Shown piece by piece: positions 1 through 64,000 of a stretch of 64,000 bases of DNA. This DNA comes from Thermodesulfobacteriota bacterium. Lineage in GTDB: Bacteria > Desulfobacterota_D > UBA1144 > Nemesobacterales > JAJCZQ01. The notes under the pieces were generated by a model. It was given only the letters and a program-made list of their open reading frames with translations, searched no databases and was not told the DNA's origin. The position numbers and the translations under genes were made by a program. Each line of letters opens with the position of its first letter. Position 1 is the stretch's first letter. The stretch is taken from assembly GCA_965203965.1 (NCBI GenBank), contig CBDBDR010000017.1, positions 1,088,001 through 1,152,000 of the forward strand, given 5' to 3'.

Positions 1-870
1 ATTCAGTTTGTGAAATTCGTTTTGTTTTTCCCATATCTTTCGAAACTCCAATTGATGCATTTCGCGTTTAGCACGAAACTTCAATTTATCAATAACGATT
101 TCATCTCCACGTTTTTTGCTTTTGTCAAACTCAAAAAGCGTTATACGTTGGGGTGGTATAAGTGAATTTTTTGATTCTTGCCAAATAAACTTTCCGACAG
201 TGCGACCATCAAGTTTTTTACATAACTCCCCGATTGCTTCAAGAACGGGGCGTGTTTCTCTCTTTTGTTCCTTGTCCATTGAATCCAAATCGTCTCGTGG
301 AGTTTCTACATTCAAAGATTCGATGAGTTTTATATACTTTGCGCCGCGATTGCTAAAATAGCCTCGTCTGCGTTGCAAGTGAAGTATCAAGCGGCCGAAC
401 TCATGAGGTTCCAGTTTTTCCTCAAGTGCGAAGTTGCGTATTGCATATACGGAACGATAAAATTTTTCTTTATCATTCCATTTGTTCGACCATTTTTTCC
501 CAATTTTTCGTTCCGCAAATTTGAGGTCAATATCATTAAGTGTTCTTTCTGGGCTTCGTTTGTAGTCGTTAGGCAATAAGCCCCCTTTAATTAACAAATT
601 TATGAGTTCATTGCGCCGTTGTTTGTAATATGTTCTGCGATTGCGATTTCCACGTTCTGACCGTCTTTTTTGGTTTTTGGGGACCTTTTTTTCTCTATCT
701 ATCATCTCCTCAAAAATGCGGGAATTGAGGGCGACAAGGGATGTTGGTTCATATCCACTAAAGACTTCTTTTCCTTTTTTTTTGCAAGAGACTATAGCCC
801 AACCTATGGAGTTTATGCCTATGTCCAAGCCAAGAATGTAAGGAGATTTGTTTGTTTCTTCGTTTGCCAC
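1..870 (-). CDS. cas9: CRISPR-associated endonuclease Cas9 (type II-C-like), 5' 290 codons; continues off the left edge
   Basis: Manual translation from GTG at 870 (GGAG RBS upstream) is open to position 1. It shows RuvC-I YILGLDIGINSIGWA, an Arg-rich bridge helix (NQKRRSERGNRNRRTYYKQRR), and REC motifs YAIRNFALEEKLEPHEFGRLILHLQRRRGYFSNR and REMHQLEFRKIWEKQNEFH. Confidence 0.93.
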   Translation of the reverse strand, partial: MANEETNKSPYILGLDIGINSIGWAIVSCKKKGKEVFSGYEPTSLVALNSRIFEEMIDREKKVPKNQKRRSERGNRNRRTYYKQRRNELINLLIKGGLLPNDYKRSPERTLNDIDLKFAERKIGKKWSNKWNDKEKFYRSVYAIRNFALEEKLEPHEFGRLILHLQRRRGYFSNRGAKYIKLIESLNVETPRDDLDSMDKEQKRETRPVLEAIGELCKKLDGRTVGKFIWQESKNSLIPPQRITLFEFDKSKKRGDEIVIDKLKFRAKREMHQLEFRKIWEKQNEFHKLN

Positions 871-936
871 TAATTTCACTCCAACCTTTTAATTATTCCA
901 CAAATTTGTTCTGATATACAAATTCAAGACTAAATG

Positions 937-964
937 TTGACAACCTCGTATTCTTTGCTATTAT
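937..964 (+). promoter_or_regulatory. sigma70 promoter for the tracrRNA candidate
   Basis: TTGACA (937-942), 16-nt spacer, extended -10 TGcTATTAT (956-964). Confidence 0.7.
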
Positions 965-969
965 AGAAA

Positions 970-1090
970 GCATAAAGTCTATTGTAACTGACTGAAACCT
1001 GCCCAACATTTCAATTCATAAAAAGAACTAATGTTCAGCAGGCTCTCCCTTCGGGGACCTTTATCGCCTCCCTTGTGGGGGCGATTTTTT
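970..1090 (+). ncRNA. putative tracrRNA
   Basis: Divergent from cas9. ATTGTAACTGACTGAAACC anti-repeat-like start at 981, GAAC-taat-GTTC nexus-like hairpin, TCCC-ttcg-GGGA hairpin, then a terminator stem and T-run. Confidence 0.75.
1063..1090 (+). terminator. Rho-independent terminator ending the tracrRNA candidate
   Basis: ATCGCCTCC-cttgt-GGGGGCGAT followed by a T-run. Confidence 0.75.
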
Positions 1091-1135
1091 ATGCCCGAAA
1101 TCATTCACCCTACAATCCCCTGACAATGTTATCAT

Positions 1136-1164
1136 TTGACTTGACAACGATAATGTCATACAAT
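1136..1164 (+). promoter_or_regulatory. sigma70 promoter with a TGACA-N7-TGTCA palindrome filling the spacer
   Basis: TTGACT (1136-1141), 17 nt, TACAAT (1159-1164); inverted repeat at 1142-1158. Confidence 0.5.
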
Positions 1165-1280
1165 CTTTACATACTCAACTATGAGCAGTTCTGAACCACA
1201 TAAGCGTAGTTTGAGATCTAACTTCCATTTGCAACCCGCACTTGCTAACTGTTTTTCCATAGTATTCAGGGATAGTTTTA

Positions 1281-2282
1281 ATGTTTAATGAGATTGACTT
1301 TGTTAAAACCCTGAAAGAGAAGTTTAAAACTGTCCCTGAAGAGGTTTTCCTTGGTATAGGCGATGACTGTGCAGCTATAAGGGTCGCAGAAAACAAACTA
1401 CTGCTCATATCCACTGATTCATTGGTTGAAGACGTTCATTTTTCCACGTCTTATTTCAATCCAAGCGAAATTGCTGAAAAATCTATAGCTGTTTCAATAA
1501 GCGATATTGCCTCAATGGGTGGAGAGCCCAAGTTCATACTTTCCACAATAGGTTTCCCAAAATGCTTAAAACCATCTTTGACTTTGAACAAAAATCAGAC
1601 GCTTATGGATGGTTTATTGCACGGAATTACAAACTCCTGCGACCTTTACAACGTAAAACTGATCGGTGGAAACGTTACAACCAGTGAAAAGCTATTTTTG
1701 GATATAACGGTTCTCGGAGAGGTGGAAGAGTGCAAAATTATCAGAAGAAGCGGCGCCAAGGTAGGAGATCTGGTTTTTGTGACCGGCACACTTGGAGATT
1801 CATCTTTAGGATTAAAACTGCTCAAACACGGAGATGGGTTTGAAAGTGAAAGTATAGCGAGTGCACACAAAGCACCCAAGCCAAGAATAGAGATTGGCAG
1901 AAAGCTTTCCGAGTTGGACTTGGCAAGCTCTATGATTGACGTAAGCGACGGACTGCTGATTGACCTTGAAAGAATAACAACCTGCCAGGGCGTGGGAGCA
2001 GAGATCTACGTGCAAAAAATCCCTTTATCCGATAACTACGTGAAATTGATCTCAAGATTTGAAGATGACATTTTCAAACTATCACTTACTGGTGGGGAAG
2101 ATTATGAGCTTTTATTCACTTCACCAAAAGAATGCAAAGATGAAGTAAAAAGGCTTTCAACGTCGGCTGGCATAAATATCTCAGAGATTGGATCTGTAAC
2201 AAACGAAAAGAGCGTAAAAGTTACAGACAATGAAGGAAATGCCATAAGCTACGAAAAAGGAGGTTTTATACACATCAACTAA
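1281..2282 (+). CDS. thiL: thiamine-monophosphate kinase
   Basis: GIGDDCA, STDSLVEDVHF, SDIASMGG, MIDVSDGL and GGEDYELLFT motifs. Confidence 0.95.
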   Translation: MFNEIDFVKTLKEKFKTVPEEVFLGIGDDCAAIRVAENKLLLISTDSLVEDVHFSTSYFNPSEIAEKSIAVSISDIASMGGEPKFILSTIGFPKCLKPSLTLNKNQTLMDGLLHGITNSCDLYNVKLIGGNVTTSEKLFLDITVLGEVEECKIIRRSGAKVGDLVFVTGTLGDSSLGLKLLKHGDGFESESIASAHKAPKPRIEIGRKLSELDLASSMIDVSDGLLIDLERITTCQGVGAEIYVQKIPLSDNYVKLISRFEDDIFKLSLTGGEDYELLFTSPKECKDEVKRLSTSAGINISEIGSVTNEKSVKVTDNEGNAISYEKGGFIHIN

Positions 2283-2285
2283 TTC

Positions 2286-3638
2286 ATGGAAACAGCTTTT
2301 ATATACAACTTGATCCTTATAATCTTGCTTTTGCTTGGCTCTGCTTTTTTCTGTTTTGCGGAAGGTTCACTGTTCTCTTTAAGCAGGCATCAGAAACAAA
2401 GTCTGTTTAAGGAAAACACAAGAACCAGCAGGGTTATAAAAAAACTGCTCAGCAGCCCTTTTAAACTCATAGTCACCATTCTTTTAGCGGACGAGGTCGT
2501 CAATGTGGCATTTTCAAGCATTGTTGGTCTTACCGTGCATAGCTTGATGACAGACTCTTCGGAAAAGATGATCACCATTATCTCAATAGCTATTGCTTCT
2601 CCCACACTATTGCTCGTGGGTGAGATAGGTCCAAAAACCATAGCCGTGAAGTTCCCCCGTGCAATAGCAAAAGCGGTTGCCTATCCCTTGCATATCTTTC
2701 ACACACTTATTACACCCGTAAGGTGGGTCATAACGGTTTTATCCATAGGTTTTACGAAACTTTTGGGAGGTAAGATCGAGTATAAGGAACACGGCGGATT
2801 TTCAACGGACGAGCTGAAAATACTGCTCGGAATAAGCAATGAAGAAGGTTTGCTAAATGAAGTTGAAAACAATCTCGTCAGCAGCTTCTACAAGCTGGAA
2901 AGATTGCCCGTTTATAAAATAATGACCCCAAACATTGACTGCTTTATGCTCTCTGCCGGAAGAACCGTCAGGGAGGCAGTATATGAAATAAAAAAAAGGG
3001 GATATTCAAGAACACCCGTATATAAGGATGAGACTGACAACGTCATAGGAATTCTGTTCAGTAAAGATCTGGTAACTTCAAATGCACTTATTGTCAACAA
3101 CGGGAACAACCCAGTGGAAGAATATTTGAAGAAACCTTATTTCATTCCAAGAACTAAAATGGCACTTGAACTACTGAGAGAATTTCAAGGAAATCGCATA
3201 CACATGGCTATCGTTGTGGACGAATACGGGCGAGTGGATGGACTTGTTACAATGGAGAATATACTGGAAGAACTGTTTGGAAAAATTGATGATGAAACCC
3301 AGCTTGACGTCAACCCAAAAGTCCAAATATCGGACTATGGATTAACCGCTGTGGGAACTATGAAGATAGAAAATTTTAATGAAAATTACCTGTTTACAGT
3401 CGCAAGACTGGGTGGAATTGAAAACCTGTATGAAAATCTACAAAACTCAATACTGCCCGTTGAGGAAGAACATGAAACTTTGGGGGGATTCATCTTTGAT
3501 CTTTTCGGAAGGTTCCCTATTGAGGGCGAGAGCATTAATTACGGGAGTCTCCGATTTACCATAATGAAAATATACAAAAAAAGAATAGAAGAGATAAAAG
3601 TAGAACTTACAGAAAAGGAGATAACCAATGTCGCTTGA
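2286..3638 (+). CDS. CNNM/HlyC/CorC family transporter (DUF21-CBS-CorC)
   Basis: SAFF..AE TM start, GEIGPK, CBS pair with YSRTPVY and VDEYG, C-terminal TLGGF. Confidence 0.9.
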   Translation: METAFIYNLILIILLLLGSAFFCFAEGSLFSLSRHQKQSLFKENTRTSRVIKKLLSSPFKLIVTILLADEVVNVAFSSIVGLTVHSLMTDSSEKMITIISIAIASPTLLLVGEIGPKTIAVKFPRAIAKAVAYPLHIFHTLITPVRWVITVLSIGFTKLLGGKIEYKEHGGFSTDELKILLGISNEEGLLNEVENNLVSSFYKLERLPVYKIMTPNIDCFMLSAGRTVREAVYEIKKRGYSRTPVYKDETDNVIGILFSKDLVTSNALIVNNGNNPVEEYLKKPYFIPRTKMALELLREFQGNRIHMAIVVDEYGRVDGLVTMENILEELFGKIDDETQLDVNPKVQISDYGLTAVGTMKIENFNENYLFTVARLGGIENLYENLQNSILPVEEEHETLGGFIFDLFGRFPIEGESINYGSLRFTIMKIYKKRIEEIKVELTEKEITNVA

Positions 3639-4851
3639 ATTGGTAATAATTTCCATCGCGGGACTTATACTATTGCAGGCGTTTTTTGCTGGCTCCGAAA
3701 TTGCACTTATTTCCTGTGATAAGATAAAGATGAGATCACTGGAGGAGAGTGGTTCAAAAAGTGCAAGTCTTGTGCTAAGAGCCTACAATGAAGTTGATAA
3801 ATTTCTTGGCACTTCCCTTATTGGTATCAATCTCGCATTAATCACAGCAACTCTGCTGCTCACTTTTTATATTAAAAGCAATTACGGCAAAGGTAGTGAG
3901 TTTTACACCGCATTGATCCTGTCACCAATAATTGTGATTTTTGGTCAAGTTGTTCCAAAATCTATTTTTCAGAGTAACAGCAACAAGATGATCCTCTGGG
4001 TAATCTACCCACTATGGATAGCCTCAAAGATACTTTTTCCAGTTCTTATAGTGGTAAGAATATTTACCAAATCCATCTTAAAAATAATTGGAAAGCAGGA
4101 TTCAAGCATCACACGGGATGAGCTTATAGACGTGATTGAAGGGGACAAGAAAAAACCTGTTACTGATTTTCGCATACGCGTTCTGAAAAGGATATTCGGG
4201 TTTTCAGAAACGACTGTTGATGAAATTATGATCCCACTTGTTAATCTTGATGCAATTGACCATAAAGCAACTGTTGAAGATGCAGCCAGATTGATAAAAG
4301 ATACTGGTCATACAAGAATTCCGGTTTACGATGAAAGAATTGATAATATAACGGGATTACTACATTCATTTTATCTGCTGGGAGACGTGGATATGGCAGA
4401 CCCTGTGAAAAAATACGCACTCAAACCGTTTTACGTTCCCGAGTCAAAACCCGTTAGCAACCTGCTTGATGAAATGAAACAGGGAAGAGCGGGAATGGCA
4501 ATAGTGGTTGATGAATACGGCGGCGCCGTTGGTGCAATCACACTTGAAGATATATTGGAAGAAGTTGTCGGTGAAATTGAAGATGAACATGATATGAGAA
4601 TAAAGCTATGGAGAAAAACGGGAGACAATAGCTACCTTGTAAACCCGGTCATAGAGATCGATAAAATCAACGATGATATTGGTCTTGGAATACCCAAAGG
4701 CGAGGACTATGACACGCTTGGAGGTTTTTTACTCTATAGATATGGATCTTTTCCGAAGGTTGGTGAAAAAATAACTTTCAAGAACTTGACCTTTGAGATA
4801 AGCAAAGCCACCCTCAGATCAATAGAGGAAGTAAAACTTACAGTAAAGTAA
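3628..4851 (+). CDS. CNNM/HlyC/CorC family transporter, second paralogue
   Basis: [29 protein letters not shown]...[15 protein letters not shown]. Confidence 0.9.
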
Positions 4852-4864
4852 GGCAATAATTCCA

Positions 4865-5449
4865 TTATACTTTTAAGTGTTTCTTAATTATTGCTTCATA
4901 CGTCTCCGTTGACTGTGCTCCATGCACCCTGAATCCATTGAAGTAAACTGTCGGCACGCCTGTCACCATATTCTCTGCCGCCGATCTTTTGTTGCTATCC
5001 ACCCGGTCTCTCATAGCTCCCGATCTGAGTTTTTCCTCAAGTTCTTCAGTATTCAAATTGACTTTTTCACCAATTTCTAACACAACGTCCAACTGCCCAA
5101 TATTTTCCCCTTTCATAAAATAATAGTCGTATGCCTTATTGTGAAACTGTATGAAACTGCCTTTGCTTTCAGCATACTCAGATGCTTCAAGGCAAAGAGT
5201 GGAGTTCGTTATAAAACCCGGAAGGTTTATTTTTACCCCATCCTCCATGGCAACCTCACAAAGATACTGGGCAAGTTGTTCCGTCTTGATGGTCTTTTTT
5301 ATTTTTCTACCCTCAGAACTAAGTCCGGGATGGATTTCAATACCTTTCCAGTCAATTTTAAGATCCAGTTCATCCGGCAATCTTTGAAGCCTTCGTGATG
5401 CCACACAACAAAAAGGACACGTATAATCGTAATAAAAAACGGTTGCCAT
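4865..5449 (-). CDS. DsbA/FrnE family oxidoreductase
   Basis: YYDYTCPFC, VTGVPT, GAQS. Confidence 0.88.
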   Translation of the reverse strand: MATVFYYDYTCPFCCVASRRLQRLPDELDLKIDWKGIEIHPGLSSEGRKIKKTIKTEQLAQYLCEVAMEDGVKINLPGFITNSTLCLEASEYAESKGSFIQFHNKAYDYYFMKGENIGQLDVVLEIGEKVNLNTEELEEKLRSGAMRDRVDSNKRSAAENMVTGVPTVYFNGFRVHGAQSTETYEAIIKKHLKV

Positions 5450-5456
5450 ATTAATA

Positions 5457-5918
5457 TTATTTTTTTTCCAGCATGTAGATTATTGAATCTGAAGTCAACC
5501 CCTTATGACCGCCAATGACCATTTTTTCATCACCCTTGCCATAGGTCTGAGTATATTCATTCTCTTCTATGAGTTTCCACCCGTGTCTGTTGGACTCATA
5601 GGAATAAAATTCTTCAACTTTATCGCTGCCTTTGATTTTGAACATCCAGATCGGATTTTCACCTATTCCAAATGAAATTCCCACACTCTCCGTAATCCCG
5701 GGGTATGGAGTAAAACCTACTCCTAACAATCTGTCTTTAGCAGTGCTTTGAAAAAACAGGACAACAGCAAGGGCTGGTATGAGAAAAAAAGTCAATAATA
5801 GACAAGATACCCTTGCAAGACGGAAAAATTTTTCATCATCCTTTTTATAGCCGATATAATAAGAGACTCCCAGCAAAACAAGTGAAAAAGCCATCAGCAA
5901 AACGACAGACCTTTCCAT
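5457..5918 (-). CDS. hypothetical membrane protein
   Basis: 153-aa ORF with two N-terminal TM segments, tightly packed between neighbours. Confidence 0.6.
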   Translation of the reverse strand: MERSVVLLMAFSLVLLGVSYYIGYKKDDEKFFRLARVSCLLLTFFLIPALAVVLFFQSTAKDRLLGVGFTPYPGITESVGISFGIGENPIWMFKIKGSDKVEEFYSYESNRHGWKLIEENEYTQTYGKGDEKMVIGGHKGLTSDSIIYMLEKK

Positions 5919-5919
5919 G

Positions 5920-6930
5920 CTACCTAATGTCCGCTCCCTTTATCATTTTCCAACAAGTGATCAGATCTTCTGTTCTAAAACTTCTCATAAGACTTGAATA
6001 AGAAACATGTTCAGAAGGCTTTGCCGGGTCAAATTCAATTATCCACAGGGGCATGGTTCCATTGGGAAGGGATGAATATCTGGGGTCTCCAATTTTGTTT
6101 TTACCCTCCCTTGACAGATAACCTCTCGTAAAACGGTTAAATCTCATTATGTCCTTGTAAAGAACAGAGTTTTTATCCAGCTCCGGGTATTCATCTTCTA
6201 TTACAAACCTTTTGACGGAACCCCCACTGTAGAACTTTGGCTCGGAAAATGGAACTAACCTTATGGTATCAACGTGATATTTTCCATCGCTTAGATAAAC
6301 ACTTCTCCATATCACCATGTTGGCAATACTCGGGTAGACCAGAACTTGTTCAGCATCATGCCCCCGTATCAATGCAATCTCTAAAAGGTAATCTTTAGCC
6401 GTTGCTTTTTGATGTAATCCAAGCAAAAGATACGATACGCAGAACAATACCCCTATTCTCGCAATTAATTTTGATTTCTTGGTCAGTGCAAATATTACAA
6501 ACAGCATAAGTAGCAGCGTAAATATAGGATCTACAATAGAGACGTTGTCCCACGAAAATCGAAAGTTTGAAATGGGCCAGAGCAACTCCGTCCCATAAGT
6601 CGTGCAGGTATCAAGCAGTCCGTGTGTTGCGTAACCAAGAGTGGAATACAAGAAGACCTTGCCAAACTTCATCTTTCTTTTGAATATGAGCCAGAAAACT
6701 ACCGCCATGATAAATCCACCAACCGGTATAAAAGCGAGGGAGTGAGTAAACTGCCTATGGTAATCAAAAAAAATCAGAGGATCTTTGCTTGACATTATCA
6801 AGACCAAGACGTCCAAGTCTGCTGACATCCCTGATAATGAACCTATAAGTGTAACTTTCCCAACCTCTTTTGGACTAGAGATACTCTGCGGAAAAATCGC
6901 TCCTGTTAATCCTTGACTTATTGGATCCAT
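5920..6930 (-). CDS. metal-dependent membrane hydrolase (YdjM/YfhP-like)
   Basis: MDPISQ, DLDV, HRQFTHSL, HGLLDTCTTYGT.LLWP. Confidence 0.85.
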   Translation of the reverse strand: MDPISQGLTGAIFPQSISSPKEVGKVTLIGSLSGMSADLDVLVLIMSSKDPLIFFDYHRQFTHSLAFIPVGGFIMAVVFWLIFKRKMKFGKVFLYSTLGYATHGLLDTCTTYGTELLWPISNFRFSWDNVSIVDPIFTLLLMLFVIFALTKKSKLIARIGVLFCVSYLLLGLHQKATAKDYLLEIALIRGHDAEQVLVYPSIANMVIWRSVYLSDGKYHVDTIRLVPFSEPKFYSGGSVKRFVIEDEYPELDKNSVLYKDIMRFNRFTRGYLSREGKNKIGDPRYSSLPNGTMPLWIIEFDPAKPSEHVSYSSLMRSFRTEDLITCWKMIKGADIR

Positions 6931-7012
6931 GGTCTAAAAATGAAATATGTTATAATCTAAACTAAATATTTTATAAAAACACTACTTGTTTGATTTAAAA
7001 GGAGGCAGTGAG

Positions 7013-7894
7013 ATGGACATTTTTGAAACTATCGGAAACAGACGGAGCATAAGATTCTTTAAACCATGGAAAGAGGTTGAAGACTGGAAAGTCCAGATGA
7101 TGTTGCAGGCGGCGAGATACGCATCCTGTCAGGGCAACTGTGGATCAACGGAAGCAATTATAATTGATAAGAAAAACTACCCTGAGGAAAAATTTGAACA
7201 GATAGTGGAATGTGCCTCACCCTTTAACGAAATACAGTTAAGGCAGGCACCTATAGTAATTGCCTGGCTGATAAATTTAGACGCATGGTATAAGGAGCTT
7301 GTGCAGTCATTCGCGGTTCTTTTTCCTTCAAGAGCTATTACCGCTGCTCACGGCTGGACTTATGAGTTACTTACCGAGCAAACCTATCCGAGGCTTATGA
7401 GCTTTCCAAAAGAAAGAACAGAAGACCTATTGAGGGTTGAAGCGGGTCAAGCAATAGCAAATGCTTTCCTTATGGCGACCGAACTCGGACTTGGATGTTG
7501 CCTTCTCGCAACTGGAAGAAAACCAACAGAATTTCCCAAGGTGCTGGGCACTCCTGAAAACATTGTCCCAATCTGGCTTATGGCAGTTGGTTATGCAGCC
7601 GAGACTCCAGGACAAAGACCGAGAAAACGCTTTGACAAACTGTTTCATCACAATGTTTACGGCAAACCCCTTGAGGAAGACAAGGAAGTTAAAGAGGAAC
7701 TTACAGCACTCGGTTTGATCCAACCCAAAGACCCACTTCCGGGAAGAGAGGAAGAGTTGAAACATATTTGCAGGATGTTCGGCTTTAAGGAAGACATGCC
7801 AGATATGCCAAAAGATAAGATAAAAGAGATGTATGACGAAGATTCAATTTATTACGGTGAATTACCACCGGATCTGGAAAAGAAGGGAGTTTGA
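7013..7894 (+). CDS. nitroreductase family protein
   Basis: GGAGG RBS before ATG 7013; RRSIRFF, APIVI, LMATELGLGCC, AVGY, RPRK. Confidence 0.85.
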   Translation: MDIFETIGNRRSIRFFKPWKEVEDWKVQMMLQAARYASCQGNCGSTEAIIIDKKNYPEEKFEQIVECASPFNEIQLRQAPIVIAWLINLDAWYKELVQSFAVLFPSRAITAAHGWTYELLTEQTYPRLMSFPKERTEDLLRVEAGQAIANAFLMATELGLGCCLLATGRKPTEFPKVLGTPENIVPIWLMAVGYAAETPGQRPRKRFDKLFHHNVYGKPLEEDKEVKEELTALGLIQPKDPLPGREEELKHICRMFGFKEDMPDMPKDKIKEMYDEDSIYYGELPPDLEKKGV

Positions 7895-7922
7895 TTGAAC
7901 GGTCTACCTACGGGTCAGATAT

Positions 7923-9731
7923 TTATTTTAATTCAATAAATATATCGGCACTTATGCTACTTATTTGGGGTTTGTTGCTGATATATTGGCCTGATATCAT
8001 CGTGAAACGGACTTTTATTTTGACCAAGTCATTACTTTCTTCCACTGTCATTAATTGTGGTTCAACCATACGTGGATGTAAGGTTTTATTCTTTATATTA
8101 TCAACTACTTTATCAAGATTAAGATTGATAAGGCTTTGTTGATATTTGCCTATATCCAGGGCTCCATTCTTGTTGATAGTTAAAAAATATCTATGTCCAT
8201 CTATATCAAAAAATCTGCTCTCATTTGAAGATAAAGCCACTTCAACCGCATATTTGTATCCCGCGATCTCAGTTGGTGATATAGAAGTGCTAATCCTGTA
8301 ATTAAATCTACTTTGTTCAGTTGATTCTTTTTGCCATTCCTGCACAGGATCAATCCCCATAAGTCTCACTATCTTGTATGGATCCTTTTTATCATCCAGA
8401 CCACCCTCAAACCACTCTGAGATATTATCCGTTCTGTGTGTATCAAACAGGTACTTGACAATTGAACTGATCTGCTTTCTATCCTTATAACTCACTTCCC
8501 CTTTGGCTTTCTCAATCCTGTTATTTACAAGTATTTTGTTTTTAACAAGGAGTTCATTCAACCTGCTTACTTGGCTATTTTCTGAAACTGAATAAACACC
8601 CCACGGTCCAAAGGAGGTCAACATCGCCAATATAAAAAGCGATATTGGTATGAGTTTTATATTTCTTGCCTTACTGAAATTAAAGTAAATTGATATTGCG
8701 AAAAGCCATACTCCAAGAACGAATATAAAGTATCTCTGCTCCGTTATACCGTAGTCCGAAACTCTTCTCCAGACCGCTGTGAGATGCAAAATGACAAGTG
8801 GAATAATAGCTATATAAAAAAACTTTGAATAACTTCTGACCCATTTGTTATCGGCTCTGTCTCGGATTGGATAAAGCAGCAAAAATGAAAACAGTCCGAG
8901 TATAGAGATGCCTGAGACCAAAATAGCAACCCATCCCCTCGGCAATTCCCAAACAATAGCCATTTTTGCCGCATAAATATAGAGAATAACAAAGTAGACA
9001 AGTGTTAGTGGGATCAAAATATACTGTGTAAATATTTTTAGACCCTTTGAATACTCTTTTACCTTATCCAATCCATCATAGTCCTTGGGAACATCTGCAA
9101 GGAAAAAAGTTGTATGGAATACAAACACAACTATCAGCCATAGATATAAATAGTAATCCCCTCTTATATGAACTCCCAGCAACTTGTCTATTGATGTTAA
9201 CGCTAACGTAAGTCCGATAAACAGGACAAAGAAAAACAAAAATGAGGTTAGAAATCTTATGAACAAAACCTTATTGAACTCATAAAATCCATTTGGTTCA
9301 TCTATGTTTATATAAGCTGCAAAAGAAGCCAGTAGGTGAAAACAAAATAACAGATGAAAAAATCTTGTACTACCTAGAATTTTTAGTTGAGGTTGAGAAA
9401 TATCATTTACACTAAAGTAGTAAGCAACAAGAACAGCTATACCAAGCAAGATAACTAAAAATTTCTTTGTTAGATCAATGTCTTTTCTCTCGTTAAATAC
9501 AGCTATTGAGAAAAACAGTGGAATTCCAAGTATTGAGGTAAATGCGAGTTTTAAGGCATGCCTATACAGGTCAGTATGGGTGCCTCCTTCCATCTCCATA
9601 GCTACGATAAAGCATATTACCGAAAGTACAGAAGCCAGTATTACAATAGGGAATCTGTTTATGACCAATCGTATTTTGGGAATGATCGCTTTAATTGAAA
9701 AAAAACTTTCCATTGTTAAAAATATACTCAA
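7923..9731 (-). CDS. DUF4153-like membrane protein (start may be ATG 9713)
   Basis: Multi-TM; YILIPL..VY..ILY.Y, RRVSDYGITEQRY, FGPWG..SVS..SQ..RL. Confidence 0.75.
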   Translation of the reverse strand: MSIFLTMESFFSIKAIIPKIRLVINRFPIVILASVLSVICFIVAMEMEGGTHTDLYRHALKLAFTSILGIPLFFSIAVFNERKDIDLTKKFLVILLGIAVLVAYYFSVNDISQPQLKILGSTRFFHLLFCFHLLASFAAYINIDEPNGFYEFNKVLFIRFLTSFLFFFVLFIGLTLALTSIDKLLGVHIRGDYYLYLWLIVVFVFHTTFFLADVPKDYDGLDKVKEYSKGLKIFTQYILIPLTLVYFVILYIYAAKMAIVWELPRGWVAILVSGISILGLFSFLLLYPIRDRADNKWVRSYSKFFYIAIIPLVILHLTAVWRRVSDYGITEQRYFIFVLGVWLFAISIYFNFSKARNIKLIPISLFILAMLTSFGPWGVYSVSENSQVSRLNELLVKNKILVNNRIEKAKGEVSYKDRKQISSIVKYLFDTHRTDNISEWFEGGLDDKKDPYKIVRLMGIDPVQEWQKESTEQSRFNYRISTSISPTEIAGYKYAVEVALSSNESRFFDIDGHRYFLTINKNGALDIGKYQQSLINLNLDKVVDNIKNKTLHPRMVEPQLMTVEESNDLVKIKVRFTMISGQYISNKPQISSISADIFIELK

Positions 9732-9792
9732 AGCAAATGAGTTTCCATGTTCTTATTTTGTTACTTCCCCAATTTGCGTTAAATTATTAACC

Positions 9793-10383
9793 ATGATGAA
9801 GAGACAAGCTACCGTTGACAGGAAAACCAAAGAGGTCAAGTGCAACGTCACGATCAATCTGGACGGTTCGGGAAAGTTCGAAGTTAAAACGGGTATTTCT
9901 TTTTTTAACCACATGCTTGAGCAGTTTGCAAAGCATGGATATTTTGACCTCAAAATTAAAACGATCGGCGACACAGAGGTTGATTTTCACCACACTGTGG
10001 AAGATACCGGCATAGTATTAGGAGAAACATTCCACAAGGCACTGGGAGACAAAAAAGGAATAAGAAGGTTTGCACACTCTTTAGTGCCGTTTGATGAAAG
10101 CCTTGTTTGCGTGACGGTGGATCTGAGTGGTAGACCCTATTTTGTATATAAAGGCGAAATGCCCAAATCAAAAGTGGGGGAGTTTGACGTTGAACTTGTT
10201 GAGGAGTTTTTTAAATCTCTGGCTCATTCAATGAAATGCAATCTACACGTTGAATTGAAATACGGCACCAACCTTCACCACAATATTGAAGCAATGTTCA
10301 AAGCCTTGGGAATTGCCTTGGATGAAGCAACGTCAATAGATACACGATCCAAAGCTATACCTTCTACAAAGGGAAAACTCTGA
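9793..10383 (+). CDS. hisB: imidazoleglycerol-phosphate dehydratase
   Basis: RKTKE, FFNHML, DFHHTVEDTGI, NLHHNIEAMFKA, IPSTKG; start placed at ATG 9793. Confidence 0.95.
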   Translation: MMKRQATVDRKTKEVKCNVTINLDGSGKFEVKTGISFFNHMLEQFAKHGYFDLKIKTIGDTEVDFHHTVEDTGIVLGETFHKALGDKKGIRRFAHSLVPFDESLVCVTVDLSGRPYFVYKGEMPKSKVGEFDVELVEEFFKSLAHSMKCNLHVELKYGTNLHHNIEAMFKALGIALDEATSIDTRSKAIPSTKGKL

Positions 10384-11042
10384 TGATCGTAATTGTTGAC
10401 TATGGAATGGGTAACCTGAGAAGCGTTTACAATGCTTTTGAAACTCAAGGTTACACAGTATCAGTCAGCGACAGCACACAAACAATTGAGAATGCTGGCG
10501 GACTTGTCTTGCCCGGGGTCGGGGCATTTGGGGACTGCATCAAAAATCTTCAAAAGAAGGGATTGCTTGAAACCGTTAAGAGTTTCATCTCATCAGGCAG
10601 ACCATTCCTCGGAATATGCCTCGGTTTGCAGGCTTTGTTCAATGAAAGTGAGGAAGCACCTGGAATAAGAGGTCTTGGCGTATTCAAAGGTAGAGTAAGA
10701 AAATTCTCCAGCTTCTCACCACAAAAGCTAAAGGTTCCCCAAATAGGATGGAATCAAATTGAATTTGATCCTAAAATTACCGTGCTGAAAAACATACCGC
10801 AAAAAAGTTGGTTTTACTTTGTTCACTCCTACTACGTTGAACCCGAAGATGAGGACTTGAAGATCATCAGATCAGACTACGGAATAGAATTCACGGCAGC
10901 AGTTGAAAAAGACAATGTTTTTGCGTGTCAGTTCCATCCGGAAAAAAGCGGTGAATCTGGACTTAAAATAATCAGAAATTTTGCAGAACTTTCAAACAGC
11001 AGACAACCCCTAACGGGAGAGAGAAAAATTCCCCTTCCCTGA
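10383..11042 (+). CDS. hisH: imidazole glycerol phosphate synthase glutaminase subunit
   Basis: DYGMGNL.SV, PGVGAF, GICLG, YFVHSY, QFHPEKS. Confidence 0.96.
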   Translation: MIVIVDYGMGNLRSVYNAFETQGYTVSVSDSTQTIENAGGLVLPGVGAFGDCIKNLQKKGLLETVKSFISSGRPFLGICLGLQALFNESEEAPGIRGLGVFKGRVRKFSSFSPQKLKVPQIGWNQIEFDPKITVLKNIPQKSWFYFVHSYYVEPEDEDLKIIRSDYGIEFTAAVEKDNVFACQFHPEKSGESGLKIIRNFAELSNSRQPLTGERKIPLP

Positions 11043-11078
11043 AGGGGTGGCATTGCCCTCAGGCAATGTCGGGGTAGT
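11029..11078 (+). repeat. REP-like double-hairpin element, copy A
   Basis: CCCCTTC-cct-GAAGGGG, tg, GCATTGCC-ctca-GGCAATGT, CGGGGTAGT; same architecture as 35934-35978. Confidence 0.7.
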
Positions 11079-11099
11079 CCCCATCCTTCTGGATACCTA

Positions 11100-12230
11100 C
11101 TAATTATTTCTCAAGAAACTTTCCAATTGACTTTTCATGCCTGAGTTGGCTAATTTTCCAAGTGCTGCTTTCTCTATTTGCCTGATCCTTTCCCTTGTGA
11201 GGTTGAACCTCTTGCCAATTTCATCCAGCGTATATGTGTTTCGGCACTCAATACCGAACCTGAGCCTTATTATCTCTTCCTCACGCTGATTTAACAGGGT
11301 CAAGGCTTCTTTCAATTTTTCAGCAAGCGATGCCCTTGCCAGAACGGAATCGGGAATAACGGCTTCTTTGTCTGGTACAGAATCCAACAACGTATTTTTC
11401 TCGCCGTCAAGCACTGGTGTATCAAGACTTATGGCGTCATTTGTTGAGTTAAGTATCCTCTTCACTACTTCCACGGAAATCCCTGACTTATCGGCAATTT
11501 CCTGTGGTGTGGGTTTTCTTTCAATATTTTTTGCGAGCTTGGCACTTGTCTTGTAAACACGGTTGGCTTGCTCAAGAAGATACACAGGCACTTTTATAGT
11601 TCTTGTCTGTCCCTGAAGTGCTCTTAATATTGCTTGGTGTATCCACCATGATGCATAGGTTGAAAACTTATAACCCTTAGTGTGGTCAAACCTCTCAACT
11701 GCCCTCATCAAACCGAGATTGCCTTCCTGAATAAGGTCGGGAAGTGGCAACCCCCTGTTCATATATCTTCTGGATATTGTTATTACAAGCCTTAAATTAG
11801 CTTTCAAAAACCTTTGCTTTAATCTCTGAGCAAAAGCATGGAACACAGTGGCAAATGCAGAAAGGTATGCAATCCTTTTAGCCATTTCTTTTTGCTTTAT
11901 GGTATTTTTCCTGAGCTTGGCGATCTTAGCCGTCAGAGTTATGACAGTTGCCTTAAACTCGGCGGTTTTCACTTCGCACTTTTTTATTTTCGCAGAGATC
12001 TCAACTTCCTGCTTTGCCGTGAAAAGCGGCTCAACTGCCATATCCTTGAAATAAACATGAAGGAGCCTTAACTGCTCGTCAGGAGTCCATTCGGATTCTT
12101 TTTCTTCAGTTTTTGGCGCATCAATACTTCTGCCATCTGTATCCAACAGATTATTGTCCAAATTCATTTCAATTTCATCATTGTCGGTAAAAGATTCAAA
12201 TTCGTTCATTTTTGCAGAATCTCCTCTCAT
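11100..12230 (-). CDS. RpoD/SigA-family sigma70 factor without region 1.1 (group 2-like)
   Basis: ANLRLVI, DLIQEGNLGLMRAVERFD..KGYKFSTYA.WW, TLDEIG..F.LTRERIRQIE. Confidence 0.92.
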   Translation of the reverse strand: MRGDSAKMNEFESFTDNDEIEMNLDNNLLDTDGRSIDAPKTEEKESEWTPDEQLRLLHVYFKDMAVEPLFTAKQEVEISAKIKKCEVKTAEFKATVITLTAKIAKLRKNTIKQKEMAKRIAYLSAFATVFHAFAQRLKQRFLKANLRLVITISRRYMNRGLPLPDLIQEGNLGLMRAVERFDHTKGYKFSTYASWWIHQAILRALQGQTRTIKVPVYLLEQANRVYKTSAKLAKNIERKPTPQEIADKSGISVEVVKRILNSTNDAISLDTPVLDGEKNTLLDSVPDKEAVIPDSVLARASLAEKLKEALTLLNQREEEIIRLRFGIECRNTYTLDEIGKRFNLTRERIRQIEKAALGKLANSGMKSQLESFLRNN

Positions 12231-12446
12231 GTTTGTCTCTTAGCCCCCATTGTATCAAATTTAAAGAGATGAAAAAACAAAATTTGCTAGGAAAGCAAAA
12301 ATCTGTAGAGACTGGCTTATTGTCAGGAACAGTTTTATGGTTATTAGTTACAAGCAAAAATCTGTGATCTCAAATAGATTTCTTTTGTATTTTGACCACA
12401 AAATAACAGACAAACAGCCTAACCATATAACTTGTTCAGGTGCAGT

Positions 12447-13058
12447 TCATTTCACGCCATTGTAGCCGTCTGCAACCTTACTCCAGTTCACTACATTCCA
12501 CCACGCCTCAATATAATCGGGCCTCTTGTTCTGGTAGTTAAGGTAATAGGCATGCTCCCAAACATCCAGTCCTAAAATTGGCTTTAACCCTTCAGATAAA
12601 GGATTATCCTGATTAGGGGTGGAAGTAACAACCAAATTATTACTACCGTTGACACAAAGCCATGCCCATCCACTACCAAAGCGAGTTGTTGCAGCCTTGG
12701 AAAACTCTTGCTTAAAGTTGTTAAAGTCTCCAAAAGCACTGTTTATTGCATCGGCCAACTCTCCTTGCGGTTCAGCATCGCCTCCGGGGACCATAATTTG
12801 CCAAAAAAGGCTGTGATTTGCATGACCGCCCCCGTTGTTTCTCACGGCAACCCTTATATCCTCGGGAACAGAGCTCAGGTCTGAGATCAAATCCTCAACT
12901 GATCTGTTCTGTTGTTCAGGATGTTTTTCCAATGCTGTATTTAGATTTTTAACGTATGTCTGATGATGTCTCGAGTGGTGAATTTCCATCGTGCGAGCAT
13001 CAATATATGGTTCTAGTGCGTCATAACTATATGGTAAATCGGGCAACTCATGTGCCAT
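12447..13058 (-). CDS. sodA: Mn/Fe superoxide dismutase
   Basis: [32 protein letters not shown]. Confidence 0.93.
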
Positions 13059-13259
13059 TTAAGTATTCCTCCAATAAATTATTTCGTTGCTTGTGTAAAA
13101 CAATACAATTTTATATTGTCCTTGGAAATCCTAATTATAAACCTTTTATTATCCACTGTAAACATTAAAACTATTAAATTAGACATAGTTCATCTTTTTT
13201 AGTTTATTTATCTAATTTAAGTAAATTAAATAGGGTCAAAGTTATTTAAGGACAGCTTC

Positions 13260-14015
13260 TTGAACAAGTTAATAGAGCTTAGAGATATTTATAAGTCATT
13301 TGGAGAAAAATCGGTTCACTGCGGAATTGACTTGGACATCTATGAAGGCGAACGAATTACCGTTCTCGGAAGAAGTGGAACGGGTAAAAGCGTGCTTCTG
13401 AAACTTATAATAGGACTGATAAAACCAGATAGGGGGAAAGTCACTGTTATGGGAAAAGAGATAAACACCGCCACGGAAAACGAATTGTTATCAATAAGAA
13501 AGGGCATTGGTATGCTCTTTCAGGGGTCGGCGCTTTTTGACTCCCTAACCGTATCGGAGAATATCGCTTATGCTTTGTCTGAAGACCCTAGTTTTTCAGA
13601 AAATGAAATAAACAAATTAGTAAAAAAGAAGTTAGAACTTGTTGGATTAGCCGGTATAGAGGACAAAATGCCAGCAGACCTGAGCGGCGGCATGAAAAAG
13701 AGAGTCGCACTCGCAAGGGCTCTTGCAACTACGCCGAACATACTTCTTTATGATGAGCCAACAACCGGGTTGGACCCTCCCAACATAAACCGTATTAACA
13801 ACCTTATAATACAAATGAACAAACAGTTCAACATAACGAGCGTAATTATCACTCACGACCTTGAAAGCGCTTTCACCGTGTCCGAACGCATAGCTTTCCT
13901 ACATGAGGGAAAGATCGTATTTACGGGAGCAGTTGATAGGGTAAACAACAGCGGTTGTGAACCTCTGGATGATTTTATCAATGGGGTTATGGGAAAAGAA
14001 CTTGCAATCATCTGA
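13260..14015 (+). CDS. MlaF/Mkl-type ABC transporter ATP-binding protein
   Basis: GRSGTGKS, FQGSALFDSL, LSGGMKKRVALARA, YDEPTTGLDP. Confidence 0.88.
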   Translation: MNKLIELRDIYKSFGEKSVHCGIDLDIYEGERITVLGRSGTGKSVLLKLIIGLIKPDRGKVTVMGKEINTATENELLSIRKGIGMLFQGSALFDSLTVSENIAYALSEDPSFSENEINKLVKKKLELVGLAGIEDKMPADLSGGMKKRVALARALATTPNILLYDEPTTGLDPPNINRINNLIIQMNKQFNITSVIITHDLESAFTVSERIAFLHEGKIVFTGAVDRVNNSGCEPLDDFINGVMGKELAII

Positions 14016-16233
14016 AAATAGTCCAAAAAGGACAATTGGTTTAATGGGTGCCACGGGTATAGGGGTGGGCGGTATAATCGGCGGCGGTATATTGGCGTTG
14101 AGCGGTGTTGCATTTGCAAATAGCGGGCCAAGTGCCACACTCGCTTTTCTTCTGAATGGACTGATAGCAGTAATGGTAGCCCTGAGCTATGCGGAAATGT
14201 CCTCCATTTTTCCCGAATCGGGAGGAACTTACCTATTTTCAAAAAAAGTCCTGTCAATTAAATCTGCCTTTTTTACAGGCTGGATATTCTGGTTCGCATC
14301 AATAGTGGCAGCAGTTCTATACGCTATTAGTTTTGCATCTTTCATGGTAATTGCAATGAACGTGATATGGAACGAGTTTATAGGTAAGCCCCCGGATTGG
14401 TTTTCCTCACAATTGACCGTAACCCTGCTTTCTACTGCCGCAACGCTGTTTTATACCTTTTCTTTATCAAGGAAAGCCGGGAGCGGTGGAAACTTTGCCA
14501 ACGTAGGTAAAATAGTTGCCTTTTCTATACTGATCATTGCAGGTCTCTTGGCATTGTTTAAAGCGGAATCAGCTCAGGTAGTGAAAAACCTGAGCCCATT
14601 CTTTTCAAACGGAGCCAGCGGTTTATTTACTGCAATGGGATATACATTTATTGCAATGCACGGTTTTGACCTGATCCCAACCGCGGCTGGAGAAATTAAA
14701 AATCCTGAAAAGAACGTTCCAAGATCAATGCTGTTGTCACTGGGGCTTTCACTCGTAATATACGTTCCCCTTTGTTTTATAATCGCAGCCGTCGGTGTAA
14801 ACAGTGGACAAACAATTACGGAAATGGGGTCAGAGTATCTTGAGGAGATAGTTGCAGTCGCTGCAAAGAACTACATGGGTAATTCCGGCTACTGGATCGT
14901 ATTAGTTGCCGGTATATTATCAATGCTCTCAGCACTTAGGGCTAATCTTTTTGGTGCATCAAGGGTGGCATACAAAATGGCAGTTGACAGAACGCTACCT
15001 AAAAAACTCGGCTTCATTCACAAAACTAATCAAACACCTGACAAGTCCATATATGCAACTTCAATAATAACCATCTTAATAATCGTGGCATTTAGCAACG
15101 TTGAATCCGCCGGTGCGGCAGCAAGCCTTGTATTTCTGCTTTCCTTTGCCATATCACAGATATTGTCAATTCTGGTAAGGCGGAGAGTTGACGTTGCCAA
15201 AATACCCTTCCGTATGCCTCTATATCCTTTCCTTCCAGTGATTGGAGCTGTTTGCTGTTCTCTCTTGGCTATTTTTCAAGGATTTGTAGTTCCGCAAGCC
15301 GGATTGATCACGTTAATATGGCTATTTATCGGTGGGGTTCTATACACAATTCTATTTAGCAAAAGTGCAAAACGTTTTGACGTCTCCGCCACCGCTTACG
15401 ATCCGTACTTGTCAAAGCTCAGAGGACAAACACCAGTGGTATTAGTTCCTATATCCAATCCTACAAACGCCGCTTCGCTTATCAAACTTGCAAGTTCATT
15501 CGCTCCACCGGATTTTGGAAAGGTGAGGCTCTTGTCAGTAGTAACAAAATCAGAAGACCATAATGAACAAGTCAAAAAAATAACCAACAGTCAGAATGTG
15601 CTTAAGGAATCTCTAAAAGCATCTATTGAAAATGGTATATACCCCGAAGCACTGACCACTGTGGCTGATAACGCTTGGGATGAAATAAAAAGAGTTTCAA
15701 AACATTACCAATGCGACAGTATTGTTCTCGGACTGACAGATATTAATGAAGAAGTAGCCGGATTATACATGGAAAAACTGATAAGCAATGTTTCTTGTGA
15801 CGTGGTGGTTCTTAGGGCTTATAATGGGTGGAATTTACAAGGTGTCAAGAGGGTGCTTATCCCCATCTCAGGCGGAAACAGCTATGAAAAACTACTGGCA
15901 AGACTGATAGGCACTCTGTCCCGCGTGGGGATCTCGGAAATTGAATTTTTAAGGGTTATGCCTCAACTCTCAACTTGGTCGGATAGAAAAAAGGCAAGAG
16001 AAAAGCTGTTCATATTAGCACAGGACTACTGCGTGAATGGAAACTTCAGTGTAAAAGTTGTTCAGAATGATAACGTTACCGAGGAGATAATAAGTCAATC
16101 GGAGAACTTTGATATGATTATATTGGGTTTTAAAAAGGTTAATAAATCCTACCTGCGAGCTTTTGGCCCCATTACGCTGAAGATCGCCCGTGAAACCAAC
16201 ACACCCTTAGTCCTTATAAATCATTCGGACTGA
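14002..16233 (+). CDS. APC-family amino acid permease with C-terminal universal-stress-protein-like domains
   Basis: GVGGIIGGGI, YAEM..FPESGG.Y, AGEIKNP.KNVP, soluble C-terminal VLVPISNP/VLIPISGG USP-like repeats; TTG 14002 preferred over 13957. Confidence 0.82.
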   Translation: MQSSENSPKRTIGLMGATGIGVGGIIGGGILALSGVAFANSGPSATLAFLLNGLIAVMVALSYAEMSSIFPESGGTYLFSKKVLSIKSAFFTGWIFWFASIVAAVLYAISFASFMVIAMNVIWNEFIGKPPDWFSSQLTVTLLSTAATLFYTFSLSRKAGSGGNFANVGKIVAFSILIIAGLLALFKAESAQVVKNLSPFFSNGASGLFTAMGYTFIAMHGFDLIPTAAGEIKNPEKNVPRSMLLSLGLSLVIYVPLCFIIAAVGVNSGQTITEMGSEYLEEIVAVAAKNYMGNSGYWIVLVAGILSMLSALRANLFGASRVAYKMAVDRTLPKKLGFIHKTNQTPDKSIYATSIITILIIVAFSNVESAGAAASLVFLLSFAISQILSILVRRRVDVAKIPFRMPLYPFLPVIGAVCCSLLAIFQGFVVPQAGLITLIWLFIGGVLYTILFSKSAKRFDVSATAYDPYLSKLRGQTPVVLVPISNPTNAASLIKLASSFAPPDFGKVRLLSVVTKSEDHNEQVKKITNSQNVLKESLKASIENGIYPEALTTVADNAWDEIKRVSKHYQCDSIVLGLTDINEEVAGLYMEKLISNVSCDVVVLRAYNGWNLQGVKRVLIPISGGNSYEKLLARLIGTLSRVGISEIEFLRVMPQLSTWSDRKKAREKLFILAQDYCVNGNFSVKVVQNDNVTEEIISQSENFDMIILGFKKVNKSYLRAFGPITLKIARETNTPLVLINHSD

Positions 16234-16258
16234 TTTAATCGCTCTCTAATAAATTACT

Positions 16259-16750
16259 TCACGCCTGAACTTCTTCTTTTCTCTTTTCTCTTCTTTCAAT
16301 TCCTTCAATTTTTATGATCTTCCATTTCCCAAAATTGGATTTTTCAATATAGATCGTGATATTTTCTGGTGCGTTGTTTAACCCCAGAACACCAACTTCA
16401 ACACCATTCCTTATGCCGGTGGCTTCCACGTCCATGTTGACAATTGCAATTTTTCTTTCGCCTTGCTTCTCCACTCTTGAGGTTAAATTTGAAAAAGAAC
16501 CTTTTAACGTATCAAATTCATCAAATGTATTTTTCACTATATTTCTGATGATAATATAGTTATAACCAGAGTCGTCTTTATAATGAATAGAAAAAAAAAC
16601 CATAAACTTCTCAAGGTCTTCAGATTCAGCTGATTTTATTATCTCGTTAAAATAAGCGGTAAAAAATCCATCTCCCTCTCTGTTTTTCATAAACAGGATC
16701 AAAATTAAAAGCAGTATTGGCAACAAAATAAATATTTTCTTCATTGTCAT
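16259..16750 (-). CDS. hypothetical membrane-anchored protein (possible NTF2-like fold)
   Basis: N-terminal TM; FS..YKD..G and WKIIK end; overlaps comEC stop. Confidence 0.6.
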   Translation of the reverse strand: MTMKKIFILLPILLLILILFMKNREGDGFFTAYFNEIIKSAESEDLEKFMVFFSIHYKDDSGYNYIIIRNIVKNTFDEFDTLKGSFSNLTSRVEKQGERKIAIVNMDVEATGIRNGVEVGVLGLNNAPENITIYIEKSNFGKWKIIKIEGIERREKRKEEVQA

Positions 16751-19059
16751 ATATGCTCAATCACGTCCATACCGTTTGGACTGACTTTAATTTTTACCAT
16801 ACCCACTACCTCCGTATCGTAAACTTTTAACCGTTCGGACGGGTAGTTATTGCCCGTGCACTTTTTGCAAACTACAACGTCTGGATTGAACGTCTCAATA
16901 ACTGCTCCGTAGCCACCTGAATATTTTAATTCCGGCAAAAACACGGCTTTGATCTCCCCTTTGATTGATTGTTTTATTGATACCATATCGCTCAAGCTGA
17001 ACTTCTCAATAGACTCGCCTAAAATTATAACACTCCCCTTGAAATTTATGGAAATTAAAACGGGTTTGGGAAGTTTTGAATCAAAAATATGATATGGATT
17101 TTTCTGGCGGTAAAAAACGACTTCAGTGTCTCCTGAACTGAAACTGTCCTTTTCATAATGTATCTTATGCACGTCAATATCCTTCTGGTAGATGCTTTCC
17201 CATAATGTGTTGCTGAGCTTTGAACCGTTTATCCATAGCTCATCGGGTCTTGTTCTCTTTATAAGAGTATTGAGACCTTTCAGGTGTGATCTGTCAAGAG
17301 AGGTGTAAACCACCAAATCCAGTGAAGTGATCCGCTCATGCAACAGGAAAGGTATAAGGACGGAGCGGTCAATAAAATCAGATCTGGAATTAGGAGAAAA
17401 TCCACCGTTAAAGACTATCTTTTTTGAATCCGGTAATTTCAAGACTGTTATATTCTTTCTTCCCGAGTCCAGAAAGTAGGCTTCAAGTTGTCCATCAGCA
17501 GAGTGATGAACATCAACAACGTTAATAAACACAAGAAGAAAAAAGACTGGTGGCAATAAATACCGGAGTTTCCTGTGACCCTGTTGTAATAAGATCAGTA
17601 ACCCCAAAAAATACAACAGGAAAATAGAAAAAAGACCGAGCCTGTGCACTGTTAAATAAGCAAAGCCGGTTTTCTCAAACAACTCCGTTATATAGAGTAG
17701 GAAACTGACAAAATACAGATTTGCATTTATCATTATAAATCCCGCTAAATAAGTGCTCAGCATGAACGCGGCTACAGATAAAAGACACAGCGGTAGGATT
17801 AGCAGTTCCACAATAGGCAGAACAACCAAATTGGCGGGAACAGTAAGGACCGGCAAGTAGCCAAAGGCATTAAGGGAAATAGGAATTGTGACAAAAGTTG
17901 CTGCAATCGTGGTTTTAATAACTGAAAGCAGATTATTTTTTAACCCTCCTATCTTAAAAGGGTAATACAAATGGATCATAAAAATCCCAAATACAGACAG
18001 AAACGACAGTTGAAATGCAAGGTCAAATAAGGAATTCGGATTTACAACAAGGATCAGTAAACCAGCAAAGCCAAGCGTGTTCAACTTGAACTCTTCCTTA
18101 CCGATGATGATCGCAATCAAATATACCACTATCATTATAGCTGCCCTTATTGATGATATGGAAAAACCCGTCAGTGGGGTGTAAAGCAAAACTGGTAGAA
18201 TTGTCATCAAAGCTGCAATTCTTGGAACTTCGTATTGCAACATCAGGTATTCGGAACGTTTTAACAACCATTTAATAATAAAGTAAAAAGCAAAGGCAAA
18301 CATACCAACGTGCAAACCGGAAATTGCAAGAATATGGGATAAGCCAAGCGCAGAAAACCTGTCTTTGAGATTTGACGGCAGATAACTCTTATCCCCAACG
18401 CTGAGAGCGTTTATTATCTCACTGTGCGGATATGGAACAACAGATCTCGCAAACTGAACATACTCCATCCTGAAAAGGTTTACTTGGTATAAAATAGGAT
18501 TTACAGACTGGCTTTTTCCATGAATTGTCAACCTGCCGCTGGAAGCGAAGGCAGAGTAGTGAATATTCTTCAACTTGTAAAAACCATCAATATCAAAACT
18601 GCCGGGATTTTCAAAATTCCCGATCTTTTCAAGCCTGACACCTTCGATCGATACACGGTCACCGTAGTATAGTTTTCTTTCCATTTTACCAAGATACAAA
18701 ACTACCTTTTCATCAAGACGGAAACTGCTGCCGCTATTTTCTATCTCGTCTATTTGAACTATCAACCTCACACTGTTCTCTCTGATTTCTGGATTTCTTT
18801 CCAGAACACCACTGATTTTTACCTTTTTTCCTGCTACATGCTCAATTTCCTTAACGGGTTCGTAATTGACCGTTAGAACAATCCCGAGCGGAATAAATGC
18901 GAGGAACGCAAGGGTGTTTTTTTTTAATATCAATATTAGGAAGGGAAAAAATACTGCCAAAGTTACAAAAACAGACGGATCCAGATGTTTTTTAAGTAAA
19001 ATTCCTAAAATAAAGGATATAAGACAAAATAATATCCTGTGTTTAACGAATAGCGTCAT
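16747..19059 (-). CDS. comEC: DNA uptake protein ComEC/Rec2
   Basis: NPGSFD, GLSHILAISGLHVG, RAAIM, FQLSF; C-terminal degenerate MBL domain. Confidence 0.9.
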   Translation of the reverse strand: MTLFVKHRILFCLISFILGILLKKHLDPSVFVTLAVFFPFLILILKKNTLAFLAFIPLGIVLTVNYEPVKEIEHVAGKKVKISGVLERNPEIRENSVRLIVQIDEIENSGSSFRLDEKVVLYLGKMERKLYYGDRVSIEGVRLEKIGNFENPGSFDIDGFYKLKNIHYSAFASSGRLTIHGKSQSVNPILYQVNLFRMEYVQFARSVVPYPHSEIINALSVGDKSYLPSNLKDRFSALGLSHILAISGLHVGMFAFAFYFIIKWLLKRSEYLMLQYEVPRIAALMTILPVLLYTPLTGFSISSIRAAIMIVVYLIAIIIGKEEFKLNTLGFAGLLILVVNPNSLFDLAFQLSFLSVFGIFMIHLYYPFKIGGLKNNLLSVIKTTIAATFVTIPISLNAFGYLPVLTVPANLVVLPIVELLILPLCLLSVAAFMLSTYLAGFIMINANLYFVSFLLYITELFEKTGFAYLTVHRLGLFSIFLLYFLGLLILLQQGHRKLRYLLPPVFFLLVFINVVDVHHSADGQLEAYFLDSGRKNITVLKLPDSKKIVFNGGFSPNSRSDFIDRSVLIPFLLHERITSLDLVVYTSLDRSHLKGLNTLIKRTRPDELWINGSKLSNTLWESIYQKDIDVHKIHYEKDSFSSGDTEVVFYRQKNPYHIFDSKLPKPVLISINFKGSVIILGESIEKFSLSDMVSIKQSIKGEIKAVFLPELKYSGGYGAVIETFNPDVVVCKKCTGNNYPSERLKVYDTEVVGMVKIKVSPNGMDVIEHI

Positions 19060-19544
19060 TAATGATCATCACATTCTTTGCAAAGAACGGTGGCGGTTGC
19101 AGCTATCCCTTCCCCTGAACCAATGGCTCCCATATTCTCGGCAGTTGTGGCTTTTATTCCGATCCTATCCCTGCTTAAATTCAGCACTTTTGATATGGTA
19201 TCTTTCATTGGATCAACGTAAGGAGCGATCTTCGGCTTTTCACAGATAAGCACCGTATCAAGATTTATGATCTCCAACCCTTTCAATTCAAGCATTTTTA
19301 TCACCTTTTCAAGAAGTGTTATGCTTGATACACCTTTGTAACGTGCATCATCGTCTGGAAAATGGAATCCAATATCTTTCTCGCCTATCGCACCAAGTAA
19401 AGCGTCACAAATCGCATGGACAAGCACGTCTGCATCGGAATGCCCCTTCAATCCAAACTCATAGGGAATCTCAACCCCACCCAACACAAGCCTTGAACTC
19501 TGCTCAAATCTATGCGCATCAACACCATGTCCTACTCTATACAC
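19059..19544 (-). CDS. ispF: 2-C-methyl-D-erythritol 2,4-cyclodiphosphate synthase
   Basis: RVGHGVDAH, GHSDADVLVHA..DALLGA, KATT. Confidence 0.96.
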   Translation of the reverse strand: MYRVGHGVDAHRFEQSSRLVLGGVEIPYEFGLKGHSDADVLVHAICDALLGAIGEKDIGFHFPDDDARYKGVSSITLLEKVIKMLELKGLEIINLDTVLICEKPKIAPYVDPMKDTISKVLNLSRDRIGIKATTAENMGAIGSGEGIAATATVLCKECDDH

Positions 19545-20251
19545 TATTTAATGCTCCTAACGTGACCGCCCATCATTAATTCAGCAAGTTTCATATCTTC
19601 GGAACTTGTTACCTTGAAATTAAATTCTGAACCTCTGGTAATATGAACCTTATGTCCTGCGCATTCCACTATTTGTGCTTCATCGGTAAAGATGCTGTTT
19701 TTCAAATCCACTTTTTCATAGCCATCTCTAAGTATGCCACACTTAAAAGCCTGAGGGGTTTGTGCTCGCCAGATTGAACTTCGAGACAGGGTGTTTTTGA
19801 CAATTTCATTATTCACCATTTTAAGAGTGTCCGTAATTGGAATGGCGGAGATAACACAACCTTTTGTATTTGCTTCTGAAATTATTTTATCAATAAAGTC
19901 CGGTGTCACAAAAGGTCTTGCCGCGTCATGGACAACAACGATCTTTGCATCACCCCTAACGGCTTCAAAACCTTTCTTTACGGAATCCTGCCTAACGTCC
20001 CCGCCTTCAACAACTTTTACTTGATCGGTGAATGAGTTTTTCCCTATTATCTCTTTTTCAACAAAATTTACGTCGTCCCGTGAAACAACCAGAACTATCT
20101 CCCCCACGGATAAACTTTTCTGAAAAGATTTGAGACAAAAAGAAAGCAAGGGTTTTCCTTGTATTTTGACAAATTGCTTTTTTGAACTTCCCTCGAACCT
20201 GGACCCAGTTCCCGCGGCTGGGATAATGGCTGATGCTTTTATATCAGGCAT
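19544..20251 (-). CDS. ispD: 2-C-methyl-D-erythritol 4-phosphate cytidylyltransferase
   Basis: PAAGTGSR, RQDSV, HDAARP, AQTPQAF, NFKVT. Confidence 0.95.
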   Translation of the reverse strand: MPDIKASAIIPAAGTGSRFEGSSKKQFVKIQGKPLLSFCLKSFQKSLSVGEIVLVVSRDDVNFVEKEIIGKNSFTDQVKVVEGGDVRQDSVKKGFEAVRGDAKIVVVHDAARPFVTPDFIDKIISEANTKGCVISAIPITDTLKMVNNEIVKNTLSRSSIWRAQTPQAFKCGILRDGYEKVDLKNSIFTDEAQIVECAGHKVHITRGSEFNFKVTSSEDMKLAELMMGGHVRSIK

Positions 20252-20258
20252 TTAAATG

Positions 20259-21275
20259 TTAAGCCAAGGCAGCCTCTTTTATTCTGGCAAAGACCATCTT
20301 CCCAGTTGAAGTCTGAAGAACACTCTTTACGGTAACCTGAATCTCTTTTCCCAGATGCTTGCGTCCCTCCTCAACCACCACCATTGTACCGTCATCAAGA
20401 TAGCCGACCGCCTGATGATAATCTTTACCTTCCTTCACAAGTTTGATCTGAATTATGTCGTCCGACATTACTGCGGACCTCAAGACGCTTGAAAGTTCGT
20501 TTAAGTTTAAAACCCTTATGTTCTGTATGGATGCAACCTTATTTAAGTTTGAGTCGTTGGTAACTATAACGGCATCCATAATCTTTGCCAATTCCACCAG
20601 TTTGAGGTCTGCTTCCTTGATGCGGGGAAAATCGTAATTTGTTATTTTTATACTGAATCCGTCTATACCACTTTGCATTTTTTTAAGTATATCAAGTCCC
20701 CTTTTACCTCGGACCCGCCTTGTGCTGTCCGGAGAATCTGCAATATACTGCAATTCCTTGATTATAAACTCGGGAACAATTACACTACCATCCAGAAAAC
20801 CGGCTTCTGCAATGTCTGATATTCTCCCGTCAATAATAACGCTCGTATCCAGAATTTTTATTTTAGGTTTTTCGCCAATTTCACTCCCTGTAAAACTAAA
20901 CCTCTTGAAAGAATGGCCGTAGTCGCCACCTTCACCTTTATATATTCCAAATGATATTCCCAGTGACAGTAAAAAACAGAAACCTATCACCTTACTAACA
21001 ATGATCAAATTTGCTGGAATGCCAGATGAGTCTACAACCTGCGACAAACTAAAAAAGATCAGCATGGAAACAGTAATGCTAATGCCTATGGCAATAACGG
21101 ATCTTACAGATAATTTCTGGGATAGAAAATGGATGATCAAAAAAAACAACAGTGAGCATAATGAAATAACCACAGTCAGGTAAAAAGATTGGCTGAGCGA
21201 ATAATCAGCAATATTGTGTAATACAACAAAACTCACTATTCCAATCACCACTGAAAAGAATATGTCCAGTATCAT
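20259..21275 (-). CDS. PIN/TRAM domain membrane protein (YacL-like)
   Basis: LDTSVIIDGRI, ELQYIADS, GYLDDGTMVVVE, LQTSTGKMVF; typical position upstream of ispDF. Confidence 0.9.
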   Translation of the reverse strand: MILDIFFSVVIGIVSFVVLHNIADYSLSQSFYLTVVISLCSLLFFLIIHFLSQKLSVRSVIAIGISITVSMLIFFSLSQVVDSSGIPANLIIVSKVIGFCFLLSLGISFGIYKGEGGDYGHSFKRFSFTGSEIGEKPKIKILDTSVIIDGRISDIAEAGFLDGSVIVPEFIIKELQYIADSPDSTRRVRGKRGLDILKKMQSGIDGFSIKITNYDFPRIKEADLKLVELAKIMDAVIVTNDSNLNKVASIQNIRVLNLNELSSVLRSAVMSDDIIQIKLVKEGKDYHQAVGYLDDGTMVVVEEGRKHLGKEIQVTVKSVLQTSTGKMVFARIKEAALA

Positions 21276-21424
21276 ATCATCTAACCTTTTTGAATTACCA
21301 TTTCATAGTAAATTGACATCACAGTTAATTATATTTAATAAAGCAACCATAGACAAATAGAACTATCCAGATTGAAATTCATACTGCTCATGCTAACTTA
21401 TTTATCTACCCGTAAGGAACCTCA

Positions 21425-22177
21425 ATGAGAATTTACACGCTTGCAAGTGGCAGCTCAGGCAACTCCCTCTACATAGAATCTGAATACTCCAAAATACTTG
21501 TTGATGCCGGACTCCGTCCGAGAGTTCTAAAAAACAGACTAATATCTCTGGGAGTGGATTTGAGCCAAATTGACGCAGCTATTATTACCCATGAGCATAC
21601 GGACCATACAAGGTCAATAACAAAACTACCAATCCCTATTTATGTATCAGCCAAAACAGTTCACTTATGGAAAAACAAGGTTGAGAAACTGAACCAGTTT
21701 GAAAACAACGGGCAGTTTGCAATAAAAGACATGAAAGTCACCCCTTTTTCAGTTCCCCACGATGCAATTGACCCAGTGGGTTTCACGATTGAATTTGATG
21801 GAACAAAAATCAGCATCGTAACAGATATTGGATACGCTACCGGTCTTGTCATTGAAAGGTTGCAAAAATCAAACATACTCGTATTGGAGTCAAACCATGA
21901 CATGAAAATGTTACTTTACGGTAGCTATCCGTGGGAGTTGAAGCAAAGAATAAAAGGGAAACTGGGACATCTTTCCAATTCACAGTCTGCATCTCTCCTT
22001 AATGCTGTTTACCACGATGGAATACGGCATGTTATCCTGGCACATTTAAGCAGGGTAAACAACTGTCCGCAGGTTGCTCATAGTGAGTTCGCAGCCATAC
22101 TGAAAAATAAAGGGAACGATCACACAAATATCCATCTCGCACCGAGAAATTCCGTTGCAGAGGTAACAAACTCTTGA
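21425..22177 (+). CDS. MBL-fold metallo-hydrolase (YycJ/WalJ-like)
   Basis: LASGSSGN, THEHTDH, HDA..PVGF, ESNHD, GHLSN, HLS. Confidence 0.9.
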   Translation: MRIYTLASGSSGNSLYIESEYSKILVDAGLRPRVLKNRLISLGVDLSQIDAAIITHEHTDHTRSITKLPIPIYVSAKTVHLWKNKVEKLNQFENNGQFAIKDMKVTPFSVPHDAIDPVGFTIEFDGTKISIVTDIGYATGLVIERLQKSNILVLESNHDMKMLLYGSYPWELKQRIKGKLGHLSNSQSASLLNAVYHDGIRHVILAHLSRVNNCPQVAHSEFAAILKNKGNDHTNIHLAPRNSVAEVTNS

Positions 22178-23466
22178 TAGGCAGATATTCCAGAGAAAAA
22201 ATGTCACAAATTTGGACTGATGAAGCCAAATACCAAAACTGGCTCAAGGTTGAAATAGCAGTCTGTGAAGCATGGGCGGAGCTCGGTGTAATTCCCCGAA
22301 GATCCCTGAACATTATTAGAAAAAAAGCTAAATTCAATGTGGAAAGGATCAACAAATTAGAGAAAGATCTAAAACACGACGTAATCGCCTTCCTAACCTG
22401 TGTTGCTGAAAACGTTGGAAACGACTCAAGGTTCATACACTTGGGACTAACGTCCTCCGACATAATTGATACCTCATTTTCAATGCAATTAAGAGACACA
22501 AGCAACATTATCATAGAAGATATACAAAACCTGCTCCAAGAGCTAAAAAAAATGGCTTATGAACATAAAAATACTCCTATGATAGGAAGATCTCATGGTA
22601 TTCACGCTGAACCTAAAACCCTGGGTCTTGTGTTTGCTCTTTGGTATGATGAATTCAACAGAAATCTTGAAAGAATGATAAGGGCAAGAAAAACGGTAAG
22701 CGTGGGTATGATGTCAGGCGCCGTGGGAACTTATGCCAATATTGATCCAAAAGTAGAAGAAATCGCGTGTGCAAAGCTGGGACTCATGCCTGCAAATATC
22801 TCAACGCAAGTGATCCATCGTGATATACATGCCGAGTATTTTTTGACTCTTTCTCTCATAGCAGCAGCCGTTGAAAGAGTAGCAACCGAGGTCAGGCACT
22901 TTCAAAGAACCGAGGTTCTGGAGATTGAAGAGTTTTTTGACAAGAAACAAAAAGGCTCCTCTGCCATGCCTCACAAACGAAACCCCGTGCTTTCAGAAAA
23001 CCTCTGTGGTTTATCAAGATTGGTGAGATCTTCAGTAATACCTGCACTGGAGAACATCTCTCTATGGCACGATAGGGACATAAGCCACTCATCGGTTGAA
23101 CGTGTAATAGGTCCCGATTCAGCAATACTGACGGACTTTATGCTGAACAGGCTAACCACCATGGTCAGTAAGCTAAAAATATACTCGGACAATTTAGAAA
23201 GGAACATCTGGACGACAAACGGACTTGTGTTTTCCCAAAAAGTGCTTTTAAAACTTATTTCCAAAGGCTATACCAGGGAAAAAGCTTATTCTATCGTTCA
23301 ACGAAACGCCATGAAATGCTGGAAATCAAAAAACAATTTTATGGAACTGCTATCAAAGGATAAAAACGTTAAATCTGTCCTTAATAATGACGAACTTGCT
23401 TCTTGTTTTGAAATTGATCCATACCTCAAAAACGTTGATTTTATTTTTGGCAAAGTGTTTTCCTGA
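22174..23466 (+). CDS. purB: adenylosuccinate lyase
   Basis: HDVIAF, GRSHGIHAEP, GSSAMPHKRNP. Confidence 0.97.
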   Translation: MIGRYSREKMSQIWTDEAKYQNWLKVEIAVCEAWAELGVIPRRSLNIIRKKAKFNVERINKLEKDLKHDVIAFLTCVAENVGNDSRFIHLGLTSSDIIDTSFSMQLRDTSNIIIEDIQNLLQELKKMAYEHKNTPMIGRSHGIHAEPKTLGLVFALWYDEFNRNLERMIRARKTVSVGMMSGAVGTYANIDPKVEEIACAKLGLMPANISTQVIHRDIHAEYFLTLSLIAAAVERVATEVRHFQRTEVLEIEEFFDKKQKGSSAMPHKRNPVLSENLCGLSRLVRSSVIPALENISLWHDRDISHSSVERVIGPDSAILTDFMLNRLTTMVSKLKIYSDNLERNIWTTNGLVFSQKVLLKLISKGYTREKAYSIVQRNAMKCWKSKNNFMELLSKDKNVKSVLNNDELASCFEIDPYLKNVDFIFGKVFS

Positions 23467-23563
23467 AAAAACATCTGCAATAATAATTGATTTATATAAT
23501 ACTGATTGGTATCTTTCCTGAATAGTGTTACTAAATCAAAGTTGTGGTGGAGGATATAAATTA

Positions 23564-24568
23564 ATGAAAAAGTTTCTGATTTTGATTTCACTTCTCGGTT
23601 TACCTCTGACTTTATCATGCGATAAGATAAGCAAAGCTGAAACCATGAAGAAAGAGATAAGCCAAGAGACACAAGACAGGCTAGTTTCTTTCTTCAAATC
23701 AAAGCATAGTTCAATGCTTCCTGCCAATACGGAAGTAAAACTCGGAGATTTCAAAGAAAGTGAAGCAAAGGGTCTCACTCAAGGAGTGTTTAAATTATCA
23801 ATACCCGGCAGTCAGCAGGATATACCCGTTCCGTTCCTGATAGGAGAAGACAGTAAACACATAATTATCAATCTGGCGAAAATAGTAAACCTTGGAGAAT
23901 TGGAAAAATCGAAAATAAATGGATTTAATGAAGGAAAGATAGATTTAGCGGTAAACCCTCTTCCTATACTGGTAAGTGAAGACGGCAGCCAATTAATTGT
24001 AGGAGAGATACTTGACTCCAGCGTTGACCCTCGCCAGGAAGTTATCAGCAATATACAGCTTGATAACGTCCCGTTCAAGGGTGAAAAAGACGCAAAAATT
24101 ACGGTGGTTGAATACTCGGATTTTCAGTGTCCATACTGTAAAAGCGCAAGTGACGCAATACCAAACTTGATTGAAGAGTATAAGGGAAAGATAAAGTTGG
24201 TTTTTAAGCAGTTTCCATTACCAAATCACCATTGGGCAAAACCCGCTTCAATAGCCTCTCTTTGTGCTTATGAGCAGGATAACGACAAGTTCTGGAAATA
24301 CCACGACCTTATATTTGCAAGCCAGAGGGACATAACACTGGCAAATTCAAAGGAGAAGTTTAAAGAGTTTGCAAAAAAGTCCGACTTGAACGAGGATGAA
24401 TTTAATAAATGCCTGAGTTCCAAAACCATCGCTGAAAAGGTTGAAGCAGAAATAAATGAAGGCCGTGGAGTTGGCGTGAACTCAACTCCAACCTTTATCG
24501 TTGATGGACTTATAATTCCTGGGGCAGACATGAAAAGGGTCAGGAATGAAATAAACTCCAGATTGTAA
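23564..24568 (+). CDS. DsbA/BdbD-like thioredoxin-domain lipoprotein
   Basis: Lipobox-like LTLSC; EYSDFQCPYC, FPL..H, GVNSTPTF. Confidence 0.85.
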   Translation: MKKFLILISLLGLPLTLSCDKISKAETMKKEISQETQDRLVSFFKSKHSSMLPANTEVKLGDFKESEAKGLTQGVFKLSIPGSQQDIPVPFLIGEDSKHIIINLAKIVNLGELEKSKINGFNEGKIDLAVNPLPILVSEDGSQLIVGEILDSSVDPRQEVISNIQLDNVPFKGEKDAKITVVEYSDFQCPYCKSASDAIPNLIEEYKGKIKLVFKQFPLPNHHWAKPASIASLCAYEQDNDKFWKYHDLIFASQRDITLANSKEKFKEFAKKSDLNEDEFNKCLSSKTIAEKVEAEINEGRGVGVNSTPTFIVDGLIIPGADMKRVRNEINSRL

Positions 24569-24688
24569 GTCTTGATTAGGATGTTAACTCAAAACATCTG
24601 AAAAAACGTACAAGTTGGATCTGAAAATCTCCGACTGTTCTTCACAAACTAAAGCGAGTTCCAGCGTGTTTTTGGAAACCGCATCAAG

Positions 24689-25939
24689 ATGGTCATGGAA
24701 GTAATAGAACAATTAAACCAAAAGGCAGAGTCCAAGTCCGATGAGTTGAAAAAATGGTTTGAAAGCCACTTAAAAAATATACTCATTCCCCTTTACTCTT
24801 CTGTTGATCTCAGGGTGGCAGATAAAAAGATCGTTCCCGTTGATACCAACATATTCCCAGCAGGATATAACAATCTTACGGAAAATTTCCGAATTAACAC
24901 CGGTAGACTGTTTAAAAGGGTGCTGAGCAAAAAATACCCAAATTCCGGAAAAATTTTGATAATCTCTGAACTTCACACTAAAAACAGTTTTTACTGGGAA
25001 AATGTAAGAACTCTTAAAACAATTCTGGAAAACGTGGAATATGAAGTACAGGTTGGCATTGTGGATAAGAGATTTACCTTGGATAAATTTGCATTTACTA
25101 CGGCAAGTGGTGCTGAAGTCGAAGCGCATAAGATCATAGACAAAGGCCGCAGGGTTTTTGTTGATGGATTTGATCCGGACGTAATACTGCTCAACAACGA
25201 TTTTTCTGAAAAATGTCCTAAAAATCTAAGGGACACCATACAACCCGTGGAGCCACCCGTCGAAATGGGCTGGCACAGCAGGCGCAAAGACACACATTTT
25301 GAGTTCTACAATTCCCTTGCCCGTGAGGTGGCAAAAATATTGGAAATTGACCCTTGGATCATAAGCATAGAGACACGTCTGGTCAAAGACGTGAATTTTG
25401 AAACGATAAAAGACAGGAATAAAGTATATGAAGTTGCGAATAAACAACTTTCATTTCTAAAAAAACAGTATGCAAACAGGAATATAGAATACGAACCGAC
25501 GCTTTTTATTAAAAGTAATTCAGGCACATACGGAATGGCTGTATTAGGCATTACAAATGCAGAATCAATAGTTCTAATGAACTCAAATAACAGGAAAAGA
25601 TTAAGGGTTACAAAAGGCGGAAGACCCGTAAGAGATTTCATTGTGCAGGAATGTATCCCCACTGTTCTGAAAACAAAAGAAGGCAATTTTGCTGAACCCG
25701 TTATCTATCTTGTTGACAACGAAGTGGCAGGAGGATTTTTCAGGGTTAATGCGGAAAAGAAAGAAAACGAAAATCTTAATTCAAAAGGCATGGCTTTTGA
25801 GCCTTTTATCAATACAGTAGGTGGATTTGACAGCATACCTCCAATCTTTGAACTGATCTCCAAAGTAGCAGTTATTGCATCTGGATACGAAATAGAAAAA
25901 ATAATAATGGAAGGTGGTTGCAGGGAAACCGCGAGTTAA
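24689..25939 (+). CDS. gshA: glutamate--cysteine ligase (GshA, ATP-grasp-type proteobacterial family)
   Basis: PLYSSVDLR, PVDTNIFPAGYNNL, LLNNDFS, GWHSRRK..HF, GTYGM, NLNSKGM.F. Confidence 0.85.
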   Translation: MVMEVIEQLNQKAESKSDELKKWFESHLKNILIPLYSSVDLRVADKKIVPVDTNIFPAGYNNLTENFRINTGRLFKRVLSKKYPNSGKILIISELHTKNSFYWENVRTLKTILENVEYEVQVGIVDKRFTLDKFAFTTASGAEVEAHKIIDKGRRVFVDGFDPDVILLNNDFSEKCPKNLRDTIQPVEPPVEMGWHSRRKDTHFEFYNSLAREVAKILEIDPWIISIETRLVKDVNFETIKDRNKVYEVANKQLSFLKKQYANRNIEYEPTLFIKSNSGTYGMAVLGITNAESIVLMNSNNRKRLRVTKGGRPVRDFIVQECIPTVLKTKEGNFAEPVIYLVDNEVAGGFFRVNAEKKENENLNSKGMAFEPFINTVGGFDSIPPIFELISKVAVIASGYEIEKIIMEGGCRETAS

Positions 25940-26070
25940 TCCTCTATCTCAAATTCCAATCAAAAAAAATTAACTCCTCCGACAGAATTTGAATTGATTC
26001 TGATTTCCAATTAGGTAGAAACTTACAGATTTACAGTCTCATTTAATCAACCAAATTAAAGGACGTTCAG

Positions 26071-27312
26071 TTGACAGAACATTTAACCGTAGAAAATTTC
26101 CTTCTCGCTCTGGTTTTGTTATTTGTTTTTGCCAAGGGGTTGGGGGAGCTTTTTGAAAGAATAAAACTCCCTGCTGTTCTGGGCGAACTGACAGCCGGAA
26201 TAATACTTGGCGGAAGTATACTTGCAATTGTTCCATCCGCAGCCGGACAGGTTGGCTATGACACGTTTCACCTGCTTGCAGAAGTGGGAGTGGCAATACT
26301 ACTTTTTGAAATAGGACTTGAGACCGATATTGACGACCTAGTAAAAGTGGGTCCAAAATCAACTTTGGTGGCGATAGTGGGAATTGTAGCTCCTTTTTTT
26401 CTTGGTTTTTTCAGTATTATCGCACTTCAAAAATTTGAAATACTGGACGTTGACACTCAGCTTTTAATGTTGGTGGCAATCACCACTGGTGCAACTCTTG
26501 CCGCAACCAGTGTGGGTATTACCGCTCGCGTGCTTTCGGATCTTAACAAGTTGAACACGAAAGAGTCCAAAATAATTCTCGGCGCAGCCGTCATTGATGA
26601 TGTTCTCGGCTTGATAATACTCGGCCTTGTAACCGGCTTAATTGAGGCATTTAAGAGCAGCGCCGGTAGCGGAGTGTCGCTTATGCAGGTAGCTGTTATA
26701 ATGGTCAAGGCATTTGGATTCCTATTGGTTTCAATTCTCCTCGGAAATCTGATTCGTAAACCGGTCTTTAACTTCATTGGCAAATTAAAGGCCAGAGGCA
26801 TACTACTGATTTACTCACTGGCTTTTGCCTTTTTATACTCATACGTGGCAAGCCTGATGGGACTTGCACCAATCGTGGGAGCTTTTGCAGCTGGATTGGT
26901 GCTTCGAAAAACAGAACAATTTAAAATCATTGAAAATAGCTTAAAACCCGTTTCCGATTTTTTCACACTGATATTTTTTGTGGTTATAGGTGCAGCGGTG
27001 GATATTTTTGTTTTCAACCCGTTTGTGCCGGGTAACAGCAGTATAATGCTTGTAGCACTGATATTGTTTGTTTTAGCCGTAATCGGAAAATACATAAGCG
27101 GTTACGCTGTGATCGATAAAGACATTGACTCAAAAGTGATTGGAATAGGTATGATACCGCGTGGAGAAGTTGGGTTGATTTTTGCACAGGTTGGGTTAAG
27201 CTATGGGGTTTTTGACTCGGGGCTTTTTTCAGCAGTAACCGTTATGGTGATGCTGACAACTTTTGTAGCACCACCGTTGCTACAACTCGCCTTCAAAAAA
27301 AATAAGAATTAA
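26071..27312 (+). CDS. CPA2-family cation:proton antiporter
   Basis: LFEIGLE, ATSVGIT.RVL, GAAVIDDVLG, GMIPRGEVGLIFA. Confidence 0.9.
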   Translation: MTEHLTVENFLLALVLLFVFAKGLGELFERIKLPAVLGELTAGIILGGSILAIVPSAAGQVGYDTFHLLAEVGVAILLFEIGLETDIDDLVKVGPKSTLVAIVGIVAPFFLGFFSIIALQKFEILDVDTQLLMLVAITTGATLAATSVGITARVLSDLNKLNTKESKIILGAAVIDDVLGLIILGLVTGLIEAFKSSAGSGVSLMQVAVIMVKAFGFLLVSILLGNLIRKPVFNFIGKLKARGILLIYSLAFAFLYSYVASLMGLAPIVGAFAAGLVLRKTEQFKIIENSLKPVSDFFTLIFFVVIGAAVDIFVFNPFVPGNSSIMLVALILFVLAVIGKYISGYAVIDKDIDSKVIGIGMIPRGEVGLIFAQVGLSYGVFDSGLFSAVTVMVMLTTFVAPPLLQLAFKKNKN

Positions 27313-27819
27313 ATGAAAAATTTTATAAAAATTACAGGCTATATACTTATTTTTTTATCTGCTACGACAAACTCCCATGCAGCTGGAGATAATCTGCTGA
27401 GTGTGGATAAAACGATACTTGTTCAACTTGTTATTGTAATTGTCGCACTTTACGCATTGAACGTATTAATATTTAAACCCTTGCTTGGATTGCTGGACAG
27501 GAGGGAGAAGCTAACCAGAGGGACCCTGGGAGAAGCAAAAAACCTGACGGGAAAAGCAGAAAAACTGATTGAAGACTACAACAGGCAAATTGACGATGCC
27601 AGAACCATGGCAAACAAGCAAAGAACAGAAATAAGAAAGGAAGCCCAGCAGGCAGCAGCAAAGATGATATCCGAAGCAAGGCAGGAATCACAGATACTTT
27701 TAGCAAACTATAAGAAAGATCTGGATGCTCAAGCTAAAAGCGTCAAAGAAAAAATAAAACCAGAAATAGAGAATTTGGCAGGCAATATTGCTTCAAAGAT
27801 CCTCGGAACGGAGGTTTAG
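27313..27819 (+). CDS. ATP synthase F0 subunit b'
   Basis: TM followed by FKPL..LLDRRE and a coiled coil; precedes b and delta. Confidence 0.85.
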   Translation: MKNFIKITGYILIFLSATTNSHAAGDNLLSVDKTILVQLVIVIVALYALNVLIFKPLLGLLDRREKLTRGTLGEAKNLTGKAEKLIEDYNRQIDDARTMANKQRTEIRKEAQQAAAKMISEARQESQILLANYKKDLDAQAKSVKEKIKPEIENLAGNIASKILGTEV

Positions 27820-27820
27820 T

Positions 27821-28318
27821 TTGGATCCATTCAACTGGTCATTTGTAATCAAGCATGCAATCAACCTTCTGATACTGGTTGGAATACTTGTCTATTACAC
27901 AAGGAAGCCAATAAAAAAAGCTCTGGAGAAAAGAAGATCAAATCTGGGCAGAGAAATTGACAGGGCGAGAGAAGAAATAGATAACGCAAAAAGAAAATTT
28001 GATGAATACTCAAGCAAACTAAAGAGTCTTGATTCGGAGGCATCTTCTCTTAGAAAATCAATAGTGGAGTTGGGAGAAAAAGAAAAAAGCGAGATCATAG
28101 AACAAGCTGAACAGGCATGTAAATTGATAAAAAAAGAGACTCAGGAAACCATTGAGCTTGAAGTTTTCAGAGCAAAACAGAAAATAGAACAGGAAGTAAT
28201 TGCAAACTCATTGGAACTTGCTGAAAAATTGGTAAGGGAAAAAATGGGCGACGAATATAACTCAGAATCCGTTGATAAAATGGTTTCACAGATAGAGGAA
28301 AGTAAATGGCTTCAATAG
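27821..28318 (+). CDS. atpF: ATP synthase F0 subunit b
   Basis: GGAGG + TTG start; INLLILVGILVYY..KPI...L..R; coiled coil. Confidence 0.85.
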   Translation: MDPFNWSFVIKHAINLLILVGILVYYTRKPIKKALEKRRSNLGREIDRAREEIDNAKRKFDEYSSKLKSLDSEASSLRKSIVELGEKEKSEIIEQAEQACKLIKKETQETIELEVFRAKQKIEQEVIANSLELAEKLVREKMGDEYNSESVDKMVSQIEESKWLQ

Positions 28319-28845
28319 CTACATTAAGGGATCTTTCAGATGCTCTGACTGAAACGAGTATGGAAAGCGACAACATAAAAAATGTAATTTCGGATCTGTT
28401 GGCATTTTTCAACCTGCTGTCAGAAAACGAAGAATTAAAAAATATTCTTACCACTACTGCTTTTGAAGTTGAAGAAAGAAGGGAGATAATTTCAGATATA
28501 TCTGAGAGCCTGAAAATGAGCACAGAAGCAAAAAATTTTCTGGTAGTGGCTTCCGAACTTGGTAAATTCAGTGCACTGCTGAACAAAAAGGATTTTATTA
28601 TAAGGAGATTGGAATTGGCAGCCGGGAAATTAAAAACAGAGATCACATCAGCAAGATCTTTAACCGAAAATGAACTAAGCAAAATAAAAAAATCTTTAAT
28701 CAAAACAACGGGTAAAAAAATAGAAAGCAGCGTTAGTATAGATGCTTCCATTATCGGAGGGCTCATAATCAAGATAGAAGGGAAGGTCTATGACAACAGT
28801 ATAAAAACTCGATTGGAAAAACTTCAGTCGGCATTAACCGCGTAG
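28306..28845 (+). CDS. atpH: ATP synthase F1 subunit delta
   Basis: ITSARSL, IDASIIGGLIIKI...YDNSIKTRL. Confidence 0.9.
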   Translation: MASIATLRDLSDALTETSMESDNIKNVISDLLAFFNLLSENEELKNILTTTAFEVEERREIISDISESLKMSTEAKNFLVVASELGKFSALLNKKDFIIRRLELAAGKLKTEITSARSLTENELSKIKKSLIKTTGKKIESSVSIDASIIGGLIIKIEGKVYDNSIKTRLEKLQSALTA

Positions 28846-28877
28846 CAATGTAACACATTTTGAGCAAGGAGCTTACC

Positions 28878-30395
28878 ATGGACGAATTGAGAGTTGAAAA
28901 CATAGGCGAGATATTACGAAATCGAATAAAAGGCTATGATGAAAAAGTAGACACTGCAGAGATCGGAACGGTGCTTTCAGTAGGAGATGGTATCGTCCGC
29001 GCTTATGGACTTGATCAAGTAAAGGCCGGAGAGCTTGTGGAGTTTAAAAGCGGAGTATCAGGTCTTGTTCTTAACTTGGAAGAAGATAACATCGGTATTG
29101 CCCTGTTTGGTGAAGACACAGAAGTCGCTCAGGGTGACATCGTAAAACGTACGGGAAAAATTGCCGAAATCCCAGTTGGGGAAGCAATGAAAGGCAGGGT
29201 CATAGACTCACTCGGACTTCCTCTTGACGGAAAAGGTGAAATTGCCACCACTGAAACGCGGCAGATAGAGGTTAAGGCGCCGGGTGTTGTTTACAGGCAA
29301 TCAGTAAAAGAACCTCTTCAGACCGGGATAAAGGCAATTGATGCAATGATACCCATAGGCAGGGGACAGAGAGAGCTTATACTCGGAGACAGGCAAACAG
29401 GTAAGACAGCAATTGCAATTGACACTATAATTAATCAGAAAAACGAAGATGTTTACTGTATTTACGTGGCGATCGGACAGAAGCAGTCAACCGTTGCTCA
29501 GGTTGTTGATAAATTAAAGGAGCACGGTGCAATGGAATACACAACAATCGTATCAGCAACAGCAAGCACACCTGCCCCTTTTCAGTTCCTGGCGCCTTTT
29601 GCAGGTTGTGCTTTAGGTGAATACTTCCGGGATTCCGGCAAGCATGCACTTATAATTTATGATGATTTGACTAAGCATGCTTGGGCATACAGACAGTTAT
29701 CTTTGCTCCTCAAAAGACCACCGGGACGTGAAGCATACCCCGGAGATGTGTTCTATCTTCATTCAAGGCTACTTGAACGTGCCGCTAAAATGAGAAATGA
29801 AGACGGCGGTGGTTCCCTAACCGCTCTTCCAATTATAGAAACACAGGCTGGCGATGTTTCAGCTTATATTCCAACAAACGTTATTTCTATTACAGACGGT
29901 CAGATATACCTTGAAAGCGACCTTTTCTACTCAGGTATCAGACCTGCAATTAACGTTGGACTTTCAGTTTCCAGAGTAGGTGGTTCCGCACAGATCAAGG
30001 CAATGAAAAGCGTGGCAGGCACTTTAAGGCTGGAGCTCGCACAATACAGAGAAGTTGAGGCGTTTTCACAGTTTGCATCGGACCTTGACCCAGCCACTCA
30101 AGCACAGTTAGCACGGGGCAATCGACTGGTTGAATCACTGAAGCAAGGTCAATATCAACCGCTTGCCGTTGAAAAGCAAATACTCGCAATTTTTGCAGTA
30201 ACCAACGGTTACGTGGATAAATACGATTCCTCAGCCGTGCAAAAATATGAGAAAGAAATGCTCTCTTATTTTGAATCCAAGCATCAGAATATCCTTGATG
30301 AGATCAAAGAAAAGAAGGTTATTTCAGAAACAATGGCAGAACAAATAAGAACCGCGCTTGATGAACTGGCAAAACAATTAGGTGATTTTAAATAA
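28878..30395 (+). CDS. atpA: ATP synthase F1 subunit alpha
   Basis: [32 protein letters not shown]. Confidence 0.98.
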
Positions 30396-30396
30396 C

Positions 30397-32750
<2,354 letters not shown>

Positions 32751-32767
32751 TCAACCAGGATAAGAAT

Positions 32768-33178
32768 TTGTCTGAATCTATAAATCTCAAAATAATAACA
32801 CCCAAGATGCTTGTAATAGACGAGCAGGTTAAACTGGTAGCGGCTCCGGGACAGCTAGGAGAATTTGGAATACTCCCCGGTCATGTTCCATTTATCTCAA
32901 CTCTCTCACCGGGATATGTGAAATTTACCGCAGAAGAAAGCACAGAGGCAAAATCTATAATCATTCACGGAGGACTTGCCGAAGTGAGCGAAGACACTGT
33001 CAGAATACTCACTGACGACGCTGAATTCCCGGACTCAATTGACAATGAAACAGCAAGAAAAGAGCTTGAGTTTATTGAAAATCAGATTAAAGAGCATTCG
33101 GGAGATTCAAAGAAACTGAAGGAACTTAATCACAAACTCAAACTAGCACAAGTTAGAGCTTCAATCTCACCCAAGTAA
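32768..33178 (+). CDS. atpC: ATP synthase F1 subunit epsilon
   Basis: IITP, PGQLGEFGILPGH, GGLAEV. Confidence 0.93.
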   Translation: MSESINLKIITPKMLVIDEQVKLVAAPGQLGEFGILPGHVPFISTLSPGYVKFTAEESTEAKSIIIHGGLAEVSEDTVRILTDDAEFPDSIDNETARKELEFIENQIKEHSGDSKKLKELNHKLKLAQVRASISPK

Positions 33179-33396
33179 AGCTAAAAATTTGTTTCTTAAT
33201 ATAACGGGACACGTAAAGAGGAATTCAAACGGGGAAACGATCCTTGTTAAACACTGTTTAAATCCTGTTTAATTGCCATTAAAGCGTCAATAATTCCGCT
33301 AAAAGACCTCTCTAATACGAATTTCTCTGGGGTTTATACTGGAACTTATTTGCTCTTTGCAATTGACTATTTCTTTGTTCCAATCTCGCAATTTGC

Positions 33397-34329
33397 AAGC
33401 AAATTTCCGACCCAGAAACAGGAGAGATACTTGCCGAGAGATTTCCCCCGCATCGCTTAAAAACTATCTATCGCACAAACCTACTATCTGCCTATGCTGT
33501 GGGCAGGGAAGCGTCTATTGAGAAAAATAAAAAGCGCCGTCCTTTTGCCCAATTTATCGCACTTCTTGATTCCCGAACCCGTGATGATCACGCTGAGCTT
33601 CACGGCAGTATATTTCCGGTTGATGATCCTTTCTGGAACACTTTTACTCCACCGCTGGATTACAACTGCCGTTGTAACAAACGGACGTTGACCCAAAGAC
33701 AGATAACCAGCAGAGAATGGGAGGTTAGCAGTTCAAAAGGCAAGCTGGTGCGGAGTTCTTTTGATCTTGGCAAATCCGAAAACAACAGAAAAGTAAGCGT
33801 TACCGGATACCGCCTTTCCCCCACCAAAACGGTCTTTCCTCACGCCAGCTTTGGCTTTAATCCCTACAAAGCTACTTATCAGCCTGATTTAAATAAATAT
33901 AAAAACACCGTTGCTTATCAATATGTGCGGGCAACTGTTTTTGGAGAAGGTTTTAAGAGGTTGGTAAGAGGGAGAAGCAATAAAGGTTGGATGCCCGTTG
34001 CGGTTTTAAATCAGGAAATGACCAAACGACTCGGAGCGAAAAACCAAACAATACTCCTATCTGCAGACACCGTCAGGGAGCATGCAAAAAAAATAAACCT
34101 AAAAGATTATCAGTCAATTCAATCTAAAATTGACGACATTTCTGACAACAAACTTGAAAATATCAAGATCATTCCCAATCCTGACAATAGGCAATTACTC
34201 ACTTGGGAAGAGAAAGGTAAGCATCACATGATAGCTCTTAAAATACTGCCAAACGGGGAGAACTTTTTTCTCACCATGGGCAGGGTGCGGAAAGGAAACA
34301 TTAAGAAATACGAAGAGAGAAATAAATGA
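33397..34329 (+). pseudogene. 5'-truncated Mu gpF/MuF head morphogenesis protein with a BECR/PBECR-like C-terminal domain
   Basis: The frame extends upstream of the listed GTG 33499 (DPETGE...HRLKTIYRTNLLSAYAVGR) to a TGA at 33364, with no ATG/GTG/TTG start before 33499. MuF motif DSRTRDDH...HG...DDPFW...PPLDYNCRC is present. Confidence 0.8.
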
Positions 34330-34330
34330 A

Positions 34331-34465
34331 CTGTCGCCTGGTCAGCTCTGTCCGTGCCAGAAGGACTGCCGTTCCCTTCGTCGCCTTATACGGCTTCTGA
34401 AGTAGCCAGGGGTACCCCACTTTTGGATGCAGATTTTGCAGGCACAGATTTTAATTTGTCTTTTG
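34331..34465 (-). ncRNA. putative structured ncRNA convergent with the MuF-PBECR gene
   Basis: Nested stems (CTGTGCCTG/CAGGCGACAG; TCTGCATCC/GGACAGA), internal hairpins, GC-rich in an AT-rich context, upstream promoter. Confidence 0.55.
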
Positions 34466-34471
34466 TTGTCT

Positions 34472-34501
34472 AATATAGCACCTGTGAGAAGTAGTTGTCA
34501 A
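34472..34501 (-). promoter_or_regulatory. sigma70 promoter driving the ncRNA candidate
   Basis: Minus strand TTGACA (34501-34496), 18 nt, TATATT (34477-34472) with extended TG. Confidence 0.65.
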
Positions 34502-34515
34502 ATCTTACAAAACCG

Positions 34516-34971
34516 CTAAATAAAGCCATTATTTACCATCTTTATAAATTCTGCCATATTACAAACGCGGGAGATTTGCCCGTCTTGTTGTTTTTTGATC
34601 CATTTAATAGCCCCTTGTGAGTGTCCCCCGCCGTCAATTACAATAGCTGTAGAAAAACTATAGTTTTGTTTAATGTTAAGAACTAAATACGGCAACTTTT
34701 CCTCTGTTGTTCCTTTTGACTGTTGCCATTTGCACTCTATAATCAGAAAGTTAGGGTGTTTTTCAGGGTGATAAAGTAAAAAGTCAGCTCTTGTGTCTTT
34801 GCCTTCATAAAGGCTCTTTGCTATTGGGAACTGTGCGGTGTAGGTTGGCTGTTCCAAGATACTACCCGCTTCAATTCTGTTTGCTGGAAACCATAGGTAG
34901 TTACAACCTATGATAAGTTGCTCAATTTGATTTTCAAACGCAGCACCCGTTCTATTTGCCTTGTCTCTCAT
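34516..34971 (-). CDS. PD-(D/E)XK nuclease superfamily protein (putative restriction endonuclease)
   Basis: G..FE, RADFLL, IIECKWQQSKGTTEEKLPY; abuts the methylase. Confidence 0.75.
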   Translation of the reverse strand: MRDKANRTGAAFENQIEQLIIGCNYLWFPANRIEAGSILEQPTYTAQFPIAKSLYEGKDTRADFLLYHPEKHPNFLIIECKWQQSKGTTEEKLPYLVLNIKQNYSFSTAIVIDGGGHSQGAIKWIKKQQDGQISRVCNMAEFIKMVNNGFI

Positions 34972-35793
34972 TTAGTAGTTCTTAATTAAAAATTCTGATA
35001 TGTTTTGTCTGCTTTGTGCTTTACAACTCACCCTTCTGGGTGCTTCTACATTTACGATATTAAAGCTCTTGTATAAGCCTTTTATCTCATCTGTGGCAGA
35101 ATTTGAAAGCATGAAATAAACCCCATCTTTGTTCAGTGCCTTGCAAAAATCAGCTAATTCTATGTGTCGGTCTATGGAAAATCCTTTGTCAGAATAACCG
35201 CTATACGTTTTATGGTATGGAGGGTCTAAATAAACAAAGTCATTCTTGTTTGGTTTGCAACTTGTAAAGTCTTCATTTTTAATTGTTGTGGTTTGCAAGA
35301 CCTTATGACATGCCATAATTCCTATGTCATCAAGAATCAGAGGATTTGCATATTTGCCAAAAGGAACGTTAAATTTGCCTTTACTATTTTCTCTATACAG
35401 TCCGTTAAAACAGGTCTTATTCAGATAAATAAACCTTGAAGCAACCTCAACAGGTGAGGTTATAACGTCTTTGTTTCTGACTTTGTAATAGTAGGTTTTG
35501 TTATGATTTTCTTTATGATATTTTAAGCTATCAATCAGTTCTAACGGCTTCTTTTGTATGACTTTATAAGTGATTATAAGGTCTATATTTACATCGCTAA
35601 TAACCGCCTTTTGTGGTTGCAACTTCCAGAACAAAGCCCCACCACCAATAAACGGCTCATAATAGCCTTTATAAAATTCGGGCAAGTTCTGCACTAAAAC
35701 ATTTAGAATGCCCCTTTTTCCTCCCACCCACTTTACAAAGGGACTTATACCGTTTGAGCTGTGATTTGTTTCTTTGAGATCGTTAGGGTTCAC
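34972..35793 (-). CDS. Dam-family (D12 class) DNA adenine methyltransferase
   Basis: KWVGGK, EPFIGGG, FNGLYRENSKGKFNVPFG, YLDPPY, LSNS. Confidence 0.93.
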   Translation of the reverse strand: MNPNDLKETNHSSNGISPFVKWVGGKRGILNVLVQNLPEFYKGYYEPFIGGGALFWKLQPQKAVISDVNIDLIITYKVIQKKPLELIDSLKYHKENHNKTYYYKVRNKDVITSPVEVASRFIYLNKTCFNGLYRENSKGKFNVPFGKYANPLILDDIGIMACHKVLQTTTIKNEDFTSCKPNKNDFVYLDPPYHKTYSGYSDKGFSIDRHIELADFCKALNKDGVYFMLSNSATDEIKGLYKSFNIVNVEAPRRVSCKAQSRQNISEFLIKNY

Positions 35794-35933
35794 TATTCAA
35801 AATTAAGCAACTTTAAGCTATTTGTCAATTCCCCTCTTTAAGCACAACGCATTTGTCTTAAATGGAAATATAGCAAAAAATGCAATAAATACAGTGAGTT
35901 AGCAGTTGCAAATAAGAGTAGATGTTTAAATTA

Positions 35934-35978
35934 TTCCCCTCCCGTGGAGGGGTGGCAGGCAAAGCCTGACGGGGTGGT
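35934..35978 (+). repeat. REP-like double-hairpin element, copy B
   Basis: CCCCTCC-cgt-GGAGGGG, tgg, CAGGC-aaa-GCCTG, ACGGGGTGGT. Confidence 0.7.
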
Positions 35979-35990
35979 TAAAAAAGGTGG

Positions 35991-36326
35991 TTAATCCCCC
36001 TTGCCTTTTTTAAGAAATCTCAAAATGCTCTCCAGCCGTCGCTCCATCGCCTCAAGTCGCAAGTTTACATCTCTTATTTCTTGTTTGATTGCGTCTTTCT
36101 CATCTTTTAAATAAACTTCCTTCTCCTCAAAAAACGCTTCCCGGCGAACATTAAACTTGCCCATGATTTTATCCATTGCGGAAGCAGGTATCATTGCCCT
36201 TCCAGCCTCCCAATTCCCCACGGTTACTCGCGAAACTTCTAAGAGGTCAGCCACGTCTTGTTGCCTTAATCCCAGCTTGACTCTCAACAACTTTAAATTG
36301 TGAAAATTTTTACTTTTTCTTGACAT
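35991..36326 (-). CDS. XRE/Cro-CI family HTH transcriptional regulator
   Basis: LKLLRVKLGLRQQDVADLLEVSRVTVGNWEAG; C-terminal coiled coil. Confidence 0.88.
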   Translation of the reverse strand: MSRKSKNFHNLKLLRVKLGLRQQDVADLLEVSRVTVGNWEAGRAMIPASAMDKIMGKFNVRREAFFEEKEVYLKDEKDAIKQEIRDVNLRLEAMERRLESILRFLKKGKGD

Positions 36327-36488
36327 TGTGCAAAAAATATGAGAAGATGAAAGTTATGAGATTGGCAACAAAAAAAGACACACCGAGACGCCGATCTCAC
36401 ATTTCCAAGGAGAAACGCACACTGACCACGAGCACATATTCTTGCCACTTCATAAGTGTCCCTCTTACAATTAGGTATTAAAAAGACC

Positions 36489-39020
36489 CTAACTACACTT
36501 AGAATAAGCACAAGACCTGCAAGTCATGCAGCCGGATTCAAATGCCAATGCTCGGTCACCACATTCCGGACAAACTTCAGCTATAATATCGGTGGAGATT
36601 GACTTTCTGATGAAAAGATCAGTTTGTTTTACGTAATCTGGAGTTTTTTTTTCCTCGTTAGTATCTTTAACCACAAAGCGCTTTTTCAGCACCGTTGCTA
36701 TGGCATCAGGAATGGACATCACCAATTTTCCCTCAGAGAAAACAGGAGAAGAACCTCCTATTCCTTCCAATTGGTCTACAACATCTTTAACACTTATGCC
36801 GGATCTGAGGGCTAAGGATACCAACCTGCCGGTTGCCTCTGCATCTGCCATTGCGGTGTAACCCGACTTCCCAATCTGCACAAACACCTCAAAAGGTTTA
36901 TCTTCAAATATATTTACAGTTACGTATAGGTTTCCGTAGCCGGTTTTTATAACCTCTGTAAATCCGGTCAAATACTGGGGTCTTTCTACAGGTTTGATCT
37001 CTGGAAGAAGGGTGGGATGAGGGGATGGGGTGAGGTTGGACTGGGTGAGTGACATCCCTTCATCCCGGGATGAAATCCCTTCTGAGGTGTTGGTCAATTC
37101 TCCTTTTGCTTCCTTTATTAATTTTGCTCCTTCTTCCGTCACTAAAATACCTTCTCTGGAACCTTCCCTATAAACCGTTATTCCTTTGCACCCCATTTTC
37201 CATGCAAGGAAATATATCTTTTCAACTTCTTTCAGAGTAATATCAGCGGGAAGATTAACTGTGCTGGAAATGCACGAATCTATGTGCTTCTGAATTGCCG
37301 CCTGCATACGAACCCGCATTAGAGGGTTTATTTCATGCGAAGTAACAAAAGTGTTTGGTAGTTCTGTCTCGTCACAAATGTTAAATTCTTTTATATAATC
37401 TCTAACCAGAGGGTGATAAACTTTGAATTCCTTCTCAGAAAGAGATTCGGAGCGCCTGTAGTAGGAGAGGGCGAACATTGGCTCAACGCCACTTGTTGTT
37501 CCAGCTAGCACAGAACCGCTGCCAACAGGAGGAACTGTTAAGATACAGGCATTTCTCAACCCCTGTTTTTTAATTTTTTCAACTATATCCCCGCTCACCG
37601 AATCCAGAAATGGTCTTGACAAGTGTGTATTCAGATCAAAAGCTGGAAAACTTCCTTTTTCTTGTGCTAGATCAGAACTTGCTTCATAAACAACATTCTT
37701 AATGTGTTCAAACATTTTATCTGTAAACTTAATTGCCTCATAGCTGTCATATTTTATGTTTAATTTGGCAAGCATATCCCCAAAACCCGTAAAACCAACT
37801 CCTATTCTCCGCGAAAGAGTTGAAGCAGTGGTTTGAAACTCTATCGGATGCTTTTCCATGTTGTAGTCGAGTATATCATCAAGAAATCTTACAGAATACT
37901 GAAAAGCCCTCTCAAGATTTTCCCAGTCAATCTTTGCATTCTCTGTAAATTCATCCCTTACAAACAAAGACAGGTTAACGTTTCCAAGACAGCAACACCC
38001 ATAATCTTCAAGTGCTTGCTCGCTACACGGATTTACACCATTAACTTCCATACCTGCATATTCTGTAGGTGAATATTTTTTGACTGCATCCCAGAAAATA
38101 AGACCCGGTTCAGCAGAAGTCCATGCTGATTTAACTAACCTATTCCAAATATCCCTTGCCTTTACTTTTCTACTGACTTTAACTTTCTCGCTTTCAAATT
38201 TAAGCTCAAAATCCGTGTCTCCTTCTACGGCTTTCATAAATTCATCGGTAACCTTTACTGATATATTTGCAAACTGCACTTTGCTCCTTGCTAAATCATT
38301 TTTTATATCAAGAAACTCCATGATATCGGGATGATCCACCCTGATAGTTATCATCAAAGCACCTCGTCTACCCGCTTGTCCTATTGTGCCAGTGGTTGTG
38401 GACAATAAATCCATAAAAGAAACAGCACCTGTGGAATAAATAGCAGAGTTATTGACGGGAGCTCCTTTTGGCCTCAAGATGGAGATGTCCGTTCCCACTC
38501 CACCACCGAAGGAATAGGTTCTTGCCGCTTCCTTGCACCAATCAAAAATACCTTCAATTGAATCTTCTTTAATTGGCATATAATAACAGTTAAGAAGTGT
38601 TGACCGCCTTTTCTGTCCAGCACCAAAAAGAATTCTTCCGCCCGGTATAAATTTGAAATCAGATAGGAGCCAGAAAAATTTCTTCTCCCACTCTTCTTTA
38701 AGCCGACTAGTCTTCTCCGGCGATGATATTTCTCTTGCAATCCTGCTCCAAAGCTCTTCTGGGGTTTTCTCAATAATCTTTCCGGATAAATCTCTGAGGG
38801 CATATTTTTCGTAAAACACACGTGCTCTTAATTCATCCCCATCAAAAGCGTCTACAGTCTCTTGAGGTATATCCATAACACTGTCTGAAAAACCAACTGA
38901 TCCTTCCTGATGCTCTGTATCATTTTCAAGAATCTCCCCAACCTGCTTCTTGAAATCTTCTTGGTCAATCACATCTAAGTCTCTACCATTACTCTGGTTA
39001 GGTTGAATTTTTTCCGACAT
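36489..39020 (-). CDS. nrdJ: adenosylcobalamin-dependent (class II) ribonucleoside-diphosphate reductase with TSCPD domain and C-terminal Zn ribbon
   Basis: LLNCY, GRRGALM, NPCSE, CCLGNVNL, PPVGS, ISSTVNLP, KGITVYREGSR, TG.GNLYVTVN, CPEC...CRSCAYSKC. Confidence 0.93.
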   Translation of the reverse strand: MSEKIQPNQSNGRDLDVIDQEDFKKQVGEILENDTEHQEGSVGFSDSVMDIPQETVDAFDGDELRARVFYEKYALRDLSGKIIEKTPEELWSRIAREISSPEKTSRLKEEWEKKFFWLLSDFKFIPGGRILFGAGQKRRSTLLNCYYMPIKEDSIEGIFDWCKEAARTYSFGGGVGTDISILRPKGAPVNNSAIYSTGAVSFMDLLSTTTGTIGQAGRRGALMITIRVDHPDIMEFLDIKNDLARSKVQFANISVKVTDEFMKAVEGDTDFELKFESEKVKVSRKVKARDIWNRLVKSAWTSAEPGLIFWDAVKKYSPTEYAGMEVNGVNPCSEQALEDYGCCCLGNVNLSLFVRDEFTENAKIDWENLERAFQYSVRFLDDILDYNMEKHPIEFQTTASTLSRRIGVGFTGFGDMLAKLNIKYDSYEAIKFTDKMFEHIKNVVYEASSDLAQEKGSFPAFDLNTHLSRPFLDSVSGDIVEKIKKQGLRNACILTVPPVGSGSVLAGTTSGVEPMFALSYYRRSESLSEKEFKVYHPLVRDYIKEFNICDETELPNTFVTSHEINPLMRVRMQAAIQKHIDSCISSTVNLPADITLKEVEKIYFLAWKMGCKGITVYREGSREGILVTEEGAKLIKEAKGELTNTSEGISSRDEGMSLTQSNLTPSPHPTLLPEIKPVERPQYLTGFTEVIKTGYGNLYVTVNIFEDKPFEVFVQIGKSGYTAMADAEATGRLVSLALRSGISVKDVVDQLEGIGGSSPVFSEGKLVMSIPDAIATVLKKRFVVKDTNEEKKTPDYVKQTDLFIRKSISTDIIAEVCPECGDRALAFESGCMTCRSCAYSKCS

Positions 39021-39041
39021 ACTGTAAAAACTCCTTTGGTA

Positions 39042-39088
39042 TCAAAGATATTGTGTTTAAGTGGGGATTGAACCACAATATATAGTAT
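39042..39088. promoter_or_regulatory. tandem NrdR boxes upstream of nrdJ
   Basis: TCAAAGATATTGTGTT (39042-39057) and CCACAATATATAGTAT (39073-39088) resemble the acaCwAtATaTwGtg consensus and are 31 bp apart. Confidence 0.75.
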
Positions 39089-39185
39089 ATGTCAACTATT
39101 TTTTAATTTAATGCAAAATTAGCTCCACAACAAGATATTATTGATCTTCAGAAATTTCCCTTATTTTTGGTAAAATAGGTAAAAT

Positions 39186-39608
39186 ATGCGTATTTTAGCG
39201 CTTGACATAGGAACGAAGACTATAGGTGTGGCAGTAAGCGATCAACTTAATATATCTTCAAACGGTGTGAAAGGAATAAACAGAAAAAATATCAGCAATG
39301 ATCTGGACGAACTTAAAAAGATAATGGATCAATACAAACCTGTTGAAATAGTTGTAGGACTTCCCTACAGAGAAGATGGCTCGCTTGGCAAAAGAGGAAT
39401 GGACATTAAGAGATTTTCAAAAACAATTGAAAACTGTTTTCAAATTCCCGTCAAATATTTTGATGAAAGCTATTCAACGGTTTTTGCAGAAGAGGCCTTA
39501 ATAAAAGGAGGTGTTAGTAGAAAAGCAAGGAAAAAATTAGTTGATAAAATGGCGGCAGTGATCATTTTACAGGAATATCTTGAGGAGTCAAAGACCAAAA
39601 CATCATAA
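39186..39608 (+). CDS. ruvX: Holliday junction resolvase-like/pre-16S rRNA nuclease YqgF
   Basis: ILALDIGTKTIGVAVSD, VVGLP, DESYST, DKMAAVIILQ. Confidence 0.93.
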   Translation: MRILALDIGTKTIGVAVSDQLNISSNGVKGINRKNISNDLDELKKIMDQYKPVEIVVGLPYREDGSLGKRGMDIKRFSKTIENCFQIPVKYFDESYSTVFAEEALIKGGVSRKARKKLVDKMAAVIILQEYLEESKTKTS

Positions 39609-39655
39609 CAATTCTCTCCGCGTGGTCTAAGCAGGAATGAACACCTGAAAAAATT

Positions 39656-40441
39656 ATGCCATTTGCACAATCAAACGGAATAACGATCCATTATGAAACC
39701 TATGGCGAAGGAGAACCGGTAGTTTTTATATCCGGACTGGGAAGCTCATTTGAAAGTTGGGAAACCCAGATACCTATCTATTCAGAAAGGTTCAAAGTCA
39801 TCGTCTTTGACAACAGGGGTGTTGGAATGTCGGAAATAACCGAGCCTGGATTTAAAATTGAAGACATGGCAGATGATTTGGTCGGATTGCTTGATTATAT
39901 GAAAATTGACTCCGCAAACTTCATTGGTAAATCCATGGGCGGAATGATAGTCCAGAGGATTGGAATTAAATATCCGCAAAGATCCAATAAGCTCGTAATG
40001 GGTTGTAGTTCTGCTTCACGTGATGAAGTGGGAAACCTTCTTCTGGATAATTCAAAAGAAATTGCAACAAATGCCGGAATGAAAGCGGTTTGGATAACAG
40101 CACTATTCGGTGGATACACAAGAGAATATATTGAAAAAAACATTGAAGGCATTAAAGAATCCCTGACGCACACGTCCGAAGATAAAAAAGCACTTAAAGG
40201 ATATTTGGGGCAACTCATGGCATGCAAGGAGCATCATAGCCTGGAGGAAATTAACAGGATAAAATCTGATACTTTGGTCATGTACGGCGAAAAAGATATG
40301 ATTACCTCCCCAAAAAGATCAGTGGAAATTGCCGATAGAATACCAAATTGCAGGCTTGAGTGCTTTAAGGATGTGGGGCATGGATTTTGGAGGGAAAAAC
40401 AGGAAGAAGTGGATAAGTTGGTAATGGAATTTTTGGACTGA
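39656..40441 (+). CDS. alpha/beta hydrolase
   Basis: FDNRGVG.S, GKSMGG, GEKD, VGH. Confidence 0.9.
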   Translation: MPFAQSNGITIHYETYGEGEPVVFISGLGSSFESWETQIPIYSERFKVIVFDNRGVGMSEITEPGFKIEDMADDLVGLLDYMKIDSANFIGKSMGGMIVQRIGIKYPQRSNKLVMGCSSASRDEVGNLLLDNSKEIATNAGMKAVWITALFGGYTREYIEKNIEGIKESLTHTSEDKKALKGYLGQLMACKEHHSLEEINRIKSDTLVMYGEKDMITSPKRSVEIADRIPNCRLECFKDVGHGFWREKQEEVDKLVMEFLD

Positions 40442-40625
40442 CTCAAATTTTTCTTCTTGACAATTGATTACCTCATAAGCCAGTATCCGATCTTGATCGA
40501 AAATTATTTTGCGCACTGAAGTGTATGAGTTCCAAACCCTTGCATTAAGGTTACACTAACAAACCATCTGTAATTGTATTTTTTTACAAACCTTATTAAT
40601 ACAAGCTCTGACATAATTTAACTCT

Positions 40626-42194
40626 ATGAAAAAAAACCAACACAAAAAGATAGAACAATCCACAGACGACCGTAAACCATTTACAAGTCTCAGAGAAGGG
40701 GGTTGGATCCTTTTTGCTTCTATCATGGGCACTGGTATGCCCTTTATTGACAGCACTGGTATCAACGTCATACTTCCAATCCTGCATCAGGAACTTGGCA
40801 CAAAGCTAACTCAGACACAGTGGATAATGGTGAGTTATGCACTCTTTATTTCCTCCCTAATACTATTCGGCGGGGCGTTAAGCGACAAATTTGGAAGAAA
40901 AAAAATATTTATTATAGGACTCATTATATTTACCTTATGCTCTTTATGGTGTGGACTCGCACCTTCCGCAAACAACCTAATTCTGGCAAGAGCTTTTCAG
41001 GGAATCGGCGGAGCATTGTTAATCCCAGCAAGCCTGGCTTTACTAACTGTATCATTTGACAGCAGTTTGAGAAACCGAGCACTTGGTATATGGTCAGGTG
41101 CAGTTGCAACCACGACTGCGCTCGGACCCATACTGGGCGGATGGCTTGTAGAAAATTACTCCTGGAGATATATGTTTTTTATAAACATACCTATTGCATT
41201 AATGATACTTCCCATCCTACTTTGCAAAATTCAGCACGACATTAATCTGAGAAAGGTCAAGCTTGACCTAATTGGTTCTGTATTGGCTTCATGCAGCCTT
41301 GGGTTTTTTGTGTTCGGACTTATAGAATCTCCAAATATTGGTTACTACAACATCAGAACAATAGGCTGTCTGGTAGTAAGTTTGATGCTGGGAACAATCT
41401 TTATTTATTACGAAAAGAGGATTAAAGAACCGCTTGTTCCTATGGAGCTCTTTCGGTCAAAAACATTTACTGGCGCCAACATCATAACGTTTTTGTTCTG
41501 GTCTGCTTGGAACGCTGTGATTTTCTACCTGCCTTTCGGATTTATTCAAATTTACGGATATAGCGCTCTGGATCTGGCCATCTACTTTATTCCGGGATTT
41601 ATAGCACTGCTTATATTTGCCTCACTTTCAGGAGAACTTATAAGGTTATTTGGTGTAAGAATGCTTTTGATTACAGGCTTTTTTACCGTTTCTTCATCTT
41701 TTTACCTGTTTTCTCTACCTGCTATAAATGCAGAATATACAAGTGACTGGCTTCTTGGTATTTTACTCATGGGAACGGGAATAGGAATTTCTAGTTCACC
41801 AATGATCTCAGCTGTGGTCGGGGCACAGGACAAAAAGTATTCTGGACTGGTATTTGGAATTAATAATGCAATTGGCAGGGTTGCAGGTTTGATGGGAATA
41901 GTCATCATGGGACTCGTAGCAATTAACTTATTCAACATTGAACTGGACGCGCGCTTGGTTAATATAGCAATTGACTCAGAAGCACTTGAAATGTTAAAAG
42001 TAGAGAGAATAAAACTGACAGCTGCAACAATTCCCCAATGGCTGGATGCAGAAACCACAAATGCAATCAAGATTGCCTTAAACAGATCATTTCATGCCAC
42101 CTTTGTGTTTATAATGAAAATATGTGCACTCATCTGTATTATCGGCGGAGTGTTGGCATACGCTCTCATAGATGATTCTAAAATCGAGAGTTGA
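40626..42194 (+). CDS. DHA2-family MFS transporter
   Basis: GALSDKFGRKK, ARAFQGIGGALL.P, GPILGGWL. Confidence 0.9.
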   Translation: MKKNQHKKIEQSTDDRKPFTSLREGGWILFASIMGTGMPFIDSTGINVILPILHQELGTKLTQTQWIMVSYALFISSLILFGGALSDKFGRKKIFIIGLIIFTLCSLWCGLAPSANNLILARAFQGIGGALLIPASLALLTVSFDSSLRNRALGIWSGAVATTTALGPILGGWLVENYSWRYMFFINIPIALMILPILLCKIQHDINLRKVKLDLIGSVLASCSLGFFVFGLIESPNIGYYNIRTIGCLVVSLMLGTIFIYYEKRIKEPLVPMELFRSKTFTGANIITFLFWSAWNAVIFYLPFGFIQIYGYSALDLAIYFIPGFIALLIFASLSGELIRLFGVRMLLITGFFTVSSSFYLFSLPAINAEYTSDWLLGILLMGTGIGISSSPMISAVVGAQDKKYSGLVFGINNAIGRVAGLMGIVIMGLVAINLFNIELDARLVNIAIDSEALEMLKVERIKLTAATIPQWLDAETTNAIKIALNRSFHATFVFIMKICALICIIGGVLAYALIDDSKIES

Positions 42195-42269
42195 ATTGAA
42201 AAGAGAGATTTATAATAGCATAATCTATAAGCAAATATGACATGCAATAAAAAAGCATAAGGGGGTACA

Positions 42270-42716
42270 ATGCTGAAGAATTTTTATTATACCGATGACA
42301 ATACCGCAGGGCTTATCGCAAGAATTGCCCTCGGAGTTGTTATCCTTCCCCACGGACTTCAAAAACTACTTGGAATGTTCGGAGGAAGCGGCTTTTCGCA
42401 AACAATTGAATTGTTTGTAAGCAGTGGAATACCTTATTTGTTAGCATTACTTGTAATAATTGGAGAATCGCTGGGAGCCCTGTCGTTAATAGTAGGCTTT
42501 ATGTCAAGATTTTCAGCAGCAGCACTAACTTTGATAATGCTTGGAGCTGTGTTCATGGTGCATTCCAAGCATGGATTTTTTATGAACTGGTTTGGAACCC
42601 AGCAAGGTGAAGGCTTTGAATACCATATTCTGGCAATCGGGCTTGGTTTAGTAGTTACTCTAGTGGGTGCAGGAAAAGCCTCTATTGACCTCCTTATTTC
42701 AAAGCATCACAGATGA
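42270..42716 (+). CDS. DoxX family membrane protein
   Basis: RIALG..ILPHGLQKL.G.FGG, GEGFEYH, GAG..SID. Confidence 0.9.
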   Translation: MLKNFYYTDDNTAGLIARIALGVVILPHGLQKLLGMFGGSGFSQTIELFVSSGIPYLLALLVIIGESLGALSLIVGFMSRFSAAALTLIMLGAVFMVHSKHGFFMNWFGTQQGEGFEYHILAIGLGLVVTLVGAGKASIDLLISKHHR

Positions 42717-42729
42717 AATCAAATCTCTA

Positions 42730-42990
42730 TTATTGAATGGCATCGAGAAGTATTGCTTCATCGACAAGAAGAATGGGTATTTCTTCTATTATTGGATAGA
42801 GATACTTCCCATCTTTTCTTATAAGTCCCCCATCCAACTTGCTTTTCACAGGCAGTTTTGAGCGGTTAAAAATTTCTTTTTTTTCAATCAACCGGTTCAA
42901 CTTTTCAATCAAACCATCTCCAGCTATCCTTAGGCTTTGTTGTGTTTCAGGACAGCAAATAATTTCCAGCAATTTTTTATCAATTTCCAC
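42730..42990 (-). CDS. Trm112-like protein
   Basis: LLEIICCPET...L, YPIIEEIPILLVDEA. Confidence 0.8.
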   Translation of the reverse strand: MEIDKKLLEIICCPETQQSLRIAGDGLIEKLNRLIEKKEIFNRSKLPVKSKLDGGLIRKDGKYLYPIIEEIPILLVDEAILLDAIQ

Positions 42991-43081
42991 TTTGAGTATA
43001 TTTTATCAATGTATTAATAACATTCAATATAAATGAACTCAGGAACAAACAGAGCAAGTTTTGCATCAAGATAGAAAGAGA

Positions 43082-44596
43082 ATGGAAAAATATAATAAAA
43101 CAAAAACAACAAAACTGTCCGATATTGTTACTTTAATCTCAAAAACCTTTAAAATTAAAAAAGAAAGAACCGAAAGCAACAACCATACCTATTTTGACAC
43201 TTATGATTGGCGACTGTATAAAAGCGGTCTCTTTTTAACAAAAAGCAACTTTTGCTACACTCTGGCAAAAATTTCAAACGGAGAACCTCTGACCTCCATA
43301 AAGATTAGATTGAAAAAAAAACTCTCTTTCTGGCAAGATTTTCCTGACGGCAAACTTAAAAATGAAATTAAAAACTTAATCGGTGTAAGATCATTGATTA
43401 AACTAATCAGTGTAAGCCATAAAAATCAGATTTTTACGGTATTGAACAATGATGAAAAAATTGTAGTAAGACTTACTTTTCAGGAAATTAAGAGGACAAA
43501 CACCCGAAGAGTAATCAGCCTAATCTACCTGAACCCTGTCAGAGGCTATAACAAAGAGTTTGAAAGGGTTAAGAATATGCTCACGGAAACCGGTTCAACA
43601 CCTGAAAGAAAAGATATACTAGCAATTTCACTGCCATCCGATATTAAACCCGGCTCCTACACCGGTAAGCTGAATATAAAATTACAGTCGGAAATGACCA
43701 CAAGACAAGCGGTCATAGCCATTTTCAGCAAGCTTCTTGACACCATAAAGCAAAATGAAGAGGGCATAAGAAAAAATATTGACACCGAATTTCTGCATGA
43801 TTTCAGGGTTGCAGTGAGACGAACAAGGTCTCTCTTTTCACAAGTTAGATCTACTTTTCCAGTGGATGTAACAAACAAAGCCAAAAGAGACTTTTCCACT
43901 CTCGGTAAAATGACAAACAAATTACGAGACCTTGACGTCTATATTCTAAAAAGACAGCAGTATATACAGATGCTGCCTGGCAATCTGCGTTCCGGAATTG
44001 AACCGATTTTCAACAGACTTGAAATTGAAAGGAAAGAGGAACAGAAAAAATTGGCACTCTATCTTAATTCTCAGCTTTACAAAAATATCATCACTTCTTG
44101 GAATAACTTCCTTGAAAATCAAAATCTGAAACATGTGAGAACCTCAAACTCGGATATTCCCATCATCGTAACAGCCAAAAATTTCATTCTGAAAAAATTC
44201 AAGAAGATAATAAAAACCGGCAAATTGATCAATGATAAAACCCCTGACCCTGAAATTCACAGTCTCCGCATTGAATGCAAAAAACTGAGATACCTCCTCG
44301 AGTTTTTCTCATCATTATTTCCCAACAAGGAAACCACACTTATGATAAACTATTTGAAAAAACTTCAAGACACCTTGGGCGACTTCAATGACCTCCACGT
44401 TCAACAGGAAAACCTAAGATTTTTTCTAAGAAAGATTGAAAATAACAAAGGTAAGAATACCGAAACAATGGCATTAGGAGGGCTCATTACTATCCTTTAT
44501 CAACAACAGCAAGAAGTAAGAAAACAGCTTAATAAGAAAATCGCAGAGTTCAGTAAAGCAAAAAATATAAAACTTTACGATAGCATATTTTCTTGA
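43082..44596 (+). CDS. CHAD domain protein with a CYTH-like N-terminus
   Basis: YFDTYDWRL; EFLHDFRVAVRRTRS, LRDLDV, HSLRIECKKLRYLLE, LQDTLGDFND. Confidence 0.88.
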   Translation: MEKYNKTKTTKLSDIVTLISKTFKIKKERTESNNHTYFDTYDWRLYKSGLFLTKSNFCYTLAKISNGEPLTSIKIRLKKKLSFWQDFPDGKLKNEIKNLIGVRSLIKLISVSHKNQIFTVLNNDEKIVVRLTFQEIKRTNTRRVISLIYLNPVRGYNKEFERVKNMLTETGSTPERKDILAISLPSDIKPGSYTGKLNIKLQSEMTTRQAVIAIFSKLLDTIKQNEEGIRKNIDTEFLHDFRVAVRRTRSLFSQVRSTFPVDVTNKAKRDFSTLGKMTNKLRDLDVYILKRQQYIQMLPGNLRSGIEPIFNRLEIERKEEQKKLALYLNSQLYKNIITSWNNFLENQNLKHVRTSNSDIPIIVTAKNFILKKFKKIIKTGKLINDKTPDPEIHSLRIECKKLRYLLEFFSSLFPNKETTLMINYLKKLQDTLGDFNDLHVQQENLRFFLRKIENNKGKNTETMALGGLITILYQQQQEVRKQLNKKIAEFSKAKNIKLYDSIFS

Positions 44597-44610
44597 AGGC
44601 TATTTGGGTT

Positions 44611-45348
44611 ATGAAAACAATATCGTTATATAGTATGAAAGGCGGTGTGGGTAAAACTGCCGCTACGGTCAATCTGTCCTATCTGACAGCAAAAGAAGGC
44701 TTGAATACGCTGATCTGCGACATGGACCCTCAGGCTGCTTCCACTTATTACTTCCGTATAAAGGGATCCAAAGGATTTAGTTCGGGCAAATTTATTAAAG
44801 GAGGGAAAACCATTGATAAAAACATAAAGGGAACTGATTATCCCTGCCTGGACCTGTTACCATCAAAATTCTCCTACCGTAATTTTGATCTTGAACTGGA
44901 TGGGCTGAAAAATCCCAAAAATACCCTAAAAAAGATTATTCGCGAACTTAAAAGTGATTATGAATACCTGTTTCTGGACTGTCCTCCCGGCATATCACTG
45001 CTATCTGAAAATGTTTTCAATGCGTCGGACATAATACTTGTCCCCCTAATACCAACGACCTTGTCAGTCAGAACCTATCTGAAAATGCTGAAATTCTTCA
45101 AAAAGAACAACCTTAACCACAAAAAGATATATCCTTTCTTTTCCATGGTGGAACAAAGGAAACTAATGCACCAACAGACAATGGATAGAATGAAAAAAAG
45201 GATAGGACATATTCTAAAAACCCGCATACCATATAGATCTGATGTAGAAAAAATGGGTATTTACAGACAGCCTGTATTAGAATTTGCACCACTTTCACCT
45301 TCATCAATATCTTATATTGAACTGTGGGAAGAGATTAAATCACTTTAA
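44611..45348 (+). CDS. ParA/Soj family ATPase
   Basis: Deviant Walker A KGGVGKT, DMDPQ, LDCPP, VPLIPT. Confidence 0.9.
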   Translation: MKTISLYSMKGGVGKTAATVNLSYLTAKEGLNTLICDMDPQAASTYYFRIKGSKGFSSGKFIKGGKTIDKNIKGTDYPCLDLLPSKFSYRNFDLELDGLKNPKNTLKKIIRELKSDYEYLFLDCPPGISLLSENVFNASDIILVPLIPTTLSVRTYLKMLKFFKKNNLNHKKIYPFFSMVEQRKLMHQQTMDRMKKRIGHILKTRIPYRSDVEKMGIYRQPVLEFAPLSPSSISYIELWEEIKSL

Positions 45349-45351
45349 AGT

Positions 45352-45825
45352 ATGTCAAAAGAGATAGAAAGAAAATTTTTGGTTTACAATCCACCTTCAG
45401 ATTATAATAAGCACCCGCACGGAGACATCGTCCAAGGCTATATAGCAATTACTGATGATACAGAAGTAAGAATTCGTAAAAAAAATAACACCTATTTTCA
45501 GACCATAAAAACCGGCAAAGGATTGATAAGGAAAGAAACCGAAGTTGAAATCACACGTGAACAGTTCAAAAAATTATGGCACCTTACAGAAACCATGCGT
45601 ATAGAAAAAAAAAGATATGAAATAAAATATGAAAAAGCTTTGATAGAATTAGATTTTTACGGCGGAAAACTGGCAAACCTCATTGTTGCGGAAGTGGAAT
45701 TTCAATCTAAAAATGAGAGCAAGGCATTTACTCCACCTGAATGGTTTGGGGAAGAAATAACAGAAAACGAGGAATTTAAGAACAGAAATCTTGCCTTGTC
45801 TGGAATCCCTGACTATAAAGTTTAA
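45352..45825 (+). CDS. CYTH domain protein (triphosphate tunnel metalloenzyme)
   Basis: EIERKFLV, QGY, VRIR, IEKKRY, AEVEF, PPEWFGEEIT. Confidence 0.9.
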   Translation: MSKEIERKFLVYNPPSDYNKHPHGDIVQGYIAITDDTEVRIRKKNNTYFQTIKTGKGLIRKETEVEITREQFKKLWHLTETMRIEKKRYEIKYEKALIELDFYGGKLANLIVAEVEFQSKNESKAFTPPEWFGEEITENEEFKNRNLALSGIPDYKV

Positions 45826-45826
45826 A

Positions 45827-45853
45827 ACCCACCCCGGTCTTCCATTTGGCACC
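45827..45853 (-). repeat. partial REP-like element (3' half)
   Basis: Minus strand GGTGCC...GACCGGGGTGGGTT resembles the tail of copies A and B. Confidence 0.35.
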
Positions 45854-46024
45854 AAGCAATGCTTTGGATATTACCAACAAGAATGAAGAGATCAAGGCTG
45901 GGTGCATACAAACGCTGTTCAAGGCAAAATCACTATAAAAACATGGTTACTTGGATTAAAATATACTTCTACTGAAGATATATTACCGGCTTAATATACA
46001 AGATTCTGGATCCCAATCACTAAT

Positions 46025-46058
46025 AAAAAAAAGGGAAGGCTTAAAAAAGCCTTCCCTT
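46025..46058 (-). terminator. Rho-independent terminator downstream of the AmiS/UreI gene
   Basis: AAGGGAAGGCTT-aaaa-AAGCCTTCCCTT with a flanking A-run. Confidence 0.8.
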
Positions 46059-46089
46059 AATCTCAATATTCGTAATTCGTAATACCTAC

Positions 46090-46611
46090 CTATGGCGTTC
46101 CTCCCAAAGGATTCCACTTATCGGTAAGCAGCAGCATACCTGGGATCATGAGAGTAACAAAAGCCTCTATCAAAAATAGGTAAGCCACGGTAGTTGCCAA
46201 GTTTTTACCTTGTGCAAAGGTGAAGAAACAAAGCAAAGTTAATACAGCCCAAGCCCAGCAAAACAAACCAAAATACATTAGACCCGCGCTATAGAAATGA
46301 TACCCATACCAAACAAAAGCCAAGGTAGCAAACAAACAATACCAACCAAGCCCTTTTGCATCATGCCCATGAACAAAAATGGCATACACCATAACGTATA
46401 TTAGGGCAAAGACACTCACTAATGCAGTAGCAGCAGTCAAACCCAAATCGTGCAACTGCCAAGCAGCCATAAGAATTAATAAAGCTACACCAAGGTTAAG
46501 AACCCCAACCTCCTTGGCGCCCGTTTTACCTAGTAGGGTCATACCATTAGCAAAAAACACAAACCCAACTAGTAATAAGACATATCCTAACAATCCTTCA
46601 ATTGGAACCAT
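46090..46611 (-). CDS. AmiS/UreI family amide/urea channel
   Basis: LL.VG.V.F.NG...LG, KEVGVLN, DAKGLGWYCLF, W.WAVL, T.MIPG. Confidence 0.85.
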   Translation of the reverse strand: MVPIEGLLGYVLLLVGFVFFANGMTLLGKTGAKEVGVLNLGVALLILMAAWQLHDLGLTAATALVSVFALIYVMVYAIFVHGHDAKGLGWYCLFATLAFVWYGYHFYSAGLMYFGLFCWAWAVLTLLCFFTFAQGKNLATTVAYLFLIEAFVTLMIPGMLLLTDKWNPLGGTP

Positions 46612-46967
46612 GTCTTCTTGTACCTCCTTTATAATTTTTTACCAATTTTATCAAATTCATTGATGATACTTCACTATCTGTAGATAGAATTTAATCATGT
46701 TTAGAGAGCTTATGTCAAGTGAATTTTAAAACAACAGAGAATAGTAAACAAAGAACAATCTATACAAAAATAATCTAACAGCCTGCAATCATTGAAAAAT
46801 ATTTAGATCTGTAAAACTCCAATGTAGCAAAAAACAAGCTGTTCACGATTGAAAAATCAAATCAAATTGATAGGAAATATTAGAACTGATATTCAAATGT
46901 TCATAAGTTCAGAACTTTGAATAATTAAGACTCTAATTCACAAGAACAACTTGGTTCAAAACTAATG

Positions 46968-47420
46968 TTATGAAACAGTTTCTTCTTTTCTCTGAACTAA
47001 AATTACCCACTTACCCTTCTGCACTACTTCCTCTTTCTGATTGTGGACATTAACTTCAAATATGAAAAACCCCATGTTCGGACGTTTATGATCTTTCTTC
47101 TCAACCAATTTACGGGTTATATGTATTGTATCTCCCGGAAAAACTGCCCCGGAAAAACGCCAATCTTCAAGCCCCATAAATGCAACAGTGGCTAACCGTG
47201 GCATAGTAAACCAAAGACCCGTTGCTATAGACGTAACCAACATTCCATGGGCTACTCTGGTTTTGAAAACTGTCTTTTTGGCAAATTCTTCATCAATGTG
47301 CATGTTGTTGTAATCAGCCGAAAGCCCTGCAAAATTAACGACATCTGCTTCAGTTACCGTCCGCCCGGAGCTTTTATGCTCCACTCCTTCTTCTAAATCT
47401 TCATAAAAAAGCCTAGACAT
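46968..47420 (-). CDS. MaoC-like (hot-dog) dehydratase
   Basis: RTVTEADV.NFAGLSADYN.MH.D, VAHG, VFPGDTI. Confidence 0.9.
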   Translation of the reverse strand: MSRLFYEDLEEGVEHKSSGRTVTEADVVNFAGLSADYNNMHIDEEFAKKTVFKTRVAHGMLVTSIATGLWFTMPRLATVAFMGLEDWRFSGAVFPGDTIHITRKLVEKKDHKRPNMGFFIFEVNVHNQKEEVVQKGKWVILVQRKEETVS

Positions 47421-47508
47421 ATTTACTCTCCTTTAAACTCAAAGCATCCCTATTTAAGAATAAGTAAGGGGTTGGTTTATGAAAAATTTGTATCTATTAC
47501 TAAACTAA

Positions 47509-47934
47509 CTATTGTATCGGCTTAAATTTGGGAAGGGTTACTTCATCTGTAATATCGTCAAATACAACCTCAACTTCCATTCCAACATGAACATCCTTGA
47601 CATCAACGTCAATAACGTTGGACATCATCTTGATCCCCTCATTCATCTCAATTAGCGCCACAACATAAGGTGGGTCACCTTTATAGGCTTTGGTGGGACC
47701 CATATGGTGAATTGAATAAGTCCAGATTTTGCCCTTTCCCTCCGATTTCACCCATTCTATATCATCAGTCATATCTTCACCAGGAGATAAAGCTCTAGGA
47801 TAGAAAAAATACTCTCCCGTGGTTTTAGACCTTGGTATAACAAGCTCATGCTTTTTGCATGCTTCCCAGTATGGTTTTGTTTCCGGTCTGAATTCCGGAA
47901 GCGGTTTGCTATATTCCTTTTTTTCTTCAGCCAT
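47509..47934 (-). CDS. DUF35/ChsH2-C-like OB-fold protein lacking Zn-binding cysteines
   Basis: P...ETKPYWE, FYPR, G.GKIWTYS, PYVVALIE..EG, VGMEVEVVF, LPKF. Confidence 0.85.
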   Translation of the reverse strand: MAEEKKEYSKPLPEFRPETKPYWEACKKHELVIPRSKTTGEYFFYPRALSPGEDMTDDIEWVKSEGKGKIWTYSIHHMGPTKAYKGDPPYVVALIEMNEGIKMMSNVIDVDVKDVHVGMEVEVVFDDITDEVTLPKFKPIQ

Positions 47935-47953
47935 TTTCTATAAACTCCTCTGA

Positions 47954-49165
47954 TTATGAAAGTGCTTCTTTTCCTAATAAAACTGTGCTATGAGCAGAAA
48001 CTATACCTCCGTTGCCATGAACAAGTGCAACTTCAGCATCCCCAACCTGCCTCTTACCAGCTTCTCCCCTTAGCTGTAGTGTAGCTTCAATCACATGGTG
48101 CATTGCTCCCAGATGTGCTTGGGACAAAAGCCCACCATGTGTATTTGTCGGAAGGTCCTTACCAATTTCCATGCGTCCCTCAAGAGCAAATGCTCCCCCC
48201 TCACCTTTTGGCACAAAACCTAGTCCCTCAAGTTCAAGAAGAACAGTTATAGTGAAGCAATCATAAAGATAGGCAAGATCCACGTCAGAGGGTCCAATCC
48301 CAGCCGTCTGGTATGCTTTTTGACCCGAATGATCAATAGCATTGTATATTTGGTCAATATCTTGCAAAGTAGTCAAATACTGATGTGAATAACCCTGTCC
48401 CATTCCCCACAGGTAAGCTAGGTTTTTTTCAATACCAAGTTCCCTTGCCTTATCTTCGGTAGTTACAATAAACGCTGCACCGCCATCTGAAATTATAGAA
48501 CAGTCGTATTTATGAAGTGGTTCAGCAATTACTCTTGAACTTAGTACATCCTCAACTGTAAGCGGATCCTTGTTCATTGCGTTCTCTTTATCTGCGGCGT
48601 GTTTTCTCATAGTTACAGCTACTGCAGCTAAATGCTCCGGCCTGTTACCAAAATCGTGCAGGTATCTTTGAGCCGCGAGTGCATAACCACCTGGAGTAGT
48701 CAATCCATAGGGATATTCAAATTCTGCATGGCACATTTCCCTAATTAATGCAACCATACCCGAGGATGAAATACCGGAAAGTGTGTTGTCGCCTCTCACA
48801 CAGAGAACTGCCTCCGCCTGCCCAGATGCAATTGCCATTGTTGCCTCTGCAACCATCCATACGGCAGTAGCACCTCCAACAGCCACTGAAGAAAAGAATC
48901 CAGGTCTCATGCCAAAATAATCGGCAAAAGTGGTACAGTGCATAAAAGTATTCTCTACCAGAGAAAACGCCGTTACCAACCCGTCAACATCTGATTTTTT
49001 TATACCTGCGTCCTGAATTGCAAGCCTTGAAGCCTCTGAAAGAAAATGAAATGAACTTTTACCTGGTATTTTCCCCTGTTCGGTTTCACCAACTCCTGCA
49101 ATTACTATTTTTTTCTTCTTTAATAACTCACGTGTTTCCCCGATCCCTGGAAAATTGTGTGACAT
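47954..49165 (-). CDS. thiolase-fold protein (SCP2/Ltp2-like; possible aldolase)
   Basis: IAGVGET, DCSIISDGGAA, YLYDCFTI, NTHGGLLS..H, GEAGKRQV; N-terminal nucleophile Cys absent (GGATA). Confidence 0.85.
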   Translation of the reverse strand: MSHNFPGIGETRELLKKKKIVIAGVGETEQGKIPGKSSFHFLSEASRLAIQDAGIKKSDVDGLVTAFSLVENTFMHCTTFADYFGMRPGFFSSVAVGGATAVWMVAEATMAIASGQAEAVLCVRGDNTLSGISSSGMVALIREMCHAEFEYPYGLTTPGGYALAAQRYLHDFGNRPEHLAAVAVTMRKHAADKENAMNKDPLTVEDVLSSRVIAEPLHKYDCSIISDGGAAFIVTTEDKARELGIEKNLAYLWGMGQGYSHQYLTTLQDIDQIYNAIDHSGQKAYQTAGIGPSDVDLAYLYDCFTITVLLELEGLGFVPKGEGGAFALEGRMEIGKDLPTNTHGGLLSQAHLGAMHHVIEATLQLRGEAGKRQVGDAEVALVHGNGGIVSAHSTVLLGKEALS

Positions 49166-49247
49166 AATTTTTCACCTCAAAATATATTTTGCTGAAAATT
49201 AGTTTTTCAAAACACTTATAGTAATGTCAAGATATCAAAAAGTCAAT

Positions 49248-50390
49248 CTATATACCTAACTCTCTGGATATAACAATGCGTTGGATCTCTGAAGTGCCCT
49301 CTGTTAATGATGCGAGTTTTGCGTCCCTGTAATAACGCTCTGCCAGATATTCAACGCTGTAACCGTATCCCCCAAGAACCTGCACGCACTCAGTAGCCAC
49401 TTCCTGAACTATTTCTGCTGAATACAACTTAGCCATAGATGCTTCTTTCAGACATTTTTTGCCATTACTATAAAGCCAGGCGGCTTTATAAACCATCAGT
49501 CTGGCAGTCTCCACTTTTACCGCCATATCAGCAAGTTTAAAACCTATTGCTTGAAATTTAGATATAGGCCTGCCGAAGGCTTCCCTCTCTTTAGAATATT
49601 GCAGTGCATAGTCCAATGCAGCTTGTGCAATTCCAACGGATTTTGCTGCATGTGTAATCCTTGCACCAAGCAGTGTTTCCATGGCACCCTGAAAACCTCC
49701 TTCACCCACAAGCATGTTTACCTCGGGAACTTCACAGTTTTCAAAGATAAGCTCTGATGTATCAGCCGACCTGTGTCCAAGCTTGTGCATCTTCTGGCTC
49801 ACAGAAAAACCCGGTGCATCATTGTCCACAATAAATATACTAATTCCTGTTCCTTTTTTCTCTTTATTAGTATAAGCCGCAACAACCGCATAATCACAGA
49901 TGGTACCGTTTGTAATCCAAGTCTTGGTTCCATTTAGAATGTATTTATCTCCTTTCTTAATTGCAGTAGTTCTTATACTCCTCGCGTCCGATCCTGCAAA
50001 AGGCTCCGTTAATCCCAAAGAACCTATCTTTTCTCCCGTAATCCCAGGTACCAGATATTTTTGTTTTTGCTCTTCTGTTCCAAATTTATAAATGGGAAAC
50101 ATTGAAAGACTTGTGTGGGCATTGACACACATTGCTATACCAGCATTTATCTTCCCCATTTCTTCAGAAAATATACAGTCGGTAATTTTATCCAGACCAA
50201 CTCCCCCATATTCCTCCGGAAAAACTATGCCCAGCAGTCCCATTTCTCCCAGTTTGGGAAAAAGTTCAACTGGAAACATCTCATTTTTTTCTGCATCTTC
50301 TACCAAAGGCTCTATCTCATTCTGCCCAAAATCTGTAATCATATCTTTGAACATTTTCTGCTCTTCGGTAAACTCAAAATCTAAACTCAC
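49248..50390 (-). CDS. acyl-CoA dehydrogenase
   Basis: LTEP.AGSD, LNGTKTWITNG, REAFGRPI..FQ, GGYGY, EGTSEIQR. Confidence 0.95.
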   Translation of the reverse strand: MSLDFEFTEEQKMFKDMITDFGQNEIEPLVEDAEKNEMFPVELFPKLGEMGLLGIVFPEEYGGVGLDKITDCIFSEEMGKINAGIAMCVNAHTSLSMFPIYKFGTEEQKQKYLVPGITGEKIGSLGLTEPFAGSDARSIRTTAIKKGDKYILNGTKTWITNGTICDYAVVAAYTNKEKKGTGISIFIVDNDAPGFSVSQKMHKLGHRSADTSELIFENCEVPEVNMLVGEGGFQGAMETLLGARITHAAKSVGIAQAALDYALQYSKEREAFGRPISKFQAIGFKLADMAVKVETARLMVYKAAWLYSNGKKCLKEASMAKLYSAEIVQEVATECVQVLGGYGYSVEYLAERYYRDAKLASLTEGTSEIQRIVISRELGI

Positions 50391-50605
50391 TTGAACCCCT
50401 CCCGCTGAGTTAAGTTAACTTCGGGAACCCAGTATATCATGCTTGCATATTGTCGCAAGTTAAAACCGAAGAAGGATTTTCAAGTTTTAAGATTTTTAGC
50501 ATTATTGTAAGGATAGAGTATACGTTCCCACTTTGTTAATTGATAAGTATTACGTCAGTTTAGAAGTTCTTAACTTACTTTGAATCTAGCACTGTTTGAA
50601 GTATA

Positions 50606-51016
50606 ATGGCGAAAGGAGCTAAAAAACTCATGAATAAGAAAAAGGTTCTGGGCGTAGATCCACTGAGCTGGATTAAAGAAACAAAAATACAAAAGCCAAA
50701 ACAGTTGGAAAAAAAATTCAAAATAAAAGAAACCTTGGACCCCGATAAACAGACAAAGCCAAAATTTGAAAGCTATAACGTAAAACTTACGATAAGGTTA
50801 AATGAAACCCATCTGGATTTTCTGATAAACCTCGAACGTGAGATTATGAAGGAAAGATCCAAAGAGAGTAGAAAGGAAAGAGTTACAAAAAATTCAATTA
50901 TCAGGTCAATGTTAAACGTTTTTATTGAAAATGAGATTGAATTTGATAAATCAGAGATACCGGACGAGCATGAGTTGACAAAAAGAATTCAAAAAACCAT
51001 TCTTACCCGCTCATAA
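50606..51016 (+). CDS. hypothetical protein resembling ParA-partner/RHH-like proteins
   Basis: Basic N-terminus with LGVDPLSWI; C-terminal KLTIRL...RVTKNSIIRSML. Confidence 0.55.
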   Translation: MAKGAKKLMNKKKVLGVDPLSWIKETKIQKPKQLEKKFKIKETLDPDKQTKPKFESYNVKLTIRLNETHLDFLINLEREIMKERSKESRKERVTKNSIIRSMLNVFIENEIEFDKSEIPDEHELTKRIQKTILTRS

Positions 51017-51029
51017 ATGGAGCACTACT

Positions 51030-52484
51030 CTATTTTCTCCAGAAAATCGGAGTAAAAATGACAAGAACAGTGTACAACTCCAACCTGCCGAGGATCATTA
51101 AAAAACAGAGCCATAATTTGGAAAAACTGGACAGAAATTTATAGGTGTTGGCAGGTCCCAATTCCCCTAAGCCCGGACCCACGTTCCCGATAGATGCCGC
51201 ACATGCCGATAGCGCACCTATAACTGATATATCCTCAACCATCAGTATTAGAAGAACGGACAATACAAATATAAATATATAAAGGATGAAAAAGCTGGTA
51301 ACACTTGATACGGCTTCATCATTCACCACTTTCTGGTTGACTCTTATGGGTAGAACAGCTCGCGGGCTTATAAGTTGACCTATCTCTCTGTAACCCTTTT
51401 TAACTAAAATCAGTATCCGAAGTACCTTGATTGATCCCGACGTTGAACCTGCACAAGCACCTATGAACATTAAGGTAAATATTGCAAAGGTGGAAAATTT
51501 GGGCCAGTCGGCGTAATCCACGGAACTAAAGCCGGTCGTGGTTAGAATTGAGATGACTTGGAAGGATGAATATCTGAGAGAATCAAAAAATGTGTAATAA
51601 TCTGTTATCCAAAGGTCTATACAAACAACAGAAATAAAACCAAAAACCAGAAATACATAAAACCTTAACTCAGAATTTCTGAACACTTCCGAAAATTTGC
51701 CACTTAACAAGAAATAGTGGAGAAGAAAATTGATCCCGGCAATGAACATAAAAAACATTACTAATAACTCAACCAGTAAACTGTTATAGCCACCGATACT
51801 TGTGTTGTTTATCGTAAAACCACCAATAGACAAAGTGCTGAATGAAGTAACAACGGAATCAAATAAAGGCATACCGCAAAGTAGGAGCAGACCAACCAGT
51901 AGAAACGACAGTCCTATATATACGACCCATAGCTTTTTAGCAGTCTCAGCAATCTTTGGTGTCAATTTTTCTTTTACAAATCCTGGGGACTCGAGCTTCA
52001 TAAGCTGCATGCCTCCCACGGATAACTTCGGCAATATGGCGATTCCCAACACTATGATTCCCATTCCACCCAACCACTGGGTAAAACTCCTGTAAAAAAG
52101 TAGGCCTCGTGGTAATTCCGCCAAATCGTTGATAACACTCGCGCCAGTAGTGGTAAACCCTGCCACGGACTCAAACCAAGCATCCACTGGATTTGAGAAT
52201 ATTGATGTGAAGAGATAGGGAAGAGATCCATATAAACTGGCAACAATCCAGCACAAAAAAGCTACAATGAAAGCCTCTTTTCTGCCTAATTCATTTATAT
52301 TTTCTGCTTCTTTATTCAATACTTTCAAAAGCAAGCCCGAAGCTGCCGTTATTAATGCCGTCAATAAAAAGTAGTATTCATCTCCCTCTCTATAGATCAT
52401 GGAGCATAGGAAAGGTATCAGCATCAATACACCTAAAAACTGTAAAAAAGTGCCAACTATGTATAAACAGAGCCTCAGGTTCAT
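51030..52484 (-). CDS. trkH: Trk system potassium uptake protein
   Basis: FESVAGFTTTGAS, QWLGGMG, TTTGF, GACAGSTSG, GNVGPG, GRLE. Confidence 0.95.
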   Translation of the reverse strand: MNLRLCLYIVGTFLQFLGVLMLIPFLCSMIYREGDEYYFLLTALITAASGLLLKVLNKEAENINELGRKEAFIVAFLCWIVASLYGSLPYLFTSIFSNPVDAWFESVAGFTTTGASVINDLAELPRGLLFYRSFTQWLGGMGIIVLGIAILPKLSVGGMQLMKLESPGFVKEKLTPKIAETAKKLWVVYIGLSFLLVGLLLLCGMPLFDSVVTSFSTLSIGGFTINNTSIGGYNSLLVELLVMFFMFIAGINFLLHYFLLSGKFSEVFRNSELRFYVFLVFGFISVVCIDLWITDYYTFFDSLRYSSFQVISILTTTGFSSVDYADWPKFSTFAIFTLMFIGACAGSTSGSIKVLRILILVKKGYREIGQLISPRAVLPIRVNQKVVNDEAVSSVTSFFILYIFIFVLSVLLILMVEDISVIGALSACAASIGNVGPGLGELGPANTYKFLSSFSKLWLCFLMILGRLELYTVLVIFTPIFWRK

Positions 52485-52561
52485 GTCTCAACTACTCCAG
52501 TGTCTCCACGATAGATAATGCATTATCATAGTGAATTATTTAGCTAATTTGATAAGTGTAT

Positions 52562-52885
52562 CTATTTTTTTATCGGCTCATTAGATCTAACGTTCAAACC
52601 TTGCTCATATTTTTTTAAAACGTAAAGCAGTTGCACGGAACCCACTTCCAACAGCAAACAACCAGACATTACAACCAGCCCGGAAAGGTTGTCTAAAATA
52701 AATTGAAGATATACACCATATATAACACCGAGAAACCCAGGTAATACACCTATTGCCCTGATCAAATATCTGGAATATTTTATATAATTGCTGTTTGTAA
52801 AAGCCATTCTCAAAGATAAAATGCAGAGTAATAGTATAGTCAGACAGATAGCATATAAAACTGGTAACAACTGTTCATAACTCAT
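52562..52885 (-). CDS. hypothetical membrane protein
   Basis: 107 aa, three hydrophobic segments. Confidence 0.5.
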   Translation of the reverse strand: MSYEQLLPVLYAICLTILLLCILSLRMAFTNSNYIKYSRYLIRAIGVLPGFLGVIYGVYLQFILDNLSGLVVMSGCLLLEVGSVQLLYVLKKYEQGLNVRSNEPIKK

Positions 52886-52908
52886 ATCAATCGCGCATCC
52901 CAGACCCT

Positions 52909-53214
52909 TTAGGAAGAAAGACCTTCTATCTCTTTGGCAAGGTTTATATCTTTAATTGTAATACCACCCTCACTATGAGTAGAGAGAACAATTACAACTT
53001 TCCTGTATTTGATCAGTATATCAGGATGATGATTGGCTTTTTCGGCCAGAACTGCAATCCTATTTACAAATCCCATAGCATCTATAAAATCTTTTAGCAT
53101 ATAAGTTTTTGTTATTTCATCACCCGATTTGCTCCAACCATCTAGTTCCTTTAAAAAATCTTTGATCTCATTGTCTTTCAGTAACACTGTTTTAACACCC
53201 CCCTTTTTTGCCAT
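52909..53214 (-). CDS. phhB: pterin-4-alpha-carbinolamine dehydratase
   Basis: AEKANHHPDI, LSTHSEGGIT.KD..LA. Confidence 0.9.
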   Translation of the reverse strand: MAKKGGVKTVLLKDNEIKDFLKELDGWSKSGDEITKTYMLKDFIDAMGFVNRIAVLAEKANHHPDILIKYRKVVIVLSTHSEGGITIKDINLAKEIEGLSS

Positions 53215-53267
53215 ACCTACTTATTGGGTTCAAAGTCATGTTTCATTATAGATTAAAATTTGTTTAA

Positions 53268-53768
53268 ATGACAGGTATAAGAATGTTTAGTGTTTTCATA
53301 GGAATTGGATCCAATCTGGAAAACAGGACTGAAAATTGTCTTAAGGCTTTAAGATCAATTTCAGAATTTTCAACTATCAAAACCGTATCCTCTTTTTACG
53401 AAACCAAGCCTGTGGGTAGGGAAAATCAACCTGACTTCATTAATGCAGTCGCAAAGGTAAGTACACAGCTTTCATCTGATGATTTGCTGACTTCATTAAA
53501 AGCCGTAGAAAAACAGATGGGACGTAAAGACGGCAAAAGATGGGAGCCAAGAATAATAGACCTTGACATACTATTTTATGAAAACTTCGTGATAGAATCC
53601 CTAGAATTGACCATTCCTCACAAAGAACTCCACAGGAGAAGATTTGTCCTTGAACCTCTTTGTGAGATCGCCCCTTATTTTGAACACCCAATATTAAAGC
53701 AAACAGTAAGCAAACTGTTAAAAAACCTTGAGGACGGAAAAGAAGTTAAAATAATTGGCAATTTCTAG
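53268..53768 (+). CDS. folK: 2-amino-4-hydroxy-6-hydroxymethyldihydropteridine diphosphokinase
   Basis: GIGSNL, YETKP, QPDFINAV, PRIIDLDIL, PH..LHRRRFVLEPL. Confidence 0.95.
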   Translation: MTGIRMFSVFIGIGSNLENRTENCLKALRSISEFSTIKTVSSFYETKPVGRENQPDFINAVAKVSTQLSSDDLLTSLKAVEKQMGRKDGKRWEPRIIDLDILFYENFVIESLELTIPHKELHRRRFVLEPLCEIAPYFEHPILKQTVSKLLKNLEDGKEVKIIGNF

Positions 53769-53862
53769 ACAGTTAATCAATAATTAAATCTCTTTGTTTT
53801 CCTAATTCTAAATAATTTATCAACAATCACACCAGTAAAATTGGTTGTGCCACAGCCATGTA

Positions 53863-54726
53863 TTAACCAGATAATCTGACGGATGTCATCTTAGCTGATT
53901 CGAGGGTGTTCCAAAGCAGCATTGTAATAGTCATGGGACCTACCCCACCCGGAACAGGTGTAATGTAGGAGGTTTTTTTGCCAACATCTTCAAAATCTAC
54001 GTCTCCTTTCAGTTTTCCGTCTTCGCCTCTGTTGATACCTACATCTATCACCACAGCTCCGTCTTTTACCATATCAGACTTAATAAAATTAGCCCTTCCT
54101 ATCGCTGCCACGAGTATATCAGCTCTTGCGGTAACTTCCCCTAATTTTCCAGTCCTTGAATGACAGATAGTAACAGTAGCATGCCTGTGCAAAAGTAGCA
54201 TCCCCACCGGCTTGCCAACAATATTACTCCTGCCCACTACTACTGCTTCTTTACCTTTAATTTCAATATTATAGTAATCAAGCATCTTTATAATTCCGTA
54301 AGGTGTGCAGGAAATAAATCTAGGATTCCCTTCAACTAACATACCAACGTTTTCAGGATGAAAACCATCTACGTCTTTAAGTGGTGATATTTTTCTTAAA
54401 ATATTCGTCTCATTTATCTGACCGGGCAGTGGTAGCTGAACTAAAATTCCATGAATCTTTTCATCCTTGTTTAATTTTTCAATCAACCTCAGCAACTGTT
54501 CTTCGGTTGTTTGTTGGGACAACTTGTGCTCTTCGGAATAAATACCGACTTTTTCACAAGCTTTCCTTTTGTTCCTAACGTATATTTCGGACGCAGGATT
54601 ATCCCCAATAAGCACAGCTGCAAGCCCTGGAGTTATCCCAGTAGTGCTTTTCAGTTCTTGCACACTTTTTTTTATTTCCGCCCTTGTGTCCTCGGACACT
54701 TTTTTACCGTCAATTAGTTTGGATAT
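53863..54726 (-). CDS. folD: methylenetetrahydrofolate dehydrogenase/cyclohydrolase; conserved N-terminus begins at an ATA codon
   Basis: GILVQLPLP, KDVDGFHP, GRSNIVGKP, ITPVPGGVGPMT; upstream in-frame SKLIDGKKV. Confidence 0.93.
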   Translation of the reverse strand: MSKLIDGKKVSEDTRAEIKKSVQELKSTTGITPGLAAVLIGDNPASEIYVRNKRKACEKVGIYSEEHKLSQQTTEEQLLRLIEKLNKDEKIHGILVQLPLPGQINETNILRKISPLKDVDGFHPENVGMLVEGNPRFISCTPYGIIKMLDYYNIEIKGKEAVVVGRSNIVGKPVGMLLLHRHATVTICHSRTGKLGEVTARADILVAAIGRANFIKSDMVKDGAVVIDVGINRGEDGKLKGDVDFEDVGKKTSYITPVPGGVGPMTITMLLWNTLESAKMTSVRLSG

Positions 54727-54827
54727 AATGCAACCCCGGTGATTCTAAAATAATTTATTACAAGGATTGATTATAGTAACTAATAGTGGCTGAAATTACA
54801 TTAGCACTCTGATTTTGCAATTCAGTG

Positions 54828-55631
54828 TCAACCCATATTCCATGAATGATTCAAAAGCACGTTCCCATTTGCCGTGAGCGAACCGTTTTTAATCGCCTGA
54901 AAAATATAGTTTTTGGCACAAACTATTGTATCTTTCAATTCATAACTCTTGGCAAGGTAGGCACAAATCGCAGAAGAAACTGTGCAACCTGTACCATGAA
55001 CGTTATTGAATTTAAGCCGCTTTGTTTTGTATTCTCTAAATTCATTTCCATCAAAAAAAATATCTGTTGAAAACTCTGGGTCGTCTATATGTCCTCCTTT
55101 CAAAAACACAGAACTACATCCAAACCCTTTTATATATTCCGACGCTTTTTTCATACTTGTCAGGTTATTAATCATCATTCCGGTCATCACTTCAGCTTCA
55201 GGAACGTTAGGGGTAACCACGCAACATTGAGGCATAAGCATATCAATAAGTTCTGAAACCGCGTCATCATCCAGAAGTTTGCAACCACTTGCCGATACCA
55301 TAACAGGGTCCAATACGACTTTGCTGATCTCATACTGCTCAAGTTTCCTTGAAACTGATCTTACAACGTCAACATTTGAGAGCATACCAATCTTTACAGC
55401 ATCACATCTCACCATATCGTCCATAACTGCGTCAAATTGTTCCTCTATGAAGCCAGTAGGCAGATTATATATGGAACGGACACCAAGGGTATTTTGAGCA
55501 GTGAGAGATGTTATAACTGACTGTCCATGTACTTTGAGAGCAGCAAACGTTTTAATATCAGCCTGAATACCTGCCCCGCCGCATGGGTCGGACCCAGCAA
55601 CTGTCAATGCACACGGGAGGTTGTTGGTCAT
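54828..55631 (-). CDS. thiD: hydroxymethylpyrimidine/phosphomethylpyrimidine kinase
   Basis: AGSDPCGGAGIQADIK, TAQNT, LDPVM, TPN..EA, KGGH, HGTGCT. Confidence 0.95.
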   Translation of the reverse strand: MTNNLPCALTVAGSDPCGGAGIQADIKTFAALKVHGQSVITSLTAQNTLGVRSIYNLPTGFIEEQFDAVMDDMVRCDAVKIGMLSNVDVVRSVSRKLEQYEISKVVLDPVMVSASGCKLLDDDAVSELIDMLMPQCCVVTPNVPEAEVMTGMMINNLTSMKKASEYIKGFGCSSVFLKGGHIDDPEFSTDIFFDGNEFREYKTKRLKFNNVHGTGCTVSSAICAYLAKSYELKDTIVCAKNYIFQAIKNGSLTANGNVLLNHSWNMG

Positions 55632-55727
55632 GCCTTAAATTCTACAAATGGTTTTCATATTTTACAAACCAATCGGGTTTGAATATACTGTTCTTTGAGA
55701 AATTTTATGTAAAAGAAGGAGTTTTTT

Positions 55728-56144
55728 ATGAGTGACAATAACGAAATTTTTAGGGATGACCTATTTACCACCGATGAAGAAGGCAGAGTAAGACTGATCG
55801 CAGGTTACTCAAAAGAGTCCGACAACTACACTTTTCCTAAGTATTTAGCCGACCCCGTCAGTTTCTCTGATGATGTTGAAGAAAAATTATTAAGCCCTAA
55901 AGGCGTATTACACTCATTTACAATAGTAAGAAGAAGCATGCCAGAATTTCCTGTCCCTTATGCTCTTGCTCTTGTGGATTTTCCGGAAAAAGTCAGGATA
56001 ATGGCACAAGTTGAGACAAAAAACATGGAAGATCTTCGGATTGGAGAAGAGATGGCAGTCAACACGGGCGTGGTGAAAAAATCCCCGGATGGCAAGGAAG
56101 TAATTTCCTACAAATTCACTCCTGTGAGGGAAATGGAAAAATAA
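55728..56144 (+). CDS. DUF35-like OB-fold protein lacking Zn-binding cysteines
   Basis: L..G......TFP, LS.KG.LHSFT.V, PVPYALALVD.PE, LRIGEEM, YKF.P. Confidence 0.75.
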   Translation: MSDNNEIFRDDLFTTDEEGRVRLIAGYSKESDNYTFPKYLADPVSFSDDVEEKLLSPKGVLHSFTIVRRSMPEFPVPYALALVDFPEKVRIMAQVETKNMEDLRIGEEMAVNTGVVKKSPDGKEVISYKFTPVREMEK

Positions 56145-56376
56145 ACTGTTAGAAGGACTACAGTAGCCAGACTATTTCAGAAGGAAAAGCCTACAAAAGG
56201 TTTAGATATAGCCTACAGAACTCATCCAATACATTCCCGTATCAACCCTGATGTGGAAAAACCTTGCATCAACAATCCTTTCTCTAAAATCAAGATTTTT
56301 CACACTGTCAACACCGTCCCAATAATGGCTTTAACAAAACTTTCAGCATGTTATCATTGGTTAAACGGGTGTTTAA

Positions 56377-57378
56377 ATGAGCGATTATAGCTTTAAAGCA
56401 ATGGTGGTTACGGAGACACAAAGAAAATTCACCAGACAAATTTTGCAGAAAAATTTAGACAGCCTTCCCGATGGCGATGTTCTGATAAAAGTAAAATTCT
56501 CATCTCTAAACTATAAAGATGCTCTTTCTGCAATCGGCAACAGGGGTGTTACTAAAAATTACCCTCATACACCAGGAGTTGATGCCGCAGGTATTGTTGA
56601 ACACTCAAACAGCAGAAACTTTTACCCTGGAGATGAGGTGATCATACATGGCTATGATCTAGGAATGAACACTCCCGGTGGATTTGGACAGTATATCAAA
56701 GTCCCTGCTAGCTGGATCGTAAAACTTCCAGAAGAATTGTCCTTAAAAGAGTCAATGATGTATGGAACAGCAGGGTTTACTGCCGCCCAATCTGTATTTA
56801 AAATCAGAAAAAATGGAATAAAAGCCGAACATGGAAAAATTCTTGTAACTGGTGCAACAGGAGGAGTTGGTAGTCTGGCAGTAGCTATACTGAGCAAAGC
56901 AGGTTATGAAATAATCGCTTCCACGGGCAAAACTGAACAAGAAGAGTTTCTCAAAAACATAGGAGCCTCTGAAGTCATCAGCAGGGAAGATCTAATTGAT
57001 CAGACAGAAAAGTTGCTACTCAAGGGGCAATGGTCAGGGGTAGTAGATACCGTGGGAGGAAAAATACTCTCAACTGCTTTACAATCCACAAGTCAAAGGG
57101 GGATTGTAACAACATGCGGCAATGTTGCTTCCCATAAACTTAACACAAATGTTTACCCGTTTATATTGAGAGGTATTAGCCTGATTGGAATTGACTCTGC
57201 AAACTGCACTATGAATAGAAGGGTGAAAATATGGGAAATGATGTCTGATGAATGGAAAATAGACTGTCTTGATCAAATTTGTAGGAAGGTAGTCTGCCTT
57301 GAAGATGTCAGTAGTGAGATCGATTTGATGCTAAACGGAAGCCAGATAGGGAGAGTGGTTGTTGATCTGTGGAGTTGA
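56377..57378 (+). CDS. YhdH/AcuI-family (acryloyl-CoA reductase-like) MDR oxidoreductase
   Basis: SSLNYKDAL, PGVDAAG, GTAGFTAA, GATGGVGS, PFILRGISLIGIDS. Confidence 0.9.
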   Translation: MSDYSFKAMVVTETQRKFTRQILQKNLDSLPDGDVLIKVKFSSLNYKDALSAIGNRGVTKNYPHTPGVDAAGIVEHSNSRNFYPGDEVIIHGYDLGMNTPGGFGQYIKVPASWIVKLPEELSLKESMMYGTAGFTAAQSVFKIRKNGIKAEHGKILVTGATGGVGSLAVAILSKAGYEIIASTGKTEQEEFLKNIGASEVISREDLIDQTEKLLLKGQWSGVVDTVGGKILSTALQSTSQRGIVTTCGNVASHKLNTNVYPFILRGISLIGIDSANCTMNRRVKIWEMMSDEWKIDCLDQICRKVVCLEDVSSEIDLMLNGSQIGRVVVDLWS

Positions 57379-57406
57379 CAGGAATTGTCTTCACAAACAT
57401 TGAGAT

Positions 57407-58801
57407 ATGAGAAATACTAAAATTATTTGCACAATCAGTCCTATAACCGGTTCTGAAAAAAAGCTAACTGAAATGTATAAAGCAGGTATGAATGCTGTTC
57501 GTCTTAACATGACACACGGTGACCATGAATCACACCTCAAAATCATTAAGTTGGTTACCAAGCTCAATAAAACCTTTAAATACCCTGTCCCAATAATCCT
57601 GGATACGCAGGGGCCTGAGGTAAGAACGGGTACTTTGCAAAATGATATAAAGCTAGAAAAGGGAGACATTATCATTGTATCCGTAAGAGGGAGAGACGTA
57701 GAGGAAAGTTCAATTCATATTGATTATGATGACCTTATTAACGCCGTCAACGAAGGGGATAAAATAACGGTTGACAACGGACTGATAAATTTAAGGGTAC
57801 TAAAGAAAAATCAGGGGCTCCTTAAATGTAAAATACTCGATGGTGGCACATTAAAAAGTAAGAGGCACGTTAATCTTCCAGGCATAAGAATCAACCTACC
57901 TTCAATCACAAACAAAGACAAAAAAGATATTCTTTTTGGAATTAAAAATAATATTGATTGTATAGCCCTTTCTTTTGTAAGAGAGGCTGAAGATATTAAA
58001 GAGCTTAAGAGATTTTTGGGAAAAAATGCCGACAAGATAAAAATCATCTCTAAAATAGAGGATCAGGAAGGAGTTCGTAATATAGAAAAAATTATTGATG
58101 TTTCCGATGGGGTTATGGTAGCACGGGGAGACCTCGGAATTGAAATCAGCATAGAGGAGTTGCCCAATATACAAAGAAATATTGTAAGACTTTGCCAGGA
58201 AAAGGGAAAAAGAGTTATAGTTGCCACACATTTGTTAGAGTCTATGATTGAAAACCCGATTCCCACACGTGCGGAGGTTACAGATGTTGCCAATGCAATA
58301 TATGAAGAAGTTGACGCAGTAATGCTTTCGGGGGAAACATCCATTGGGAAACATCCTATAAGCTCTATAAAACACATTAACAAAATTGCAATAGCTTCCG
58401 AAAAGCATCCAGGCCTCAATTTCCGAAAAAACCTCATCAAAACTAATGAAAAACAGCACATTGCTGCCACAGCAGTGGGTTTGGCAGAAGCAATAAACTC
58501 AAAAGCAGTGGTTGTAATAACAAAGAGAGGCATAATGGCTCAGTATGTAACAAACCGCCGACCTGTAAAAACCTATATATACGCCTTCACCGAAGATAAA
58601 ATGGTGCAAAGGCAACTTGCTTTAAACAGGTCAGTCGCAGCTCATTTAATAAAATTTGATAAGGACCCCGAACAGATAATTAAAAAAGCTATTAATACTC
58701 TAAAAAAGGAAGGGTTTAAATCTGGCGAAAGAATAGTGGTTGTTTCAGATGTAATTACTCGAACCGGCAGCGATGCTATTCAAATAAGAGCAGTGGATTG
58801 A
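57407..58801 (+). CDS. pyk: pyruvate kinase
   Basis: TKIICT, RLNMTHG, LDTQGPEVR, KIE, MVARGDLG, PTRAE..DVANA, MLSGET. Confidence 0.96.
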   Translation: MRNTKIICTISPITGSEKKLTEMYKAGMNAVRLNMTHGDHESHLKIIKLVTKLNKTFKYPVPIILDTQGPEVRTGTLQNDIKLEKGDIIIVSVRGRDVEESSIHIDYDDLINAVNEGDKITVDNGLINLRVLKKNQGLLKCKILDGGTLKSKRHVNLPGIRINLPSITNKDKKDILFGIKNNIDCIALSFVREAEDIKELKRFLGKNADKIKIISKIEDQEGVRNIEKIIDVSDGVMVARGDLGIEISIEELPNIQRNIVRLCQEKGKRVIVATHLLESMIENPIPTRAEVTDVANAIYEEVDAVMLSGETSIGKHPISSIKHINKIAIASEKHPGLNFRKNLIKTNEKQHIAATAVGLAEAINSKAVVVITKRGIMAQYVTNRRPVKTYIYAFTEDKMVQRQLALNRSVAAHLIKFDKDPEQIIKKAINTLKKEGFKSGERIVVVSDVITRTGSDAIQIRAVD

Positions 58802-58953
58802 TGAATAAAAAACTAACAAAATATGAAAGTAAACAAATAGAACTGATCAACGATTGGAAAGCAAAAGAACCGTCTGTCGTTGCAAAATCATTGGGAATTG
58901 TCTTGTCTCCTGCAACACAGTTAGTAAATAGAATAATACCAGACCCTCTATGA
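58801..58953 (+). pseudogene. truncated N-terminal fragment of an EcsC-like protein
   Basis: TGATG-coupled to pyk; 50 aa MNKKLTKYESKQIELINDWKAKEPSVVAKSLGIVLSPATQLVNRIIPDPL*. Confidence 0.5.
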
Positions 58954-58955
58954 GA

Positions 58956-59168
58956 TTATTTACCTAAAGTTAGGATCATTGACTCTCTTTGCCAAAATAA
59001 GAAAACCCTTTTGGATTCAACTACTTGAAACACTAGGTTCCAGCCATCGACAGCATACTTATTGATCTCATCTTCTATTTTTTGAATTGGTAACTTTGAA
59101 GATCCAAACAACAAAGTCCCTAAGAATCCTTCATAAATTTCCACAACTTTGTATTGGGTGTATCTCAT
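58956..59168 (-). CDS. DUF4177-like small protein
   Basis: YKVV...EG..GTLLFG, IN.YA.DGW..VFQV.E.KR. Confidence 0.75.
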   Translation of the reverse strand: MRYTQYKVVEIYEGFLGTLLFGSSKLPIQKIEDEINKYAVDGWNLVFQVVESKRVFLFWQRESMILTLGK

Positions 59169-59185
59169 AGAAAATCCCTAATAAT

Positions 59186-59223
59186 AAAAAAGAAGAGGGT
59201 TACCACTTGATAACCCTCTTTCT
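59186..59223 (-). terminator. Rho-independent terminator after the ADC-like pair
   Basis: AAGAGGGTTA-ccacttga-TAACCCTCTT with flanking A/T runs. Confidence 0.75.
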
Positions 59224-59258
59224 CGTTTTTAAACGATTGTTAATTCCAACTTAAAGCA

Positions 59259-60230
59259 CTAACACTGGCTATACTGCGGAAGCAGGAAGCGGTGTCTCAT
59301 GGTGTACTCAAATGGTTTTGAGTATACAACATGACCCATATCGTCAGTACTTCTTTCCACGGTTTTAGTCCAGATCGTCTGAGCTGGTGGAATAATCAGG
59401 TTAAATGTAAAACTGATTAGACCAACAACTTCCACATTTCCAAGCTGTCCACCCATGAAATCAAAAGGTGTGCCAGACATATACCAAGAACGAATGTCCT
59501 CTGGAACTGCTGTGCGGATACTGCTCGGATCCAACTGGAAGCGGTGACCCGTTCCAAATCCTGGTGGAAGCTCTGACGGAAGATAAGTAACCTCGTGGAT
59601 ACTATTTGACACATCAGGCCTTGTTGTAATCCTGTAGTTCATACGACCCCAGTCCGTCTTACCATAAAAAGTTGGCTTAGTAGCAAGCGGCCTGTCTGAA
59701 TAACGACCGTTTGCAGTATGGAGAATATAACCACGACGCTCCATTAGATGGTTGAAGTAGTTATTGTTCGTCCCATGCTCAAAACCAGCAATATAAGCAG
59801 CTTTTTTGGGAAATCCAAAAGGCTCCTTACCAGCAAAAATCGGGGAGTCATTTGAAAGATACATATATGGATAGTAACCAGCTTTGTATATCTGGCCATC
59901 ACCAGAATCAACTGTAGCTGAGAATGTTACACCAAACTCCATGTATGGACCTAACATCGTATTTTTGTGAATCACATACCAGAATTCAATTGCATCATCG
60001 GTAACCTGAATCGGTTCCGGTACAACTGCTTTCATGGCATTCTCGTCTGCACGTACACAATAAGCCATCCAACGGCTTTCCGTATACGTTAGAGGAATAA
60101 TGTCATAGTCAAAAACTGGGTCAGCAACACCTTGTGAGATGATGTGAATCCTGTCTCTGTCCAGAGGCAATGGAGGAACTTCACCTTCATCTAACCAAGG
60201 ATAGCTATATTCATTTGCTTGTAAACCCAT
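59259..60230 (-). CDS. acetoacetate decarboxylase-like superfamily protein (paralogue 2)
   Basis: VVPEP, GPYMEFG, YMYL.ND.PI.AG.E.FGFPKK. Confidence 0.8.
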   Translation of the reverse strand: MGLQANEYSYPWLDEGEVPPLPLDRDRIHIISQGVADPVFDYDIIPLTYTESRWMAYCVRADENAMKAVVPEPIQVTDDAIEFWYVIHKNTMLGPYMEFGVTFSATVDSGDGQIYKAGYYPYMYLSNDSPIFAGKEPFGFPKKAAYIAGFEHGTNNNYFNHLMERRGYILHTANGRYSDRPLATKPTFYGKTDWGRMNYRITTRPDVSNSIHEVTYLPSELPPGFGTGHRFQLDPSSIRTAVPEDIRSWYMSGTPFDFMGGQLGNVEVVGLISFTFNLIIPPAQTIWTKTVERSTDDMGHVVYSKPFEYTMRHRFLLPQYSQC

Positions 60231-60293
60231 TGTTAATACCTCCTGATAAATTTTTTAAACTCAACAACAAAATGCAATTACCAAAACTCTCTT

Positions 60294-61271
60294 TTATGAA
60301 CCCTGACTTATCGGGAACTGCTGACGTAACCCGTATTTATACGGTGTAGCATAACCCCTGTAGCTTGCAGGACGCTCATATGTTTCAGTCCAAAGAACTT
60401 CAGCAGGCGGAATAACAAGATCAAATACAAAAGATATAAGACCTGTAACCTCCTGAATCTTGACTTCTGCTCCCATGTTGTCAAAAGGAGTAGCTTGTGC
60501 AAACCAGTTAATTGCATCACCAGAAGCTGTTCTTGTGTGCTCCGGCTTAATTTTAAATCTGTGCCCCTGAATCATTGAATCAAACGGTGGGGGCAGTGCT
60601 GATGGAAGATAGGTCAACTGCCATTCAGAACTTGAAACGTCAGGTCTGGTAATAACTTTCATATTGAATTTACCCCAGTCCGTCTTTCCATAAAAGAATG
60701 GAGGCTTAACTTCCTTATCGTCAAACTTACCTGTAGCGCTGTGCATCAGGTAACCGTTACGTGACATGGCAAAACCAAAGAAATCAGTTTCTTTCTCTCC
60801 ACCATGAACGGAGCATCTGATATAGGACATCTTCTTTGGAAAACCAAGAACACGACCCGCATCAACTGGAGCATCGCCAGTAAGATACATATACGGATAG
60901 TAACCAGCTTTATACACATTACCCTTGGGATCTTTATATGTGGCAGAAACAGTTACACCAAATTCTAAGTATGGACCAAGCATTGTGTTCTTATGATCAA
61001 CATACCAGTATTCTACTAAATCTGCATCCTCTCCATCCCATACCGTGAGTGGCGGATTAGGGCAAAGGCGTTGTCTGGTAGCTTCATCGCACCTGACTAT
61101 AAAGGCAGACCAACGGCTGTCTGTGTAGGTTAGAGGCAGAACATCAATATCCCATAGGGGATCTGAAGGATTAGCTATAATCCATGATTTGATGTCTCTC
61201 TCTATTGGAGGTGGTGGAACCTCCTTTGTGAGTTCCCAATACTTACTAGGAACATTTAAATGACTAGGCAT
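60294..61271 (-). CDS. acetoacetate decarboxylase-like superfamily protein (paralogue 1)
   Basis: GPYLEFG, YMYLTGDAPVDAGRVLGFPKK; AGGAGG RBS. Confidence 0.8.
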   Translation of the reverse strand: MPSHLNVPSKYWELTKEVPPPPIERDIKSWIIANPSDPLWDIDVLPLTYTDSRWSAFIVRCDEATRQRLCPNPPLTVWDGEDADLVEYWYVDHKNTMLGPYLEFGVTVSATYKDPKGNVYKAGYYPYMYLTGDAPVDAGRVLGFPKKMSYIRCSVHGGEKETDFFGFAMSRNGYLMHSATGKFDDKEVKPPFFYGKTDWGKFNMKVITRPDVSSSEWQLTYLPSALPPPFDSMIQGHRFKIKPEHTRTASGDAINWFAQATPFDNMGAEVKIQEVTGLISFVFDLVIPPAEVLWTETYERPASYRGYATPYKYGLRQQFPISQGS

Positions 61272-61380
61272 ATCAAATACCTCCTTACAAAAAATTTTTA
61301 CGAATTGTTTCCAATTCTTAATGAAGAAACGCTTAGAAGTAAAACTTACTTATTCCAACACATTTCTCACCTTGCCTTAA

Positions 61381-61410
61381 TTTATATCAAAGAATTACCT
61401 TTGATGTCAA
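61381..61410 (-). promoter_or_regulatory. sigma70 promoter of the ADC-like pair with a palindromic operator in the spacer
   Basis: Minus strand TTGACA-N18-TATAAA; ATCAAAG-N6-CTTTGAT at 61386-61405. Confidence 0.5.
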
Positions 61411-61524
61411 GAAGTTTTTTTGATTTGAAAAAAATACTTTCAGGTTTCTAATGAAAATCCTTATAGATAAATCAAATTCCAGTTTTATAGCCAAAAATCC
61501 AGCAAATTTTTCAGCAAACTCTGT

Positions 61525-61923
61525 TCAATTTTCCTCTTCCTTAAAATCCAGTGAGCAGGAATTAATACAAAACCTATTGCCAGTTGGATCAGGGCCGTCG
61601 GGAAAAACATGCCCAAGATGAGCATCACACAAGGAACAAACCACCTCTGTCCTTATTAGACCGTGACTCTGGTCAATCTCCGTTTTAATATTCTGCTCAT
61701 TTGAAGGTTTATAAAAACTCGGCCATCCCGTACCAGAATCAAATTTGGCATCGGAATGAAAAAGCTCAGCCCCACAGCAAACACACCTGTATAAACCCTT
61801 CCTTTTATTATCGTTATACTTACTAGTGAAAGGCCTTTCAGTAGCTTTTTTACGTGTAACCAGATACTGTTCATCTGTAAGCACTTTTTTCCATTCCTCT
61901 TCTGTTTTTTTGATCTTACTCAT
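61525..61923 (-). CDS. msrB: peptide-methionine (R)-S-oxide reductase
   Basis: [33 protein letters not shown]. Confidence 0.96.
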
Positions 61924-62779
61924 CAGACACTCTCTTCATTTCAGATAGTTTTAACTCACTTGCTTTTTCAAGAAAGCTCATTAATTGATCCGTCTCTTCA
62001 TTTTTGATTGCCGAACCGAGGGTTTCTAGGCTAACCTTGAACGCTTCTATACTTTTGAGAACGCTATCCTTGTTTTGCAGAAAAATCGTTTTCCACATCT
62101 CTGGAGAACTAGCAGCAATTCTTGTGAAATCTTTCAGTGATCCTCCAGAATATCTGAAAGCATTATCAATGCTAGCGGAAGCAATGGAATTTACAAGTGA
62201 GTATGCAAGCAAATGAGGCAAATGGCTCACGTGTGCAAACGTTTTGTCGTGAGTTTCGGGATCAAGTATGAAAACCTCTGCCCCCAGCATACACCAAAGA
62301 TCGGATACTTTTTGCACTGAACTTTCACTGCTTTTACTTGTAGGCGTAACAACCACTTTTTTCTCCCTAAAAATATCTGCGTCAGAGTGTTCTATACCTG
62401 AATGTTCCTTGCCCGCAATAGGATGAGAACCAACAAAATGGACTTTTTTACCACTTAAGATGCTTTCTATTTTGGCTACTATAACCGACTTGACACTTCC
62501 CACATCGGTTATTAAACAGTTTTTCTTTAAAAACGGTTCTATTTTTTCAACAATTTCAGCAATAGTGTCAACATAAGTTGCAATTACCACAAGATCCGAA
62601 TCAATAACCTTTTCCAGATCGGTACTTCCCCGGTCAACTATTCCACCGCTGATAGCAAAATTTACAACCCTCTTATCGGAATCAATTCCAACAACCTCAC
62701 GGAAGGTTCCGAATTTCTTCATTGCCCTACAAACCGAGCCACCTATTAGTCCAAGTCCTATTACACTTACTGAATTCAA
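61916..62779 (-). CDS. tyrA: prephenate/arogenate dehydrogenase
   Basis: [25 protein letters not shown]...A.VSHLPH, DFTRIA.S.PEMW. Confidence 0.93.
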
Positions 62780-62781
62780 TT

Positions 62782-63867
62782 TTATTTACCTAAAACTTTT
62801 CTTAAAGCTGCTATAAATTTTCTGTTCTCTTCCCCAGTTCCAACCGTTACTCTCAAATGGGATTTTAACCCATATCCGCCGACGGGCCTCACAATTACAC
62901 CTTCCTTTAATAATTTGCTGTATATTGGCATGGAATCTTCCTCAAGGTCAATAAGAATAAAATTTGTATAAGACTTTATAAACCTGATGTTCAGGGAGTT
63001 AAAATTTCTTTCCATAAAACTCATTCCAATTTTGTTAACCTCATTAGTAGTAACCAGATGTTCCTTATCATCCATTGCTGCAAGTGCTGCTATCTGAGCA
63101 ATGGAGTTAACGTTGAAAGGTTGTCTTATTCTACTGACGTAATCAGTAATATTTTCAGAGGCAACAGCATATCCAATACGAAGCCCTGCAAGACCATAGA
63201 TTTTAGAAAAAGTTCTTATTGTGATCAAATTGGGCTTTTCACTGTGGTATTCAAGCGAATTAGGATAATTTTTATCATCAACATATTCAAAATAAGCTTC
63301 ATCAACAACTATTAACACATCGTCTGGAACAACCGATAAAAACCTCTCAAAATCTGCTTTTCTGAAAATAGTTCCGGTTGGATTGTTAGGATTGGCAAGA
63401 AAGATGATTTTTGTTCTGCCGGTTATCCTTGAGGTAATGTCCTCTAAATTATGAACCATATCAGGCATAGGAGAAATAATGTGTCTGGCACCAATGGATT
63501 GCACTACAATCGAGTAAACGATAAATGCGTATTCACCGTAAATTGCTTCATTTTCACCGCAAAGATATGTTTTGGCTATCAACTCAATCACATCATTTGA
63601 GCCATTGCCAATCGTTAGATTTTCCACTTTCACACCTAAAAATGAGGCTATTTTTTTCTTTAGATAAAAACAGTCTCCATCAGGATAACGATGGAGGTTA
63701 CTAACCGTTTTTTCAACTGCTTCCATGGCCAACCTTGATGGGCCGGAGGGGTTTTCGTTAGACGCAATTTTTACTGAATCCTCTATACCATACTCACGTT
63801 CCAACTCCTCAATTGGTTTGCCGGGAACATAGGGTATCAGTTTCTTAATCTGGCTAAGAGGTTCCAC
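62782..63867 (-). CDS. hisC: histidinol-phosphate aminotransferase
   Basis: YVPGKP, ASNENP, NPNNPTG, DEAY, RTFSKIYGLAGLRIGY. Confidence 0.95.
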   Translation of the reverse strand: MEPLSQIKKLIPYVPGKPIEELEREYGIEDSVKIASNENPSGPSRLAMEAVEKTVSNLHRYPDGDCFYLKKKIASFLGVKVENLTIGNGSNDVIELIAKTYLCGENEAIYGEYAFIVYSIVVQSIGARHIISPMPDMVHNLEDITSRITGRTKIIFLANPNNPTGTIFRKADFERFLSVVPDDVLIVVDEAYFEYVDDKNYPNSLEYHSEKPNLITIRTFSKIYGLAGLRIGYAVASENITDYVSRIRQPFNVNSIAQIAALAAMDDKEHLVTTNEVNKIGMSFMERNFNSLNIRFIKSYTNFILIDLEEDSMPIYSKLLKEGVIVRPVGGYGLKSHLRVTVGTGEENRKFIAALRKVLGK

Positions 63868-64000
63868 TAATCAATCTTTCCAATAGGGTAGGAGCCTATA
63901 ATTTTTAGAAAAATGCAGTTCTTTTCCACTTTATCTATCAATGCTTTGATTTTTTTATCCTTATGATGTCCAACAAAATCAGCAAAAAAAACATATTTCC
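63867..64000 (-). CDS. pheA: prephenate dehydratase C-terminal ACT end (partial; gene enters from the right edge)
   Basis: WKYVFFADFVGH...FLKIIGSYP*; canonical pheA-hisC-tyrA order. Confidence 0.85.
   Translation of the reverse strand, partial: KYVFFADFVGHHKDKKIKALIDKVEKNCIFLKIIGSYPIGKID

Follow-up and report, generated by a model that had tools for sequence, protein, structure and literature searches.

The GC-rich block that directly follows the stop codon of the MuF gene in the window (the whole 64,000-nt stretch of DNA analysed here) is a real small-RNA gene on the minus strand, and its product has the layout of a widespread, apparently so far undescribed family of tRNA-shaped RNAs found beside a PBECR3-type C-terminal domain of MuF proteins. 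The gene occupies 34319..34465 (approximately 147 nt), with its transcription start placed approximately 7 nt past the -10 box and its end placed at the U-run. Concerning its role, we lean, at slightly less than an even chance, towards a tRNA-mimic immunity or antitoxin factor that binds the cognate PBECR3-type RNase.

The block lies just past the MuF TGA (34327..34329), as the initial annotation had reported, and has a G+C content of 0.56 over 34352..34447 versus approximately 0.38-0.43 in the surrounding 2-kb bins. The minus strand gave a folding energy of -41.7 kcal/mol (z = -2.16, 5 of 200 shuffles as good), and better-than-shuffle folding was confined to this strand, since on the plus strand 132 of 200 shuffles equalled or beat the block (z = +0.46). 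The near-consensus promoter described earlier was likewise recovered on the minus strand at 34472..34501, where a -35 box TTGACA (34501-34496), an 18-nt spacer with an extended TG, and a -10 box TATATT (34477-34472) provide 11 of 12 consensus matches and a score that is joint best among 16 sites in 33100-36500. In agreement with the earlier statement that no immunity-like ORF follows MuF, no ORF of at least 40 aa was found within the block; three single-base indels relative to a paralogue would break any frame, indicating that the block is non-coding and ruling out a small ORF inside it. No tandem repeats were detected in 33300-34700, ARAGORN identified no tRNA genes in the window, and the Rfam search over the window RNA returned no match at the gathering score, nothing relevant at E <= 10, and no tRNA match. 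When 60 related genomes were searched with the block by blastn, the sole match was a 19-nt chance hit. In addition, RNA-library contigs from three runs of one study span 34320, 34346, or 34392 to 34501-34502 at a depth of 2.6-4.9, although they include the promoter, have foreign flanks, and are uninformative on strand and ends; stretches of the MuF ORF left uncovered by these contigs prove nothing.

The fold of the sRNA departs in part from that first drawn. The closing stems had been given as CUGUGCCUG/CAGGCGACAG and UCUGCAUCC/GGACAGA, but the covarying closing helix (P1) is instead CUGUGCC/GGCACGG (34448-34441 with 34358-34351), its 5' strand UCUGUGCC lying at 34441..34448 and its 3' strand GGCACGGA at 34351..34358, both on the minus strand, where the alignment of RNA model R2 also puts the model P1, below significance. 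The sequence of P1 is wholly different among the RNA types, with the pairing kept. The segment CAGGCGAC is part of a conserved loop in the terminal hairpin and not of a closing stem. The GAAGGG-loop-UCCUUC hairpin held up, being kept in paralogues and homologues; it corresponds to P4 (GAAGGG-AACGGCAG-UCCUUC, 34360..34379, minus strand), the loop of which pairs through GCAG (34369-34366) with the kissing strand CUGC (34429..34432, minus strand) located directly 3' of the conserved GCAAAAUCU. A pseudoknot thus exists as predicted, with a different partner from the one proposed (CUGC 34432-34429 with GCAG 34369-34366, not ACGGC/GCCGU), and the kissing pair covaries among relatives as CUGC/GCAG, CUCG/CGAG, CUCC/GGAG, and CUCA/UGAG. 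The earlier closing stems and pseudoknot partner were dropped, as covariation does not back them. Moreover, the computed fold contains a terminal hairpin GAGCUG-ACCAGGCGA-CAGUUC followed by AUUUAUUUC (34328..34348, minus strand), which overlaps the MuF stop codon and, with its U-run, is likely the terminator of the sRNA; its 9-nt loop explains why the terminator scan passed over it, and the loop ACCAGGCGA recurs in the c2-type copies and at loci L017 and L047. Among 13 relatives of the window's own RNA type, pairing reached 99.2%, 17 of 20 positions had changed on both sides, and none of 500 shuffles was as good, with the helices of this type picked by hand and then shuffle-tested. They were listed by hand because the MAFFT alignments A11, A14, and A15 were unfit as model seeds; similarly, RNAalifold on a MAFFT alignment of eight own copies found two hairpins only, as the helices had been aligned in different registers.

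The MuF-PBECR3-like ORF next to the sRNA gene (copy c1, 33397..34329, plus strand) is truncated at its 5' end and covers only positions 32-110 of the 112 in the Phage_Mu_F profile. It had been taken to begin at 33397, yet a stop lies upstream and no in-frame ATG, GTG, or TTG follows before GTG 33499; c1 aligns with residues ~94-406 of the 406-aa paralogues, leaving approximately the first 95 residues missing. A multi-copy genomic repeat forms the left boundary (33216..33400, no strand assigned) and replaces the 5' part of the gene. It gave 10 additional blastn matches within the assembly, nine of them on contig C17 and the tenth on C13, and both c2 and c3 have such a match upstream. Short intergenic repeats are abundant in this genome. 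Nor does the description of c1 as a phage gene fit its setting, which is a bacterial chromosome (atp operon, restriction-modification pair, ribonucleotide reductase), and the window MuF gene is therefore a truncated chromosomal orphan copy rather than an intact phage gene. The E-values for PF04233 (Phage_Mu_F) were 2.9e-20 for the truncated c1, and 1.3e-21 and 7.2e-25 for the full-length c2 and c3, respectively. Because of the truncation, there is possibly no toxin left to neutralise at the window locus.

The C-terminal domain of c1 (146 aa, 33889..34326, plus strand) is a divergent PBECR3-like domain with a predicted BECR-type fold (AF2 pLDDT 90.7), in which His (REH) and Thr (LTM) are retained at the aligned columns. 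A Foldseek search started from the complete 310-aa model gave no match at E <= 0.001, after which the domain was refolded alone; its best fold matches by VIA-align were CdiA-CT (8ey4, Z 5.2), BrnT (Z 4.9), and colicin D (5znm, Z 4.7), at a level (Z 4-5) that can arise by chance. Pfam gave no direct match for this domain, and PADLOC none for the MuF proteins. In paralogue c2, PF18812 (PBECR3) was matched at E 6.9e-6 with 26.4 bits, under the cut-off of 30, and 14 of 36 aligned homologues matched the same profile (best E 6e-18). Together with the fold matches, these links suggest that the domain belongs with the PBECR3-type BECR domains, as had been assigned by eye.

Comparison of the copies within the genome revealed six loci of the MuF C-terminal part and eight copies of the RNA, which form three sequence types; the C-terminal domains likewise fall into three sequence types, and RNA type tracks domain type, suggesting a cognate pair. 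Nucleotide identity among the copies is 86-100% across most of the MuF part and 43-55% across the C-terminal domain, and this combination of a conserved MuF part with a divergent C-terminal domain is, as judged from the sequences, the pattern of polymorphic toxins. Between c1 and c4, similarity spans exactly from the stop codon to the -35 box, with 98.4% identity over 34440-34501, and a paralogue of the sRNA is 87-89% identical, promoter included. The neighbours of the paralogues are housekeeping genes, between which the MuF modules stand alone, and orphan RNA copies are present without a MuF gene (e.g., C17:1176084-1176222, between dnaE and hsdM). The alternative suggestion, membership of the RNA in the methylase-nuclease operon, was rejected, as the RNA accompanies the MuF C-terminal cassette at other loci without such an operon. 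Copies were also observed to neighbour defence genes (restriction-modification, TIR-TPR, and Panacea).

A conserved, covarying RNA downstream of MuF homologues, which the initial annotation had anticipated, was searched for in 160 sampled MuF loci (the best 80 of 462 genome matches and the best 80 of 570 metagenome matches). The C-terminal domain was present in 37 of the 160 (purpose-built HMM, E <= 1e-15), and in 35 of these 37 the stop codon is directly followed by an RNA with the same layout. Models R1/R2 recovered 22 of these RNAs under default filters and 6 more once the filters were switched off, the remaining 7 being recognised by eye or by model R3. No R-model match at E < 0.5 was obtained at 113 loci without the domain, and a first metagenome scan with motifs from the window's own genome gave no confirmed match. 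Haemophilus phage SuMu also carries an RNA of the same architecture, and the RNA family occurs under record titles covering at least eight phylum-level groups and in one isolated phage. The two domain-bearing loci without RNA, L030 and L099, have shortened domains that have lost the conserved Ser/Thr; the His column holds Arg in L030, but also in the RNA-bearing L045. In phage Mu, F overlaps G, leaving no space for an RNA, and the MuF domain of this phage is called inactive in the part of Iyer et al. 2017 consulted (PMC5512222). These three cases (L030, L099, and phage Mu) hint that loss of the RNA is tied to loss of catalytic residues.

Many homologues sit in Mu-like head modules. At Mu-type loci, the RNA fills the gap to gene G, which begins at the RNA promoter, its start overlapping the -10 box, so that a protein immunity gene would not fit in between. 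With a single exception, the loci examined have the RNA transcribed towards MuF, and its end overlaps the stop codon, an arrangement that could also reflect a cis-antisense regulator, either type I-like or a silencer of late genes, pairing with the 3' end or read-through of the MuF (F-G) transcript and leading to cleavage or to a block of leaky expression of the RNase or the downstream gene. RNA structure would then serve only stability and the initial kissing contact. The late transcript of Mu-type prophages must indeed traverse the RNA gene to reach G, past a -10 box that overlaps the G start, and a constitutive promoter is typical of antisense antitoxin RNAs. We nevertheless regard a cis-antisense regulator as unlikely: only a few bases overlap the coding region, orphan RNA copies occur without any MuF gene, and a heavily covarying closing helix, tetraloop arm, and loop-loop pairing would be superfluous for simple antisense action. 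In addition, the RNA gene of L016 lies downstream on the MuF strand under a promoter of its own, and R3 still detects it, indicating that the antisense arrangement is not obligatory.

Across the family alignment, 93.8% of cells were paired, 25 of 27 pairs had changed on both sides, and none of 500 shuffles was as good, with slid controls at 40-45%; covariation was counted on model-fitted alignments or hand-picked helices. These data also bear on the explanation that the block is no gene and represents a structured relic, such as the remnant of a tRNA gene, a terminator acting in both directions, or a repeat element that follows MuF by chance. The pseudogene-like state of the window MuF copy and the richness of the genome in short intergenic repeats would suit such an origin, but each of the three RNA types has retained its promoter and terminator signals, compensatory changes extend across many phyla, and the position is kept in 35 of 37 loci, making a relic highly improbable. 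With respect to the window copy itself, R2 scored 6.7 bits (E 1.1 in 3 kb), which is below significance but the best match there with exact ends, and R3 over the 64-kb window returned nothing at E <= 10. R3 scored the c2-type paralogues at 12-14 bits (E 1.2-3.2) with exact ends, and L016, L017, and L069 at 19.5-21.3 bits. The window RNA has the family layout, namely a place past a MuF-PBECR3 stop codon, its own promoter, P1, and a P4 loop paired with an upstream CUNN. Its membership in the wider family would follow from position, shared motifs, architecture, and paralogues rather than from a significant model score. No Rfam 15 family was found over the RNA in the window, at 16 homologous loci, or at 9 further loci at E <= 0.1. 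A literature search, subscription-only papers aside, returned no description of the RNA family and no RNA partner for MuF or PBECR in the accessible text, including the portions consulted of PMC5512222 and of a 2026 bioRxiv preprint on BECR domains. Whatever its function, the structured RNA family described here is well supported and lies outside Rfam 15.

In its modelled fold, the family resembles a tRNA cloverleaf with kissing loops and comprises a closing helix, D-arm-like and T-arm-like hairpins with paired loops, and a tetraloop-capped middle arm at the anticodon position. A genuine tRNA receives 25.6 bits from R3, ARAGORN called the L148 copy as tRNA-Val (the sole copy called tRNA), and the L095-type copies and L094 have a T-loop-like GGUUCGAG and an acceptor-like stem. 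This shape, together with copies that are nearly true tRNAs (L148), might instead indicate a tRNA-like RNA with another role, such as a decoy against anticodon nucleases or tRNA-directed defences, a cofactor or cargo bound by the MuF C-terminal domain and taken into the capsid and on to the next host, or a guide or substrate processed by the domain. The defence-rich neighbourhoods of the copies are consistent with such roles, as is the RNA-binding role predicted for inactive MuF-C domains in the part of Iyer et al. 2017 consulted (PMC5512222). As the middle arm has tetraloops and no anticodon loop, the RNA cannot replace a tRNA in translation; moreover, RNA type tracks domain type, pointing to a cognate pair, and domains that are shortened or reportedly inactive have no accompanying RNA. 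Roles of this kind are accordingly judged improbable, somewhat more so than antisense regulation.

As a tRNA-mimic immunity factor, the sRNA would be transcribed alone from a constitutive sigma-70-type promoter, end at the hairpin and U-run, and bind the cognate RNase domain as an uncleavable tRNA mimic, in the role that a small immunity protein plays for other MuF toxins. For a Mu-like prophage, this would mean protection of the producing cell or of the lysogen. The modules of this genome are solitary polymorphic cassettes, and in the orphan copy of the window a truncated toxin gene is joined by a seemingly intact RNA gene. A broader proposal, to which we give marginally less credence, is that widespread tRNA-mimic sRNAs act as immunity or antitoxin factors against MuF-PBECR (colicin D-like) RNases injected from phage heads, replacing protein immunity, and that the solitary chromosomal modules form a new type of RNA-protein toxin-antitoxin system. 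Under this proposal, since the RNA has its own constitutive promoter, lysogens would be immune to the RNase injected by superinfecting relatives, as would bacteria that, like the present genome, retain orphan RNAs only. Were the RNase indeed neutralised by the RNA, polymorphic toxins would for the first time include a family whose immunity factor is an RNA, and a new kind of RNA antitoxin would be established, in which a BECR RNase has a single-copy tRNA mimic as its partner. Neutralisation would also explain how Mu-like phages could carry an active virion RNase without death of the producing cell, and would offer a handle on PBECR targets, for which the mimic suggests tRNA.

Among known systems, MuF polymorphic toxins share with the present modules an N-terminal MuF part, a conserved N-terminus, a hypervariable C-terminus, and a partner gene directly downstream. 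In the part of Jamet et al. 2017 consulted (PMC5576092), a small ORF follows 89.4% of 191 muf toxin genes, and MuF toxins are confined to temperate phages and prophages. Unlike these, the downstream partner here is an RNA with no small immunity ORF, and the modules in this genome are solitary among housekeeping genes, not in a prophage.

Type III antitoxins, to which the initial annotation had likened the window RNA, are described in the consulted parts of PMC8860590 and PMC5772629 as tandem repeats located upstream of the toxin, co-transcribed with it, and processed by it. If the immunity reading holds, the modules would resemble type III systems (ToxIN, CptIN, TenpIN) in that an endoribonuclease is neutralised by an adjacent cognate pseudoknotted RNA, with specificity residing in the RNA. 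The likeness otherwise fails: the RNA here is a repeat-free single unit with its own promoter, lies downstream, is mostly convergent, and has a predicted tRNA-like cloverleaf, and the candidate toxin consists of Phage_Mu_F and a BECR domain (PBECR3 in paralogues and homologues) rather than ToxN/AbiQ, CptN, or TenpN.

A convergent sRNA with its own promoter next to a toxin-candidate gene is also reminiscent of type I systems. In the Bacillus TxpA/RatA pair, a convergent sRNA with a strong promoter lies beside the gene of a small membrane peptide toxin and acts through a long duplex. In contrast, the candidate toxin here is a MuF-BECR protein of 310-406 aa, and the RNA has an overlap of only a few bases at the stop codon, a conserved fold, and a flipped orientation in L016, although it may also pair with a read-through 3' UTR.

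With regard to protein folds, the closest solved structures to the C-terminal domain belong to colicin D/ImmD and CdiA-CT/CdiI (5znm, 1tfk, 8ey4, and 5i4q; Z 4.1-5.2, which is modest). Colicin D and CdiA-CT toxins are tRNases that are blocked at the substrate site, the immunity factor being a protein; ImmD is reportedly a protein mimic of tRNA. Whereas immunity is provided there by a protein, a tRNA-shaped RNA would serve here, and the activity of PBECR3 on tRNA is only putative. As for tRNA itself, the RNA family resembles it in its predicted four-helix cloverleaf with interacting D-like and T-like loops, but hairpins with tri- or tetraloops take the place of the anticodon arm, its loop-loop contact consists of 4-5 Watson-Crick pairs, and the window-type RNA has extra hairpins as well as a separate terminator hairpin.

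The MuF ORF of the window (33397-34329, +; copy c1) lies on a bacterial chromosome and not in the phage setting presumed by the initial annotation, as its neighbours are a complete F-type ATP synthase operon upstream (27313-33178, +) and, downstream on the minus strand, genes encoding a PD-(D/E)XK nuclease (PF20472; 34516-34971), a Dam-type methyltransferase (34972-35793), a controller-like HTH protein upstream of the methyltransferase (35991-36326), and a class II ribonucleotide reductase (36489-39020). The nuclease, Dam-class methyltransferase, and HTH genes (34516-36326, -) likely constitute a type II restriction-modification unit. The MuF assignment itself was borne out by the Phage_Mu_F domain (Pfam, E = 2.9e-20), but the match covered only profile positions 32-110 of 112, no in-frame ATG, GTG, or TTG was present between the upstream stop and GTG 33499, and about 95 first residues were missing relative to two intact 406-aa paralogues in the same genome. 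In both c1 and another copy, c6, a short intergenic repeat (~120-180 nt; 33216-33400 in c1) takes the place of the 5' part of MuF; it matches 10 more sites of the assembly at 76-97% identity. Taken together, these features indicate that the gene is a 5'-truncated orphan copy. Copies of this repeat also occur upstream of the MuF copies c2 and c3, and its inner part (33310-33385) is additionally covered by RNA-library contigs.

Analysis of the 146 nt beyond the MuF stop revealed a minus-strand fold of -41.7 kcal/mol (z = -2.16; 5 of 200 shuffles as good), whereas the plus strand folded no better than shuffles (z = +0.46), in keeping with the convergent structured RNA proposed earlier. The proposed near-consensus promoter was likewise found at 34501-34472 (-), with 11 of 12 matches plus the TG and a score tying for the best of 16 sites in 3.4 kb. 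At its 3' end, the RNA has a terminal hairpin, GAGCUG-ACCAGGCGA-CAGUUC, and then AUUUAUUUC; this element overlaps the MuF ORF's TGA stop and escaped a simple terminator scan because of its 9-nt loop. Neither ARAGORN nor Rfam matched the block, and it contained no tandem repeats and no ORF of at least 40 aa; moreover, three single-base indels between c1 and its paralogue c4 break coding and thus mark the block as non-coding, so the absence of an immunity-like ORF behind MuF holds. The block is an RNA gene on the minus strand, with predicted limits at 34319-34465. Contigs from RNA libraries (three runs, one study) spanned 34320, 34346, or 34392 to 34501-34502 with 0-1 differences at a depth of 2.6-4.9; since they take in the promoter and run on into other flanks, they derive from other copies or strains, and, as contigs that give neither strand nor ends, from libraries in which DNA can occur, they are a weak hint of expression at best.

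The assembly (17 contigs, 99.5% complete) harbored six MuF-C-terminal loci by tblastn, with c2 and c3 intact (406 aa) and c1, c4, c5, and c6 truncated or broken. A G+C-rich block stood behind MuF in all six, with an opposite-strand TTGACA box in five, and blastn detected eight RNA copies, which fall into three sequence types (two copies of c1 type, three of c2 type, and three of c3 type), the RNA type matching the type of C-terminal domain. Between c1 and c4, similarity extended from the stop codon up to the -35 box and ended there, with 98.4% identity over 34440-34501 and 87-89% across the whole RNA block. Among the copies, nucleotide identity was 86-100% across most of the MuF part and dropped sharply to 43-55% in the final ~480 nt. 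The combination of a conserved N-terminus with a hypervariable C-terminus, to which the downstream module is linked, and with orphan cassettes that are truncated is the signature of a polymorphic toxin locus. The neighbours of the paralogues were housekeeping or defence genes, with no phage genes there, and one orphan c3-type RNA with a TATATT box but without a MuF gene was located between dnaE and type I hsdM/hsdS (L096:6095-6226; C17:1176084-1176222). Contig C13 (locus L014, 6548 nt) carries AhpC, AAA_26, and cytochrome c genes in the same order as the c3 region, but its MuF is truncated and frameshifted, with a c3-type RNA upstream of it and one of c2 type downstream. C13 probably represents a strain variant of that region, in which case the RNA and MuF copies need not all share one cell, and the differing cassettes would make the c3 locus a hotspot for cassette exchange.

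Several further features were observed around these cassettes. A G+C-rich, partly palindromic repeat (CCCCTCCACAGGAGGGG...) borders the c2 and c4 modules (L011:8369-8392; L002, C17:1438546-1441707) and recurs at several other sites in the genome; it is possibly a REP- or MITE-like element. From the promoter of the c2-type RNA, a stretch of 29 nt (TTGACAAATTGCTTGAAATTG...) recurs upstream of the methylase in the window (~35808-35836). A SocA/Panacea-domain antitoxin gene and a 122-aa partner lie directly behind the c3 and c6 RNA genes (L012:6995-7870, -; L014:33-908, -), forming a second toxin-antitoxin pair adjoining the MuF-RNA module. The c4 module (L015:3646-10002) is situated amid TIR-TPR, FRG-TPR, and TaqI-like specificity-domain genes, a defence-island-like setting.

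Beyond this genome, the c1 MuF protein had 73 relatives in a large protein database, many of ~400 aa and with PBECR Pfam labels, and loci were compared for the best 80 of 462 genome matches and the best 80 of 570 metagenome matches. Reading by eye revealed a common plan in locus after locus, on the strand opposite MuF just past its stop: a -10 box (e.g., TATACT), the closing helix P1 (8-10 pairs), a short P2 hairpin with GAAUCUCCC-like loop bases, a middle hairpin P3 capped by a GNRA or UUCG tetraloop, a P4 hairpin bearing the GGGAG-like complement of those bases in its loop, and the P1 3' strand, often with a U-run at the MuF stop codon. A covariance model of seven sequences (R1) found 15 loci, and a rebuilt model (R2) found nine more, plus another seven, all at the expected place, with filters off. 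Among the nine is Haemophilus phage SuMu, where the RNA (R2, 38.9 bits, E = 1.5e-6) lies one base past the MuF stop, in a gap that carries no annotation. The next MuF-strand gene in Mu-type prophages, named Mu G-like by eye (the F-G order is annotated in SuMu and Mu), starts at the RNA promoter, leaving no room for a protein immunity gene. A 66-aa hypothetical ORF, conceivably a protein immunity gene alongside the RNA, is annotated between the new RNA and gene G in SuMu (L179:3226-3426), and in one Thermodesulfobacteriota genome (L047:1023-2453) a 20-repeat CRISPR array (Rfam CRISPR-DR16) is followed directly by a truncated MuF-PBECR3 gene and its RNA.

The covarying motif anticipated downstream of MuF-PBECR homologues was evident in an 18-sequence alignment (93.8% of cells paired, 25 of 27 pairs changed on both sides, 0 of 500 shuffles as good, and only 40-45% paired when partners were slid) and in a 15-sequence alignment (96.2% paired, 18 of 22 changed on both sides, 0 of 500 shuffles), both being fitted to the model and hence biased toward the structure. 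P1 alone showed four to five pair types per position, and the P2-P4 loop-loop pairing covaried as CUCCC/GGGAG, CUCUC/GAGAG, CUGCC/GGCAG, CUCGC/GCGAG, AUCC/GGAU, and AUCU/AGAU. Rfam searches of the RNA at 16 loci (gathering score) and at nine more (E <= 0.1) returned no family. The window-type RNA follows the family plan, with P1, a conserved single-stranded GCAAAAUCU and then CUNN, central hairpins, a P4 whose loop contains NNAG, the complement of CUNN, the P1 3' strand, and an extra terminal hairpin, whose loop ACCAGGCGA is shared with the c2 type and two Thermodesulfobacteriota genomes (L017 and L047). Across 13 window-type sequences, with helices listed by hand, 99.2% of 260 cells paired and 17 of 20 positions changed on both sides (0 of 500 shuffles). 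The models connect the RNA types only stepwise: a model from 18 diverse sequences (R3) scored L017 at 21.3, L016 at 21.0, and L069 at 19.5 bits (E = 0.02-0.06) and three own c2-type copies at 12-14 bits (E = 1.2-3.2) with ends exactly as set by hand, and it had no match over the whole 64-kb window. R2 gave the c1 RNA a non-significant 6.7 bits (E = 1.1 in 3 kb), the best match there and with exact ends; its family membership therefore rests on position, architecture, and paralogues.

For the c1 C-terminal 146 aa, the predicted fold (pLDDT 90.7) retrieved from 48,161 solved chains CdiA-CT of E. coli O32:H37 (Z = 5.2), BrnT (4.9), the colicin D tRNase domain (4.7 and 4.1), and CdiA-CT NC101 (4.6), followed by RelE, HigB, and MqsR, all top matches being BECR-type RNases with modest Z values. 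Foldseek with the whole c1 protein gave nothing significant. PBECR3 was matched in Pfam by 14 of 36 aligned homologues (best 6e-18) and approached by c2 (26.4 bits, cut-off 30) but not matched by the c1 domain itself, in which the aligned catalytic columns still have their His and Thr. The domain is likely PBECR3/BECR, in line with the by-eye PBECR call, and a predicted RNase. When our own HMM of this domain was run on the MuF ORFs of the 160 loci (E <= 1e-15), 37 matched and 35 of these carried the RNA (22 by R1/R2 with default filters, six with filters off, and seven by eye or R3), while R1/R2 searches of 113 domain-less loci gave no match with E below 0.5. In L030 and L099, the two exceptions without the RNA, the MuF stop is overlapped by gene G, and the domain, at 129 and 125 aa, is shortened and has no conserved Ser/Thr. 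F overlaps G in phage Mu, whose domain is described by Iyer et al. 2017 (PMC5512222) as an inactive PBECR; phage VW-6B has no F-G gap, and BcepMu has a short MuF and no gap. With so few exceptions, retention of the RNA where the RNase is active is only a hint.

The four-helix plan is that of a cloverleaf, in which the P2 and P4 loops touch like the D and T loops of tRNA. Among ten further loci matching the domain HMM more weakly, four (L095, L118, L121, and L131) had an RNA in the corresponding position; it combines an acceptor-like stem of 7 bp with a D-like loop that bears GGG and a T-loop-like GGUUCGAGUCC, and its anticodon arm is reduced to four pairs plus a tri- or tetraloop. The RNA of L148, 12 nt past the MuF stop behind a TATACT box, was called tRNA-Val by ARAGORN; a GGUUCGAGCC stretch occupies the T-arm position in L094 and SuMu; and a genuine tRNA in L017 scored 23.5 bits with R2 and 25.6 bits with R3. 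The Rfam tRNA model had no match among these RNAs at E <= 0.1. They are tRNA mimics, not tRNAs.

We tentatively regard the RNA, at slightly less than an even chance, as a cognate, uncuttable tRNA mimic that would sit in the PBECR3 RNase's substrate site and act as an immunity or antitoxin factor for that enzyme. Within prophages, it would allow the RNase to be made and packed without killing the producing cell, and in lysogens it might protect against RNase injected by related phages, since its promoter is constitutive and directed against the late operon. In the window's genome, where cassettes adjoin restriction-modification, TIR-TPR, and Panacea genes, solitary cassettes may act as toxin-antitoxin-like or orphan immunity modules. 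Plain antisense action would agree with the convergence of nearly all RNA copies with MuF; however, the orientation is flipped in L016, orphan copies exist without MuF, and the fold is elaborate and covarying, all favouring direct, fold-dependent action and leaving antisense unlikely. Two other readings are less likely still: a different tRNA-related role is improbable, and a relic very improbable.

RNA antitoxins are already known from type III systems. In the openly available literature (main texts) and Rfam, no description of a conserved RNA partner of MuF-PBECR genes was found. MuF-PBECR fusions (PMC5512222) and MuF polymorphic toxins with protein immunity (PMC5576092) have been reported previously. 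Compared with these, the present module is a candidate for a new class of immunity by tRNA-mimic RNA, a status that is possible yet falls somewhat short of probable.
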